Below, piece after piece: positions 1 through 64,000 of a stretch of DNA of 64,000 nt; positions within the stretch are counted from its first letter, which is position 1, and each line of letters opens with the position of its first letter. Source of the stretch: Myxococcales bacterium (GTDB lineage: Bacteria; Myxococcota_A; Polyangia; Haliangiales; Haliangiaceae). A program made the position numbers and the translations under genes. Location of the stretch: the NCBI GenBank assembly GCA_016707895.1, contig JADJGV010000002.1, positions 463,695 to 527,694 on the forward strand. Reading direction: 5' to 3'. Under the pieces are notes generated by a model. It saw only the letters and a program-made list of their open reading frames with translations, had not been told where the DNA came from and did not search any database.

Positions 1-301
1 GTGGCCTGCGGGTCGGTCGTGACGTTGACCGCGCTGCCGAACCCAGGCTCGACGTTCGCGGGGTGGACGGGGGCGTGCACCGGCGCCGGCGCCTGCACGC
101 TGACCGCCAACGGGCCGCTGACCCTGGCGCTCGCGCGGTTCCAGTGAATCGCCGAGGGATCCGGACCGGGCGATAATTGCCCGGAATAGTAGAAAGAATC
201 TCCAGGCGTCTGGTACGTTGGCCGCTGGCTGGGGCCAGGCGTCCGCCTCCCCGGCCACGTTCGACTGTACTCGACCAAAGGCCGGTAGGAGCCCAGGCGC
301 G

Positions 302-781
302 ATGTCCAACCAACTGGTGATGTACGAAGAGGAGCTAGCGCAGATCAGCAACATCTGCGACGTGCTCCAGCGCGACTCCAACGCGAAGGCTGTCCTCGTC
401 ATCGACAAGAACGGCCAGGCGATCGCGCAGTCGGGCGAGGTCGAGCAGCTCGACGTCACGTCGCTGTCGTCGCTCACCGCGGGCAACGTGGCGGCCACGG
501 GTGGCATCGCGTCCCTCCTCGCTGAGAAGGAGTTCGCGGGGCAGTTCCACGAGGGCGAGAAGACCAACGTCCACATCTCGATCGTCGGCGCCCGCGTGAT
601 CCTGCTGGTCCTGTTCGACGAGCGCTCGTCGCTCGGCCTGGTGCGCCTGCGCGTGCGCAAGGCCGCGGTCGAGCTGACTCACGTCCTCGAGGTCCTGGTC
701 AAGAAGAGCGAGTCGGGCAACCAGCCGTCGGTCTTCGCCGAGATCACCGACGACGACATCGACAACCTGTTCAACGACTAG
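302..781 (+). CDS. mglB: MglB, Roadblock/LC7-family GTPase-activating protein of MglA
   Basis: ORF 218..781; internal ATG at 302 with GGAG-like SD about 12 nt upstream. Translation (MSNQLVMYEEE...SLGLVRLR...DDDIDNLFND) is near-identical to recalled M. xanthus MglB. Confidence 0.9.
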   Translation: MSNQLVMYEEELAQISNICDVLQRDSNAKAVLVIDKNGQAIAQSGEVEQLDVTSLSSLTAGNVAATGGIASLLAEKEFAGQFHEGEKTNVHISIVGARVILLVLFDERSSLGLVRLRVRKAAVELTHVLEVLVKKSESGNQPSVFAEITDDDIDNLFND

Positions 782-793
782 GCGCGGGGACGT

Positions 794-1381
794 ATGAGCT
801 TCATCAACTACTCGTCGCGCGAGATCAACTGCAAGATCGTCTACTACGGGCCGGGTCTGTGCGGGAAGACCACCAACCTGCAGTACATCTACAACAAGAC
901 CAACCCCGAGGCGAAAGGGAAGATGATCTCCCTCGCCACGGAGACCGACCGCACGCTGTTCTTCGACTTCCTGCCGCTGTCGCTCGGTGAGATCCGCGGC
1001 TTCAAGACCCGCTTCCACCTGTACACGGTGCCGGGCCAGGTGTTCTACGACGCCAGCCGCAAGCTGATCTTGAAGGGCGTCGACGGCGTGGTGTTCGTCG
1101 GCGACTCGCAGCTCGAGCGCATGGAAGCCAACATCGAGTCGCTCGACAACCTGCGCACCAACCTGCAGGAGCAGGGCTACGACCTCGACAAGCTCCCCTA
1201 CGTCGTGCAGTTCAACAAGCGCGACCTGCCGAACTCGGCGCCGATGGAGGAGCTGCTCGAGGTGCTGAACCCGACCAAGGTCCCGCACTACGAGGCGGTC
1301 GCGACCAAGGGCGTCGGCGTGTTCGACACGCTCAAGGCGGTGGCCAAGCTGGTGCTGACCGAGCTGCGCAAGGCCGGCTGA
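794..1381 (+). CDS. mglA: MglA, Ras-like small GTPase (motility/polarity regulator)
   Basis: 195 aa. P-loop GPGLCGKTT; sequence ([33 protein letters not shown]...) nearly identical to M. xanthus MglA. Starts 12 nt after mglB. Confidence 0.95.
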
Positions 1382-3345
1382 TGGCCGGGATCGATTTCGG
1401 AGGAGCCATGACCGCGATCGCGCATCCGCGTTTCCGTACGGATCTGGTGGCCGAGCCCATCGACGACGGCGGCAAGCGCTTCATCGACGTCGTCGATCCC
1501 GACAGCGGCAACGGCTTCCGCTTCTTCGAGATCGAGTACTCGCTGGCGTGCGCCATGGACGGCGCGCGCGACATCGCCGGCATCCAGCGCTGGGCCCGCG
1601 AGGAGCTGGGCCTCGAGCCGTCCGCCGCCGAGGTGGCGACGGTGATCTCGACGCTCGGCGACCTCGGCTATCTCGAGGGCGCCGCGACGACCAGCATCGC
1701 CGCCGACGAGCCCGAGCTGGCCCCCGGCGTGGTGGCCGCGCGCCCGACCGCGGCGCCGATGAGCTTCGGCGACGTCGAGCTGGGCACCGCCGGCGCCGCG
1801 CCGCCGCGCGCGGTCGAGGACCTGCCCGCGGTCGACGACTTCGAGCTGGGCACCGCCGGTGGCGTCGCCCACCAGCCGAGCGCCCCGTCGATCACCGACG
1901 GCCCCGAGCTGGGCCCGTCGGGCGACGCCCGCATGATGGAGTTCGACGCCCCGACGCCGCCGCCCGCGGCGATGCCGACCGCGACGATGCGGCCGAGCTC
2001 GCGGCCCGACGCCGAGGACGACGGGCCGACCAACCTGCCCAAGCCGCAGTCGATCGCCGACGAGGACGAGGTGTCGGTCGACCTGGCCGATCACCTCGCG
2101 GTGTCGGCCTCCGACGTCAAGGAGGCGGTGCGCGCCTCCAAGGTCATGCAGGCGGTCGACATCCCCAAGGACGTGCTCGACCAGCTCGAGGCCAGCGAGC
2201 AGGCGGCCCGCGACACCGCCGAGCGCGAGGCTGCGGCCCGCGAGGCCGCGGCGCGTGAGCAGGCCGCGCGTGAGGCCGAGGCCCGTGAGGCCGCGGCGCG
2301 TGACGCCGCCGCCCGCGACGCCGCGGCGCGCGAGGCTGCGGCGCGTGAGGCCGCCGCGCGTGAGGCCGCCAGCCAGGCGGCGCGCGAGCAGGCCGGCCGG
2401 CCGGTGGCGGATCTGCCGCAGATCCCGGTCGGCGTGTCGAAGAAGAAGCCCGGCGTCGACGCGCCCAAGGACGACGACAAGGTCGCGACCCCGGTCGAGC
2501 CGCCCAAGGCCGGCACCAGCAAGGCGCTGGTGTTCGTGCTGGTGCTGGTGCTGCTCCTGGCCGGCGCCTTCGTGGTCTGGACCAAGGTCCTGAAGAAGCC
2601 GCTGCCGTGGGAGAAGTCGGACGAGGGCCAGACCGCCGCGCCGACCAAGCCGACCCAGCCGACGCCGCCCACGCCGCCGCCGCCCCCGCCGCCCCCGCCG
2701 GCGCCCACCGCGGCGCTGACCGAGAAGCCGGGCGACGTGTCGAACGTCGTCGCCGGTCAGGTCGGCGTGATCGCGTTCGTCGCCGCCGACGGCGCGCAGG
2801 TCGCGGTCGGTGACGAGCTGCTGCGCTTCAGCGCGAGCTCGGCCGACGAGAAGAAGCTGACCGGCCTCGACAACGATCTGACCGTCCGCTACCCGAAGCA
2901 GCTCAAGGACGCGACCGCGGCGCGCGACAAGGCGCAGGCCGCCGCCAACGCCGGCGCGCAGAAGGCGGCCGAGGCCAAGATGGCCGAGGTGCAGAAGAAG
3001 ATCGACGCCCGCACCGCCGAGCGCGACGCGCTGCGCGCCAAGCTCGACGGCCTGACCATCAAGGCGCCGATCGCCGGCGTGGTCAAGCTCGAGGGCAACA
3101 TCGCCAAGGGCGCGCGCACCACCGCCGACCAGGCGATCGCCACCGTCACCGGCCCGGCGTCGCTGATCGCGACCTTCACCATCCCGACCGGCGGCAAGAC
3201 GTACAGCCAGGACGCGTCGGTGATGGTGTCGGCCAAGGATCAGAAGGCCAACTGCACGGCGACCTCGGTCGACGGCCCCACGGTGGTCGTCACCTGTCCG
3301 CACGACGCCGGCATCGCCGCTGGCACGATGCTGACCCTCGAGTAG
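1381..3345 (+). CDS. Hypothetical bitopic membrane protein: N-terminal cytoplasmic domain, acidic/Pro-rich region, AAREA coiled-coil repeats, TM helix, PT-rich linker, C-terminal barrel-sandwich (HlyD/biotin-lipoyl-like) domain
   Basis: 654-aa ORF whose ATG overlaps the mglA stop (TGATG), indicating translational coupling. Hydrophobic stretch ALVFVLVLVLLLAGAFVVW, PTQPTPPTPPPPPPPPPAP linker, C-terminal beta-rich region. Function not recognised. Confidence 0.7.
   Translation: MAGIDFGGAMTAIAHPRFRTDLVAEPIDDGGKRFIDVVDPDSGNGFRFFEIEYSLACAMDGARDIAGIQRWAREELGLEPSAAEVATVISTLGDLGYLEGAATTSIAADEPELAPGVVAARPTAAPMSFGDVELGTAGAAPPRAVEDLPAVDDFELGTAGGVAHQPSAPSITDGPELGPSGDARMMEFDAPTPPPAAMPTATMRPSSRPDAEDDGPTNLPKPQSIADEDEVSVDLADHLAVSASDVKEAVRASKVMQAVDIPKDVLDQLEASEQAARDTAEREAAAREAAAREQAAREAEAREAAARDAAARDAAAREAAAREAAAREAASQAAREQAGRPVADLPQIPVGVSKKKPGVDAPKDDDKVATPVEPPKAGTSKALVFVLVLVLLLAGAFVVWTKVLKKPLPWEKSDEGQTAAPTKPTQPTPPTPPPPPPPPPAPTAALTEKPGDVSNVVAGQVGVIAFVAADGAQVAVGDELLRFSASSADEKKLTGLDNDLTVRYPKQLKDATAARDKAQAAANAGAQKAAEAKMAEVQKKIDARTAERDALRAKLDGLTIKAPIAGVVKLEGNIAKGARTTADQAIATVTGPASLIATFTIPTGGKTYSQDASVMVSAKDQKANCTATSVDGPTVVVTCPHDAGIAAGTMLTLE
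2215..2400 (+). repeat. In-frame tandem 15-nt (Ala-Ala-Arg-Glu/Asp-Ala)n coding repeat, about 12 units
   Basis: Nucleotide periodicity gcggcccgcgaggcc/gcggcgcgtgaggcc; encodes AAREAAAREQAAREAEAREAAARDAAARDAAAREAAAREAAAREAA. Confidence 0.8.
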
Positions 3346-3428
3346 CGCGCGTCGGTCGCGCCGGAGCGTGCCGGGGGCTGGGAACGTGATGGGCTGCCGC
3401 GCCGCGACTTTCGCGGTAGCCTCAGCCC

Positions 3429-3644
3429 ATGGCCAAGCTGACCGGTACGATCCAGAAGAGCGACCTCGAGGGAGGCCACTGGTTGCTCGTCACCGCCAAG
3501 GGCGAGCAGTACCAGCTCGTCGGCGCCAAGGGCGTCAAGGCCGGCCAGGAGGTCGTCGTCGAGGGCACCGTCGACCGCGGCGCGATGGGCATCGGCATGA
3601 CCGGCCCGACGTTCACGGTGAAGAAGATCTCGCCGAAGAAGTAG
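3429..3644 (+). CDS. Small conserved hypothetical protein (71 aa)
   Basis: ORF with strong GC3 bias; protein-like sequence MAKLTGTIQKSDLEGGHWLLVTAKGEQYQLVGAKG... No obvious SD. Confidence 0.45.
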   Translation: MAKLTGTIQKSDLEGGHWLLVTAKGEQYQLVGAKGVKAGQEVVVEGTVDRGAMGIGMTGPTFTVKKISPKK

Positions 3645-3651
3645 CCAGTAG

Positions 3652-3993
3652 CTACGGCCGCGCGGCGCCCGGTGGATGTGCCTGGCAGCGATCGGCCCAC
3701 GGCATCTCGAGCAACGACGCCGCGCCGAGATCGACGCCGCACACGTCGCAGCGGCCGTAGCGGTCGTCGTCGGCGTCGAGCCACCGGCGCCGCTGTTCGA
3801 CCTGCTCGAGCGCGGCGCGCAGGATCTCCTCGGGGCGAGCCCCCGGCTTGGCGTCGAGGCCGAGCGCGCGCAGCAGCCGATCGCCGTCGGTGCCGGCCAT
3901 CAGCTCGGCCAGCTTGGTCGCCAGGTCCTGGCCGCGGCGCATCAGGCCGCGGCGGAGCGTGACGCTGGTGGGGGGATCGAAGCGGTTGGTCAT
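3652..3993 (-). CDS. TraR/DksA-family C4 zinc-finger protein
   Basis: 113-aa C-terminal portion of ORF 3652..5391 beginning MTNRFDPP. CDVCGVDL...MPWADRC four-Cys motif. ATG (cat at 3991-3993) overlaps the stop of the upstream gene (ATGA). Confidence 0.7.
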   Translation of the reverse strand: MTNRFDPPTSVTLRRGLMRRGQDLATKLAELMAGTDGDRLLRALGLDAKPGARPEEILRAALEQVEQRRRWLDADDDRYGRCDVCGVDLGAASLLEMPWADRCQAHPPGAARP

Positions 3994-5042
3994 CGGGCCT
4001 CGGGCAGGGTGGACAGCAGCGCCTCGGCGGCGCGGGTGACGTCCGCCGGGCTGCCGCCCGAGGCCGGGAAGCGCTGCGCGACATGCCACAGCACGTGGCC
4101 GTCGCGATTGTCGACCATCGTCATCTCCAGGTACAGCGCCGAACGCCCGCGGCGTGGCGCGTCCGGGCGCTGGCTCCACTCGGTCGTCGGGCCCGCCTGC
4201 CAACCGGCCGGGCCGTAGGGATCGCGCGGGCCGACGTACAGCTCGATGCGCGGGTCGAGCATGTGCGGCACGACCCGGCCCGGGAACGTGCGCAGCAGGT
4301 GATCGGCGAGGTGCGCGCTGGTGCGCCCGACCTCGAACGCGACGTTGCCCGCGCGGGCCAGGCCGTGCACCGCGACCCGCCCGGTCGCGACGGCGGCGTC
4401 GGCCACCGCGTCGGCGGCGCGGGCCAGGCTGCCGCCGCCCTTGTGCTTGCTCTTGGCCAGCGCCACCGCGACGACGACCGCCACCACCACCACCGCGGCG
4501 ATCACCAGCACCTTGACCGCGGCGTTGTCGCCCGCGGGATCCTCGCCGACGTACGCCCAGCCGCCGACGTACAGCGTCGCCTCGGCGCCCGACGCGCCCA
4601 GCCGCGCCGGCAGCGGCGGCTGCGGCAAGCCGCCCAGCCGCGCGGCGGCGTCGTGGTAGCCGGCCAGCACGGTCTGCGTCGCCAGCAGCTGCTCGGGGGC
4701 CATCGCCCCGTGAGGCGCGCCGTCGTCGCCGATGAATGTGCCGTCCCACCGCAGCTGCGCGCCAGGCAGGTAGCCGCGCTGGTAGAGCGCCGTGGTGGCG
4801 GCGCCGGTCAGCGCGCTCTCCGCGGCCAGCCGCAACGCCTCGGGATCGCCGCGGCGGCCGTCGGTCCACACCGCCAGATCGATCGGCAGCACGTCGACCC
4901 GGGTGACGCCGGCGGCGTGGCCGGCGAGCCGATGATCGACCGTCGCCACCGGCCGCGGCCAGGAGGGTGAGCACGCCGCCACGAAGCTGGCGGCCGCGGC
5001 GAGGGCGACCGAGCGTCGGCGCAGGCCGGTCATGCTCAGCAT
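3990..5042 (-). CDS. Hypothetical membrane-anchored lipoprotein
   Basis: ORF 3990..5141; internal start MLSMTGLRRRSVALAAAASFVAACS (lipobox-like), one TM helix VLVIAAVVVVAVVVAVALA. Translationally coupled to the TraR-like gene. Confidence 0.6.
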   Translation of the reverse strand: MLSMTGLRRRSVALAAAASFVAACSPSWPRPVATVDHRLAGHAAGVTRVDVLPIDLAVWTDGRRGDPEALRLAAESALTGAATTALYQRGYLPGAQLRWDGTFIGDDGAPHGAMAPEQLLATQTVLAGYHDAAARLGGLPQPPLPARLGASGAEATLYVGGWAYVGEDPAGDNAAVKVLVIAAVVVVAVVVAVALAKSKHKGGGSLARAADAVADAAVATGRVAVHGLARAGNVAFEVGRTSAHLADHLLRTFPGRVVPHMLDPRIELYVGPRDPYGPAGWQAGPTTEWSQRPDAPRRGRSALYLEMTMVDNRDGHVLWHVAQRFPASGGSPADVTRAAEALLSTLPEAR

Positions 5043-5149
5043 GGTAGCAATCGCCGTTCCGCCGCCGATGTGGCCGATCCGCGCACGGCGCGCGCGTGCG
5101 CGGCCGACACCGTGGCGCCGCCGCCACACCGTGCGTATCATCGCGGCCC

Positions 5150-5428
5150 ATGCGCCTCGCTCTGGTCCCCGTGCTGGCCGCGCTCGCGCTGGCCGCCTGC
5201 ACCTCGCCCAAGAGCAAGACCTGCCGCGCGATCTGCGCCCGCGAGGCCGAGTGCAACGGCGCCAAGCCGTCGGAGGCGTCGAGCTTCGACGAGGGCGAGT
5301 GCATCGCGGCGTGCGCCGCGCTCGAGGTCGACAAGAACCCGTTCATCGCCGGCCAGGTGACCAAGCGCGCCGAGTGCCTGCGCTCGACCACCAGCTGCGG
5401 CGACTACCAGGCCTGCGCCGGCAAGTAG
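5150..5428 (+). CDS. Small Cys-rich secreted lipoprotein (paralog of 45249..45548)
   Basis: MRLALVPVLAALALAAC signal/lipobox; 8 Cys; C-terminal motif ECLRSTTSCGDYQACAGK resembles ...CAKSTSTCEAYKACIEK in the paralog. Confidence 0.65.
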   Translation: MRLALVPVLAALALAACTSPKSKTCRAICAREAECNGAKPSEASSFDEGECIAACAALEVDKNPFIAGQVTKRAECLRSTTSCGDYQACAGK

Positions 5429-5447
5429 CGGCGGCGCGCGCGGGCGC

Positions 5448-6308
5448 TCAGCGGGTCTGGGGATCGATCGCGTCGCGCAGGCCGTCACCCAGGAAGTTGA
5501 GCGCGAAGATCGTCAGGCCCATGGCCAGGCCGGGCCCGGCCAGCACCCACGGCGACACCGCCACCTGGGTCGAGCCCTCGGTGACCAGGGTGCCCCAGGA
5601 CGCCAGCGGCGCCTGCACGCCGAGGCCGATGAACGACAGGAAGGTCTCGGTCAGCATCGCCTGCGGGATCAGCACCGTCGCGTAGACCACGACGGTGCCG
5701 AGCGTGTTGGGGATGACGTGGTAGAGGACGATCCGCGCCGGGCTGGCGCCGATCGCGCGGGCGGCCTCGATGAACTCGCGCTGGCGCAAGGACAGCACCT
5801 GGCCGCGGACGATGCGCGCCATCGTCAGCCACGACACCGCGCCGATCAGCGCGAACAGCGACACCAGGCTGTGGGTGTCGAACACCGCGCGGATCACGAC
5901 GACGAAGACGATCGTCGGGAAGCCGTACATCACGTCGACGACGCGCATCATCACCGCGTCGACCCGGCCGCCGGCGTAGCCCGCGATCGCGCCCCAGGCC
6001 ACGCCGATCACCAGCGCCACCGCGGTCGCGGTCAGCCCGACGACGATCGCGATCCGGCCGCCGACCAGCACCCGCACCAGCAGGTCGCGGCCGAGGTTGT
6101 CGGTGCCCAGCGGGTGCGCGGCCGACGGCGGCGCCGCCAGCAGCTCGAGGTCGAGCGTCGTCGCGTCGAGCCCGAACCAGCCGCACACCACCGGGCCGAC
6201 GAAGCAGGCGAGCGCGATGACCGCGAAGCCGATCAGGCACGCGAACGCCATGCGGTTCTTGCGCAGCCGCCGCCACGCCTCGCGGCCGAGCGAACGCGGC
6301 GCGCTCAC
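5448..6308 (-). CDS. ABC transporter permease, OppC/DppC family
   Basis: C-terminal 286 aa of ORF 5448..7244. N-terminal WRRLRKNR motif, multiple TM segments, EAA-like loop. Inferred GTG start overlapping the oppB-like stop (GTGA). Confidence 0.8.
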   Translation of the reverse strand: MSAPRSLGREAWRRLRKNRMAFACLIGFAVIALACFVGPVVCGWFGLDATTLDLELLAAPPSAAHPLGTDNLGRDLLVRVLVGGRIAIVVGLTATAVALVIGVAWGAIAGYAGGRVDAVMMRVVDVMYGFPTIVFVVVIRAVFDTHSLVSLFALIGAVSWLTMARIVRGQVLSLRQREFIEAARAIGASPARIVLYHVIPNTLGTVVVYATVLIPQAMLTETFLSFIGLGVQAPLASWGTLVTEGSTQVAVSPWVLAGPGLAMGLTIFALNFLGDGLRDAIDPQTR

Positions 6309-7231
6309 GCGGCGCGCTCGCTGTGGCGGATGCGCGGGTCGATCCAGCCGTAGGCCAGGTCGACCAGCAGGTTGAACAGCACGAGGAAGCCGACGTAGAA
6401 GACCAGGAGGCCGGTCAAGACCGGGTAGTCGCGGCTGGTGACGCTGTCGACGAAGTAGAAGCCCAGCCCCGGGATCTGGAAGATCTTCTCGACGACGAAC
6501 GAGCCGCTGATGAGCCCCGCGGTGGCCGGCCCGAGGTAGCTCACCACCGGCAGGAGCCCGAGCCGCAGCCCGTGCCGCCACACGACGCCGCGCTCGCTCA
6601 CGCCCTTGGCCCGCGCGGTGCGGATGTAGTCGGCGCCCAGCGTCTCGATCATGCTGGCCCGCGCCAGCCGCGCGATCGTGCCGGCGTAGATCAGCCCCAG
6701 CACCGCCGCCGGCGCCAGGTAGCCGACGACGCCGTCGGCGCGCGCCGCCGGCACCCAGCCCAGCTCCAGCGCCAGGTAGCGGATCGCGATCGGGCCCAGC
6801 ACCAGCGACGGGATCGAGATGCCGATCAGCGCGACGCTCATCGCCGTGTAGTCGACCCAGGTGTTCTTGCGCGCCGCCGCCAGCACGCCGAGCAGCGTGC
6901 CGAACACCGCGGCGAACCCGATCGCCATCAGCCCCAGCGTCAGGCTGTACGGGAAGTGCCGCTTGATGATCGCGCCGACGGTCTCGGGCCGCTTCATCGA
7001 GTGGCCGAGGTCGCCGCGGGCCAGCCCGCTCATGTAGCGCCCGTACTGCTGCCACAGCGGATCGTGGAGGTGGTAGCGGTCCTCGATGTTGCGCTGCACC
7101 GCCGGCTGCAGCCGCCGCTCGCGCGAGAACGGCCCACCCGGCGCCGCGTGCAACAGCAGGAACGTGATCGTCGCGACCGCCGCCAGCACGGCGACGCCGC
7201 CGGCCAGGCGACTCACGATCAGGCGCAGCAC
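6305..7231 (-). CDS. ABC transporter permease, OppB/DppB family
   Basis: 308 aa; MLRLIVSRLAGGVAVLAAVATITFLL..., typical OppB topology and EAA loop (ETLGADYIRTARAKG). Confidence 0.85.
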   Translation of the reverse strand: MLRLIVSRLAGGVAVLAAVATITFLLLHAAPGGPFSRERRLQPAVQRNIEDRYHLHDPLWQQYGRYMSGLARGDLGHSMKRPETVGAIIKRHFPYSLTLGLMAIGFAAVFGTLLGVLAAARKNTWVDYTAMSVALIGISIPSLVLGPIAIRYLALELGWVPAARADGVVGYLAPAAVLGLIYAGTIARLARASMIETLGADYIRTARAKGVSERGVVWRHGLRLGLLPVVSYLGPATAGLISGSFVVEKIFQIPGLGFYFVDSVTSRDYPVLTGLLVFYVGFLVLFNLLVDLAYGWIDPRIRHSERAA

Positions 7232-7287
7232 GCGCGGCGATCATCGATCCGCGCGCGGCGGATGTCCATCGACGGCGGCGCGCGCGA

Positions 7288-7848
7288 TCAGAACGTGCCG
7301 ACCACGGCGACGCCGGCGCGGCCGGGCGCGAGCTGCGGCGCGAGCGTCACGCGGGTCGCGGCCGCGCGGTTCATCCGGGCGGCGCGGCCGGGCGCGGTCA
7401 GGATGTCGTCGATCGTCCCGGCGGCGTAGGCGGCGACGCCGAGGACCGCGATCGTCGGCCCCACTGGCGACTCCTCGCACGGCTGGGGCGCGAACAGCCC
7501 GCAATCGGAGAACGCGATCATCGCGCCGGTGAGGGTCGCCACTACGCCCAGGGTGCGCACGCCCAGGCCGCGGGTGAACAGCTCACCGGTATACAGGTGG
7601 CCGGCCGACGGTCCCACGTACGCCATCATCAGGCCCGCCGTCATCAGCACGTCGTTGTCGGGGCGGACGGCGACCGTGGCGACGCCGGCGGCGGTGACGC
7701 CGAGCGACAGCGCCAGCGCGGTCCCCTCGCTGTAGCGATCGCCGGTCGTCGGCGCCGGCTCGGCCGCCGGCGCGGACTGTGCGCGGGCGAGGGCGGGGAT
7801 GGCGAGGGTAGCCAGGGCGGCGACGACAGCGAGGCGAGTCATGCCCAC
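7288..7848 (-). CDS. Putative small outer-membrane beta-barrel protein
   Basis: 186 aa, signal peptide MTRLAVVAALATLAIPALARAQ, alternating hydrophobic strands, C-terminal ...VAVVGTF (aromatic terminal residue typical of OMP beta-signal). Lies inside the ABC operon. Confidence 0.5.
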   Translation of the reverse strand: MGMTRLAVVAALATLAIPALARAQSAPAAEPAPTTGDRYSEGTALALSLGVTAAGVATVAVRPDNDVLMTAGLMMAYVGPSAGHLYTGELFTRGLGVRTLGVVATLTGAMIAFSDCGLFAPQPCEESPVGPTIAVLGVAAYAAGTIDDILTAPGRAARMNRAAATRVTLAPQLAPGRAGVAVVGTF

Positions 7849-7967
7849 GGCATCTGCATCGGTCGGGCCAGTAAAGTTGCCCAGTGATTCAGCATGGTTG
7901 CCAGGGTGTACGTGTCAGCCGCTCGCCAGCGTCCGGTGATGTTTCGACGCCGCCCCGCGCTCACCCG

Positions 7968-10166
7968 TCAGCGCCGCTGCCGCCAGTCGGGATCGCGCCA
8001 GGCCCGCCACAGCGACGGCTGGGCGAACAGGTTCCCTGGTAGGCCGCGCACGTAGGGGCGCTGCAGGCGCTTCTGCGTGTAGACGAACATCGGGATGATC
8101 GGCGCCTCGTCGACCAGGATCGCCTCGGCGGCGCGGACCTTGGCCAGCCGCGCGGCCGGGTCGGTCATCTGGGCCGCCTCGTCGAGCAGCGCGTCGAACG
8201 CCGGGTTGCACCAGGCCGGGCGGTTGTTGGGGCTGCCACAGCGCCAGATGCGCACGAACTCGACCTCGGGATCGGGCGCGGTGCCGATCCAGCCGAGCCG
8301 CGCCACCTGGTACTCGAGCTGCCGGGTGTCGTTCAGGAACACCTGCCACTCCTGCTGCTCGAGCCGCACGCCGATGTGCAGCACGTCCTGCCACTGCGCC
8401 TGGATGTACTCGCTGATCAGCTTGTGGGCCTCGAAGCCGATGTTGAACTTGTAGACGATCTCCTTCGGGAAGCGATCGCCCATCTCGGCCTTGGCCTGGG
8501 CCAGCTCGGCCCGCGCGCGCGCCGGATCGAACTCGAGGCCGGGCGGCGGCACGTAGCAGAGCTTGCCGCGCTCGATCACCAGCGCGACGCCGGGCGTCGA
8601 CCGCGTGACGCCGCACGCGCGCAGATCCTCGTCGGACAGGCTGGCGATCGGGGTGCCCGGCGTGTAGCTCGCGACGCCGATCTCGCCGCCGCGCAGGAAG
8701 CCGGCGATGCGCGAGCGATCGAGCGCCAGCGTCAGCGCCCGCCGCAGGTGGACGTTGTCGAAGCGCTTGGTGTTGACCACCGCGAAGTAGGTGCCCAGGT
8801 ACGGCGCGACGGTGTAGTCGCGGTACGGCTTGCCGTGGTTGCCGGTCGACAGCGCCGCCAGGTACGACTGCGGGATGTTGTTGGCGGCCAGCGCGTCGCA
8901 CACGCCGGTGAAGTAGAGGTTGGCGCTGGCCGCCTGCTCGTCGATCGACAGCACGGTCAGGCGGTCGAGCTTGACCTCGGCGGGGTCGCGGTAGGTCGGC
9001 GAGCGCACCAGCGTCAGGTGATCGCGCGGCGCGTGCTCGGCCAGCCGCATCGGCCCCGATGACACGATCGTCGCCGGCGCGGTCCAGGTGCGCGGGTGGC
9101 GCGACACCGCGGCGCGCGGGGTCGGCCGCATCGCCCGCGACGCGCCGGTCGCGACGATCGACGGCGTCGGATCGCTGGCCTCGACCACCAGCGTCTGGGC
9201 GTCGAGGACGCGGACGCCGAGCACCTCCGGGAGCATCAGCAGGTCGGCGTTGGTGACCTCGACCTCGGCGCGCGGGCGCGCGGCGTCGGCCTGCAGGTCG
9301 GCCCACGCGCCGTCGCGGCCGGGCACGTGCTTGGCGGCCACCGGCGCCACGCGCACGCGGTGCTCGGCGGTGGGCGCGCCGTCGAGCTCGTCGGCCGGCA
9401 CCCAGCCGTAGACGCCGAGGCCGTGATCCCAGTGGACGTAGGCCCAGGTCCGGGCGTCGGGGTTGGGCAGCGTCGCGGGGCGGCCGCTCAGCTCGATGAT
9501 CGTGACCGCGGCGCGGGGCGGCACGGTGGCGTAGGCGGCGCCCGCGTCGGCGCCGAGATCGCGCAGCCGCAGCGGGCGGCTCGCGGTGCGCTGGTTGGGA
9601 TCGGGCGGCGCGGCGTCGCCCCAGTCGGCCAGCGGCTTGCCGTCGACCGCGACGACCTCGACGATCGTGCCGGCCGGCAGCCCGCCGGCGTCGCGCACCA
9701 GCACCCGCGCGCGGTTCTCGAGGTACGCGAGGTTGTTCTTCAGCCAGTCGAGCGAGTCGGCGTTGACCGACGCCGTCAGCGGGTGCAGCACGCGCACGAG
9801 CTGGTAGGCGACGTCGTAGGCCGTGAGCGGGCGGCCGTCGCTCCACCGCGCCTCGGGCCGCAGGTGGAACGTCACCCGGCGCTGATCGGGCGCGACCTCC
9901 CACCGGCTGGCCAGCCCCGCGACCGGCAGGCCGTCGTCGCCGAACACCAGCAGGCCATCGAACAGCGCGTACATGATCGGCGTGACCGTCGTCGACTGGC
10001 CCTCGGCCGGGTCGAGGCTGTCGGGCTCGCCGCTGTTGCACCAGGTCAGCGTGTGCGGGTCGTCGACCGCGGGCACCTTGCCGAAGTACTCGCTGTCGGG
10101 CAGGCCGCAGCCGATGGCGGCGGCCGTAGCGAGCGCGGCGAGCGTGGTAAGGTGGCGGCGCGTCAT
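7968..10166 (-). CDS. ABC transporter substrate-binding lipoprotein, family 5 (peptide/nickel, OppA/DppA-like) with a large insertion
   Basis: ORF 7968..10268; internal start MTRRHLTTLAALATAAAIGC (lipobox). SBP_bac_5-like N- and C-terminal regions (...PDSLDPA..., ...YTQKRLQRPYVRGL...) flank about 250 aa of extra sequence. Confidence 0.8.
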   Translation of the reverse strand: MTRRHLTTLAALATAAAIGCGLPDSEYFGKVPAVDDPHTLTWCNSGEPDSLDPAEGQSTTVTPIMYALFDGLLVFGDDGLPVAGLASRWEVAPDQRRVTFHLRPEARWSDGRPLTAYDVAYQLVRVLHPLTASVNADSLDWLKNNLAYLENRARVLVRDAGGLPAGTIVEVVAVDGKPLADWGDAAPPDPNQRTASRPLRLRDLGADAGAAYATVPPRAAVTIIELSGRPATLPNPDARTWAYVHWDHGLGVYGWVPADELDGAPTAEHRVRVAPVAAKHVPGRDGAWADLQADAARPRAEVEVTNADLLMLPEVLGVRVLDAQTLVVEASDPTPSIVATGASRAMRPTPRAAVSRHPRTWTAPATIVSSGPMRLAEHAPRDHLTLVRSPTYRDPAEVKLDRLTVLSIDEQAASANLYFTGVCDALAANNIPQSYLAALSTGNHGKPYRDYTVAPYLGTYFAVVNTKRFDNVHLRRALTLALDRSRIAGFLRGGEIGVASYTPGTPIASLSDEDLRACGVTRSTPGVALVIERGKLCYVPPPGLEFDPARARAELAQAKAEMGDRFPKEIVYKFNIGFEAHKLISEYIQAQWQDVLHIGVRLEQQEWQVFLNDTRQLEYQVARLGWIGTAPDPEVEFVRIWRCGSPNNRPAWCNPAFDALLDEAAQMTDPAARLAKVRAAEAILVDEAPIIPMFVYTQKRLQRPYVRGLPGNLFAQPSLWRAWRDPDWRQRR

Positions 10167-10386
10167 GGACGAGTTTCGTTGTCCCCGCTGCGGGAGCTTC
10201 GCCGCCGAGCGCTCGGAGTCGCGGTTCGCGGCCTTCACCATGGTCGAGATGAACTGCCGCGGATGCAAGCTCTACGAGGAGCGACGCAGCGACGCCGCCG
10301 ACTTCGCCGCGTTCAAGGACCGCTGGCGGGGCCGGCCGCAGATCCCGATCTACGACTACTACGACGACCTGGTCGACGTCGACTGA
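10165..10386 (+). CDS. Small zinc-ribbon protein (73 aa)
   Basis: M65 of ORF 9973..10386: MDEFRCPRCGSF...MNCRGCKLYEE, a CxxC...CxxC motif. Stop overlaps the start of the next gene (TGATG). Confidence 0.5.
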   Translation: MDEFRCPRCGSFAAERSESRFAAFTMVEMNCRGCKLYEERRSDAADFAAFKDRWRGRPQIPIYDYYDDLVDVD

Positions 10387-11243
10387 TGCCCGCCGGCGAG
10401 CGAGGCGGCCGCGCGCAGGCCGTGGCGACGCTGGTCGCGGTGGGCCTCCTGTGGTCGACCGCCGGCGCGCTGATCAAGTACGTCACCTGGCCGCCGGCGG
10501 CGATCTGGGGGCTGCGCTCGGCGATCGCCGCCGCGGCGCTGATCGCGATCTACCGGCCGTCGTGGCGCGGCCTGACCCGCACCGAGTGGCTGTCGGCGGT
10601 GGCGCTGGCGGCGACCACCGGGCTGTTCGTGCTGGCCAACAAGTGGACCACCGCCGCCAACGCGATCTTGATCCAGTACTCGGCGCCGGCCTGGGCCGCG
10701 CTGCTGTCGGCGGTGATCCTGCACGAGCGGGCGTCCCGCATCGACTGGGTGACGATCGGCCTGGCGCTGTGCGGCGTCGCGCTGTTCTTCGTCGACCAGC
10801 TGTCGCTCGCGCACGTGCGCGGCAACGTCGTGGCGCTGGCGGCCGGCGTGATGTTCGCGACCAACGTCGTGCTCCTGCGCAAGATCGCCCGCGACCCGGA
10901 GGGCCGGGGCAGCGCGCTCAGAGCGATGATCCTCGGCCACGTGCTGGCGGCGGTGGCCGGCCTGCCGTTCGCGCTGACCGCGCCGGCGCTGCCGGCCAGC
11001 GGGTGGGGCGCGATGGTGGCGCTGGGGCTCCTGCAGCAGACCGCGCCGACGATCCTCTACGCGTGGGCGATCCGTCGGGTCACCGCCGTCGAGGGCCTGC
11101 TGATCCCGATCGTCGAGCCGATCGTCTCGCCGCTGTGGGTGTGGATCCTGTTCGCCGAGCGCCCCGGGGCGTGGGCGCTGGTCGGCGGCGCGGTGGTGGT
11201 GGCGGCGGTGACGCTGCGCGGGCTGGCGCCGTCGCGGGGCTGA
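10386..11243 (+). CDS. EamA/DMT-family transporter
   Basis: 285 aa with about 10 TM helices and two EamA-like halves; only this portion of ORF 9096..11243 is protein-like (upstream part is antisense to the SBP gene). Confidence 0.8.
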   Translation: MPAGERGGRAQAVATLVAVGLLWSTAGALIKYVTWPPAAIWGLRSAIAAAALIAIYRPSWRGLTRTEWLSAVALAATTGLFVLANKWTTAANAILIQYSAPAWAALLSAVILHERASRIDWVTIGLALCGVALFFVDQLSLAHVRGNVVALAAGVMFATNVVLLRKIARDPEGRGSALRAMILGHVLAAVAGLPFALTAPALPASGWGAMVALGLLQQTAPTILYAWAIRRVTAVEGLLIPIVEPIVSPLWVWILFAERPGAWALVGGAVVVAAVTLRGLAPSRG

Positions 11244-11267
11244 CCGCGATCGGGCTACACTGCGGGC

Positions 11268-12590
11268 GTGCGCCGCCTGGGTAACGCCGTCCACATCGTG
11301 TGGGTCGGCATCGTCGTCTTCTGGTTCCTCGTCGCCTACGGGCTGGTGCGGCTGGGGCTGCTGATCGGCCTGTGCTGGAGCGGCGCGCGCCGCCGCCGGG
11401 TGGTGGCGCGGTGGAACGGCTGGGCGCTGCGCACGCTGCTGGAGCTGCTCGGCGCGTCGTTCATCAAGATGGGCCAGGTGATGAGCACCCGGCCCGATCT
11501 GTTCGCGGCCGAGACCATCGCGCAGCTCAAGCACCTGCAGGACCGGCTGCCGGCGTTCGCCTTCGCCAAGGTGCGGCGGATCGTCGAGGAGGACACCGGC
11601 AAGCCGCTCGAGGACACCTACGCCGAGTTCGATCAGCAGCCGGTGGCGGCGGCGTCGGTGGCGCAGGTCCACCGCGCCCGCCTGCGCGACGGCCGCGAGG
11701 TCGCGGTCAAGGTGCTGCGGCCCAACGTGCGGCGCCAGGTCGAGCGCGACGCGTCGCTCTTGATGCTGGGGGCCAAGGTCATCGCGCTGCACCCGCGGCT
11801 CAAGCGCAGCGATCCCGTCGGCCACACCAAGCACTTCGTCGACGCGATCCACGACCAGACCGACCTGCGCATCGAGGCCACGAACTACCGCCGCTTCCAC
11901 GACAACTTCGCCAGCTGGACCACGGTGAAGTTCCCCGAGGTGCTGGCGCCGTCGACCGAGCGGATCCTGACGATGGAGTTCATCCGCGGCACCAAGATCG
12001 ACGCCCAGCCCGAGGCGCGCAAGCTGCCGCTGGCCGAGGTGGTGCGGCGGTGCATGTTCCAGATGTGCTTCGACGACGGCTTCCTGCACGCCGACATGCA
12101 CCCCGGCAACATGCTGGTCGACGACGAGGGCCGGCTGGTGCTGTTCGACGTCGGCCTGGCCAAGCACCTGCACGAGGACGTGCTGATCCAGTTCATCGAC
12201 ATGGGCAAGTGCCTGACGATGGGTACGCCCGGCGATCTGGTCGGGCACCTGCGCCGGTTCCACACGTACATGGGCGACGTCGACTGGGACGCGCTGTCCA
12301 AGGACGTCGAGGTGTTCGCGACCAAGTTCCGCGGCCAGAACGCCGCCGAGCTCGACTACGGCACGCTGTTCAACGAGATGTTCGCGATCGGGCGCCGCTA
12401 CCACGTGCGCCCGGTGACCGACATGACGCTGGTGCTGGTGGCGATGGTGACGTCGCAGGGCATCGGCCAGATGCTCGACCCGCACGTCGACGTGTTCGCC
12501 CACGTCGCGCGCCACCTGGTGCCGATCTTGATGAAGCGCAACGAGCGGGTGCCCGAGACCGCCGCGGCGCGCGCCGCCGCGGGGCAGTGA
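11268..12590 (+). CDS. ABC1/UbiB-family atypical protein kinase
   Basis: 440 aa; N-terminal TM helix, ABC1/ADCK signature region (...AAASVAQVHRARLRDGREVAVKVLRPNV...LHADMHPGNMLV...). Confidence 0.85.
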   Translation: MRRLGNAVHIVWVGIVVFWFLVAYGLVRLGLLIGLCWSGARRRRVVARWNGWALRTLLELLGASFIKMGQVMSTRPDLFAAETIAQLKHLQDRLPAFAFAKVRRIVEEDTGKPLEDTYAEFDQQPVAAASVAQVHRARLRDGREVAVKVLRPNVRRQVERDASLLMLGAKVIALHPRLKRSDPVGHTKHFVDAIHDQTDLRIEATNYRRFHDNFASWTTVKFPEVLAPSTERILTMEFIRGTKIDAQPEARKLPLAEVVRRCMFQMCFDDGFLHADMHPGNMLVDDEGRLVLFDVGLAKHLHEDVLIQFIDMGKCLTMGTPGDLVGHLRRFHTYMGDVDWDALSKDVEVFATKFRGQNAAELDYGTLFNEMFAIGRRYHVRPVTDMTLVLVAMVTSQGIGQMLDPHVDVFAHVARHLVPILMKRNERVPETAAARAAAGQ

Positions 12591-12602
12591 TACCGTCGGC
12601 GG

Positions 12603-13217
12603 ATGCAGCCGCCTGGTCCGCCTGGTCCGCCCGCTGGTCCGCCGCCGCCGGGGTATCCGCCGCCGGGGTATCCGCCGCCGGGGTATCCGCCGCCGCCGCC
12701 GGGGTACGGCTATCCGCCGCCGCCGCGCAAGGCTTCCCTGCTGTGGCTCTGGATCCTGCTCGGCGTTCTCGGCGGGCTGATGGTGGTCGGCATCCTGGCC
12801 GCGATCGCGATCCCGTCGTTCATGAAGTACCAGCAGAAGTCGAAGCGTAGCGAGGCCGAGCTCAACCTCAACGCCATCGAGAAGGCGGCGAACATGGTCT
12901 ACGCCGAGACCGCCGCGTTCCCGCCCGGCACGGCGGGGCGGACGCCCGCGACGTCGTGCTGCGCCGACCCGACGCGGCGGTGCCAGCCCGATCCGATCGC
13001 GTGGCAGGGCGAGCCGTGGGCCACGCTCGACTTCGAGATGGTCTCGCCGCACTTCTTCCAGTATACGTACGCCGGCGCCGCCGACGGTCAGAGCTTCACG
13101 GCGACGGCGATCGGGGACCTCGACTGCGACGGCAACGAGGTCGTCTACACGCTGGTCGGGCGCGTCGTCGGGGGCAGCCCGTCGTTCGAGCTGGTGCCGC
13201 CCACCGGCCGGGACTGA
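12603..13217 (+). CDS. Pilin-like bitopic membrane protein with PPGY-rich N-terminal tail (paralog 1 of 3)
   Basis: N-terminus MQPPGPPGPP...GYPPPGYPPPGYPPPPPGYGYPPPPRK, TM LLWLWILLGVLGGLMVVGILAAIAIPSF, which matches the type IV pilin alpha1 core (ILAAIAIPxF) but lacks the G|F(T/S)LIE prepilin-peptidase site. Cys pairs CC..C and DLDCDG. Confidence 0.75.
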   Translation: MQPPGPPGPPAGPPPPGYPPPGYPPPGYPPPPPGYGYPPPPRKASLLWLWILLGVLGGLMVVGILAAIAIPSFMKYQQKSKRSEAELNLNAIEKAANMVYAETAAFPPGTAGRTPATSCCADPTRRCQPDPIAWQGEPWATLDFEMVSPHFFQYTYAGAADGQSFTATAIGDLDCDGNEVVYTLVGRVVGGSPSFELVPPTGRD

Positions 13218-13250
13218 GCCGCGCCGCGGGCGCGATGTTACGCTCGCGCG

Positions 13251-13853
13251 ATGCAGCCACCTCCTCCAGGCGCGCCGCCGGGCGGCTATCCACCGCCGGG
13301 CTATCCACCGCCGGGGTATCCGCCGCCGCCGGGCTACGGCTATCCGCCGCCGCCCCGGAAGCGGTCGCTCTTGTGGCTGTGGATCGTGCTCGGCGTGGTC
13401 GGCGCCGGCCTGGTGATGGTCGCGATCCTGGCGGCGGTCGTGGTGCCCAAGGCCGACGAGTACGTGGAGCGGTCCAAGCGCATCGAGGCCGAGCTCAACC
13501 TCCACGCGATCGGCAGGGGCGCGAAGGTCGGCTACGAGGAGACCGGCCGCTTCCCCGAGGGCGACGCCGCGTTGACGCCGGCCGCCTCGTGCTGCGAGGG
13601 GCCGAACCACAAGTGCGCGCCCGACCCGGCGCTGTGGCGCGGCGAGCCGTGGGAGTCGATGTACTTCGAGATGAACCGGCCGCACTACTTCCGGTACTCG
13701 TACCGCGCGTCGGCCGACGGCCAGAGCTTCACCGCCACCGCCGTGGGCGACCTCGACTGCGACGGCGAGGAGGTGGTGTTCACGGTCACCGGCACCGCCG
13801 TCGGCGGCAATCCGGAGCTGTCGGAGGTCGTGCGGCCGACCAACCGCGACTGA
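13251..13853 (+). CDS. Pilin-like bitopic membrane protein with PPGY-rich N-terminal tail (paralog 2 of 3)
   Basis: 200 aa with the same architecture (PPGYPPPGYPPPGYPPPPGYGYPPPP, LLWLWIVLGVVGAGLVMVAILAAVVVP, ASCCEGPNHKCAPDPALW, DLDCDGEE). Confidence 0.75.
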   Translation: MQPPPPGAPPGGYPPPGYPPPGYPPPPGYGYPPPPRKRSLLWLWIVLGVVGAGLVMVAILAAVVVPKADEYVERSKRIEAELNLHAIGRGAKVGYEETGRFPEGDAALTPAASCCEGPNHKCAPDPALWRGEPWESMYFEMNRPHYFRYSYRASADGQSFTATAVGDLDCDGEEVVFTVTGTAVGGNPELSEVVRPTNRD

Positions 13854-13885
13854 GCCGGCGGCGGGCCGCGTGGTAGCGTTCGCGC

Positions 13886-14464
13886 GTGCAGCCAGGGCCG
13901 CCACCGTCGCCGTCGGGGTATCCGCCACCGGGCTACTACCCGGGGTATCCGCCGCCCGGCGGTCCGCCGCGACGGTCGTCGCTGCTGTGGCTGTGGATCA
14001 CGCTGGGCGTCGTCGGCGCGGTGGCCGTGATCGGCGTGCTGGCCGCGATCGCGATCCCGTCGTTCGTCAACTACCAGCGCAAGGCCAAGGCCGTCGAGGC
14101 CGAGCTCGAGCTGCGGCGGATCGGCCACGCGGCGATCATGTACTTCGACGAGCACGGCCGGTTCCCCGCGGCCGCGGCCGGCCCGACGCCGGCGACGCCG
14201 TGCTGCGCCGGACCTGACCACAAGTGCGCGTCGGTCATCGACGACTGGGCCGCCGAGCCGTGGCGGACCCTCGGCGTCACGATGCTCGAGCCGCACCGCT
14301 ACCAGTACACGTTCACGCCGGGCGCCGATGGCAGCTCGTTCACGGCGACGGCGATCGGCGACCTCGACTGCGACGGCGACGCGTCGGTGTTCACGCTGAC
14401 CGGCACCGCGGTCGGCGGGGCGGCCCGGCTCGACGAGGTGGTCCGGCCCGCGCACATCGACTGA
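13886..14464 (+). CDS. Pilin-like bitopic membrane protein with PPGY-rich N-terminal tail (paralog 3 of 3)
   Basis: 192 aa; GTG start. PSGYPPPGYYPGYPPPGGPP, LLWLWITLGVVGAVAVIGVLAAIAIPSF, ATPCCAGPDHKCASVIDDW, DLDCDGDASV. Confidence 0.75.
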   Translation: MQPGPPPSPSGYPPPGYYPGYPPPGGPPRRSSLLWLWITLGVVGAVAVIGVLAAIAIPSFVNYQRKAKAVEAELELRRIGHAAIMYFDEHGRFPAAAAGPTPATPCCAGPDHKCASVIDDWAAEPWRTLGVTMLEPHRYQYTFTPGADGSSFTATAIGDLDCDGDASVFTLTGTAVGGAARLDEVVRPAHID

Positions 14465-14530
14465 GCGCGACAGGTGCGACCGGCCGCGACGGCTTGACGC
14501 CGACCCGGCCGGGCCGCTAAGCCCGACGGC

Positions 14531-16594
<2,064 letters not shown>

Positions 16595-16620
16595 TATCGC
16601 TCGCGAATTCGCTCGCCGTG

Positions 16621-16640
16621 CGTCGCAGGAAGGGACACTT
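16621..16640. repeat. REP-like inverted repeat copy 1 (ggAAGGGACACTTTCCcacg)
   Basis: Reverse complement of the copy at 17414-17433; lies just outside the tnpA_REP stop. Confidence 0.7.
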
Positions 16641-16663
16641 TCCCACGCCGTAGCGCGGCGAAA

Positions 16664-17338
16664 CTACTCCGCTTTTGGGAGCCAAAGCGGCTCCCCGTCC
16701 CGCGCGGAGGTCCCGTCCGGCCGCTCCACGCGAAGCCGATAGCGCGGGGCTCGAGCGGAGCCTGGCTCCGTGCTGCTCGCTCGCACGTGCGCGGCGACCG
16801 TTTCGCAGTAGCGCGTCGCGCGCTCAGCGGTCGTCGCGCCCAGCGCGAGGTACCACGCGCTCGGGGTCCACAGGTCGCGCGGGACCATCGACGTGCGCCC
16901 GGCGTGCAGCGGTCCCGTGGACCAGAGGTGGCCGAGCGGGTCGGTGACGACGCCAGCACGATACGCGTTGACGTCGTTGTAGATGGTCGCCGTCGCCAGG
17001 TAGGCGTCGTCGAGGATCGGCTTGGAGTGAAACCGCTCCTCGAACAACTTGCCGGTGGCGTCGCGCGCGTGGTTGCGGACCTGAGCGTAGCGAAGGCAGG
17101 TCCGATGGATCAATACGCGCAACGCATCGGGGCCGGGCGGGACCGCGATCATGTGCACGTGGTTCTCCATCAGCGTGAGCTGATGCAGGCGGCTCGCGCT
17201 CGTCTCCAGGCCACGTGCCAGGCATCCGATGAAGCGCGTGCGATCGGCGTTCGTCGAGAACAGGCGACGACGGTTGTTGCCGCGCAGGTAGATGTGATGA
17301 GGGACGTTGGGGATCACCAGGCGCGCTTGTCGGGGCAT
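16664..17338 (-). CDS. REP-associated tyrosine transposase (RAYT; IS200/IS605-like Y1 HUH transposase)
   Basis: Internal start M39 of ORF 16664..17452 (MPRQARLVIPNVPHHIYLRGNNRRRLF...), HUH motif HVHMIAV, catalytic Tyr region ATIYNDVNAYRAG. Confidence 0.75.
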   Translation of the reverse strand: MPRQARLVIPNVPHHIYLRGNNRRRLFSTNADRTRFIGCLARGLETSASRLHQLTLMENHVHMIAVPPGPDALRVLIHRTCLRYAQVRNHARDATGKLFEERFHSKPILDDAYLATATIYNDVNAYRAGVVTDPLGHLWSTGPLHAGRTSMVPRDLWTPSAWYLALGATTAERATRYCETVAAHVRASSTEPGSARAPRYRLRVERPDGTSARDGEPLWLPKAE

Positions 17339-17413
17339 GACGCGGGTTTCGGCCGCTTGCATCTGCGGTTGCCATTCGCGCGAGAAGCTCTGGAACCCAG
17401 TGATCTTAGGAGC

Positions 17414-17433
17414 TTGGCTGGATGGAAAGTGTC
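17414..17433. repeat. REP-like inverted repeat copy 2 (gatGGAAAGTGTCCCTTTtc)
   Basis: 14-nt core is the exact reverse complement of 16623-16636; lies upstream of the tnpA_REP start. Confidence 0.7.
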
Positions 17434-17480
17434 CCTTTTCGGAACGCAACACGCCAAAAAAACGTAGCGATCGTCTGATC

Positions 17481-18344
17481 TTAGGAGGGGGGATCCTGTC
17501 CCAACACGGGCAGGGCCTTGGCGTGGCGGGGGCGGGGGGCGGGGGCGACGGAGGGGCGCAGGTCGGGGGCGCGCTCGGCCCAGGCGCGGGCGACGTCGGG
17601 GTCGAGGAGGTGGGAGGGGCGGACGTTGCGGAGGGCGTTGGCCATGATGGCGCGGACGTGGGGGTTGGTCTGCTCGAGCTGGGCGAGCAGGGCGGTCATG
17701 GCGTCGCGCTGGAGGCCGTCTTGGCTGCCGCACAGGTTGCACGGGATGATCGGGAAGGCGAGCTCGGCGGCGAGGGTGGCGATGTCGCGCTCGGGGCACT
17801 CGATCAGCGGGCGGATGACGTCGAAGCGATCGTCGTCGGTGCGGTAGCGGGCGGGCATGGCTTGCAGCTTGCCGCTGTAGAAGAGGTTCAGCAGGAACGT
17901 CTCGAGCGAGTCGTCGCGGTGGTGGCCGAGCGCGATCTTGTTGCAGCCGAGGCGCTCGGCGGCGGTGTACAGGATGCCGCGGCGCAGGCGCGAGCACAGC
18001 GAGCAGTAGGTCTGCGAGGCGTCGAGGCGATCGGTGACGACCGAGTAGGTGTCCTCGCGCAGGATCTCGAAGCGCTGGCCGCTGGCCTCGAGGAACGCGC
18101 GCAGCGGGGCGCCGTCGTAGCCGGGCTGCACCTGGTCGAGGTGCACCGCGACGAGCTCGATCGCGAACGGCAGCCGCGGCGCCAGCTTGGTCAGCAGGTG
18201 GAACATCACGTAGCTGTCCTTGCCGCCGGACATCGCGACCATGATGCGATCGCCTGGCGCGAGCAGCTGGTAGCCCTCGCAGGTGCCCTTGACCTGGCGG
18301 TAGAGCAGCTTCTCGAGGCGGCGGAGCTCGGACATCGGCGGCAT
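17481..18344 (-). CDS. ttcA: tRNA 2-thiocytidine(32) synthetase TtcA
   Basis: 287 aa; PP-loop SGGKDS and CxxC motifs (CSLCSRLRRG, CNLCGSQ). C-terminal 7 codons are encoded by the right terminal IR of the RAYT element. Confidence 0.85.
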   Translation of the reverse strand: MPPMSELRRLEKLLYRQVKGTCEGYQLLAPGDRIMVAMSGGKDSYVMFHLLTKLAPRLPFAIELVAVHLDQVQPGYDGAPLRAFLEASGQRFEILREDTYSVVTDRLDASQTYCSLCSRLRRGILYTAAERLGCNKIALGHHRDDSLETFLLNLFYSGKLQAMPARYRTDDDRFDVIRPLIECPERDIATLAAELAFPIIPCNLCGSQDGLQRDAMTALLAQLEQTNPHVRAIMANALRNVRPSHLLDPDVARAWAERAPDLRPSVAPAPRPRHAKALPVLGQDPPS

Positions 18345-18457
18345 CCTACGGAGCGGTCGTCCCGACGCAAGGCCGATCGTGACCGGCGCACGAAATCGCG
18401 GCCTTCCCGGCCTTCGCGGTTGCGGCGCGGCGAGCCCCCCGCGTACGCTGCTCCGTC

Positions 18458-19267
18458 ATGGGTATCCGCGCGGCGTCTGTGGTGGTGATCCTCGGATCGC
18501 TGGCTGGTTGTCCTCACCAGGACGAGGATCCGATCATCGACGCGCCGCTCACCTGCGACCCGGTCGACGACCAGAACCCGTGCACCCTCGACGAGTGCGA
18601 CGGCCCGACGCCGATCCACACGCCGCGCACCGGCGCGAGCTGCACCGGCGGCACCTGCACCGCGCAGGGCACCTGCACCGGCGACACCTGCGGCGACGGC
18701 GACGTCACCGGCGTCGAGCAGTGCGACGATCAGAACACCACGCCGGCCGACGGCTGCAACGCGCAGTGCCGCACCGAGCCGAGCGAGCGCGAGCCCAACG
18801 ACGACGGCACGCCGAACGAAGGCATGGGCTCGGTCGACCCCGGCGGCAACGACTTCGACGCGACCGCGGTCACCAACGCCAACGCGCAGGCCGCGCAGGT
18901 GCCGCTCGACGTCGCCAGCGGCGCGCTGCTGAGCGTGCTGGCCGCGATGAGGCCGCCCGGCGACGAGGACGTGTTCGCGGTGACCAACAGCGGCGCCGCG
19001 CCGCGCGCGGTGAAGTTCGACGTCTGGCTGCGCCTGGCGACGTTCGGCTACGGCCGCTCGTGCGGCATCACGATGGACGCCAGCCTGACCATCCGCGACG
19101 CCGCCGGCGCGATCCTCGCGCAGAACGACGACCGCAACCCGAGCAGCGACCGCTGCCCCGGCCTGACCTACACCGTCGGCGCCGGCCAGACCGTCTACGC
19201 CCAGGTCGTCGAGTACGGCGACAACACGCTCGTGAACTCGTACGCGATCACGTTCGAGCCGATGTAG
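18458..19267 (+). CDS. Secreted lipoprotein with myxobacterial Cys-rich repeat (DUF4215-like) and a pre-peptidase-C-terminal-like domain
   Basis: Lipobox ILGSLAGC; repeat TCGDGDVTGVEQCDDQNTTPADGCNAQC; C-terminal beta-rich domain. Confidence 0.7.
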   Translation: MGIRAASVVVILGSLAGCPHQDEDPIIDAPLTCDPVDDQNPCTLDECDGPTPIHTPRTGASCTGGTCTAQGTCTGDTCGDGDVTGVEQCDDQNTTPADGCNAQCRTEPSEREPNDDGTPNEGMGSVDPGGNDFDATAVTNANAQAAQVPLDVASGALLSVLAAMRPPGDEDVFAVTNSGAAPRAVKFDVWLRLATFGYGRSCGITMDASLTIRDAAGAILAQNDDRNPSSDRCPGLTYTVGAGQTVYAQVVEYGDNTLVNSYAITFEPM

Positions 19268-19280
19268 CCGCCGCGCGCGG

Positions 19281-21176
19281 CTACGGCTTCACGAAGATGC
19301 ACGAGCGCAGCGTCGGCACGGTGCCGCCGCTGCAGTTGCCCAGCCCGTCGACGTAGCCGGCCGGCGGCGACCAGCTCTTGGGGTTGTCGCGGTTGATCGC
19401 GACGAAGACCTCGTCGCTGCCGTCGCTGACCTTGTAGACCCAGTACCAGTCCTCGACGACGACGTTGGTGCGCACGCCGCGCCGCAGCGCCGGGTGCTGG
19501 GCGCGCAGCGTGCCGGCCTTGCGGGCGTGGGCCAGGGTCGCCAGCTCGTCGGCCGACAGCCCGTCGAAGCGCTGCATCTTGCGGTTGTCGGGGTCCGGGC
19601 CGCCCTCGGTCCCGATGTCGTCGCCCTGGTACAGCATCGGGATGTTGCCCGGCGACGTGAACAGGAACGTCAGCGCCAGCCGCAGCCGCTCGTGGCCGCC
19701 GCCGTTGCTCCGGGCCTCGGTCAGCGCGCGCACCTGATCGTGGTTGCCGAAGAAGTTGCCCATGATCGCGCCCGGGTACCCGCCGCGGCCGCCCATCGTG
19801 TCCTGCGGCGTGAGGTACGCGGTGTCGTTGCCGATCGCGAAGTCGGCCAGGTTGCGCATGCTGGCGCCGAAGGTGAGCAGCGACGCCTTGGTCTGGTTGT
19901 AGTAGCCCTCGTCGACCTGGCCCTGCACCATGTCGGGCCGCACGTGGTAGCGGGCCCAGCCGCCGAGCGACTCGCCGACCATGTAGAACACCGTCGGCTC
20001 CTCGGACAGCTCGTGGTGCTGCACCGTGGTCTCGATCTCGGCGACCACCGCCGCCTTGAGCGCGCGCACGAACACGTCGTCCATGTGCTTGAGCGCGTCG
20101 GCGCGGAACCCGTCGAGGTCGAACTCCTGGATCATCCACAGCGCGTGATCGACCACCGCGCGCACCGCGTCGGGGTGGCCGCCGTAGTCGAAGTCGGGCA
20201 TGTCGGTGGTGAACCAGCAGCCGATCCGCGCCACGTCCCAGCGGTTGTCGCAGGCGTTGTAGCCGAAGAACCAGCCGGGGTGATCGGCGTACAGCCGCGC
20301 CTCCTTGTGGACGTGGTTGACGACGAAGTCGGGGATGACCCGCATGCCGCGCAGGTGGGCCTCGCGCACCAGCTCGTGCAGCTCGGCGGCGGTGCCGAAC
20401 GCCGGCTCGATCGGCGTCGCGTAGCCGAGGTCGTCGCGGTCGGTGTAGCCGGTCGCGATCGGGTGGTACGAGTGGTAGCTGGCGAACCGCCGCGGATCGC
20501 TCAGCCCCACCGACGGCTGCGAGTTGTGCGAGTTGATGATCGGCGAGCTGATCCACAGCGTGTTCACGCCGAGCGCGTCGAAGTAGCCCTCGCGGAGCTT
20601 GGCGGTGATGCCGGCGAAGTCGCCGCCCTGCCAGCGGCTGCGCGGGTCGTCGACGCGGCCCAGGTCGCCGGCCCCGTTGTCGAGGTTGTTGCGGCTGTCG
20701 CCGTCAGCGAAGCGGTCGGTGAGGATCTGGTAGAGGATCGCGTCCCGCCAGCCGAAGTCGGCGTAGCCGCCCGGGCCGATCCACAGCGGCGCGAACAGCG
20801 CGCGCGGGCGCTCGCCGGTGGTCGTGCGCGCGCGCACCAGCACGCTGTACTTGCCGGGCGCCAGGTCGTGGGCGGTCAGCGTCCAGGTCGAGGTCGCGGC
20901 GTCGAAGCCCTGGCTGGCCGGCACGTCGTCACCGGCGATCCGCAGCTCGGTCTGGTCGACGTCGATGGTCCCGGCGCCCGTGTAGCGCGCCACGACCGAG
21001 TAGCCGGTGTCGGTGGTCGCGGTGCACAGCTCGAAGTCGCCGACCGGGCGGAACTGGTCGCAGGTCCGCGGGCAGGCCGGGTCGCCCGGCAGGCACGGAT
21101 CGTCGATCGTCGGCTCGTTGCTCGCGGGGCACGCGGCGGTGTACAGCAGGCCGAGGGTCGCGAGGACGGAGCGCAT
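19281..21176 (-). CDS. Alpha-amylase-family glycoside hydrolase (GH13) lipoprotein
   Basis: C-terminal 631 aa of ORF 19281..22664 starting MRSVLATLGLLYTAAC. GH13 motifs DFVVNHV, GFRADALKHM, FGNHD; upstream part of the ORF is antisense to the sigma-54 activator. Confidence 0.8.
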   Translation of the reverse strand: MRSVLATLGLLYTAACPASNEPTIDDPCLPGDPACPRTCDQFRPVGDFELCTATTDTGYSVVARYTGAGTIDVDQTELRIAGDDVPASQGFDAATSTWTLTAHDLAPGKYSVLVRARTTTGERPRALFAPLWIGPGGYADFGWRDAILYQILTDRFADGDSRNNLDNGAGDLGRVDDPRSRWQGGDFAGITAKLREGYFDALGVNTLWISSPIINSHNSQPSVGLSDPRRFASYHSYHPIATGYTDRDDLGYATPIEPAFGTAAELHELVREAHLRGMRVIPDFVVNHVHKEARLYADHPGWFFGYNACDNRWDVARIGCWFTTDMPDFDYGGHPDAVRAVVDHALWMIQEFDLDGFRADALKHMDDVFVRALKAAVVAEIETTVQHHELSEEPTVFYMVGESLGGWARYHVRPDMVQGQVDEGYYNQTKASLLTFGASMRNLADFAIGNDTAYLTPQDTMGGRGGYPGAIMGNFFGNHDQVRALTEARSNGGGHERLRLALTFLFTSPGNIPMLYQGDDIGTEGGPDPDNRKMQRFDGLSADELATLAHARKAGTLRAQHPALRRGVRTNVVVEDWYWVYKVSDGSDEVFVAINRDNPKSWSPPAGYVDGLGNCSGGTVPTLRSCIFVKP

Positions 21177-21305
21177 GCGGGTCCCCCAAGCATAAGCCGT
21201 GCTCGCGCCGCGCGGATCCGCCGAAGTGAGTCCGCCTACTTGCGCTGGGGCCAGGGTCAAGGGGCGTTGCCGATCGCAACGGCGCCCCCGTGGTAGCGTC
21301 GCCGG

Positions 21306-22775
21306 GTGACCGTCGCCGACCTCGAGCAGGCGCTGGCCGAGGCGCGGCCCGAGGCCATCGAGCGCGCGGTGGTGGCGGCCGCGCTGGCCGCCACCGGGGC
21401 CACGATCGGGGCGCTGTTCGTGTGGGACAAGAAGGCGCGGGGCCTGGTGCTGTCGCACCACCTGGTCGAGGGGCTGGTGGTCACGCTGCCGGACCGGGTC
21501 ATCCGCACCGACGACCGCCCGGGCATCGCCGGCTGGGCCTTCGAGCACGACGCGCCGTACCTGTGCCGCGACAGCGCCAGCGATCCGCACTACACCCGCT
21601 ACCTGCTCGACGTGCGCGCGATCGCCGCGGCGCCGGTGCGCTGGCAGCAGAAGCCGATCGGCGTGATCACCGTGGCCAGCCGCGCCGAGCCGCTGGCCAA
21701 GGACGTGCTGAAGACGCTGGGCGACCTGGCCACGGCCGCCGCGCGGTTCGTGCGCCGGGCCCAGGCCGATCGCCAGAGCCGCGAGGAGACCGGGCGGCCG
21801 TTCTTGATCGGCGGGCTGTCGCCGGAGTGGCGCGAGGTCGAGCGCCGCATCGAGCTGGCGTCGCCGACCCGCGCGCCGATCTTGTTGCGCGGCGAGAGCG
21901 GCACCGGCAAGGACCTCGTCGCGCGGGCGATCCACGGCGCCAGCCGCCGCGCCGATCGGCCGTTCGTGACGGTCAACTGCGCGGCGATCCCCGAGACGTT
22001 GCTCGAGAGCATCTTGTTCGGCCACGTCCGCGGCGCGTTCACCGGCGCGACCAACGAGAAGGTCGGCGAGTTCCAGAAGGCCGACGGTGGCACGCTGTTC
22101 CTCGACGAGGTCGGCGAGCTGCCGGTGGCGCTGCAGGCCAAGGTGCTGCGCGCGGTCGAGCAGGGCGAGGTGCAGCCGCTGGGCTCGAACGCGGCGCCGC
22201 AGCGGGTCGACGTGCGCCTGGTCGCGGCGACCAACCGCGACCTCGAGGCGATGGTGGCCGACGGCCGGTTCCGCGACGACCTGTACTACCGGCTCGGCGT
22301 GATGACGCTCGAGCTGCCGCCGCTGCGCCGCTACAAGGAGCAGCTCGAGGTGATGGCGTCGGTGTTCGTCGAGGAGGCCGCGCTGCGCCACGGCAAGCTC
22401 GCGCCGCGCCTGACCCCGGCGGCGATGGCGCGGCTGGCGGCCTACGACTTCCCCGGCAACGTCCGCGAGCTGCGCAACGCCGTCGAGCACGCGGTGATCC
22501 TGGCGACCGGGCCCGAGATCAGCCCCGACGATCTGCCGCGGCCGTTCCAGGTGGCGGCCCCGCGCAAGCCGGCGCGACCGGCGCGGCCGAAGCTGGCGGC
22601 GCTGCGCGAACAGTGGCTGGCGCCGCTCGAGCGCCGCTACCTGATCGAGCTGCTGGCCGAGCACCGCGGGAGCGTCCGCGCGGCCGCGACGGCGGCCGGC
22701 GTCGATCCGGTGACGCTGTACCGGCTCTTGCGCAAGCGCGGCGTGGCGCTGCGGCGCGTCGCCGACGACGAGTGA
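21306..22775 (+). CDS. Sigma-54-dependent transcriptional activator (GAF, AAA+ sigma-54 interaction domain, Fis-type HTH)
   Basis: GTG start. Walker [15 protein letters not shown] motif, ESILFGH, C-terminal HTH ([21 protein letters not shown]). Confidence 0.9.
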
Positions 22776-22862
22776 GCGACCGCGGAGCCGGTGTCGGGAG
22801 AGGGAGACCGGACCGGCGGCGAGGCCCCCCTCGCGCCTCGCCGCCAGCCGGTGGAGATCGGG

Positions 22863-23030
22863 TCAGCGACCGTCGGGCGTCGGCGGGGTCGCGATGCGCG
22901 CGCCGTCCTGGCCGAGCAGGGCCGGGACGCTGTCGCCGCGGGTGCGCGGCTGCATGCGGCGCTGGTGGAGCGGCTCGAGGGCCGGGGTGTCGCGGCGGGT
23001 GGGGCCGTCGGAGCGGACGATGATCGACAT
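22863..23030 (-). CDS. Possible small ORF (55 aa), uncertain
   Basis: Strong GC3 bias and a GAGG 8 nt upstream, 13 nt after the YegP-repeat gene stop. Arg/Pro-rich composition makes a spurious ORF plausible. Confidence 0.25.
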   Translation of the reverse strand: MSIIVRSDGPTRRDTPALEPLHQRRMQPRTRGDSVPALLGQDGARIATPPTPDGR

Positions 23031-23044
23031 GGTGGGCCTCGCGA

Positions 23045-23824
23045 TCAGAGGAGGACGACGGTGGGGATGAGCGCGATCAGCGAGTCGCGCGCGCGCTCGG
23101 CGTTGGCCTTGCTCGCGTAGACCTCGCTGGTGCCGATGACCTGGCCGTTGGTCGCGGTCAGGTTGAGGTACGCGCCGCCGTTGCTCGAGGCGAGCACCTG
23201 GTAGCGGGCGGCGCTGGCGCCGTTGTCGAGGACCGCGAACGCGCCGTTGAGCGCGGCGGCCTCGCTGTCGTAGCGCTCCGAGCGCAGCACGATCGCGCCG
23301 TTGCCGGCGTGGAGGTTCCAGTAGTGCTTGCCGCCGGCGTCGAGGTGGATCGCGAAGCGGCGCCCGGTCGCGGTGGCCCACGCGGTGCGGTAGGTGCTGA
23401 CCGCGCCGACCGTGGCGGTCAGCGTCGCCTGCGCGGCGGCGGCGGTCGCCTGGACGCCGCTGGTGCCGATGAGCTCGCCGTTGACCGCCTTGAGGGTCAC
23501 CAGCGCGCGACCGTCGGTGGTCGGCTTGACCTCGTACCGCGCGGCGGTGGCGCCGTTGCTCAGCACCGACAGCAGGCCGGTCAGCGCGGCGGTGCGGCTC
23601 GAGTAGCCCTCGGAGGTGAGCAGCAGCGCGCCCTTGGCGTCGACCAGGCGGAACCGGAACTGCGCGTCGCTGCTCTTCCACAGCGCGAACGACGGGCGGC
23701 TGGAGGTGTCGGCCCAGGTCAGGGCCTCGGAGGTGTCGGCGGTGTCGACGGTCGACTCGTCCACGCAGCCGGCGGCGGCGGTGGCGAGCATCAGGGCGGT
23801 GAGGGCGGTCAGCAGGCGGCGCAT
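23045..23824 (-). CDS. Lipoprotein with four tandem YegP/DUF1508 (UPF0339) repeats
   Basis: Internal start M53 of ORF 23045..23980 (MRRLLTALTALMLATAAAGC). Four repeats of the form FxxxLxxxNGxxxxxSExYxSxxAAxxGxxxV. Confidence 0.75.
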   Translation of the reverse strand: MRRLLTALTALMLATAAAGCVDESTVDTADTSEALTWADTSSRPSFALWKSSDAQFRFRLVDAKGALLLTSEGYSSRTAALTGLLSVLSNGATAARYEVKPTTDGRALVTLKAVNGELIGTSGVQATAAAAQATLTATVGAVSTYRTAWATATGRRFAIHLDAGGKHYWNLHAGNGAIVLRSERYDSEAAALNGAFAVLDNGASAARYQVLASSNGGAYLNLTATNGQVIGTSEVYASKANAERARDSLIALIPTVVLL

Positions 23825-23841
23825 GGTTGCGTCGCCATTCA

Positions 23842-23857
23842 GCAAGGTCGGGGCCAG
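23842..23857 (-). promoter_or_regulatory. Candidate sigma-54 (-24/-12) promoter for the YegP-repeat lipoprotein gene
   Basis: Minus-strand sequence cTGGCCCCGACCTTGCTgaatggcgacgcaaccATG matches TGGCAC-N5-TTGCW spacing (GG and GC correctly placed). The start codon is only about 17 nt after the -12 element, so the leader would be very short. Confidence 0.35.
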
Positions 23858-24053
23858 CTGGAAGATGCTGTAAGTACCTGCAACTCCTTCATGCTTGAGG
23901 CCTCGTTTGTTGCTGCATCGACGCGACAATAGAGTCCATGCAACATGTGTTGCATCGGCGCACCAAGTGGAATTCCGCACGCGCGGCGCGGTGGGGCGTC
24001 GCGGGTCGGCGCCCTGAGTCGCCCGTGTTGCTCAGGGCGAGTACGATGCGGCA

Positions 24054-27000
24054 ATGCGGGCTCGCTGGCTGTGTCCTACCGTGGCGCTCTGGGTGGCGGC
24101 GTGCGGTCCGTCCGACGGGCCCAACCGGCCGCCGACGGTGGCCGGCAGCCCGGCGACCACCGCGGAGGACGCGCCGGTGACGATCGCGGTCACCGCCGCC
24201 GATCCCGACGGCGACACGCTCGAGTACCGCTACGCGACGCCGGCCCACGGCACCGTGACCGGCAGCGGCGCGTCGTTCATCTACACGCCCGTGGCCGACT
24301 ACCACGGCACCGACGCGGTGACGGTGACGGTGCTCGACGGCGAGGCCCAGGCGACCGCGACGATCTCGATCACGGTGACGCCGGTGAACGACGCCCCGGC
24401 GGTCGCCCCCGATACGCTGGTCGCGCTCGAGCACACCGCGCTCGACACCCCGCTGACCACGCTGCTGAGCAACGACGTCGACGTCGACGGCGACCCGCTC
24501 GCGGTCACCGCGGTGGCCACCGCCTCGACCGGCACCGCCGTCATCGTCGGCGATCAGGTCCGCTACACGCCGCCGGCGGGCTTCCTGGGCGCCGCGACCT
24601 TCGACTACACGGTGTCGGACGGCCAGGCCACGGGCACCGGCACGGTCACGGTCAACGTCACCGCCGTCGACGATCCCCCGGTCGCCGGCGACGACGCCGC
24701 GACCACCGTCGAGGACACCGCGCTGCCGCTGACCGCCGCGTCGCTCTTGGCCAACGACACCGATCCCGAGGGCGGGGCGCTGTCGCTCACCGCGGTCGGC
24801 AACGCCACCAACGGCACCGTCGCGCTCGCCGGCACGACGGTCACGTTCACGCCGGCCGGCGACTTCAACGGCAGCGCGAGCTTCGAGTACACCGTCTCCG
24901 ACGGCGTCGGCGCCGACACGGCCACCGTGACCGTGACGATCACCGGCGCACCCGACGCCCCGGTCGCCATCGACGACGCGATCACCGCGACCGAGGACCA
25001 GCCGGCGACGCTCATCGCTGCGACGCTGGCGGCCAACGACACCGACGCCGACGGCGACGCGCTGACGGTGACCGCCGTCGGTGCGCCGAGCGGCGGCGCG
25101 GTGGCGCTGGTCGGCGGCACGATCACCTTCACGCCGGCGCCCAACCTCACCGGCACCGCCGGCTTCGACTACACCGTGTCCGACGGCGCCCGCACCGACG
25201 TCGGCCACGTCACGGTCACGGTGGGCGCGGTCCCCGACGCCCCGGTCGCCGGCGACGACACCGCCACGGCCGCCGAGGACACGCCGCTGGCCATCACCGG
25301 CGCGACGCTGACCGCCAACGACGTCGACGTCGACGGCCCGGCGCTGACGGTGACCGCGGTCGCCGGCGCGGTCCACGGCGCCGTGGTGCTGACCGGCGCG
25401 ACGATCACCTTCACGCCCGACGCCGACTACGTCGGCCCCGCCGGCTTCGACTACACGGTCTCGGACGGCGCGCTCAGCGACGTCGGCCACGTCGCGATCA
25501 CCGTGACGCCGGTGAACGATCCGCCGGTGGCGGTCGACGATGTCGCGACCACCGCCGAGGACACCCCGCTGGCCCTGGCCGGGGCGACGCTGGCGGCCAA
25601 CGACACCGACGTCGACGGTCCGGGCCGCACGGTGGTCGCGGTCGCCGCGCCGCAACACGGCACCGTGGCGCTCGCCGGCGGCACCGTGACGTTCACGCCC
25701 GAGGCCAACTACGTCGGCCCGGCGGCGTTCGACTACACCGTGTCCGACGGCAGCTTGGTCGACGTCGGCACCGTCGCCGTCACGGTCACGCCGGTCAACG
25801 ACGCGCCGGTGGCGGTCGCCGGTAGCGCCACGACCAACGAGGCGACGCCGGTGGTGATCACGCTGACCGCCACCGACCTCGACTCACCGAGCGTCACGTT
25901 CACGCCGGCGGCGCCGTCGGTGGGCGCGCTCGGCGCGGTCACGCCGGCGGGGCCGTTCAGCGCCACGGTCACCTTCACGCCGCCGCTCGGCTTCGACGGC
26001 ACCGCGACGTTCGCCTTCACCGCGTCGGATGGCGCGCTGACGTCGGCGCCAGCGACGATGGCGATCACCGTCGTCAACGTGCCGGTGTGCAACGACGGCC
26101 TGGTCGAGGGCAGCGAGGGCTGCGACGATCAGGGCAACGCCGCCGGCGACGGCTGCTCGCCGACGTGCGCGGTCGAGGTCGGCTGGACCTGCGCCGGCGC
26201 CCCCAGCGCGTGCGACGAGATCTGCGGCGACGGCATGATGGTCGGCGCCGAGGCCTGCGACGACAACAACCTGATCAGCACCGACGGCTGCACCGCGCAG
26301 TGCGTGCTCGCGCCGCCGTGCGACGGCGCCCGCTTCCCGGGCGGCGACCGCTTCGCCACCAACCCGACCACCGGCGCGTGCTACGTCGGCTTCGACGACG
26401 ACCTCGACAGCCAGGCCGCCGCGCAGGCCGCTTGCGTGGCGGGCGCCGGCCACCTGGCGACGATCACCAGCGCCTTCGAGCAGGGCCTGGTGACTGCGGC
26501 CGCCAGCGACGCCCAGAATCCGTGGATCGGCGCCACCGACGACGCCAACGACACCGACGCGGTCTTCGCGTGGGTGACCGGCGAGCCGTGGGGCTTCGCC
26601 AACTTCGCGCCGGGCCAGCCCGACGACGACGTCGGGGTCGGCGGCAACGGCGAGTGCCTGCACCTGCTCAACGCCGCCGGCCAATGGAACGACACCAACT
26701 GCGCCGCCACCGGCTTCGTGGTCGGCCGGGTGTGCGAGTACGAGCCGCGCTGCGGCGACGGGGTGATCCAGCCGGCGCAGAGCGAGACCTGCGACGACGG
26801 CAACAGCGTCAGCTTCGACGGGTGCTCGGCCACCTGCCGGGTCGAGACGCTGTTCTTCAGCGAGTACGTCGAGGGCTCCGGCGGCACCAACAAGGCGGTC
26901 GAGATCGCCAACCCGTCGCTGACCCCCCGCAACCTGACCGGTTGCTCGCTGCGGCTGTACACCAACGGCTCGCCGACCCCGAGCAACACCGTCGCGCTCA

Positions 27001-27353
27001 CCCAGACGATCGCCGGCGGCGACGTGCTGGTGGTGTGCAACCCGTCGTCGGTCGCCGCGATCCTGGGCCAGTGTGACCTGCAGAGCAACGCGGTGGCCAA
27101 CTGGAACGGCGACGACGCGATCGAGCTGTTCTGCGGTAGCGCCAGCGTCGACGTGGTCGGGCGAGCTCCGGCGTCGATCCGGGCGCGCTGGGGCACCGCG
27201 CCGACCTCGACGCTCGATCAGACGCTGCGTCGCAAGTGCTCGGTGAGCGTCGGCGACGCCAACGGCACCAACGCGTTCAACCCGGCGACGGAGTGGACCA
27301 GCCTCGGCACCAACGTGTTCACCGACCTCGGCGTCCGCTCGTGCAGCCCCTAA
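24054..27353 (+). CDS. Large surface lipoprotein: about seven tandem 95-aa cadherin-like/Ig-like repeats, Cys-rich repeats, C-type lectin domain, C-terminal lamin-tail domain (LTD)
   Basis: 1099 aa; lipobox ALWVAACG. Repeat consensus ...ATTxEDTPLxxxxAxLLANDTDxDGDxLTVTAV...GTVAL.GGTVTFTP...FDYTVSDG...VTVTVTPVNDAPVA. CTLD signature (WIGATD...WVTGEPW...GECLHL...WNDTNC). LTD-like C-terminus (ETLFFSEYVEGSGGTNKAVEIANPS...). Confidence 0.85.
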   Translation: MRARWLCPTVALWVAACGPSDGPNRPPTVAGSPATTAEDAPVTIAVTAADPDGDTLEYRYATPAHGTVTGSGASFIYTPVADYHGTDAVTVTVLDGEAQATATISITVTPVNDAPAVAPDTLVALEHTALDTPLTTLLSNDVDVDGDPLAVTAVATASTGTAVIVGDQVRYTPPAGFLGAATFDYTVSDGQATGTGTVTVNVTAVDDPPVAGDDAATTVEDTALPLTAASLLANDTDPEGGALSLTAVGNATNGTVALAGTTVTFTPAGDFNGSASFEYTVSDGVGADTATVTVTITGAPDAPVAIDDAITATEDQPATLIAATLAANDTDADGDALTVTAVGAPSGGAVALVGGTITFTPAPNLTGTAGFDYTVSDGARTDVGHVTVTVGAVPDAPVAGDDTATAAEDTPLAITGATLTANDVDVDGPALTVTAVAGAVHGAVVLTGATITFTPDADYVGPAGFDYTVSDGALSDVGHVAITVTPVNDPPVAVDDVATTAEDTPLALAGATLAANDTDVDGPGRTVVAVAAPQHGTVALAGGTVTFTPEANYVGPAAFDYTVSDGSLVDVGTVAVTVTPVNDAPVAVAGSATTNEATPVVITLTATDLDSPSVTFTPAAPSVGALGAVTPAGPFSATVTFTPPLGFDGTATFAFTASDGALTSAPATMAITVVNVPVCNDGLVEGSEGCDDQGNAAGDGCSPTCAVEVGWTCAGAPSACDEICGDGMMVGAEACDDNNLISTDGCTAQCVLAPPCDGARFPGGDRFATNPTTGACYVGFDDDLDSQAAAQAACVAGAGHLATITSAFEQGLVTAAASDAQNPWIGATDDANDTDAVFAWVTGEPWGFANFAPGQPDDDVGVGGNGECLHLLNAAGQWNDTNCAATGFVVGRVCEYEPRCGDGVIQPAQSETCDDGNSVSFDGCSATCRVETLFFSEYVEGSGGTNKAVEIANPSLTPRNLTGCSLRLYTNGSPTPSNTVALTQTIAGGDVLVVCNPSSVAAILGQCDLQSNAVANWNGDDAIELFCGSASVDVVGRAPASIRARWGTAPTSTLDQTLRRKCSVSVGDANGTNAFNPATEWTSLGTNVFTDLGVRSCSP
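24130..26010 (+). repeat. Tandem coding repeats of about 285 nt (95-aa domain), about seven units, inside the adhesin gene
   Basis: Periodic protein repeats visible in the translation; generate long shadow ORFs on both strands. Confidence 0.8.
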
Positions 27354-27369
27354 CCCGTCGGGCCTCGCG

Positions 27370-28251
27370 CTACTGCAGGTCGGCGGCCGTGCGCGGCAGC
27401 AGCTGGAAGTTCATCCGCTGCGCGTAGACGCCGGTGATCGACGCGAACGCCTGGCCTGCGGTGGCCGGCACGGGGCCGGCGTTGGGGTAGACGAACGCGC
27501 GGATCGCGAGGCTTCCGGCGCCGCCGGCGGTCTTGACCACCCGGAACTCGCCGGTGGTGCCGTCGGTCGCGGCGGGCGCGGTGACGTTGGTGACCCGCAT
27601 CAGCACGCCCTCGTAGATCTCGGCGGACGCGCCGGGCTGATCGCCCGCGGTCACGTCGTCGGTGTCGGTGGCCAGCGCGTCGAAGGTGAGCGCGCCGGTC
27701 GGGATCACCAGCGGCGTCGGCGCGGTGCCGCAGCTGCCCGCGGGCTCGAGCGTGAACGCGGTCGGCGTGACCAGCTCGGTGTCGTCCTGGAACTCGAGCG
27801 TGTTGCCGGTCAGCGTGATGCAGTCGCCGATCTGGATCGCCTCCAGGCCAGGGAACTGCGCGACCTCGGCGGTCGAGATGAACAGCTGCACGCCCGCGTA
27901 CTGCGGGTAGGTGTGGCCGCCGGTGGTGACGCCGTCGGGCTCTTGCACGAAGGCCAGCAGGTTGCCGGGTGGGGTGATGCGCAGCGCGGTGACGAACACC
28001 TTGTCGATCGTCGCCGCGGCGCCGGTCGGCACCGTGCCGTCCTGCAGCTCCTGGATGCTGCGGACCGCGACCGGCGGCGCGTCGATCGCGAGCGGCGCGT
28101 CGATCGCGGCCGCGTCGATCGCGGGCGGCGCGTCGATCCGCACCGCGGCGTCGATCGCGACCGCGTCGTCGCCGCCGCACGCGGCCAGCCCGAGGGCTGC
28201 CACGATCGTGCCCGCCCGCAACCAGGTCGAGTGCTCGCCGTTCTGCGTCAT
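27370..28251 (-). CDS. Hypothetical secreted lipoprotein
   Basis: Internal start M27 of ORF 27370..28329 (MTQNGEHSTWLRAGTIVAALGLAAC); AxDA-rich linker then beta-rich domain. Confidence 0.6.
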   Translation of the reverse strand: MTQNGEHSTWLRAGTIVAALGLAACGGDDAVAIDAAVRIDAPPAIDAAAIDAPLAIDAPPVAVRSIQELQDGTVPTGAAATIDKVFVTALRITPPGNLLAFVQEPDGVTTGGHTYPQYAGVQLFISTAEVAQFPGLEAIQIGDCITLTGNTLEFQDDTELVTPTAFTLEPAGSCGTAPTPLVIPTGALTFDALATDTDDVTAGDQPGASAEIYEGVLMRVTNVTAPAATDGTTGEFRVVKTAGGAGSLAIRAFVYPNAGPVPATAGQAFASITGVYAQRMNFQLLPRTAADLQ

Positions 28252-28316
28252 GCCTGTCTCCTCCGCAACTGCAACCACGAATCGCCCGACGCGGCGCGCG
28301 TCGGATCCCCCGTCCG

Positions 28317-29494
28317 GTGACGGTATCATGCCGGTGGCGGCGTCGAGCGTCGATAGACGGCGGCACGCGGCGCGGGGTCCCGGGAGTCCCGGGCCTGGTG
28401 GGGGCGGGCGCGACCAGCGCCCAGTCGGCGTCCCCGACGCTGCCGGTGTGGCCGGGGCACGTCGAAGGTGGGCCCGTGCAGGTCGACGCGCTGGACGTCG
28501 ACGCCGACCTGCTGCGCTCGGCGCTCGCGCCAGCGGGCGCCAGCTACGTGACGGCGCCGTCCGGGAAGGCGATCACCGGCCGGGTCCAGGTCGCGAAGCG
28601 CGCCGACGCCATGGCCGCGCTGGTCGCGCACGAGCCGTCGCTGGCGATCACGCCGCGGCCGATGCGCGGCGGCGGTCCCACGGTCGACCTCGACTTCCAC
28701 GCGGCGTCGACGCGCGATGTGTACCAGATGCTGGCCGACGTCCTGCGCACCAACATCGTGGTGGTGGTGCCGCGACCGACCTGACGCCGGGCAGCGCAAG
28801 CGGCTGCGGCGTGCCGCCGAGGTCGCGCGCGCCACGGGCGGCGACGACAACCAGCCCGCGGGTGGGGTGGGGGCGAGCGCCCCGCCGCGGCCGGCCACCG
28901 GCGAGCGGCTCGCCGCGCGAGACGTGGGCGGCAGTGGCGAGCCGCCGCGCGCTCGCGGCCCGCTCGCCGGCCGACGCTGCGCGACGCGTCGGTGATGTGC
29001 GGCGCCGGCCGCCGGTCGTGCTGAGCGAACGAGGTCGCCACCAAACGGCGCTCGCCACGCGCATGACCGGCGGCGTCGGGGCGCGGGCGCGCGCGCGCGC
29101 GGGGGGGGGGGGGGGGCCGCTGGCGCGTCGACGCCGGACGGGTGCGGGCCCCGCGCGCGCGGTCGCACGCGGCCCGCGGCGGCGGCCGGCCGCGCGTACT
29201 GCCGCCGGCGGCGCGGGGAGGCGGCGACGGCTGGACGCACGCGGCCCAGCGAGGGCGGCAGGCGGATCGAGGGACGGACGGCAGGCGCGGGCGTGGCCGG
29301 GGCGTCGGGCGCCGGTGCGCCGCGGCGACGGCCGACGGCGCGCGCGCCTGACGCACGACGGGGTTCCGGGTCTGGACCCAGGGGCGGCCGGTGGTCACCG
29401 ATGACGGCGAGCGGCTCGACGTCATCGTCGCGCCCGGCGAGGTCCAGGTCCGCGGCGGCACGACGCTGCGGCTGGCGCCGCGCGCTCCGTAGCG
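28317..29494 (+). pseudogene. Disrupted gene: STN (secretin/TonB N-terminal)-like fragment followed by low-complexity (CG)n/G16 sequence and a short terminal ORF fragment
   Basis: ORF 28317..28784 encodes ...TVDLDFHAASTRDVYQMLADVLRTNIVVVVP (STN-like) then stops. 28790-29380 has no codon periodicity, (cg)n and a G16 run at about 29101-29116. Frame +2 ends ...VTDDGERLDVIVAPGEVQVRGGTTLRLAPRAP* at 29494. Confidence 0.4.
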
Positions 29495-29515
29495 CCGCGC
29501 GCGGGCAGCCCCGCC

Positions 29516-30418
29516 TCAGCCCGGGTAGCGGACGATCGCGCGCAGCTCGCTCGGGGCCGGCAGGTCGGCGTCGCGGAAGGCGCGGGCCATCGCGACCGGG
29601 CTGCCGTAGCCGACGCGGTCGGCGACCTCGGCAACCGACGCGTCGGGCGCGCTCAGCAGGAGCAGCGCGGCGCGCAGCCGCAGGATGCGGGTGATCTGCC
29701 GGAAGTCGCCGCCGAACAGATCGAACTCCTTGGCCATCGCCTTCAGCTCGCGCCGCACCTGCCGGCTCGAGCGGCCGCTGGTCGCGGCCACCTGATCGAT
29801 CGTGATCGCGGTGGCGTAGGCGTCGTAGGCCGGCGTGATGGCCTGCCACAGCCGGGTCAGCGCCGGCGGCTCGTCGAGCGTCAGCGTGGGCGGCGCGGCC
29901 AGCACGCCGTCGGCGACCAGCCCGGCCAGCGCGGCCTGCACCGGCGGCAGCGGCGCCACGCCCGCCGCGGGGGTGCCGGCCAGCGCGATCAGCGCGTCGA
30001 CGGCGGCCCAGGTCGTCGGGGCCAGCGGCCGCGGCCCGGCCGCGAGGCCGATCGGCCCCTTCACCAGCGCGCGCGCCAGCCGCAGCTCGACCGCGACCGA
30101 GCGCTCGCCCCAGCTGCGGAACCAGTGCGCGCCGCGGGTCGGGCGCTCGAGCTCGGTCTCGGCCATCACCCACAGGCCGCGCGTGGCGACGGTGACCTCG
30201 CCGGTCGTGAGCATGCCCGCCGCGAGCGCGTAGACCGTCACCACGTCGCGCACCACCGGGCTCGGCGGCGCGAACCGCGAGTCGAACAACAGCCGCCGCT
30301 TGTCCATGACGTGCATGCGCACGGTGCGGTCGAAGAACAGCGCCGAGCGGACCTGGGCGCCGGCGAAGTCGGTCTGGCTGGCGGCGAACAGCATCGACGA
30401 CGGCGAGGGTCGTAGCAC
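29516..30418 (-). CDS. AraC-family transcriptional regulator
   Basis: C-terminal AraC HTH pair (ITIDQVAATSGRSSRQVRRELKAMAKEF ... VAEVADRVGYGSPVAMARAFRDA); start may be an internal Met. Confidence 0.75.
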   Translation of the reverse strand: MLRPSPSSMLFAASQTDFAGAQVRSALFFDRTVRMHVMDKRRLLFDSRFAPPSPVVRDVVTVYALAAGMLTTGEVTVATRGLWVMAETELERPTRGAHWFRSWGERSVAVELRLARALVKGPIGLAAGPRPLAPTTWAAVDALIALAGTPAAGVAPLPPVQAALAGLVADGVLAAPPTLTLDEPPALTRLWQAITPAYDAYATAITIDQVAATSGRSSRQVRRELKAMAKEFDLFGGDFRQITRILRLRAALLLLSAPDASVAEVADRVGYGSPVAMARAFRDADLPAPSELRAIVRYPG

Positions 30419-30456
30419 GCGGGGCCGCGCCCGAGCGCGCGTGCTACGGTCGACGC

Positions 30457-31091
30457 ATGGCGAAGCTGCGCGTGTCCTACAACGCCCCGGTGGTGCTCAC
30501 CTTCGCGCTGGCGGCGGTGATCGTGCAGCTGTTGCCCGACCGCACCCAGGCCTACTTCGTCGCGCACCCCACGCTCGACGGCTGGCGCGCGTACCCGGGA
30601 CGTTCACGCACATCCTCGGCCACGCGGGCTGGGATCACCTGCTGGCCAACTTCTCGATCATCCTGATCATCGGCCCGATCCTCGAGGAGCGGCACGGCTC
30701 GGCGTCGCTGCTGGCGATGATCGCCGTGACGGCGCTGATCACCGGCTTGGTCAACGCGGCGTTCTTCAACCAGTACCTGGTGGCGCCAGCGGCATCGCGT
30801 CTGGCGATGGTCATCCTGGGCTCGGTGGCCAACATCAAGGGCCGGCGAGATCCCGCTGACCTTCATCGCGGTGGCCGCGCTGTTCGCGGGCCGCGAGGTC
30901 GTCGCCGCGTTCAAGGACGATCAGGTCCGCAGGGCGCGCACCTGATCGGCGGCACGGTCGGCGGTGCGTTTGGATTCTCGGCGCTGGCCCAAGCGCTGCG
31001 CGGCGGCACCTGCGCTGCGACGCCGGCGCCGGCGCCGCGGCCGGTGGGCGCGTCCGGGCGGCAAGCCGCCGGCGTGACGCCGCGATCGTAG
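30457..31091 (+). pseudogene. Rhomboid-family intramembrane serine protease, multiply frameshifted
   Basis: MAKLRVSYNAPVVLTFALAAVIV... (30457 frame), then GHAGWDHLLANFSIILIIGPILEERHG (rhomboid HxxxN motif) in the 30300 frame; the GGASG Ser motif and C-terminal TM lie in other frames (at least 3 indels). Confidence 0.55.
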
Positions 31092-31105
31092 TAAGGTGCG
31101 CGCCC

Positions 31106-32122
31106 ATGAAGCGCACCATCGGACTCGCACTCGCGTTGACCGCCGCCGTCGCCGGCGGCTGCAAGAAGAAGGACAAGGACGCCGGCGCTGGCGCTGGCAC
31201 CGCGGCCGGCACCGCCGCGGGCACCGGCTCCGCCGCGGGCACTGGCACGGGCACCGGCGCGGGCACCGGCACCGCCGCGCCGGCGATCGACGCTGCGGCC
31301 GCCCCGGCGACGCTGCCCCACTACATGGACGGCCTGGCCACGCCGGAGTCGGTGCTGTACGACGCCGCCAACGATCGCTACCTGGTGTCGAACATCAACG
31401 GCACGCCGTTCGCGGCCGACGACAACGGCTTCATCTCCGAGCTGAGCCCCGACGGCCAGACCAAGAAGCTGAAGTTCATCGACGGCGCCGCCGCCGACGT
31501 GACGCTGAACGCGCCCAAGGGCATGGCGATCGTCGGCGGCACGCTGTACGTCGCCGACATCAGCGTGGTGCGGCAGTTCGACCTGGCGACCGGCGCCGCC
31601 AAGGGCGAGATCAAGGTCGACGGCGCGGCGTTCCTCAACGACGTCGCGGCGACCGCCGACGGCGGCGTGGTCGTGACCGACACCTCGGTCGACGAGAAGT
31701 TCGCGTCGCTCGGCAACGACGCGATCTACAAGATCGGCGCCGACGGCAAGGTCAGCACGGTCATCAAGGACAAGGCGCTGGGCGGCCCCAACGGCGTCTC
31801 GGTCGCCGCCGACGGCACGCTGTGGGTGGTGAGCTTCAGCTCGGGCGAGATCGCCGCGGTCGACGCCAAGGGCGTCAAGCAGCCGGGGCAGAAGCTGCCC
31901 AAGGGCCAGCTCGACGGCATCGAGGCGCTGGCCGGCGGCGACTACCTGGTGTCGAGCTGGGAGGGCGGCGCGGTCTACCGCGGCAAGCCCGGCGGCGAGT
32001 GGAAGCCGGTGGCCGAGAACCTGAAGGCGCCGGCCGACATCGGCGTCGACAGCAAGCGCGGCTGGCTGCTGATCCCGCTGTTCACCGAGAACATGGTGCA
32101 CTCGGCCGCGATCGCGCCGTGA
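31106..32122 (+). CDS. SMP-30/gluconolactonase/LRE-like beta-propeller lipoprotein
   Basis: Lipobox LTAAVAGGC, Gly/Ala/Thr-rich linker, repeated blade-like segments (...LYVADISVVRQFD..., ...GTLWVVSFSSGEIAAVD...). Confidence 0.7.
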   Translation: MKRTIGLALALTAAVAGGCKKKDKDAGAGAGTAAGTAAGTGSAAGTGTGTGAGTGTAAPAIDAAAAPATLPHYMDGLATPESVLYDAANDRYLVSNINGTPFAADDNGFISELSPDGQTKKLKFIDGAAADVTLNAPKGMAIVGGTLYVADISVVRQFDLATGAAKGEIKVDGAAFLNDVAATADGGVVVTDTSVDEKFASLGNDAIYKIGADGKVSTVIKDKALGGPNGVSVAADGTLWVVSFSSGEIAAVDAKGVKQPGQKLPKGQLDGIEALAGGDYLVSSWEGGAVYRGKPGGEWKPVAENLKAPADIGVDSKRGWLLIPLFTENMVHSAAIAP

Positions 32123-32133
32123 GCGCGGCCTGA

Positions 32134-33567
32134 TCAGCCGTCGTCGGACGCGGGCGGCGTGGCCGTGACGATGCGGTTGCGCCCGCTGCGCTTGGCCGCG
32201 TAGAGCCGCTCGTCGGCGCGGGCCAGCAGCGTCGCCGGGTCGCCGCCGTCGTCGGGGAACTGGGCGACCCCGCACGAGTACGTGTAGCGCGGCAGCTCGG
32301 GCGTCCCTGGGCGCTCGGCCAGCTTGGCCCGCAGCCCGTCCAGCACGCCGGCGGCCTGCTCGGCGGTGGCGCGGCGCATGACGACGACGAACTCCTCGCC
32401 GCCGTAGCGGCCGACCAGGTCGTTGCCGCGCAGGCGCTCGGCCAGCACCTTGGCGATGTCGCGCAGCACGGCGTCGCCGACCAGGTGGCCGTGCTGGTCG
32501 TTGACCTGCTTGAAGTAGTCGACGTCGAGCAGCGCCACCGCGACGCGCTCGCCCGCCGCCGCGCCGTAGGCCAGCGCCGCCGCCAGCTGCTCGAGCGCGA
32601 ACCGCCGGTTGAAGATGCCGGTCAGCCCGTCGCGGATCGCCAGGTCGCGCAGGTGGGCCTCGCTGGCGCGCAGCGCCGCCTCGGCCCGCCGCTGCAGCGT
32701 CACGTCGCGGAAGCTCCACACCCGACCGACGATGTCGCCGCGCAGCCGCTGCGGGCGGCCGGTGCGCTCGAACACCCGGCCGTCGAGCAGCTGGATCACG
32801 TCGACGGTGTCGGCGTCGGGCGTGGCCAGGATGTCGGTGGCGCCGGCCAGGAACCGGTCGAGCTGGTTGGTCCGCTGCGCCATGTGGACCTGCATCAGGT
32901 CGACGTCGCGCGGCGGCGTCTCCAGGCCCCACATCTCGAGGAAGCGGCGGTTGAACGCCACCACCTTCTGGCCGTCGATCGCGACGATGCCCTCGCCGGT
33001 CGACTCGAGCGTCGCGGCCAGCAGCGCCTCGCGCCGCGCCCGCTGCGCCAGCTCGAGCGCCAGCGAGGTCAGGCTGGCGAGGAACGCCGCGTCGCGCTGC
33101 TCGGAGGTGGTCCACGCGCGCGCGCCGCCGACGTGCTCGTTGCACACCACGCCGACCAGCGCGCCGCCGGTGCGCAGCGGCGCGTCGAGCAGCGCGCCGA
33201 TCGTCAGCGGCGTCAGGTAGCCGGCCGAGAACTCGCTGGTGCGCGGATCGGCGTGAGCGTCGATCGCCGCGATCGGCTCCTCGCTGGTCAGCGCCGCGAA
33301 GTAGCGCGGGTAGTCGGTGGCGGCCAGCACGACGCCGCTGGCGTGGACGCCGCGGTCGCGCTCGTACAGGTCGGCGCAGCGCAGGCTCTGGCGATCGTCG
33401 CTCAGCAGCCCACGCTGCAGCGGGCCACGCCGATGGCGGTGCACCCGGTCTCGGTGATCGCGCGGATCGCGCCGTCGGGATCCCCCTCGTAGCGGCGCCA
33501 GACCCGCGCCAGCTCCGACAGCGCGTCGGCCGACGTCGGCGGCGTGGGCTCGGCGTGATCGGGCGGG
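32134..33567 (-). pseudogene. GAF-PAS-GGDEF diguanylate cyclase with an N-terminal frameshift
   Basis: ORF 32134..33444 has a GAF fragment, PAS and GGDEF (RYGGEEF). The first 40 aa of the GAF domain (VRLSPPDHAEP...AIRAITETGCTAIGVAR) are in the +1 frame just upstream and terminate at TGA; single-nt indel near 33440 (ggg run). Confidence 0.6.
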
Positions 33568-33609
33568 GACAACCTCACCAGTGTAGCCGAAGACGCGCCG
33601 GGCCGGCGC

Positions 33610-34340
33610 TCAGCGGGGCAGCCGGTTGATGCGGACGGTCCGGCTGCGCGGCTCGATCTCCGACGGCCAGCGCACCGGCGGCAGCGGCGTCGCCGGCCGG
33701 GCCAAGAGGTAGCCCTGCCCGTAGCGGGCGCCGGCGGCGATGACCGACTCCAGCTCGGTCTCGGTCTCGATGCCCTCGGCCACCACCTTCGCGCCGAGGT
33801 CGGTGCACAGCTGGATCACGCTGGCCACCAGCTTGAACATGCGCGAGCCCAGGCTCAGGCCGGCCACCAGTGCACGCCGCGGCCGCGCACCTCGTTGAGC
33901 ATGTTCTGGCACTGCGCGAAGTGCGACAGCGGCACGTCCTCGGTGATCTCCAGGTAGACGTCCTCGCAGTGCTGGAAGATCGGGTCGTCGGGCTGGACCA
34001 GCCAGCCCTCGTTGAGCTCGGCCGGGTTGAGGTTCAGGAACAGCGGCGTGTCGGGGCAGCCGTCGACCGCCAGCTTGCGCAGCTTGCGCCCGAGCTGGCC
34101 CGTGACGCCGTGCTTGGTGGCCGCGGCGAACAGGCTGATCGGCCCATCGAACTCGGGCGCGGTGGTGCGGGCCAGCGCCTCGTAGGCGAAGGCGCGCCGG
34201 GTGCGCAGGTCGACCACCGGCTGGTAGACGACGAACAGCTCGTCGGAGGTGAGCACGCGGTGGATCGGCTCGCGGTACGGCTCGCGCGGCGGTGGACTCC
34301 GGGTCTCGCGCAGCGGAGGGCTCTTGGTCGGGCGCGCCAC
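33610..34340 (-). pseudogene. EAL-domain c-di-GMP phosphodiesterase, frameshifted
   Basis: N-terminal part in ORF 33855..34340 (ELFVVYQPVVDLRTRRAFAYEALAR = EAL signature); C-terminal part (...ASVIQLCTDLGAKVVAEGIETETELESVIAAGARYGQGYLLARP) in the frame of ORF 33610..35352; shift near 33860-33880. Confidence 0.6.
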
Positions 34341-34379
34341 GTCTCCCAGCGTAACAGACCGCGCGGCGCGGCTCGCGGC

Positions 34380-35788
34380 TTACTCGCCGTTGTCGATCAT
34401 GCCGGCGCACACCGACAGCGTCGCCGGCTGGGTGTCGACGACCGACACCGGCGTGCCGGTGAGCCACGCGGTGATCGCGCCCCGCCACGTGAGCGGCTGC
34501 CCGCCGGGCGGCGTCACCGTCGTGATCTGGAAGTAGTCCTTGCTGGTGAGCGCGACGTGCTGGTTGCAGTTCGGCGCGTAGATCCCGGGCTGCGTGGTGA
34601 TCGCGGCGCGCTCCTCGGCGGTGCTCTGGATGCCGGGCAGCGCCAGCGCGGTGGCGCGGTACCAGGTGGCCAGGGTCGGCATCGGCACGCCGAGGTCGGT
34701 GTAGTTGCCGCCGATCACCGGGTCGCGCAGGTCCTGGCGCGCGATGAACGGGGTCGTGATGTGGTTCATGACGACGTGGGTGTTGTCGCCGCACATCCAC
34801 TGGTCGGCCGGGGCGTGCATGGCCAGGCACGACTGGTCCGTGTACATGCCCCAGTTGGCGGTCTGGACCACCGGCCAGCCCATGGTCTGGGCCTGGCCGT
34901 CGATCTGCGCGGCGATCGCAGGGTCGATGTCGCTCGAGCGCGGCGGCAGGTTGGCGTCGAACACGCCGCGCACCTGGGTGCCGTTGGGCGCCAGCCGCCC
35001 GGCGACGTAGTCGAGGTTGTACTCGGCGCCGGCGCCGCCGGCCGACGTGCCGCTCCACACCACCAGGCTGGCGGCGGTCAGCCGCGGCAGCGTCACCGCG
35101 CCGTCGTCGGAGGTGACCGGGCCGGCCAGCAGCTGATCCAGCGCCGCCTGCACGATCGTGTGGCCGCGGAAGTGGATGCGGTAGCGCTGGGTGGGGTCGT
35201 TCGGGTTCTCGAGGATCGTGTCGCTCTTGGTGCCGCTCCAGCTGTCCGAGCTGCAGTAGTACATGAGCACGCCGTTGGCCTCGCCGAACGGGTTGATCCC
35301 GTCGCGGTCGAACAGCCCCTGGTTGTCGGTGTTGGCCACCATCGGCGTCCACCGCGTGCTCATCTTGGCCTTGTGTACTTCTGGGCGCCGCAGTAGCGGA
35401 TCGCGCAGCTCCCGGCGGTGCCGCAGCCGCCGCCGCCCTGCTGGTAGAACCCAGCGACCGGCGTTGGTGCCGCCGGTCGAGGCGCGATGTAGATCACCGC
35501 GCGGGTGCCGTCGTTGCACACCGCGTCGGGGTTGGTCAGCGTGACCTTGCGCAGGTCGTCGCCGGCGCCGACGCCGGACGCCGGCGTGTACGCGCCGCAT
35601 TGGGCCGCGAGGACCTCATCGATCATCGGCACCAGGTTGCCGGCGTCAGGCGCGGCGTCGATGGCGGGGGCCGCGTCCGCCGCGGCGTCGGGCGCGCCGG
35701 GCGGGGCGTCCGTGGTCGGGTGCTCGTCGACCGAGCCGCAGGCAGCGGCGAACAGCAGCAGCGCGACCACGCGTGGAGCGATAGGCAT
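34380..35788 (-). pseudogene. Pectin acetylesterase/NOTUM-family (PAE) secreted esterase, frameshifted
   Basis: N-terminal 140 aa with lipoprotein signal ([17 protein letters not shown]...AVCNDGTRAVIYI...FYQQGGGGC) in ORF 35360..35806; remainder (YYCSSDSWSG, SGTSAGGAGA) in ORF 34380..35600; shift near 35365-35385. Confidence 0.6.
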
Positions 35789-35896
35789 GCGTGCCCGTCG
35801 TTGCACGCCACAGGCCGCCGCAACCTCTCGAAACGACGGTCCCGGCGGGACCTCGCGGTCCCGCTGTCGCCGCTGCTCCGGATCCGGAGATACCGC

Positions 35897-38191
35897 TCAG
35901 GCGTTCAGCGCCAGCTGGGTCGCCCGCGCCAGGTTGCGCTCGAGCTGGAGCTTGCCGGCGTCGTACTGCACCGGCCACGGCACGTCGGTGACGCCCTGCT
36001 CGGCCGCGGCGTGCAGCGTCCAGTACGGATCGGCCAGGTGCGGCCGCGCCAGCGCGCACAGATCGGCGCGGCCAGCGGCGATGATCGTGTTGACGTGGTC
36101 GGCCTCGAAGATGTTGCCGACGGCGATGGTGGGCACGTGCAGCGCGTTGCGGATCTGATCCGACAGCGGGACCTGGAACATCCGGCCGTAGACCGGGCGC
36201 TCGTGCTTGACCACCTGCCCTGACGACACGTGGACGATGTCGACGCCGGCGGCCTGGAACCGGCGGGCGATCTCGACCGCCTCGTCGCCGGTGTTGCCGT
36301 CGGGTGCCCAGTCGTGGGCGCTGAGCCGCACCGACATCAGGCGCTCGGTCGGCCACGCCGCGCGCATCGCCGCGAACACCTCGAGCGGGAACTTGCAGCG
36401 GGCGTCGATGCTGCCGCCGTAGCGCGTCGGCGCGCCGGTTGGTCAGCGGCGACAGGAACGACGACAGCAGGTAGCCGTGGGCGCAGTGCAGCTCGAGCAG
36501 ATCGAACCCGCAGCGCGCGGCGCGCTTGGTCGCGGCGACGTGGGCGGCCAGCACCGCGTCCATGTCGGCGCGGGTCATCGTGCGGGGCACCTGCGACGTC
36601 CCCGGCAGGTACGGCAGCGGCGACGGCGCGATCAGCTCCCAGCCGCCGGCGGGCAGCGGCTGATCGGCGCCCTCCCACGCCAGCTTGGGTGGCGCCCTTG
36701 CGGCCGGCGTGGCCAAGCTGCAAGGCGATCTTGGTCGATCCGGCGCGGTGGACGAAGCCGACGACGCGCTTCCACGCGGCTTCCTGGACGTCGTTCCACA
36801 GGCCGGTGCAGCCCGGCGTGATGCGCGCCTCGGGCCCGACGCACGTCATCTCGGTGAACATCAGGCCGGCGCCGCCGCCGGCGCGCGCTGCCGTAGTGCA
36901 CGAGGTGGAAGTCGTCGGGCGTGCCGTCCTGGGCCGAGTACATGCACATCGGCGACACCGCGACCCGGTTGGGGATCGTCAGGTGCCGCAGCCGGAACGG
37001 CGTGAACATCGGCGGCACCGCGCGGTCGGGCACGCCGCTCTGGGCGGCGATCGCGCGATCGACGCCGGCGATGTAGGCCGGGTCGCGCAGCCGCTGGTTG
37101 GCGTGGCCGACCCGCTGGCTGCCGGTGAGCAGCGAGAACACGAACTGCTGCGGCGGCAGGTCGACGTAGCGGTCGACGTGCTCGAACCAGGTCATCCGGT
37201 TGCGCGCCGCGCTCTGCAGCTTGAGCGCCTCGACCTCGCGCTCGGCCTGGTAGCGGGCCAGCCGGGTCGGGACGTCGCCGTCGGTCGACTGCAGCACCGC
37301 GGCCAGCGCGATCGCGTCCTCCATGGCCAGCTTGGTGCCCGAGCCGATCGAGAAGTGCGCGGTGTGGGCGGCGTCGCCGAGCAGGACGATGTTGTCCTTG
37401 TACCAGCGCTCGCACAGCACGCGGTTGAAGCGCAGCCACACCGCCGAGCCGCGCAGGTGGCGGGCGTTGGAGATCAGGCGGTGACCGTCGAGCAGGTCGG
37501 CGAACAGCTCCTCGCACAGCGCGATCGACTGGTCGGCGGTCATCGCGTGCAGGCCGGCGGCGCGCCAGACGTGCTCGGGGGTCTCGACGATGAACGTCGA
37601 CATCTCGTCGTCGAACCGGTACGCGTGCAGGTTGAACCAGCCGTGCGCGGTCTGGCGGAACGCGAACGTGAACGCGTCGAGCTTCTTCTTGGTGCCGAGC
37701 CAGATGAACCGGCAGTCGCCGACCTGGATCCGCGGGTTGAAGTGCGCCTCGTGCTTCTTGCGGGTCACCGAGTGCACGCCGTCGGCGCCGATCACCAGGT
37801 CGTACTGCTTGGCGTAGACGTCGGGGTCGGTGAACTCGGTCTCGTACTGGATCGTCACCCCCAGCGCGCGGGCGCGGCCCTGGAGGATCTGCAGCAGCTT
37901 CATCCGGGCGATGCCGCAGAAGCCGTGGCCGCTCGACGTGATCTTCTCGCCCTTGAAGTAGGTGTCGATGTCGTCCCAGTGGCGGAACGCGCCCTCGATC
38001 TGCTCGACCACCTCGGGCGCCTGGGCCCGGAAGCCGTCCATGGTCTTGTCAGAGAACACCACGCCCCAGCCGAAGGTGTCCTCGGCCTTGTTGCGCTCGT
38101 AGACGGTGACCTCGTGGCGGGGGTCCGCCTGCTTCATCAGGATCGCGAAGAACAGGCCGGCGGGGCCGCCGCCGAGACAGAGGATGCGCAT
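35897..38191 (-). pseudogene. Salicylyl-CoA 5-hydroxylase / 2-aminobenzoyl-CoA monooxygenase-reductase-like bifunctional flavoprotein (FAD monooxygenase plus Old-Yellow-Enzyme domain); OYE half split over three frames
   Basis: Begins at M391 of ORF 36632..39361 (MRILCLGGGPAGLFFAILMK..., GDAAH). OYE N-terminus (MFTPFRLRHLTIPNRVAVSPMCMYS) in that frame, continues in ORF 36337..36861 ([22 protein letters not shown]...) and ORF 35897..36379 (OYE C-terminus): at least 2 frameshifts. Confidence 0.6.
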
Positions 38192-39325
<1,134 letters not shown>

Positions 39326-39495
39326 CGGCCGGAGTGTCGTCAGATCGCCCCCGCGGCACAAGCGCGGCCCGCTGGTCTGGGCCTTGCGTCAGGGTGGCGC
39401 ACAGCGCGATGCCGCGGTGCGGCAGGGTGATCAGATCCGATCAGCGGGGTAGGGCCGCCCGCGGGCGCGCGCCGCCCGCGTGGTATCCCCGAGCG

Positions 39496-40287
39496 ATGCG
39501 AACCGCGTTGCTGTCGCTGGTGCTGATCGGGTGTGGTGGCGCGCCGGCGCCGACCGCCAGCCCCGCGTCCCCCGCGCCGGCCACGATCGCGGCGCCGGCC
39601 CCGCTTCGGCTCACGGCGGTGCCGCGCGCGGTCGGCGATCGCTTCGACGAGACGTCGTACGACCACTACGACGTGATGGTCGACGGCGTGCACATCGTCG
39701 AGCTGGAGGAGTTCCGATGCAGCCGCGAGGTGCGGGCGGTGGCTGACGGCGCGGTGACCGAGCAGGTCACGCGGTACCACCAGTTCCACGTCGAGCAGCG
39801 CCGCGACGGCCGGCTGGCGATCGGGCCCGACCTGGCTGGCCACACCTACCGGGTCGCGGTCGACGGCGCCGAGCTCGCGATCACCCGCGACGACGGCGCC
39901 GCGCTCGACCCCGCGGAGCGTGAGGCGGTCGCCCGCGACCACAACGACCTCGGGAGCCCGATGGCGTCGTCGGCGCTCGTCGGGACCGCCTGGGTGCCCG
40001 GGGTCGAGGTCGGGCTCGACCCCGCGGCGCAGCTGCGGTTCTTCGGCGAGGAGGCCAGCGGCACGGCGACGATGACGTTGATGGCGGCCACCGCCGACAC
40101 GGTCACCTTCGCCGGCGGCAACCACCGCACCTTCGGCGACGGCGTCGAGGTGACCGCGACCGGCACGTTCGTCTACGACCGCGCCACGCTCCGGCTGCGC
40201 CACCGCGAGGGCACCGCCACGCTCGCTGGCGCCTGGGTCGGCCGCTCCGAGCGCCGCACCGACATCACCGACGTCGCGGCGCGCTGA
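39496..40287 (+). CDS. Hypothetical lipoprotein
   Basis: M55 of ORF 39334..40287: MRTALLSLVLIGCGG lipobox. Confidence 0.6.
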   Translation: MRTALLSLVLIGCGGAPAPTASPASPAPATIAAPAPLRLTAVPRAVGDRFDETSYDHYDVMVDGVHIVELEEFRCSREVRAVADGAVTEQVTRYHQFHVEQRRDGRLAIGPDLAGHTYRVAVDGAELAITRDDGAALDPAEREAVARDHNDLGSPMASSALVGTAWVPGVEVGLDPAAQLRFFGEEASGTATMTLMAATADTVTFAGGNHRTFGDGVEVTATGTFVYDRATLRLRHREGTATLAGAWVGRSERRTDITDVAAR

Positions 40288-40290
40288 GCG

Positions 40291-40728
40291 CTACGCCGTC
40301 TGGGCCCAGCGGCGGAACGCCTCGACGGTCCGCTGGGCGGTGTCGCTGGCGAGCGCGGCCTGGGCCCAGCGCGGCACGGTGCGGCCGGCCCAGGCGCGGA
40401 GCTGGTAGTGCAGGATGCAGCGGTCGGGCGCGACCGCCTCGATGCGGGCGGCGCCCTCGAGGCCGCGGGCGTCGTCGGTGGTGGCCGGCGACCAGCCCAG
40501 CGTGCGGGTGTCGTCGTCGTAGGTGTAGCGCAGCGTGTAGGTCAGGCTGCCGGTCGACGGCATCGAGGTGAACTGCACCACGCTCGGGCGGTGCGGCGCG
40601 CCGTCGATGACCCGGGCCTCGGCGATGCCGGGCACCCAGTCGGGCGTCGCGCCGATGTCGGCGAGCAGCTGCCAGGCGCGATCGGCGGAGCACACAACCT
40701 CGATCGATGCCTCGAGCACGGCCGCCAC
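40291..40728 (-). CDS. SRPBCC-family protein (polyketide cyclase/dehydrase/START-like)
   Basis: 145 aa; helix-grip-like profile (MAAVLEASIEVVCSADRAWQLLADIGATPDWVPGIAEARVID...). Confidence 0.6.
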   Translation of the reverse strand: MAAVLEASIEVVCSADRAWQLLADIGATPDWVPGIAEARVIDGAPHRPSVVQFTSMPSTGSLTYTLRYTYDDDTRTLGWSPATTDDARGLEGAARIEAVAPDRCILHYQLRAWAGRTVPRWAQAALASDTAQRTVEAFRRWAQTA

Positions 40729-40741
40729 CGCCGCGTGGCGC

Positions 40742-41679
<938 letters not shown>

Positions 41680-41683
<4 letters not shown>

Positions 41684-42675
41684 ACGACTTCTCCGAGGAC
41701 CTTGACCTCGAGCTCGAGGGTGAGCCCGTGCACCTCGCGCACGCGGTCGCGCACGCGCTCGATCAACGTCAGCATGTCGGCGCAGGTGGCGCGCCCGGTG
41801 GACACCAGCCAGTTGGCGTGGACCGGCGAGCACACCGCGTCGCCGACCTGCCAGCCCTTGCAGCCGGCGCTCTCGATCAGCCGCCCGGCGAACTGGCCCG
41901 GCGGGTTCTTGAAGGTCGAGCCGTTGGACGCGACCTTCTTGGGCTCGCGCGCGGCGCGGCGGGCGCGCAGCTCGCGGATCTCGGCGTCGGCCTCGGCCCG
42001 GGGCCGCGGCCGCAACGTCAGCCCGGCGCGCACGACGAGCTCGTCGTGCGGCAGGTCGCTGGCGCGGTAGCGGAAGCCGCACGCGGCGTGGTCGCGGCGC
42101 ACCGTGGTGGCGTCGGCCAGCCGCACGCTCTCGACCCAGGTGACGACGCTGGTGAACTCGCCGAGGTAGGTGCCGGCGTTCATGATCAGCCCGCCGCCGA
42201 CCGAGCCGGGCACGCCGCCCAGGAACTCGAGGCCGCCGAGGTCGTGCTTGAGCGCGAGCTGCAGCAGCTTCGAGGTCGGCGTGCCGGCCTCGACCTCGAT
42301 GGTGGTCGGCGAGGTCAGCGTCAGGCCGCGCAGGCGGCCGGTGTTGAGCACGACGCCGCGGACGCCGGCGTCGCGCACCAGCAGGTTGGAGCCGCCGCCG
42401 ACGACGGTGACCGGCGCGCCGCGGGCGGCGCACCAGGCCAAGAGCGCCGCGAGGCGCGCGTGGGTCGACGGCCGCGCGAACGCGTCGGCTGGGCCGCCGA
42501 TGCGCGCGGTGGTGTGGCGGCGCATCGGCTCGTCGAAGCCGACGTCGTCGCCCAGCACCTCGATCAGCGCCGCGCGGGCGGCGCCGTCGAAGATCGATCG
42601 CGGGTTTGGCTCCGCGGTGGCGAGCCGGTCGTCCGGCTCGTCGTCGCCGATCAGCAGCTCGTCGTCACCGGCCAT
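41680..42675 (-). CDS. murB: UDP-N-acetylenolpyruvoylglucosamine reductase
   Basis: FAD-binding N-terminal region (...ARIGGPADAF...VVGGGSNLLV...) and MurB C-terminal domain. N-terminal about 45 aa acidic extension; true start may be internal. Confidence 0.8.
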
Positions 42676-42714
42676 CGCGAGCCCCCTCGTTGATGGCCGG
42701 GGACGCGGCGCCGA

Positions 42715-43062
42715 CTAGCGGGCCTGCATCGCGGTGCCGGGGGCACCGCCGCGAGCCGCGACCTCGTTGAACGCGGCCTGCTGGAGGTACGCGCCGACCG
42801 GCAAGATGAAGAGCATCAGGATGAAGCCGAGGCCCTGCGAGTACTTGCCGTGCACCTTGGCCGCGCCGCCGGCGTACGACCAGTGGAAGATCAGGAACCC
42901 GATGAACGGGACCAGACAGATCCAGCCGGTGATGATGCCCGCGTTGTACTTCGCGTTCATCTCGCGCTTGGTCGGCAGGTACCAGGTGAAGAACCAGACC
43001 AAGATGCCGACGATCGGAATGAGCCAGATGAGTGCCGCGTACAGTGGATTGCGTTGCTGCAT
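42715..43062 (-). CDS. Small hypothetical membrane protein (2-3 TM helices)
   Basis: 115 aa, MQQRNPLYAALIWLIPIVGILVWFFTWYL..., between murC and murB. Confidence 0.55.
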   Translation of the reverse strand: MQQRNPLYAALIWLIPIVGILVWFFTWYLPTKREMNAKYNAGIITGWICLVPFIGFLIFHWSYAGGAAKVHGKYSQGLGFILMLFILPVGAYLQQAAFNEVAARGGAPGTAMQAR

Positions 43063-43173
43063 TGAAGAAATCCCCCCTTGGATTGAAGGGAGAATGTTCG
43101 AGCCGCACCGCCGCTTCGGTCAAGCGTCGCACCGGCAAACCCCACGCCTCGCCGTCGATTGTCGAATCCGCGT

Positions 43174-44592
<1,419 letters not shown>

Positions 44593-44715
44593 GGTGACCT
44601 CGGCGACGAGCGGGCGGGGGTGGCGCACGGAGATGCAACGCGTGGTCGCGTCGGTTTGTGCCGTGCGGGGCCGTACATACCAGAACCCGGCGGATCCGGC
44701 GCGGCCGAGGCTGGG

Positions 44716-45207
44716 TCAGGGCGTCGCGCGGCGGCGCAGGCGCAGCTGCGGCAGGCCGTCCTCGACCTTGCGGGCGCCGTCGAGGGCGAAGCCGCCGCCG
44801 CGGTAGAACCCGAGCGCGCGGTCGTTGCCCTCGAGCACCCACAAGAGCACGTCGGACAGGCCGCGCCGGGCCAGCGCGACCAGCGCGTCGGCGAACAGCG
44901 CGCTGCCGACGCCGCGGCCCCACGCGGTCGGATCCACGTACAGCGCCCACAGCTCGCCCCAGCCGGCCAGGTCGCGGCTGGGCCCGACCGAGGCGAAGCC
45001 GCGCACGCCGGCGGGGCCGTCGAACACCGCGGTGCGGACCGCGGAGCCAGGCCGCAGGTTGCGCTGCCAGGCCGCGGTGCGCGCCGGCACGGTGAACGTC
45101 GCCAGCCGTCCGGCGGGGATCAGCGCGCGGTACGCCGCGTGCCAGCTGGCGACGTGCACCCGGGCGATCGCCGCGGCGTCCTCGAGCCTCGCCTCGCGCA
45201 CCATGGG
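44716..45207 (-). CDS. GNAT-family N-acetyltransferase
   Basis: M92 of ORF 44716..45480: MVREARLEDAAAIARVHVASW...; acetyl-CoA motif-like RGVGSALF. Confidence 0.7.
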   Translation of the reverse strand, partial: PMVREARLEDAAAIARVHVASWHAAYRALIPAGRLATFTVPARTAAWQRNLRPGSAVRTAVFDGPAGVRGFASVGPSRDLAGWGELWALYVDPTAWGRGVGSALFADALVALARRGLSDVLLWVLEGNDRALGFYRGGGFALDGARKVEDGLPQLRLRRRATP

Positions 45208-45248
45208 CGCAGTGTGGCACCTGGCGCGGCGCTGGGAAGCGTCGTCGA

Positions 45249-45548
45249 TCAACGCGGCGGCGCGGCGGCCTCGGCCTTCTCGATGCAGGCCTTGTACGCC
45301 TCGCAGGTCGACGTCGACTTGGCGCAGCCGGGGCCGGCCTTGATGCCGGTCAGCATGTCGAGCTCCTTGTTGCCGCTCTTGATCTCGCGGCAGAAGCCCT
45401 CGGCGAGCTTGAGCGTGATCGCCTTCTCGCTCTGCGGGTATCCGCCGCACTCGAAGTCGCGCTTGGCGTAGGTGGCGCACTCGTCGGGGGCGCCGCTGCC
45501 GCAGGCGGCGAGGGCGAGGCTGGTCAGGACCGCGAACGGACGCAACAT
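45249..45548 (-). CDS. Small Cys-rich lipoprotein (paralog of 5150..5428)
   Basis: M93 of ORF 45249..45824: MLRPFAVLTSLALAACGSG... with 8 Cys and shared C-terminal motif. Confidence 0.65.
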   Translation of the reverse strand: MLRPFAVLTSLALAACGSGAPDECATYAKRDFECGGYPQSEKAITLKLAEGFCREIKSGNKELDMLTGIKAGPGCAKSTSTCEAYKACIEKAEAAAPPR

Positions 45549-45571
45549 CGGCGGCAGCCTACCGCAACCGG

Positions 45572-47794
45572 TCAGGGCGCGGACACGGCGACCAGCGCCG
45601 CGAGCAACGCGTCGCGATCGGCGTCGAGCTCCGCAGTGGTTCGGCCGATCGCGTACTGGGTGATGTCGATGCGGGCGCCGGCCGCGCGGTCGCACGCCGT
45701 GTTGTACGGCGCGCACTCGACGCGGGCGCGGACGACCGCGCACGCCGTGGCCAGCGTCGGATCGCTCGGCGGCGTGGCGCAGTCGACGTCGCGCGCCTTG
45801 AGCGCGTGCCGCAGCGTCGCCCACAGCCGTACGTCGTCGAGGCCCTCGCGCACCGCCTGGCCCTGCCGGGTCGGGACCGGCAGGTCGTGATCATCGTCGA
45901 CGACCATCGTGAAGCCGTGGATGGCCTGGGGCCCCGCGTAGGCGTAGACGAACATGCCCTGGTAGCCCAGCGCGCGCGGGTAGGTCCCGGCGAACACGCG
46001 CGTGACCAGCGGATCGACGCCCGGCAACGCGAAGTAGTAGTACGCCGGCTTGCCGGCGGCGTGGACCTGATCGACCGCCGCGGGATAGCCGTGCCCGGTG
46101 ATCACCAGCAGCGGGAGGTCGACGTGGGGCAGGAGCCTGGTGAGCCAGCCGGGGTGGACCGTGACCATGCTTTGGTGGACGAAGCCGGGCGGACAGCGCG
46201 GGCTGGCTGGCTGGCCGTCGCACGCGTGGCGGTGCGCCTCGCTGTTGGCGATGGCGGTCGCCACCTGCGTCTCGTCATGCGGCTCGTCGGCGATCGCCGC
46301 CGCCCAGCCGCCGATGCCGACCCGACCGGGCGCCGCGGCGTCGTACCAGGGCAGAAGTCCCTGATCGCCCGCGTTTGCCGCCGCCAGCAGCGCGAGGCGA
46401 TCGAGGCCGGCGCTGGCCGCGAGCTCGACCAGGCGCGGGCTGGTGGTGGGGAGCCGCAGGCCCTCGAGGGCCCAGATCGAGTCGAGGCCGTGCACGTGCA
46501 TGTCCCAGAGGTGCCGCTGCATCCGCGGGGTGTCGACTTCGAGCTGGTAGTCGTCGTCACAGGCGCTGCCGTCGCGGCAACCGAAGTAGTAGGCGCCGTT
46601 GACGCCGGGCGCCGGCTCGAGCGCGATCGGGTCGACCACCACCTCGACGGGCACGGTGATCGCGTCGCCGGTGAAGCCGTCGACCACCACCCGCAGCGCG
46701 CCGGTGTAGCGCGTCGACGCGGTGAAGCCGCCGCTGGGCAGCTGGACGGTCACCCAGAACTGGCGCTGATCGCCCGGGGCCAGGACGCCGCGCGCGCGGC
46801 CGCCGCCGAACGGCCCCTGCACGCCGGCGGGCACCGAGGGGCCCGCGGTGATCACGTCGCGGGCGCAGAACGCCTCGTCCTTGACCAGCAGCTGGCCGGT
46901 GGGCCGCGTCTTGGTCGCGATCTCCTGGAACGCCGCCACCCGCGTGTCCTGCACCGACAGCGCGCGCACGTCGATCAGCCCGGCCGGTAGGGTCGGGGCG
47001 CCGGCCGCGGTCAGCTCGTCGAGCGACACCTCGACCGACGCCGGGATCGCGAACATCGCCGGGTTGGTGGCGACGCCGATCGCCAGCGAGACGCGCTGGC
47101 CGAGCGTCCCGCGCACCGTGATCGGCGCGGCGGTGCCGCCCGGCATCGTGGTCGGCGACCACGCGGTGGGATCGTCGGCGTAGCGATCGGCGGGCGCGAC
47201 CGCGAACCGCGCGGCGGCGAACGGCAGGGCCCGCATGCGATACGCGCGCGGCCCGTACACCGGTGGATCGGTCACCGCGGCGCTGACCGCGGTGACGTCG
47301 GCGAGCGGCGCGGTCGCCAGCACGATCTTGTCGAACTCGGCGGCGCCGGCGAGCTGGATGTCGAGGTGATGCTCGCCGGTGGGTATCTCGAGGGCGTAGC
47401 CGAGCCACCCGGCGCCGGCCGGGGGCGCGGTCATCGCGGTGTCGTCGATCCGCAGCGTGATCGGGTTGTCGTTGGCCGAGTGCACCCACGCGTACAGCTT
47501 CCCGCTCGTGGGCACGACGATCCGCCAGGTGATCTGCGCGTCGCTCCCGAACGCCCGCACGCCGGCGCCGACGGCCACCAGCCCCGCCGCCGGCAAGAAC
47601 GCCGTGGCCGCCGCGTTGACGCCATCTGGCGGCACCGCCGTCGCCGGCGCCAGGACCGGCGCGCAGGTCGAGGCGAGCCGCGGATCCGGCGCGGGGTCGC
47701 CCTTGGTCGCGCCCTCGTCGAGCGCGGCGGTGGTGGCGGCGGGCTCGACGCAGGCGGCAGTGGTGAGCGCGAAGGCGAGCACGAGGTGGCGCAT
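45572..47794 (-). CDS. Large hypothetical secreted lipoprotein (740 aa)
   Basis: C-terminal portion of ORF 45572..49912 starting MRHLVLAFALTTAAC; consistent protein-like composition. Family not recognised. Confidence 0.6.
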   Translation of the reverse strand: MRHLVLAFALTTAACVEPAATTAALDEGATKGDPAPDPRLASTCAPVLAPATAVPPDGVNAAATAFLPAAGLVAVGAGVRAFGSDAQITWRIVVPTSGKLYAWVHSANDNPITLRIDDTAMTAPPAGAGWLGYALEIPTGEHHLDIQLAGAAEFDKIVLATAPLADVTAVSAAVTDPPVYGPRAYRMRALPFAAARFAVAPADRYADDPTAWSPTTMPGGTAAPITVRGTLGQRVSLAIGVATNPAMFAIPASVEVSLDELTAAGAPTLPAGLIDVRALSVQDTRVAAFQEIATKTRPTGQLLVKDEAFCARDVITAGPSVPAGVQGPFGGGRARGVLAPGDQRQFWVTVQLPSGGFTASTRYTGALRVVVDGFTGDAITVPVEVVVDPIALEPAPGVNGAYYFGCRDGSACDDDYQLEVDTPRMQRHLWDMHVHGLDSIWALEGLRLPTTSPRLVELAASAGLDRLALLAAANAGDQGLLPWYDAAAPGRVGIGGWAAAIADEPHDETQVATAIANSEAHRHACDGQPASPRCPPGFVHQSMVTVHPGWLTRLLPHVDLPLLVITGHGYPAAVDQVHAAGKPAYYYFALPGVDPLVTRVFAGTYPRALGYQGMFVYAYAGPQAIHGFTMVVDDDHDLPVPTRQGQAVREGLDDVRLWATLRHALKARDVDCATPPSDPTLATACAVVRARVECAPYNTACDRAAGARIDITQYAIGRTTAELDADRDALLAALVAVSAP

Positions 47795-47853
47795 CACCGA
47801 TGACGTCAGCAAGCGTCGTGCCGTCGCTGCCAGCGCGCGCCGGTGCGGGCCTG

Positions 47854-50247
<2,394 letters not shown>

Positions 50248-50284
50248 CCCGCGTACATACGCACGCAGGGGTGAATCTTCCAGC

Positions 50285-51379
<1,095 letters not shown>

Positions 51380-51477
51380 GGCGGCCACGCTAGCGCACGC
51401 GGATCCGCCGCGCCAATTCCCTCCCGGCGTCTCGAGATGGCGCAGCCTGGCGCGGTGTCAGGTGGTAGCCTGATGAC

Positions 51478-51696
51478 GTGGCTCAAGCGAACAAGGTCCT
51501 GGAGGAGGCGCTCGCGCTGTCGGCGACCGAGCGGGCGCGAGTCGCAGCCAGGTTGATCGAGAGTCTCGACGACGAGAGCCAAGACGACACCGAAGAGGCC
51601 TGGCGCGTCGAAGTGGCCCGGCGGGTCCGCGATCTGGACGACGGGGCGGTGGTCGCGATCGACTGGCTCGAGGCCCGGCGTCAGATCCTGGGGTGA
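51478..51696 (+). CDS. Putative addiction-module antitoxin component (ParD/RelB-like partner, 72 aa)
   Basis: MAQANKVLEEALALSATERARVAARLIESLDDES... followed in-phase (GTGA overlap) by a RelE/ParE toxin remnant. Confidence 0.55.
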   Translation: MAQANKVLEEALALSATERARVAARLIESLDDESQDDTEEAWRVEVARRVRDLDDGAVVAIDWLEARRQILG

Positions 51697-51836
51697 GCCG
51701 TGGTGCGCGTCAGGCCCGGCGCTTCTTGTTCAAGCGCTTCCCCTACTACCTGATCTACCGCGAGCGCGACGGCATGGTCGAAGTCGTCGCGGTCATGCAC
51801 GCGCGGCGCCATCCCGGCTACTGGCGCCACCGCTGA
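51693..51836 (+). pseudogene. Truncated RelE/ParE-family toxin remnant (47 aa)
   Basis: ...FLFKRFPYYLIYRERDGMVEVVAVMHARRHPGYWRHR* matches the C-terminal half of ParE/RelE toxins; N-terminal about 50 aa absent. Confidence 0.5.
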
Positions 51837-51878
51837 CGCCGCGCCAATTCCCGGGCGCCGCTGTGGCAAGGTCGGCGG

Positions 51879-52853
51879 ATGCACGTGCTCGTGATCGGCG
51901 GCAATCGCTTCATGGGGGTGTCGCTGGTGTGGCGGCTCCTGTTCGCGGGGCACCGGGTGACGGTGTGCAATCGCGGCAACCTGGCCGACCCGTTCGGCGA
52001 TCGGGTCGAGCGGGTGCGGGCCGATCGATCGACCGACGCGTTCGATGCGGCGCTGGCCGGGCGCGCGTTCGATCGCGTCATCGACATGGCCGGCTTCACC
52101 GGCGGCGACGTGGCGCGGGCCCTGCGGGTCCTGGGCGACCGGGTCGGCCACTACCTGTTCGTGTCGACCGGCCAGGTGTACCTGGTGCGCGAGGGCTGCC
52201 CGCGGCCGGCGCGCGAGGACGACTACGCTGGGCCGGTGATGGCGGCGGCGCCGAGCCCGGCCGATCACGAGGACTGGGCCTACGGCGTGGGCAAGCGCGC
52301 CGCCGAGGACGCGCTGGCCGCGGCGGCGGTGCCGTCGACCCGCGTCCGCATCCCGATGGTCAACGGCGAGCGCGATCCCAAGCGCCGGCTCGAGAGCTAC
52401 CTGTGGCGGATGCTCGACGGCGGGCCGCTGCTGGTGCCGGGCGCCGACGCGATCGCGCGCCACGTCTACCGCGGCGCGGTGGTCGACGCGCTGGCGCGCA
52501 TGGTCGACGCGCCGCCGCCGGGGCCGGTCTACAACCTGGCGCAGGCCGAGCAGCCGACGGTGCGCGAGCTGCTCGAGCGGCTGGGCGCGCAGGTCGGCGT
52601 GCGGCCGCGGATCGTCGACGTGTCGGCCGCGGAGATCGCGGCGGCCGGGCTGGCGGTGCGCGAGGTGTCGCCGCTGTCGACGACGTGGATGTCGCACGTC
52701 GATCCCGCGCGCGCGGTGGCCGAGCTGGGCTTCGCGCACCCGCCGCTCGACGCGTACCTGGGCTCGATCGTCGCCGAGCTGCTGACCGGCTGGCGCGCCG
52801 AACCGCCCGCGGGCTACGCGCGGCGCGACGTCGAGCGCGCGCTGGCGGCGTGA
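51879..52853 (+). CDS. NAD(P)-dependent epimerase/dehydratase (SDR-family)
   Basis: N-terminal Rossmann motif MHVLVIGGNRFMGVSLVWRLL; YxxxK-like active-site region (YGVGKRAAE). Confidence 0.75.
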   Translation: MHVLVIGGNRFMGVSLVWRLLFAGHRVTVCNRGNLADPFGDRVERVRADRSTDAFDAALAGRAFDRVIDMAGFTGGDVARALRVLGDRVGHYLFVSTGQVYLVREGCPRPAREDDYAGPVMAAAPSPADHEDWAYGVGKRAAEDALAAAAVPSTRVRIPMVNGERDPKRRLESYLWRMLDGGPLLVPGADAIARHVYRGAVVDALARMVDAPPPGPVYNLAQAEQPTVRELLERLGAQVGVRPRIVDVSAAEIAAAGLAVREVSPLSTTWMSHVDPARAVAELGFAHPPLDAYLGSIVAELLTGWRAEPPAGYARRDVERALAA

Positions 52854-52854
52854 C

Positions 52855-53814
52855 TCAGGCCTTCATCGCCGCGGTCAGCCGCGCGAGCGCGCGCGCCGCG
52901 CCGGGGCTGTCGTCGAACGACAGCGCGACGAAGCAGCTCACCAGCAGGTCGCGGGCGTTGCGCTGGGTCGCGTAGACGAGGGGATCGAACGGGTCGGGCC
53001 AGCCCGCAACCAGCGGCGCCGCGACCGCGGCCAGCCAGGCGTCCAGCGCGGCGTCGTCGAGCAGATCGCGGCGGGCGACGGCGCGCACCGCGGCGGCCAT
53101 GCGCTCGTCCTCGCCGTGGCTGAACCGGGCGCCGTGCGCGCGCGCGGCCAGCGCGGTGATCGCGCCGAGCAGCCGCGTCGCTTGAGCGCGCGTGAGCGCC
53201 GGGTGCCGGGCCAGGAACTTCACCCAGTCGGCGGTGTGCGCGGCGGCGTGGGCCCAGCCGGCGGCGCCGGTGTAGCCGCGCAGGTCGGTCTCGCGGCCGG
53301 CGTAGGCCACCGCGGCGGCGATCTGCGCGTCGAGCTCGGCCGCGCTCCACGCCGGGTGCGCGACCTCGCGCGCGGCCACCACCGACAACACGAGCGCCGC
53401 GAACGATCGCGCGAACACCGCGTCGCCGGCGACGATCGGCGCGGCGGTGCGCGCCACCAGCCGATCGCGCAGCCCGCGGGCGGCGGCGTCGTCGAGGATC
53501 GCCGGCGCTTGCAGCCACGCGGCCAGGACCTCGTAGCCGAGGCCGTCGCGCACCGTCGGGTCGGTGGCCGCGAGCATGGCCTCGAGCTCAGGCAGCAGCG
53601 TCGCGGCCGCGGTGCCAGCTGGCGGGGCCTTGGCGGCGCGGACCGACTCCCACCACGCGCGGCGCTCGGCGGTGAGCGGCGAGGTCGGGGCCGCAGGGGC
53701 GATCGCGGCGGGCGCGGCGGCGGCGGGCGCACCCGGCGGACAGCGCGGCGCCGGCGGACGGCACGCGGCGGCGACGATCGACAACGACAGCGACAGCGAG
53801 AGCGCGAGGCGCAT
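52855..53814 (-). CDS. DUF2785-like lipoprotein
   Basis: M30 of ORF 52855..53901: MRLALSLSLSLSIVAAAC. Family assignment from memory, low certainty. Confidence 0.5.
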   Translation of the reverse strand: MRLALSLSLSLSIVAAACRPPAPRCPPGAPAAAAPAAIAPAAPTSPLTAERRAWWESVRAAKAPPAGTAAATLLPELEAMLAATDPTVRDGLGYEVLAAWLQAPAILDDAAARGLRDRLVARTAAPIVAGDAVFARSFAALVLSVVAAREVAHPAWSAAELDAQIAAAVAYAGRETDLRGYTGAAGWAHAAAHTADWVKFLARHPALTRAQATRLLGAITALAARAHGARFSHGEDERMAAAVRAVARRDLLDDAALDAWLAAVAAPLVAGWPDPFDPLVYATQRNARDLLVSCFVALSFDDSPGAARALARLTAAMKA

Positions 53815-53903
53815 GCCAGCAGCATGGCGAACCGCGCCGGTGGTGCGCAACCCTGCGACCGGGTGCGATCCGTGCGACAGGCTCTCGCGTACCATGCGCA
53901 TCG

Positions 53904-54317
53904 ATGCAGGCTCCCTATGCGATCCGCGTGCTGGTCCTCGGCGGCGTCCTCAACCTGGTGCTGTCGTTCGTCCTCGGCTGGGTGCTGTCGCTCAAGCGCA
54001 TGAAGGAGCCGATGACCAAGCACCACTGGCTGCTGGTCGCGCACACGGTGTCGCTGCAGGAGGGCCTGATGCTCCTGGGCCTGGGCTTCGCGATGTCGTT
54101 CGCGGTGCTCGGCAAGACGATGGCGGCGACCGGCGCCTGGCTGCTGGTCCTGGCCTCGGCCTTCCAGGACTTCTCCGGCGTGGTCAACTGGCTCAAGGGC
54201 ACCGGCGATCAGTTCGCCGAGAAGTCGACCGGCTGGCTGCTCGCCTCGATCAACGCGGTGCTCAACACCGCCGGCCTGGCGATCATCGCCTACGGCGTGC
54301 TGCGCGGCGTGCTGTAG
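53904..54317 (+). CDS. Hypothetical integral membrane protein (4 TM)
   Basis: 137 aa with four hydrophobic helices. Confidence 0.55.
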   Translation: MQAPYAIRVLVLGGVLNLVLSFVLGWVLSLKRMKEPMTKHHWLLVAHTVSLQEGLMLLGLGFAMSFAVLGKTMAATGAWLLVLASAFQDFSGVVNWLKGTGDQFAEKSTGWLLASINAVLNTAGLAIIAYGVLRGVL

Positions 54318-54318
54318 C

Positions 54319-54900
54319 TCACCCCGCGGTGGCCTCGCGGATCGCGCGCGCGAGCAGATCCGCGACACCGAGGTCGCTGGCCCAACGCTCGAGGTACGCG
54401 CGATCGAGCGTCGCCCCCTGGACCCGGAACACGCCGAGGACGTCCTGCCACTGCCGCTCGGACACGCCGCCCCCGAGCCGATACCACTCGAGCTTGTGCA
54501 GGACGATGTCTTCTGCGGTGGTCAACGGATAGACCCGGCGTTGGTGCTCGTCGAGGGTCGACGCCGTCGACCGCGCGAAGGCTGCCTGGTCGAACGCGCG
54601 ATCCTTGAGGATGAACACGTCGACCTTCATCATCGTCGCGAGGTGGATCACGTTGAAGGACGAGCGCCGTCGGATCGCGTCGCGGATCATGTCACCGTCG
54701 ACGTAGTAGGCCTCGCCGAGCCGCTCGACCAGGGCATCGACGTGCCGTCCTGCGAGGTCGGCGACGAGGTCGATATCGAACGTCGACCGGCCGACGCCGA
54801 GCGCCGAGCTCGCGACCGAGCCGCCGACGCGGTAAGCCACGCCGAGCGCATCGAGCGCGTCGGCCACCGGCGCCAGCGCTTCGGCGAGATCCGCGGTCAT
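54319..54900 (-). CDS. Nucleotidyltransferase-fold protein (Pol-beta/MNT/AbiEii-like)
   Basis: M23 of ORF 54319..54966: MTADLAEALAPVADALDALGVAYRVGGSVASSALGVGRSTFDIDLVADL (G-S...[DE]xD motif). Confidence 0.55.
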   Translation of the reverse strand: MTADLAEALAPVADALDALGVAYRVGGSVASSALGVGRSTFDIDLVADLAGRHVDALVERLGEAYYVDGDMIRDAIRRRSSFNVIHLATMMKVDVFILKDRAFDQAAFARSTASTLDEHQRRVYPLTTAEDIVLHKLEWYRLGGGVSERQWQDVLGVFRVQGATLDRAYLERWASDLGVADLLARAIREATAG

Positions 54901-55145
54901 CGGCGTGCCGCGAGATGCTGGCGGAGCCGATCGGCCAGGTCCCGGCCGTAGTGATGCTCGACCCACAGCAGCCGAACACCCTCTTCGTCGAGTTCCGGAT
55001 GCAGGCGTGCGATCGTGCGCCGCGACGAGTCGACCAACGCCGCGGAGAGTCGGAGGGCGAGCCCGGCACGGCGGGCCGGCCCCGCCGCCCGGAGCAGCTC
55101 GAGCTGCTTGGCGGCCATGGCCGGGCTAGTGTCGGACGGCTGCAC
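54897..55145 (-). CDS. Small hypothetical protein (82 aa), overlapping partner of the nucleotidyltransferase gene
   Basis: Stop overlaps the NTase start by 4 nt (ATGA). Confidence 0.4.
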   Translation of the reverse strand: MQPSDTSPAMAAKQLELLRAAGPARRAGLALRLSAALVDSSRRTIARLHPELDEEGVRLLWVEHHYGRDLADRLRQHLAARR

Positions 55146-55173
55146 CCCGGCAGGATAGCAGGCGCGCCGCCCG

Positions 55174-56844
55174 TCACGGCAGGCGGCACAGGGCCGGGTA
55201 GCCGGCGTCGCAGCTGGTGTCGCGCCAGCCGCCGGCGGTGCCGGTGTCGAGCACGGCGCAGTTCTCCGACGTGCCGCCGGTGGGCTCGCGGCCGGTGAAG
55301 CCGAGGTACGGGGCCGGCGCGCCGCTGGCGTCGACCCAGGTGTCCTCGACGGCGGCGTCGGTGAGCCCGAGCCAGACGTCGGCCGAGCCGAGCTCGCGCC
55401 GTACCACCCGCGCCAGCACCGCCGCCGCCGCCGCGCTGGCCGGCACGATCAGCGCGCCGCCACCCGCCGCGCACGCCGCCGCGGCGCTGGCCTGATCGAT
55501 CGCCGCGGGGCACAGCCGCCAGGTGGCGCCGCCGTCGGCGGCGGTGGCGGTGATCGTCCGGCACTCGGGGCGGCAGGTCGCGTCGCAGCCGTCGCCATCG
55601 GCGGTGCCGCCGTCGTCGCACTGCTCGGTGGCGTGGACCACGCCGTCGCCGCAGCGCGGGGCCGCGGCCGCGCCGCGCAACAGCGCCGCGCGCCACGCCA
55701 GCTGCGCCTTCACCACCGGCGCCTCGCGGGTCAAGGTCGCGATGTCGCCGACGGTGAAGTCGTCGTCGACCGCCAGCCCGCGCACCAGCGCGACCACGCC
55801 GTCGACGTGGGCGGCCAGCGCCGCGTCGTCGAGCGCGCCGCCGGGCGCCGCCGCCGCGGCCAGCTGCTGATCGAGCGCGGCCGACAGCGCCGGGATCGCG
55901 CGGACGCGCGCGGCCAGCCGGGCCGCCGGCGGGTAGTCGGGCTCCAGCGCCGGGTTGCCGAGGATGACGTCCTGGCCGTGGGGCAGGAGCACGAAGCGAT
56001 CGGTGTCGGGCCGGTGGTACAGGTAGTAGTTGTTGCGGCCGAGCACGAAGCCGTCCTCGGCGGCCAGCGCCAGCTCGGCGGCGATGAAGCGCGTCGCCTG
56101 GTCGAGATCGATGAGCGCGCCGACCGTCGTCGCGAACTCGGTGTCGCTCGCGCCGACCACCGCCGCCGCCGCCGCCGCGAGATCGGCGCGGCTGCGCCCG
56201 GCCGGATCCTTGAGGTCCATGCCGTCGGGGTCGACCGCGAAGTCGGCCGACAGCGACTCGTAGAGGTTGCCGCCGCCGTTGGCCGCGCCGTAGCGCGCCC
56301 GCAGGAACTCCTTGTCGACCGGCTCGGCCGCGACGTACAGCCCGCGCGGCTCGCCGTTGAAGATCAGCCGCGCCATCGCGGTGCGGTGGGCCGGGACGCC
56401 GGCGCGGCGGAACACCTCGTACGCGACGTGCTCGTGCAGCAGGCTGGGATCCTGCAACGCGTTGTCGAGCGCCATCTTGTCGAACGGCCCGAGCGTCTGG
56501 CCGGCCACCAGCTCGTCGAACTTGATCGAGAACGCCGGCTTGCCCACCACCGCGTCGACCGAGCCGCCGCTGCCCTTCTTGCGGCACGCCGACCGCGCCA
56601 GCAGCGCGCCGTCCCAGCGCACGTCGCACGGCACCCGCGTGGTCTGATCGCCGTCGAACGACGCGAGATCGGCGGCGGCGATGTCGATCGCGACGACGTG
56701 CAGCACCGCCGGGTCGAGGGGATCCGCGGCGATCGCGCCGTCGGGGCCGGCGTCGATCGCGCCGCCGTCGGGGGTGCCGCCGCCGTCGCCGCCGCACGCC
56801 GCGACCGCTGCGAGCACACCGACCAGGGCGCACCGGGTCCGCAC
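55174..56844 (-). CDS. CotH-kinase-like domain lipoprotein with Cys-rich repeat and C-terminal C-type lectin domain
   Basis: Lipobox LAAVAACG; CotH-like core (...RNNYYLYHRPDTDRF...); CGDGVVHATEQCDDGGTADGDGCDATC repeat; CTLD (WLGLTD...W..SGAP...ENCAVL...W.DTSC...ALCRL). Confidence 0.75.
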   Translation of the reverse strand: MRTRCALVGVLAAVAACGGDGGGTPDGGAIDAGPDGAIAADPLDPAVLHVVAIDIAAADLASFDGDQTTRVPCDVRWDGALLARSACRKKGSGGSVDAVVGKPAFSIKFDELVAGQTLGPFDKMALDNALQDPSLLHEHVAYEVFRRAGVPAHRTAMARLIFNGEPRGLYVAAEPVDKEFLRARYGAANGGGNLYESLSADFAVDPDGMDLKDPAGRSRADLAAAAAAVVGASDTEFATTVGALIDLDQATRFIAAELALAAEDGFVLGRNNYYLYHRPDTDRFVLLPHGQDVILGNPALEPDYPPAARLAARVRAIPALSAALDQQLAAAAAPGGALDDAALAAHVDGVVALVRGLAVDDDFTVGDIATLTREAPVVKAQLAWRAALLRGAAAAPRCGDGVVHATEQCDDGGTADGDGCDATCRPECRTITATAADGGATWRLCPAAIDQASAAAACAAGGGALIVPASAAAAAVLARVVRRELGSADVWLGLTDAAVEDTWVDASGAPAPYLGFTGREPTGGTSENCAVLDTGTAGGWRDTSCDAGYPALCRLP

Positions 56845-56939
56845 GCCCGCAGTCTACCGCGCGCTGGCGCGACGCTTGCTGTCCAGGCTGGGACACGCTG
56901 CCGCGCCGGTGCGCGGCGGCCACCCGAAAGGAACCGACC

Positions 56940-57077
56940 ATGCTCGTCCGCCTCGTCTTCGCTACCGTCGCTGCTGCACTTCTCGCGGGTTGCGTCGTCC
57001 GCGCGCGGCCCGCCCGGCGCGCCGTGTACCACTGCCACGCAGGTATCCCCAAGGTCTGCCACGTGGCCGCGCACTGA
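56940..57077 (+). CDS. Small SD-led Cys/His-rich lipopeptide candidate (45 aa)
   Basis: acccGAAAGGAAccgaccATG gives AAGGA SD 7 nt upstream. MLVRLVFATVAAALLAGCVVRARPARRAVYHCHAGIPKVCHVAAH with lipobox LLAGC and YHCH...CH motif. Confidence 0.4.
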   Translation: MLVRLVFATVAAALLAGCVVRARPARRAVYHCHAGIPKVCHVAAH

Positions 57078-57156
57078 CGCCGAGACCTCGAGGGCCCGGG
57101 GCGTCAGGCTCGATCGGGACCCGCGGGTCCCTCCGACGGTCGGGCATACTCGCGGC

Positions 57157-57795
57157 ATGGCCCACCGCCTCACCGCCGCCACCATCGACGACGAGGCCGC
57201 GCTGCGCGCGCTCCTGGGCGAGCCGTCGCCGCTGGTGTGCGCCAAGCTCGCCGACCGGCTGGTCGCCGAGACCCGGCCGTTCATCGAGCGCGCGCCGTTC
57301 GTGCTGCTCGCCACCAGCGATCGCGCCGGCCGCTGCGACGTCAGCCCGCGCGGCGATCCGCCGGGCTTCGTGCGCATCCTCGACGATCGCACGCTGCTCG
57401 TGCCCGAGCGGCCGGGCAACCGCCTGGCCGACTCGCTGCGCAACATCGTCGCCAACCCCCACGTCGGCCTCTTGTTCGTGGTGCCCGGCGTCGGCGACAC
57501 CTTCCGCGTCAACGGCCGCGCGACGCTGACCACCGACCGCGACCTGCTCGCGCCGAGCGCGGTCGAGGGCAAGCCGCCCGCCCTCGGCATCCTGGTCGAC
57601 GTCGAGGAGGCCTACACCCAGTGCAGCAAGGCGTTCCTGCGCTCGCAGCTGTGGGATCCGGCGCGCTTCGTCGACCGCGCGGCGCTGCCGTCGAGCGGCG
57701 CGATCCTGCGCGCGCTGCAGGGCGACGGCTTCGACGCCGACGGCTACGACGCGGCCCGCGCCGAGCGCTACGCCCGCCGCGACGGCTTCTACTGA
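57157..57795 (+). CDS. PPOX-class (pyridoxamine 5'-phosphate oxidase-like) FMN-binding flavoprotein
   Basis: Internal start of ORF 55633..57795: MAHRLTAATIDDEAALRALL...CDVSPRGDPPGFVRILDDRTLLVPERPGNRLADSLRNIVANPHVGLLFVVPG... Confidence 0.7.
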   Translation: MAHRLTAATIDDEAALRALLGEPSPLVCAKLADRLVAETRPFIERAPFVLLATSDRAGRCDVSPRGDPPGFVRILDDRTLLVPERPGNRLADSLRNIVANPHVGLLFVVPGVGDTFRVNGRATLTTDRDLLAPSAVEGKPPALGILVDVEEAYTQCSKAFLRSQLWDPARFVDRAALPSSGAILRALQGDGFDADGYDAARAERYARRDGFY

Positions 57796-57802
57796 AGCCC
57801 GG

Positions 57803-58411
57803 CTACGCGCGCTTGATCAGGCCCTCGGCCGCCATCGCCGCCTGCACCGCCGGGCGCGCCGCGACCCGGGCCTGGAACGCCAGCAGGTTGGGGAAGTCGG
57901 CGAGGTCGAGCTTCACCAGCCGGGCCCAGTTGGTGACCGTGAACAGGTACGCGTCGGCCACCGTGAACTGATCGCCGAACAGGTAGGCCTTGCCGGCCAG
58001 CGTCTGCTCGATGAACCCGTAGCGCTTGCGCAGGTACTCGATCCGCTCCTCGCGGGTCTCGGCCGGGGTCTTGGGGGTGAACAGCGGGCTGTACGACTTG
58101 TGCAGCTCGGAGTTGATGTAGCCGAGCATCTCCTGCAGGCGGTAGCGCGCCAGCGTGCCGTTCGGCGGCGCCAGCCCGGCCTCGGGCTTCTGATCGGCCA
58201 GGTACTGCACGATCGCGGTGCCCTCGGTCAGCACCTCGCCGTCGTCGAGCTCGAGCACCGGCACGTAGCCCTTGGGGTTGATCTGCCAGAAGTCGCGGTC
58301 GTCCGAGGTGCGCTTGTTGCTGATCTTGTCGATCGTCAGCGGCAGGCCCAGCTCGTGGGCGACGATGTGCGGGGACAGCGAGCAGGCGCCGGGCGAGAAG
58401 TAGAGCTTCAT
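57803..58411 (-). CDS. Glutathione S-transferase
   Basis: M4 (MKLYFSPGACSLSPHIVAHELGLPL...), thioredoxin-like N-domain and GST C-domain. Confidence 0.85.
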   Translation of the reverse strand: MKLYFSPGACSLSPHIVAHELGLPLTIDKISNKRTSDDRDFWQINPKGYVPVLELDDGEVLTEGTAIVQYLADQKPEAGLAPPNGTLARYRLQEMLGYINSELHKSYSPLFTPKTPAETREERIEYLRKRYGFIEQTLAGKAYLFGDQFTVADAYLFTVTNWARLVKLDLADFPNLLAFQARVAARPAVQAAMAAEGLIKRA

Positions 58412-58462
58412 GGCCGGCAACCTAGCGCGTCGGCCGCGGTTGGACAGCGCTGGCGGCGCGTC

Positions 58463-58960
58463 TCAGCGGGCCGGCGCGCCGTCGCCGACGACGACGTACG
58501 CGCAGGGGCCAGCGTCGTCGGGCGCGCCGGTCGGGCCCCAGAACATCACCGCCCCGCCGGTCTCGATCAGCTGGTAGGTCAACGTCGCGCCGGGCTCGGC
58601 CCGCGGCACGCCGGTGACCAGGAGGCGCAGCTTGGTCGGGTCCTCCCAGCGGACCTCGGTGCGCCCGCCGTCGGGTAGCGCCAGCGCCGTCGTGGCGCCC
58701 GCGGCCAGTGGCAGCGAGACCTCGGTGGCCGCGCGGACCGCTGGGCACGCGGCGAACACGTCATCTAGCGGCGCGAACCGCGGCAACCCTGGTGGCCGCG
58801 TCGGCTCGCCAGCGAAGCCGGCGAAGATCGTGAGCGTGATGCCCGGCTCGCTGGCCGCGGGTGCGGCGGGCGTCGGCGCCGCCGGCGGGCGTGTGGACGT
58901 GCAGCCGGGGGCCAGCAGCGCGGCGAGCGCGAGCGGGGCCAGCCAACGGGTCGGTGCCAT
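58463..58960 (-). CDS. Hypothetical lipoprotein
   Basis: M6: MAPTRWLAPLALAALLAPGC. Confidence 0.5.
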   Translation of the reverse strand: MAPTRWLAPLALAALLAPGCTSTRPPAAPTPAAPAASEPGITLTIFAGFAGEPTRPPGLPRFAPLDDVFAACPAVRAATEVSLPLAAGATTALALPDGGRTEVRWEDPTKLRLLVTGVPRAEPGATLTYQLIETGGAVMFWGPTGAPDDAGPCAYVVVGDGAPAR

Positions 58961-59050
58961 GGGAGTCGAGGTCACGGGCGTGCTCCGGAACGCGGATCGG
59001 GCGTCGATGCCCGTCGGCGCAGCCCGACGCCCGGGACGCCACGCCTATTC

Positions 59051-60283
59051 CTACGCGACGACGATCTTGACCCGCTGCGGGCGCCGCTTGGCGTACTCGG
59101 CGTTGACCAGCTCGCGCTTGGGCACCGGCGGCGGGCGGCGGCGCCCGACGTTCAAGATCAGGCCGGCCAGGAACATCGTCAGGATCAGCGAGGTGCCGCC
59201 GTAGCTGACCAGCGGCAGGGTGATGCCCTTGTTGGGCACCACGCCGAACACCACGCCGGCGTTGAGCAGGGCCTGCAGGCCGAACATCGCGGTGATGCCG
59301 AACGCCAGGTAGCCGCCGAAGGTGTCGCGGGCGCCGAGCGCCGCCCGCATGCCGCGCCAAACCAGCAGCACGAACAGCCCCAGCACCAGCGCCACGCCGA
59401 TGAAGCCGAGCTCCTCGCCGATCGGCGCCAGGATGAAGTCGTTGTGGCCCTCGGGCATGTAGCCCAGCGACTGCCGCGAGTTGCCCAGGCCCAGGCCGGT
59501 GAGGCCGCCCGAGCCGAGCGACACGTGGGCCTGCACCATCTGGTAGGCCTCCCGATCGCTGAACGCCTCGGGGTTGAAGTACGCCATGAACCGGCGCATG
59601 CGCCACGGCGTGCCGACGATCAGCTGGTACGCCACCGGCATGGCCGCCAGGATCGCGAGCACGATGTAGGACACCCGCGCCCCGGCCATGAACAGCATCA
59701 TCAGCGTCGTGGTGCCGAGGATGATCGACGAGCCCAGGTCGGGCTGCAGCAGCAAGAGGCCCATCATCAGCGCGCACACCACCAGGTGCGGCACGAAGCC
59801 GATGGTGAAGGTCTTCACCTTGTCGGCCTTCTTCTGCAGGCTGTGCGCGAGGTAGACGATCAGCGCCAGCTTGGCCAGCTCGACCGGCTGGAACGACAGC
59901 GGCCCGATCAACAGCCAGCGGCGCGCGCCGTTGAGCGACGGCATCGCCAGGGTGGCGCCCAGCGCGAGCAGGCTGCACGCCAGGAGCGAGTACGCACGGT
60001 TGCGCAGCCGGCGGTAGTCGATGTGGGCCGCGGCGAACATCGCGAACGCGCCCAGCGCCAGGAACACGATCTGGCGCTTCAAGAAGAACGCCGGGTCGCC
60101 CTTGGTCGCCATCGCCTCGGCCGCGGTCGCGGCGTAGATCTCGACGGTCCCGATGCCCAGGAGCCCGAGGATCGTGCCGATCAGCACGACGTCGTAGGGG
60201 CGCTCGCTGACGTCCTCGACGGCCGCCTGCGCGGCGAGCGGCGGCGGCGCGGGAGCGTCGGCGGTGAGCGAGCTGGGCAGCAC
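59051..60283 (-). CDS. ftsW: SEDS-family peptidoglycan glycosyltransferase FtsW (or RodA)
   Basis: About 410 aa from an inferred GTG start (SD GAGAGG), 10 TM, SEDS motifs (...NPEAFSDREAYQMVQAHVSLGSGGLTG..., ...GITLPLVSYGGTSL...). Lies 8 kb from murG. Confidence 0.8.
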   Translation of the reverse strand: MLPSSLTADAPAPPPLAAQAAVEDVSERPYDVVLIGTILGLLGIGTVEIYAATAAEAMATKGDPAFFLKRQIVFLALGAFAMFAAAHIDYRRLRNRAYSLLACSLLALGATLAMPSLNGARRWLLIGPLSFQPVELAKLALIVYLAHSLQKKADKVKTFTIGFVPHLVVCALMMGLLLLQPDLGSSIILGTTTLMMLFMAGARVSYIVLAILAAMPVAYQLIVGTPWRMRRFMAYFNPEAFSDREAYQMVQAHVSLGSGGLTGLGLGNSRQSLGYMPEGHNDFILAPIGEELGFIGVALVLGLFVLLVWRGMRAALGARDTFGGYLAFGITAMFGLQALLNAGVVFGVVPNKGITLPLVSYGGTSLILTMFLAGLILNVGRRRPPPVPKRELVNAEYAKRRPQRVKIVVA

Positions 60284-60410
60284 GGACCTCTCGCCATCCT
60301 GCCGACTCGGGGCCGCCGGGCAACTTTTCGGTGCCCGGCCGCCACGATCCTCGCAGCGATTGCGCCCCGAACCGGAAAAAATAGGAGCGCGCCGCAACCG
60401 ATGCGTGGGG

Positions 60411-60434
60411 GCGACTTGACGATCGTCAAGTCGC
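60411..60434. promoter_or_regulatory. Perfect 24-bp palindrome GCGACTTGACGATCGTCAAGTCGC in the divergent ftsW / histidine-kinase intergenic region
   Basis: Exact reverse-complement symmetry; candidate dimeric-regulator operator (or bidirectional hairpin). Confidence 0.5.
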
Positions 60435-60546
60435 TCACCCGCGGCTCGTGGTCTCGTCCGGGCCTTGCGCGATCGGACTCTCTCGAACTCACCCCGGCGG
60501 GGTGAGCGCCCCGCCCTGGCATAGGCCGTGCTCACGGGATCGCAGC

Positions 60547-61611
60547 ATGGGAGCTGCCGTGGGGCCGGTCGAGCAAGGCGCTGTCGACGAGTCGACGGTG
60601 CTGGAGTCGCTCCCGACGGCGATGCTGGTCATCGACGCGGACGGCGTGATCGTGCGCGCCAACCGCCGGGCCCGCGAGATCCTCGACCGCCCCACCCTGG
60701 TCGGCACTCCGGCCGGCGAGATCCTCGGGCCGTGGCCGATGCCGCGGACCAACGACGTCGCGCGCTCCGAGCGCACGCTGCCCCGGCGCGATGGCACCGC
60801 GATCACGCTCGGGTTCTCGATGTCGTCGTTGCCCGACGGCGCGACGACGATCGTGTTCCAGGACATCACGCCGTGGCAGCGGCTGCGCGAGGAGCGCGAC
60901 CGCCTGATGCAGCTGGCGATGGTCGGCGAGGCGCTGCCCTCGATCCTCCACGAGCTCAAGAACCCGCTGGCCGCCCTCAACGCGGCGGTGGAGATCCTGA
61001 TCGAGGAGACCGCGCCGGGGCCGGTCCAGGACCAGCTCCACGCCGTGTTGCAGGAGGCGCGCCGGCTGCGCCTGGGCTTCGACGGCGTCGGGGCGGTCGG
61101 GCGGGCGCTGCGCTCGCGGCGCCACCAGGCGGTCGATCAGGCCTGCCGCGACTCGTTCCGGGTGCTGGAGATCCCGGCGCGGGCGGCCGGCATCAACACC
61201 CGCTGCGACGTGGTCGACCTGCCGCTGTTGCCGCTCGATCCGGCGGTGGTGCGGGCGATCGTCTTCAACCTCGTCACCAACGCGATCCACGCCTGCAGCC
61301 CGGGCGACGCGATCAACCTGCACGTCCGGCTGGTCGCCAACGGCCTGGCCCTGGCGCTCACCGTCGCCGACACCGGCACCGGCATGACCCACGACGTCTA
61401 CACCCGCTGCACGGAGCTGTTCTTCACCACCAAGCGCAACGGCTCGGGCATCGGCCTGGCGCTGGTGCGACAGGCGGTGACCGAGGCCGGCGGCGAGCTC
61501 GAGATCGAGTCGGTGCCGGGGTTCGGCACCTGCATCACCGCGCTGGTCCCGGTGATCGCCGCGCCGCGCGTCTCTACCCCCGAGGAGGGAACTCATGTCT
61601 CGCGTCGATGA
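60547..61611 (+). CDS. Cytoplasmic PAS-domain sensor histidine kinase
   Basis: M34 of ORF 60448..61611. PAS-like N-terminus, H-box HELKNPLAAL, N/G boxes (NLVTNAIHA, DTGTGM, GSGIGL). Confidence 0.85.
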   Translation: MGAAVGPVEQGAVDESTVLESLPTAMLVIDADGVIVRANRRAREILDRPTLVGTPAGEILGPWPMPRTNDVARSERTLPRRDGTAITLGFSMSSLPDGATTIVFQDITPWQRLREERDRLMQLAMVGEALPSILHELKNPLAALNAAVEILIEETAPGPVQDQLHAVLQEARRLRLGFDGVGAVGRALRSRRHQAVDQACRDSFRVLEIPARAAGINTRCDVVDLPLLPLDPAVVRAIVFNLVTNAIHACSPGDAINLHVRLVANGLALALTVADTGTGMTHDVYTRCTELFFTTKRNGSGIGLALVRQAVTEAGGELEIESVPGFGTCITALVPVIAAPRVSTPEEGTHVSRR

Positions 61612-61960
61612 CCTGAACCGTATCCTCCGGACGCTGCAGTCCGGCACGCCCGACATCGAGGCCAGCGCGCTGGTCTCCGAGGACGGCCTCATGATCGCCA
61701 GCGCGCTGCCGCAGCACGTGCAGGAGGTGCGGATCGCCGGCATGAGCTCGACGCTGTTGTCGCTCGGCATGCGCGCCGCCACCGAGCTGGGCCGCGGCAA
61801 CCTCGAGCAGGTGCTGATCCGCGGCACCAACGGCTACGTCGTGATGGTCAAGGCCAAGTCCGGGACCATGCTGCTCACCCTCACCACCAAGGAGGCCAAG
61901 CTGGGCCTCATCTTCCTCGACATGTCCCGGGCGGTCGAGGACATCGACCGGATCCTCTGA
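61595..61960 (+). CDS. Roadblock/LC7-domain protein (MglB paralog)
   Basis: 121 aa; ...IEASALVSEDGLMIASALPQ... typical Roadblock/LC7 alpha-beta-beta-alpha-beta-beta core. Overlaps the HK stop by 17 nt. Confidence 0.75.
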   Translation: MSRVDDLNRILRTLQSGTPDIEASALVSEDGLMIASALPQHVQEVRIAGMSSTLLSLGMRAATELGRGNLEQVLIRGTNGYVVMVKAKSGTMLLTLTTKEAKLGLIFLDMSRAVEDIDRIL

Positions 61961-61971
61961 AGGAGCACGTC

Positions 61972-62733
61972 ATGGCCTCGATCAACCTGTTCGACACCGG
62001 CAACCACAAGAACGTGCTGCTGGAGGACTTCTCGGGTGGCCTCGCGGTGCAGGCCAACCAGCACCTGATCATCCACGGCGCCAACGCGATGCTGCTCGAT
62101 CCAGGCGGCCACAAGGTCTACAACCGCGTGCTGTCGGAGACGCTCAGCTTGCTCGGCCCGCACGCCAAGCTGCGCTACCTGTTCCTGTCGCACCAGGACC
62201 CGGACATCGTCGCCGCCGTCAACGGCTGGCTGATGACCACCGACGCCGAGGCCTACGCGTCGAAGCTGTGGATCCGCTTCATCCCGCACTTCGGGCTCGA
62301 TCGCCTGGTCGAGGAGCGGCTGCGGCCGATCCCCGATCAGGGCATGGACCTCGATCTCGGCGGCTGCCTGCTGAAGATCCTGCCGGCCCACTTCCTCCAC
62401 TCGCCGGGCAACTTCCAGGTCTACGACCCGGTGGCCAAGATCCTGTACTCGGGCGACCTCGGCGCATCGCTGGGCACCGAGGGTCGGATCGTCGAGGACT
62501 TCGACGCCCACGTCCCCTTCATGGAGGGCTTCCACCGCCGGTACATGGCGTCCAACCGGGCGATGCGCGCCTGGGGCGCGATGGTGCGGCGCCTCGACAT
62601 CGAGACCATCGCGCCGCAGCACGGCGCGATGTTCCAGGGCCGCGCGATGTGCGAGCGCTTCATCGCCTGGTGCGAGGCGCTGCCGTGCGGCGTCGACCTG
62701 ATCGACGACCTGTATCCACAGGCCGCCGGGTGA
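61972..62733 (+). CDS. MBL-fold metallo-hydrolase (ODP/flavodiiron-type beta-lactamase-like domain)
   Basis: 253 aa with SHQDPD (HxHxDH-like) motif and additional His/Asp ligands. Confidence 0.65.
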   Translation: MASINLFDTGNHKNVLLEDFSGGLAVQANQHLIIHGANAMLLDPGGHKVYNRVLSETLSLLGPHAKLRYLFLSHQDPDIVAAVNGWLMTTDAEAYASKLWIRFIPHFGLDRLVEERLRPIPDQGMDLDLGGCLLKILPAHFLHSPGNFQVYDPVAKILYSGDLGASLGTEGRIVEDFDAHVPFMEGFHRRYMASNRAMRAWGAMVRRLDIETIAPQHGAMFQGRAMCERFIAWCEALPCGVDLIDDLYPQAAG

Positions 62734-62740
62734 GCCGGCC

Positions 62741-63805
62741 ATGCCCCGCGTGCTGATCCTCGAAGACGAGACCGTGCTGCGCGCGTCGATGGCCCGCGGC
62801 CTGGCGAAGCTCCCGGCCGAGGTCGACGAGGCCGGCACGCTGGCCGAGGCGATCGCCGCGCTCGATCGCGCGCTGCCCGACGTGATCGTCTCCGATCTCG
62901 ACCTGCCGGACGGCTCGGGCATCGAGCTGATCGGCGAGCTGGGGCGGCGCAAGGCGCGGGTGCCGGTGGTGTTCGTGTCGGCGTACCTGCGGGCGTTCCG
63001 CGCGCAGATCCCGCCCCACGCCGACGTCGAGGTGCGCGAGAAGCCGATCGCCCTCGAGGAGCTGCGCGCGCTGGTGCGCGAGCGGATCGGCGGCCGCGAC
63101 GAGGCGGTGGCGCCGTTCGCGGTGGTCGACTACCTGCAGCTCGCGTGCCTCGGCAAGCACTCGGTGGCGATCGACGTCGCCAGCCGCGATCGTCGCCGCG
63201 GGCGCATCGAGGTCGTGCGCGGCGACATCTGGCACGCGGTCGACGATCACGGCGCCGGCCCGCCCGCGTTCAAGCGGCTGGCGTTCGGCACCGCCGCCGA
63301 GGTCACCTGCCGCACGCTGCACGGGTCGCCAGGCCCGCGCACCATCGAGGGCCGGTGGGAGGCGTTGTTGATGGACTCGGCCCGCGAGCACGACGAGGAG
63401 AGCTACAGCGGGGCGGCGCAGGACGCCGAGCTCGACCTCGCCATCCACGAGTTCGAGGACGAGCAGATCGCGTGGCCACCGGCCGGCGGCCTGGTGGCCG
63501 CCGAGGCCGCGCTGGCCCCCCGCCCCGCGCCGCCGCCGACGGCGCCGCCCGCGCCGACGCCGCTGGCCACCGGCAGCGAGGCCTCGGTGGCGCGGGTCGT
63601 CGCCGACGAGTTCACCGTGACCCGCGACCGCGCGGTCGACGCGCTGCTGGTGCGCGACTACGCCACCGCCGCGCAGCTGTTCGCGGTCGCCCACGCGCTG
63701 CGCCCCGAGGACGGCGCGGTCGCAGCCAACCTGGAACGCCTGGCCGCCCTCGGGTTCGCCAGCGCACCCGAGCAACCGGAGCAACCGGAGGACCACGATG
63801 CCTAG
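62741..63805 (+). CDS. Response regulator: receiver (REC) domain fused to PATAN/DUF4388 domain and acidic Pro-rich tail
   Basis: REC ([10 protein letters not shown]...[14 protein letters not shown]...); PATAN-like segment ([44 protein letters not shown]). Confidence 0.75.
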
Positions 63806-63999
63806 ACGGATCGCGATCGTCAGTCAAAAGGGCGGGGTCGGGAAGACCACCGTCTGCCTCAACCTCGCGCTCGCCCTGGCCGAGCGCGGCCGACGCACGC
63901 TGCTGGTCGACCTCGACCCGCAGGGCGGCGTCGGTCACTCGCTGGCCAAGGGCGACGGCGAGCTGATCGGCCTGGCCGACGTGCTGGCGGGCCAGGCCA
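63798..63999 (+). CDS. ParA/MinD-family ATPase (5' partial, runs off window)
   Basis: [31 protein letters not shown] deviant Walker A; overlaps the RR stop. Confidence 0.75.
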
Positions 64000-64000
64000 G

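Follow-up and report, generated by a model that had tools for sequence, protein, structure and literature searches.

A Roadblock protein and an ODP-type di-iron protein appear to form the core of a modular sensory operon in a Myxococcales bacterium

What kind of system is encoded by a gene cluster in which a Roadblock protein lies between a histidine kinase and an MBL-fold protein, and which runs on into a ParA-type ATPase? The cluster closes the window, that is, the whole stretch of DNA analyzed here (64,000 nt of contig JADJGV010000002.1, positions 463,695 to 527,694, forward strand). The features are given below in window positions; domain calls are Pfam profile matches to the products of the window's operon.

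60283..60546, no strand: divergent intergenic region of 264 bp between an FtsW/RodA-family gene (minus strand) and the kinase gene; presumed operon promoter region
60547..61611, plus strand: soluble PAS-HisKA-HATPase histidine kinase, 354 aa (Pfam, conserved boxes)
61595..61960, plus strand: Robl1, single-domain Roadblock/LC7 protein, 121 aa (Pfam Robl_LC7)
61972..62733, plus strand: ODP-family di-iron MBL-fold protein, 253 aa (Pfam ODP, solved ODPs)
62741..63805, plus strand: response regulator with REC, PATAN (DUF4388), Pro/acidic linker, and C-terminal TPR-like motif, 354 aa (Pfam)
63798..64000, plus strand: ParA/Soj-type ATPase, 5' part (67 codons), running off the window (translation, Pfam)
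Past the window, L001:1990-2553, window-equivalent 64582-65145, overlapping ParA: Robl2, 187 aa (source contig)

The five open reading frames called in the window all lie on the plus strand and are separated, from the kinase through Roadblock, ODP, and REC-PATAN to ParA, by a 17-nt overlap, an 11-nt gap, a 7-nt gap, and an 8-nt overlap. Coordinates and spacings agree with an earlier sequence-only reading of this DNA, and every domain call made there has a significant Pfam match. Its five-gene unit stands as to genes, order, and packing but not as to gene count, since the source contig shows six. Following the ParA-like gene beyond the window, as that reading had advised, gave a ParA of 270 aa (L001 1206-2018, also on L002; end at window-equivalent 64610) and then the overlapping gene for Robl2. 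Judged from its sequence, the locus is a six-gene operon encoding the kinase, Robl1, ODP, REC-PATAN-TPR, ParA, and Robl2. Gene calls on source contig L002 place the kinase start identically at 60547 and the FtsW start at window position 60282. A sigma-70 consensus scan of the region between them found no match; its role as the operon promoter is therefore only presumed.

To place the operon among its relatives, we compared 83 loci from an ODP scan, with an ODP tree built by neighbor joining without support values; a GTPase search covered 86 loci, and seven loci were annotated with Pfam. In the ODP scan, 12 loci repeat the window's gene order with no gap above 90 nt; 11 of these have all six genes, and one lacks Robl2. 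Further loci with this order were found from the ParA side. The hosts of these 12 or more loci belong to different myxobacterial families and beyond. The genes flanking the operon in the window are conserved in none of them, which indicates that the six-gene block is the selected unit. The earlier claim of a tightly packed arrangement is borne out, and the arrangement is conserved. The ParA gene, likewise claimed as part of the unit, holds the same place in related loci once completed; in the sampling from the ParA side, four of five ParA homologs lie within the module, and one of similar identity (L088) lies outside it.

Which genes, then, belong together most constantly? In 80 of 83 loci, Robl1 and ODP lie no more than 5 kb apart; Robl1 sits immediately 5' of ODP in 66 to 75, and in 66 at most 150 nt separate its end from the start of ODP. 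The pair spans Myxococcota, Alpha-, Beta-, and Gammaproteobacteria, Bradymonadia, and Thermoanaerobaculia. The proteobacterial pairs come without any kinase or regulator and show no recognizable output; the constant partner of the Roadblock is ODP rather than the kinase, contrary to the view of kinase and Roadblock as the hallmark pair. These distributions indicate that Roadblock and ODP are the conserved core of the system, the rest being modular, and the window operon is one lineage-specific form of a modular sensory system that is widely distributed and built on this core. The pairing of a Roadblock with a di-iron oxygen-sensor protein is apparently widespread and undescribed; the claim that the module is new agrees with the openly searchable literature, in which we found no description.

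The assignment of Robl1 as a Roadblock holds in the profile search (Robl_LC7, 4.9e-16), and its best solved relatives are the Thorarchaeota Roadblock 7f8m (1e-26), the Asgard Roadblock3 9jue (7e-15), and CvnB5 3leq (3.8e-9). Identity is 68 to 78% among orthologs from Myxococcota, Bradymonadia, and Thermoanaerobaculia, 55 to 56% to the C-terminal domains of fused proteobacterial versions, and 40% to a stand-alone gammaproteobacterial Roadblock. No MglB was matched at E < 1 among solved structures, and similarity to the window's own MglB is not significant (BLASTP E = 0.8), so the label "MglB paralog" applies at the superfamily level only and fails at the sequence level. The ODP gene encodes a stand-alone FprA-like domain with no flavodoxin domain attached (Pfam ODP, 3e-71; Lactamase_B, 1.8e-21). 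Solved ODPs 6qrq (6.5e-71) and 6qnm (4e-61) match it over its full length; the motifs HQDPD, LHS, SGD(L/I)GA, and APQHGA are shared unchanged, and P(A/S)HF retains its H. Identity of the protein is 65 to 74% across 80 genomes from several phyla, and 92 columns of alignment A1 are invariant. In one related locus, a protoglobin gene lies directly 3' of ODP.

Kinase and regulator form an add-on confined, in the 83 loci, almost wholly to Myxococcota. They occur together in 31 of the 33 kinase-bearing loci of the ODP scan, where no kinase was scored without REC-PATAN; REC-PATAN without a detected kinase occurs in five loci, some of them truncated by contig ends. The kinase (PAS_8, 2.6e-6; HisKA, 4.2e-7; HATPase_c, 6.5e-19) has its H-box HELKNPL, G1 DTGTGM, and G2 GSGIGL, kept in 18 of 18 orthologs examined, and no hydrophobic N-terminal segment is visible in its sequence. 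The regulator matches Response_reg (1.3e-14) and DUF4388, which corresponds to PATAN (5.1e-6; 27 bits against a cutoff of 25). Among its orthologs, residues D9, E10, D52, and K101 are invariant, and DUF4388 is matched by 10 of 11 and TPR_2 by 3 of 11. Kinase and regulator thus both keep their catalytic and phospho-acceptor residues.

The last two genes vary as a pair. ParA is followed by a soluble Robl2 in 11 of the 12 operon ParAs of the scan (the pair occurs in 12 to 13 loci), no Robl2 being detectable in ParA-bearing locus L009. In about 46 loci, an OmpA/MotB-like protein is paired instead with a transmembrane Roadblock whose C-terminal domain is homologous to Robl2 (hhalign 79%, E = 1.6e-5). 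The two pairs are mutually exclusive and never mixed within an operon. About 14 loci combine kinase, Roadblock, ODP, and REC-PATAN with the OmpA-like pair in place of ParA and its soluble Roadblock; thus, REC-PATAN needs no ParA as its target, and the case for a circuit that feeds a ParA ATPase loses strength. On this evidence, ParA looks like a swappable localization device.

By its sequence relatives and motifs, ParA belongs to the Soj/ParA class with its ATPase motifs intact. The fragment in the window matches CbiA and AAA_31 at about 1e-16, and the complete protein matches AAA_31 at 4.9e-34 and CbiA at 3e-21; its best solved relatives are the orphan ParA of Mycobacterium smegmatis, 4pfs (5e-35), and Thermus Soj, 1wcv (1.6e-32). 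Among the ATPase motifs, conservation holds for the deviant Walker A (KGGVGKT), the A' motif (DLDPQG), and Walker B; no membrane-targeting helix is obvious in the sequence. In most loci, the ParA and Robl2 genes overlap by 20 to 29 nt. An AlphaFold model identifies Robl2 as the second Roadblock protein of the operon: its C-terminal domain has a pLDDT of about 90, and the top 50 PDB matches in Foldseek are all of the Roadblock fold, including MglB, MP1/p14, Ragulator/LAMTOR subunits, Rag C-terminal domains, and Asgard Roadblocks. By sequence, Robl2 and Robl1 resemble each other weakly (hhalign E = 0.0022, probability 13%), and a Robl1/Robl2 heterodimer is therefore an analogy rather than a result. 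Robl2 begins with a conserved basic helix, SSDLExARxLSRRLRG, followed by a Pro/Ala-rich linker; conservation of the basic peptide is moderate, and ortholog L007 lacks the Arg cluster. Activators of ParA/MinD ATPases typically join a positively charged stretch at the N terminus to an interaction domain (PMC7993993; PMC11407121).

From these features, we infer a ligand, a set of protein contacts, a direction of signaling, and a positioning role. We favor, tentatively and at somewhat less than even confidence, a Roadblock-ODP complex that senses oxygen, nitric oxide, or iron, signals through kinase and regulator, and owes its position to ParA, Robl2 being adaptor or activator. The di-iron site would bind O2, as in solved ODPs, with NO or Fe(II) as possible alternative signals, and its ligand state would alter engagement of a Roadblock platform made of a Robl1 dimer or a Robl1/Robl2 heterodimer. 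In Myxococcota, this platform would modulate the soluble PAS kinase, which would phosphorylate REC-PATAN-TPR, whose PATAN and TPR parts may serve as protein-binding outputs toward a target outside the operon. The last two genes would be the localization device: in most lineages, the MotB/OmpA-like protein and membrane-anchored Roadblock would tether the complex to the envelope, and in the window version, the Soj/ParA-type ATPase and soluble Roadblock would take the place of that tether. The basic helix and linker of Robl2 may act as adaptor and ATPase-activating peptide, and ParA would spread out the sensor complex, probably over the nucleoid, in the way that PpfA/TlpT and ParC/ParP handle chemoreceptor clusters.

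Alternatively, the Roadblocks may be NTPase regulators, with ParA in the GTPase slot. MglB regulates MglA, and CvnB regulates CvnD; by analogy, Robl1 and/or Robl2, themselves controlled by ODP, kinase, and REC-PATAN, would switch the ParA ATPase cycle, and ParA would be the output that positions an external cargo such as the divisome, a motility machine, or the chromosome. We consider this refinement of the earlier reading rather unlikely. Members of the Roadblock superfamily are linked to the regulation of NTPases, with CvnB5 among the solved relatives of Robl1, and the genes for ParA and Robl2 are strictly coupled, with overlapping reading frames. Yet about 14 loci have kinase, Robl1, ODP, and REC-PATAN without ParA, and about 45 have Robl1-ODP without any NTPase; the module thus needs none. 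An FtsW/RodA gene divergently adjoins the window operon, but this adjacency is no more conserved than any other flank, and ParA has no conserved adjoining cargo gene. PATAN does bind an ATPase, PilB1, in Synechocystis (bioRxiv 10.1101/2021.06.11.447907); this known partner is, however, a PilB-type N-domain and not ParA.

Less probable still is that the Roadblock acts in trans on the MglA/MglB polarity switch, in the manner of MglC, passing an oxygen or redox signal to front-rear polarity and motility. The window does carry canonical mglBA at its other end, as the sequence-only reading had noted (mglB, 299-781; mglA, 794-1381; matches to the Myxococcus xanthus MglB and MglA structures at 1e-58 and 2e-108). 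In M. xanthus, MglB is regulated through contacts between Roadblock proteins, according to the MglB-MglC and RomY papers, and PMC4316618, citing Makarova 2006, places MglB homologs near PATAN proteins. Against this stand the lack of significant similarity between Robl1 and MglB, the equal conservation of Robl1-ODP in Alpha-, Beta-, and Gammaproteobacteria, and an MglA-like gene in 0 of 86 loci; the supposed link to mglBA, 60 kb away, comes down to both lying in the same window.

ODP could be an enzyme instead of a sensor. That it is an O2- or NO-scavenging enzyme or a phosphodiesterase-type metallo-hydrolase, in a unit for stress response or detoxification in which the other genes do no more than regulate expression or stability, would suit the MBL fold, the FprA-like annotation in source databases, and a very high conservation typical of enzymes. 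We find this improbable, as neither protein nor operon has a flavodoxin or other electron-donor domain, the closest solved relatives are sensor ODPs (the flavodiiron reductase 2q9u scores just 1.3e-4), and the operon lacks a transcription factor, the regulator output being PATAN/TPR and not DNA binding. Chance juxtaposition or separate transcription units retain hardly any probability: promoter and terminator mapping gave none, but in 12 or more loci with unconserved flanks the genes keep their order and lie ≤90 nt apart, with several overlaps, comparative data that contradict chance.

How does the favored Roadblock-ODP sensor compare with known systems? Conservons, the actinobacterial G-protein systems, comprise the CvnA kinase, CvnB Roadblock, CvnC DUF742 protein, and CvnD GTPase. 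As in conservons, a short Roadblock gene directly follows a kinase gene, and Robl1 has a detectable relative in CvnB5 (3.8e-9). The description "conservon-like" nevertheless does not hold. An MglA-like small GTPase is absent from all 86 loci searched, and neither the window's operon products nor the called genes of the seven Pfam-annotated loci have DUF742 or GTPase matches. The kinase is soluble and PAS bearing, without the transmembrane or HAMP region of a membrane CvnA, the Roadblock tracks ODP across genomes, and the host belongs to Myxococcota, not Actinomycetota. With the M. xanthus MglA/MglB/MglC system, the operon shares a myxobacterial host and two different Roadblock-fold proteins, the Robl2 model superposing on MglB; it differs in the absence of an MglA partner at the locus and of significant Robl1-MglB sequence similarity and in occurring in proteobacteria as well. 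Lacking small GTPase and DUF742, and with no significant similarity of Robl1 to MglB, the module is neither conservon nor Mgl.

PatA-type regulators (PatA, PixG, PixE, and LsiR) also join REC and PATAN, a protein-binding output (bioRxiv 10.1101/2021.06.11.447907), but in the order PATAN-REC, whereas here it is REC-PATAN-TPR with a C-terminal TPR-like motif, and the window operon is without Tax/Che system or pilus genes. In ParA-type positioning (PpfA/TlpT, ParC/ParP, and PomXYZ), the activators bear a basic peptide at the N terminus. The likeness lies in a Soj/ParA-class ATPase inside a signaling operon and, encoded behind it, a partner that combines a conserved, positively charged stretch at its N terminus with a flexible linker and a protein interaction domain. 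The literature located holds no report of a Roadblock-fold interaction domain in a ParA partner, and the cargo would be the ODP/Roadblock complex rather than the chemoreceptor array of PpfA/TlpT and ParC/ParP.

For ODP itself, the nearest known system is chemotactic sensing in Treponema denticola and Thermotoga maritima, where ODP works with a sensor-less cytoplasmic chemoreceptor and CheA; PMC7666581, citing Muok 2019, describes the T. denticola protein as an O2 sensor acting on the CheA kinase pathway. The window protein belongs to the same family, matched full-length with its conserved motifs intact, and is likewise a stand-alone cytoplasmic di-iron protein encoded beside presumed signaling targets that include a histidine kinase. 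Chemoreceptor, CheA, and CheW were not found among the Pfam-annotated genes of seven loci; here, the constant partner is a Roadblock, the kinase is PAS-HisKA, and the regulator carries PATAN. The window subfamily is also far more conserved, at 65 to 74% identity across phyla, with bit scores of 210 to 242 to solved ODPs against 587 to itself.

The ORF listing bears out the five co-directional genes that the sequence-only reading had placed on the plus strand, with measured spacings of -17, +11, +7 and -8 nt, and Pfam matches for each product agree with all five of its domain assignments.

Genes of the operon within the window, and the canonical mgl pair at its other end
60547-61611, + strand: histidine kinase (HK; Pfam PAS_8, HisKA, HATPase_c)
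61595-61960, + strand: Roadblock protein Robl1 (Pfam Robl_LC7, 4.9e-16); 17-nt overlap with the kinase gene
61972-62733, + strand: MBL-fold protein ODP (Pfam ODP, 3e-71; Lactamase_B, 1.8e-21)
62741-63805, + strand: REC-PATAN response regulator (Pfam Response_reg, 1.3e-14; DUF4388, i.e., PATAN, 5.1e-6)
from 63798, off the window end, + strand: ParA-like gene (Pfam CbiA, AAA_31; fragment)
299-781 and 794-1381: canonical mglB and mglA, at the other end of the window

Exact-protein look-ups located the window's contig in two public assemblies (loci L001 and L002), where the ParA gene could be completed, as the sequence-only reading had proposed; it encodes 270 aa. Its 3' end overlaps by 29 nt a sixth gene, encoding the 187-aa protein Robl2, and a convergent MshEN-domain gene 3' of Robl2 ends the unit. 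A consensus scan of the operon for promoters and terminators gave no match and is uninformative because the genome has 72% G+C. The window itself ranges from 68 to 79% G+C and holds 101 ORFs of at least 250 aa in 64 kb, where nearly every real gene is shadowed by long spurious ORFs, antisense as well as in other frames; ORF length by itself is not evidence of coding here. Directly 3' of mglA, its start codon touching the mglA stop, is a 654-aa ORF (1381-3345, + strand) whose product has repeats of acidic residues and Ala (AAREAAAREQAAREAEAREAAARDAAARD...) as well as a hydrophobic segment and a tract of Pro. Upstream of the operon are a divergent FtsW/RodA/SpoVE-family gene (59051-60535, - strand), which has a long N-terminal extension in the listed ORF and is called at 410 aa on L002, and a gene for a secreted CotH/C-type-lectin protein (55174-56844, - strand).

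The MBL-fold product is, by its sequence, a bona fide member of the ODP family, with predicted iron loading and reversible O2 binding. It matches the Pfam ODP profile over its full length (239.7 bits against a cut-off of 27.2) and can be aligned along its whole length with 6qrq and 6qnm, the two oxygen-binding di-iron proteins of solved structure; the motifs HQDPD, LHS, SGD(L/I)GA and APQHGA are identical to theirs, and the His of P(A/S)HF is retained. An identical protein is recorded at NCBI for a Myxococcales metagenome-assembled genome. The best 120 database relatives of ODP share at least 67% identity and include proteins of Burkholderiaceae and Chromatiaceae. Besides O2, ODPs are reported by Muok (2019) to sense Fe(II), and to act on the kinase CheA. 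Characterised ODPs are O2 sensors in T. denticola, genetically coupled to a sensor-less cytoplasmic chemoreceptor (PMC7666581, citing Muok et al. 2019).

Robl1 is a bona fide Roadblock, its assignment to the Roadblock/LC7 superfamily being upheld by profile search (Pfam Robl_LC7, 4.9e-16, 58.7 bits against a cut-off of 23). Solved Roadblocks are matched at 1e-26 to 1e-7, the closest being Asgard Roadblocks and CvnB5. The label "MglB paralog", also proposed from sequence alone, is not supported at sequence level: Robl1 has no significant similarity to the window's MglB (BLASTP E 0.8) and matches no MglB chain in the PDB at E < 1, whereas the window's true MglB does so at 1e-58, and the locus has no mglA. 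Proteobacterial Robl1 (L004:6938-7981 and L005:6051-7334, two related loci) forms the C-terminal domain of a longer protein, whose N-terminus is degenerate REC-like in the Burkholderiaceae fusion (Response_reg 25.5 bits, below cut-off) and weakly AAA_22/AAA-lid-like in the Chromatiaceae one.

Robl2 gives a subthreshold Robl_LC7 match (19 bits), and weak matches recur in 8 of 10 orthologues (Pfam). Profile-profile comparison gave only a weak match to Robl1 (E 0.0022, probability 13%, 34 columns), and Robl2 is assigned to the Roadblocks on a structure model instead, generated with AlphaFold2 from an alignment of database homologues. The model has a mean pLDDT of 79, rising to about 90 in the C-domain (residues 70-187), and the topology alpha-beta-beta-alpha-beta-beta-beta-alpha. 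When it was compared with the PDB by Foldseek, the best 50 matches were all Roadblock-fold proteins with probability 1.00, among them MglB, MP1/p14, Ragulator/LAMTOR subunits, Rag C-terminal domains and Asgard Roadblocks. By the model and these matches, the operon encodes two Roadblock proteins. The N-terminus is a conserved basic helix (consensus S-S-D-L-E-x-A-R-x-L-S-R-R-L-R-G), followed by a YVRF motif and then a Pro/Ala-rich linker.

The kinase and the regulator are an orthodox two-component pair by their conserved residues, and phosphotransfer between them is predicted. The kinase has a PAS-HisKA-HATPase architecture and ends in ...VIAAPRVSTPEEGTHVSRR; its H-box HELKNPL, G1 DTGTGM and G2 GSGIGL are kept in 18 of 18 orthologues. 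It has no HAMP match in Pfam, no hydrophobic N-terminus and no C-terminal LPxR. All 11 regulators compared keep the acidic pocket (D9, E10), the phospho-acceptor Asp52 and Lys101. The window regulator is built of a REC domain (residues 4-112), PATAN (126-220) and a C-terminal TPR-like motif; its DUF4388 match reaches 27 bits against a Pfam cut-off of 25, and the same family is matched in 10 of 11 orthologues (best 2.4e-7), some of which also match TPR at the C-terminus. Sequence comparison found no solved relative of the C-terminal half. PATAN is described as a protein-binding output domain (bioRxiv 10.1101/2021.06.11.447907).

Judged by its motifs, the ParA product is a ParA-class ATPase, which may bind DNA. 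It has the deviant Walker A motif KGGxxGK[ST] with the signature Lys, A' and B motifs, and LIDTPSG; 12 of 12 orthologues keep the deviant Walker A, and most also keep A' and B. Among solved structures it is closest to the M. smegmatis orphan ParA and Thermus Soj, rather than to MinD. The C-terminus carries a conserved PEARRF(D/E)LLA helix and a terminal R-x-L-L, and inspection of its sequence revealed no evident membrane-targeting helix. In all 12 window-type ParAs a variable charged stretch leads into a conserved C-terminal R/Q-x-L-L (or L-V) tail, whose codons lie in the segment shared with the start of Robl2 (L001:1930-2018 and orthologues); the tail may serve a function or may simply result from the gene overlap.

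Robl2, which has a conserved basic N-terminal helix, is strictly co-encoded with ParA and is its candidate activator. Of five ParA homologues (58-62% identity) sampled for ParA-Robl2 cassettes lacking ODP, four belong to the module, namely in Minicystis, Byssovorax and Polyangiaceae genomes and one further assembly. The fifth lies outside it (L088:488-3655, 61% identity), flanked by a 663-aa protein without Pfam matches and an overlapping 65-aa ORF; it may represent another ParA system of Myxococcota, likewise uncharacterised.

We scanned one genome per species (185,579 species) with two peptide patterns specific to the ODP subfamily and recovered at least 545 relatives. The best 80 of these at least 545 relatives, 65-74% identical, were analysed together with three independently fetched loci, and phmmer was run on the six-frame ORFs of all 83. 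In 80 of the 83 loci a Roadblock gene stands no more than 5 kb from ODP; it ends at most 150 nt upstream of ODP in 66 and at most about 570 nt upstream in 75. Competibacter, Defluviicoccus, Nitrosomonas and Gallionella assemblies are among the source genomes of the ODP relatives, and many of the source taxa, these included, are probably typical of habitats at oxic/anoxic interfaces.

Gene arrangements of the Roadblock-ODP module
R-O-M-U (Robl1, ODP, OmpA-like protein, unannotated membrane protein): 29 loci; Alpha-, Beta- and Gammaproteobacteria
H-R-O-P-M-U (kinase, Robl1, ODP, REC-PATAN, OmpA-like protein, membrane protein): 14 loci; Myxococcota, Bradymonadia
R-O only (Robl1, ODP): 13 loci; mostly Gammaproteobacteria
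H-R-O-P-A-2 (window type, with ParA and Robl2): 11 loci, plus one without Robl2 and one without ParA; Polyangiaceae, Anaeromyxobacter, Archangium, unclassified Myxococcota and one unclassified bacterium
H-R-O-P (kinase, Robl1, ODP, REC-PATAN): one Thermoanaerobaculia locus

The conserved co-occurrence that the sequence-only reading had proposed as a check was found, with HK, Robl1, ODP, REC-PATAN, ParA and Robl2 standing together in 11 loci. All gaps in window-type loci are at most 90 nt, and the ParA/Robl2 overlap is usually 20-29 nt. The window's flanking genes (FtsW/RodA, GST, CotH, QueC and the MshEN protein) occur near the module in none of the other loci. The gene block itself is a conserved unit, and window-type ODPs mostly cluster in a neighbour-joining tree (no support values).

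Burkholderiaceae and Chromatiaceae carry the Roadblock gene upstream of ODP, and an OmpA-domain protein and an unannotated protein downstream. The latter, U, has a transmembrane helix at its N-terminus, then a coiled-coil-like stretch, and at its C-terminus a domain with weak Robl_LC7 and LAMTOR5 matches; this domain is homologous to Robl2 (profile-profile probability 79%, E 1.6e-5, 90 columns). ParA goes with soluble Robl2 and OmpA with the membrane-anchored Roadblock, with no mixing within an operon; L078, the one locus scored with both, has only a weak ParA match on the opposite strand about 5 kb away. The module is a system of three layers: the Roadblock-ODP core is invariant, the kinase/REC-PATAN layer is optional and nearly confined to Myxococcota, and the terminal two-gene cassette exists in two mutually exclusive forms that share a homologous Roadblock domain. 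The alternative cassette (L004:8770-10108, L005:8406-10211 and about 46 other loci) encodes a MotB-like protein, with an N-terminal transmembrane helix and an OmpA peptidoglycan-binding domain, followed by the membrane Roadblock-like protein; it also seems to be undescribed. Proteobacteria with this cassette are left with a Roadblock-ODP core that lacks a recognisable signalling output.

Several loci depart from these arrangements. A Polyangiaceae locus, L091, is rearranged to PATAN protein, kinase, Robl1, REC, ParA, Robl2 and ODP, and its ODP gene is followed by an overlapping gene for a 183-aa protoglobin, a haem gas-sensor fold (L091:7359-8662), a hint that is a second pointer to O2, NO or CO handling by the module. 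Genes are duplicated or in tandem in L024 and L028 (ODP at 0 and about +3.9 kb) and in L033 (second ODP at +3.2 kb), L078 has three Robl1-like genes, and assembly JADJMO01 carries two module types on two contigs (L045, L082).

The best reading, held tentatively and with slightly less than even confidence, is Roadblock-ODP sensing coupled to a kinase/REC-PATAN pathway and a localisation cassette; we infer its ligand, interactions and localisation. By analogy with characterised ODPs, the Roadblock platform would detect which ligand state ODP is in and relay this first to the PAS kinase and from there to REC-PATAN-TPR. The terminal cassette would serve as a localisation device: the OmpA/MotB-like protein and membrane Roadblock would fix the complex at the envelope, and ParA with soluble Robl2 would bring it under ParA control. 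ParA-type ATPases are known to position chemosensory arrays (PMC11407121).

The main rival, which stays closer to the sequence-only reading, holds that the Roadblocks regulate ParA as MglB regulates MglA, ParA being the output. A difficulty for it is that about 14 loci have the kinase-Robl1-ODP-REC-PATAN set but no ParA, and about 45 have the Roadblock-ODP core without any NTPase. A bolder proposal, which we regard as rather unlikely, is that Roadblock-ODP is a widespread, unrecognised gas, redox or iron sensor, independent of any small GTPase, and that the Roadblock-fold protein of the window version is the cognate partner and ATPase activator of ParA. If true, this would be the first Roadblock-ParA pairing, would extend the rule that Roadblocks regulate NTPases from Ras-like GTPases to ParA/MinD, and would give orphan MglB-like proteins a function.

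Membership of a conservon or an Mgl module can be rejected. Pfam finds no GTPase among the six operon products, phmmer with the window MglA finds no MglA-like GTPase in six-frame ORFs of 86 loci, and DUF742 has no Pfam match in the window operon products or in the called genes of seven Pfam-annotated loci. The lack of an MglA-like GTPase in any locus therefore argues against both memberships; the Mgl one further fails because Robl1 is unlike MglB and its locus lacks mglA, and the conservon one because DUF742 and a CvnA-type kinase are missing. A chemotaxis-coupled ODP is ruled out, as the MCP, CheA and CheW Pfam families are absent from the called genes of the seven annotated loci (L002, L004, L005, L087, L089, L090, L091). 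The flanks are not conserved elsewhere, and we therefore reject a link with cell division, or one with the MshEN protein, as a general feature of the module.

The MshEN gene (L001:2565-3650, minus strand; window-equivalent 65157-66242, just past the window end) encodes 361 aa; its product has an MshEN/GspE_N domain at the N-terminus (Pfam 9.5e-11) and a c-di-GMP-binding motif of the MshE type (NCBIfam 5.4e-8), and it lacks an ATPase domain. It adjoins the module in no other locus. Because PATAN is reported to bind the GspE_N-type N-terminus of PilB1, the protein could, by analogy, interact with the REC-PATAN regulator.

The finding holds and deserves follow-up, but its centre moves to the Roadblock-ODP pair: the notable object is this pair with a swappable localisation cassette, of which the window holds the ParA version. 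We place the system among known kinds, namely ODP sensing, two-component signalling and ParA positioning. No paper tying a Roadblock to ODP/flavodiiron proteins, ParA or PATAN in such a module was found in the literature searched, which lay mostly outside subscription journals. Wuichet and Søgaard-Andersen listed 328 orphan MglB homologues not coupled to a GTPase, none of them characterised (PMC4316618), and also noted that MglB homologues occur near PATAN proteins. The locus places one orphan Roadblock family in a defined context, an obligate genomic partnership with an ODP kept at 65-74% identity across distant phyla. If the best reading is true, ODP sensing would reach beyond chemotaxis, the swap of a two-gene cassette would be shown to decide whether a signalling complex is anchored to the envelope or a ParA system, and ParA partners would gain a new fold. 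Carriers include the isolate Bradyrhizobium sp. SSBR45G, as well as assemblies classified under Anaeromyxobacter, Archangium, Minicystis and Byssovorax; with small, soluble components and cultured carriers suggested, direct biochemical and cell-biological tests are therefore feasible.

Known systems share parts of this design. The conservon-like framing of the sequence-only reading stands in one respect: like CvnB, Robl1 is encoded next to a kinase, and it matches the CvnB5 structure 3leq at 3.8e-9. It does not extend to CvnC (DUF742) and CvnD (GTPase), which have no counterpart in the operon, nor to the kinase, since CvnA-type kinases are membrane-bound, with TM and HAMP segments and a C-terminal LPxR (PMC4316618), and the window kinase has no HAMP, hydrophobic N-terminus or LPxR. 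PatA-type response regulators have the PATAN domain in common with the window regulator but in the reverse order, PATAN being N-terminal and REC C-terminal, whereas REC comes first here. In ParA/MinD activators an N-terminal stretch with positive charge is joined to an interaction domain (PMC7993993), and Robl2 has the same layout.
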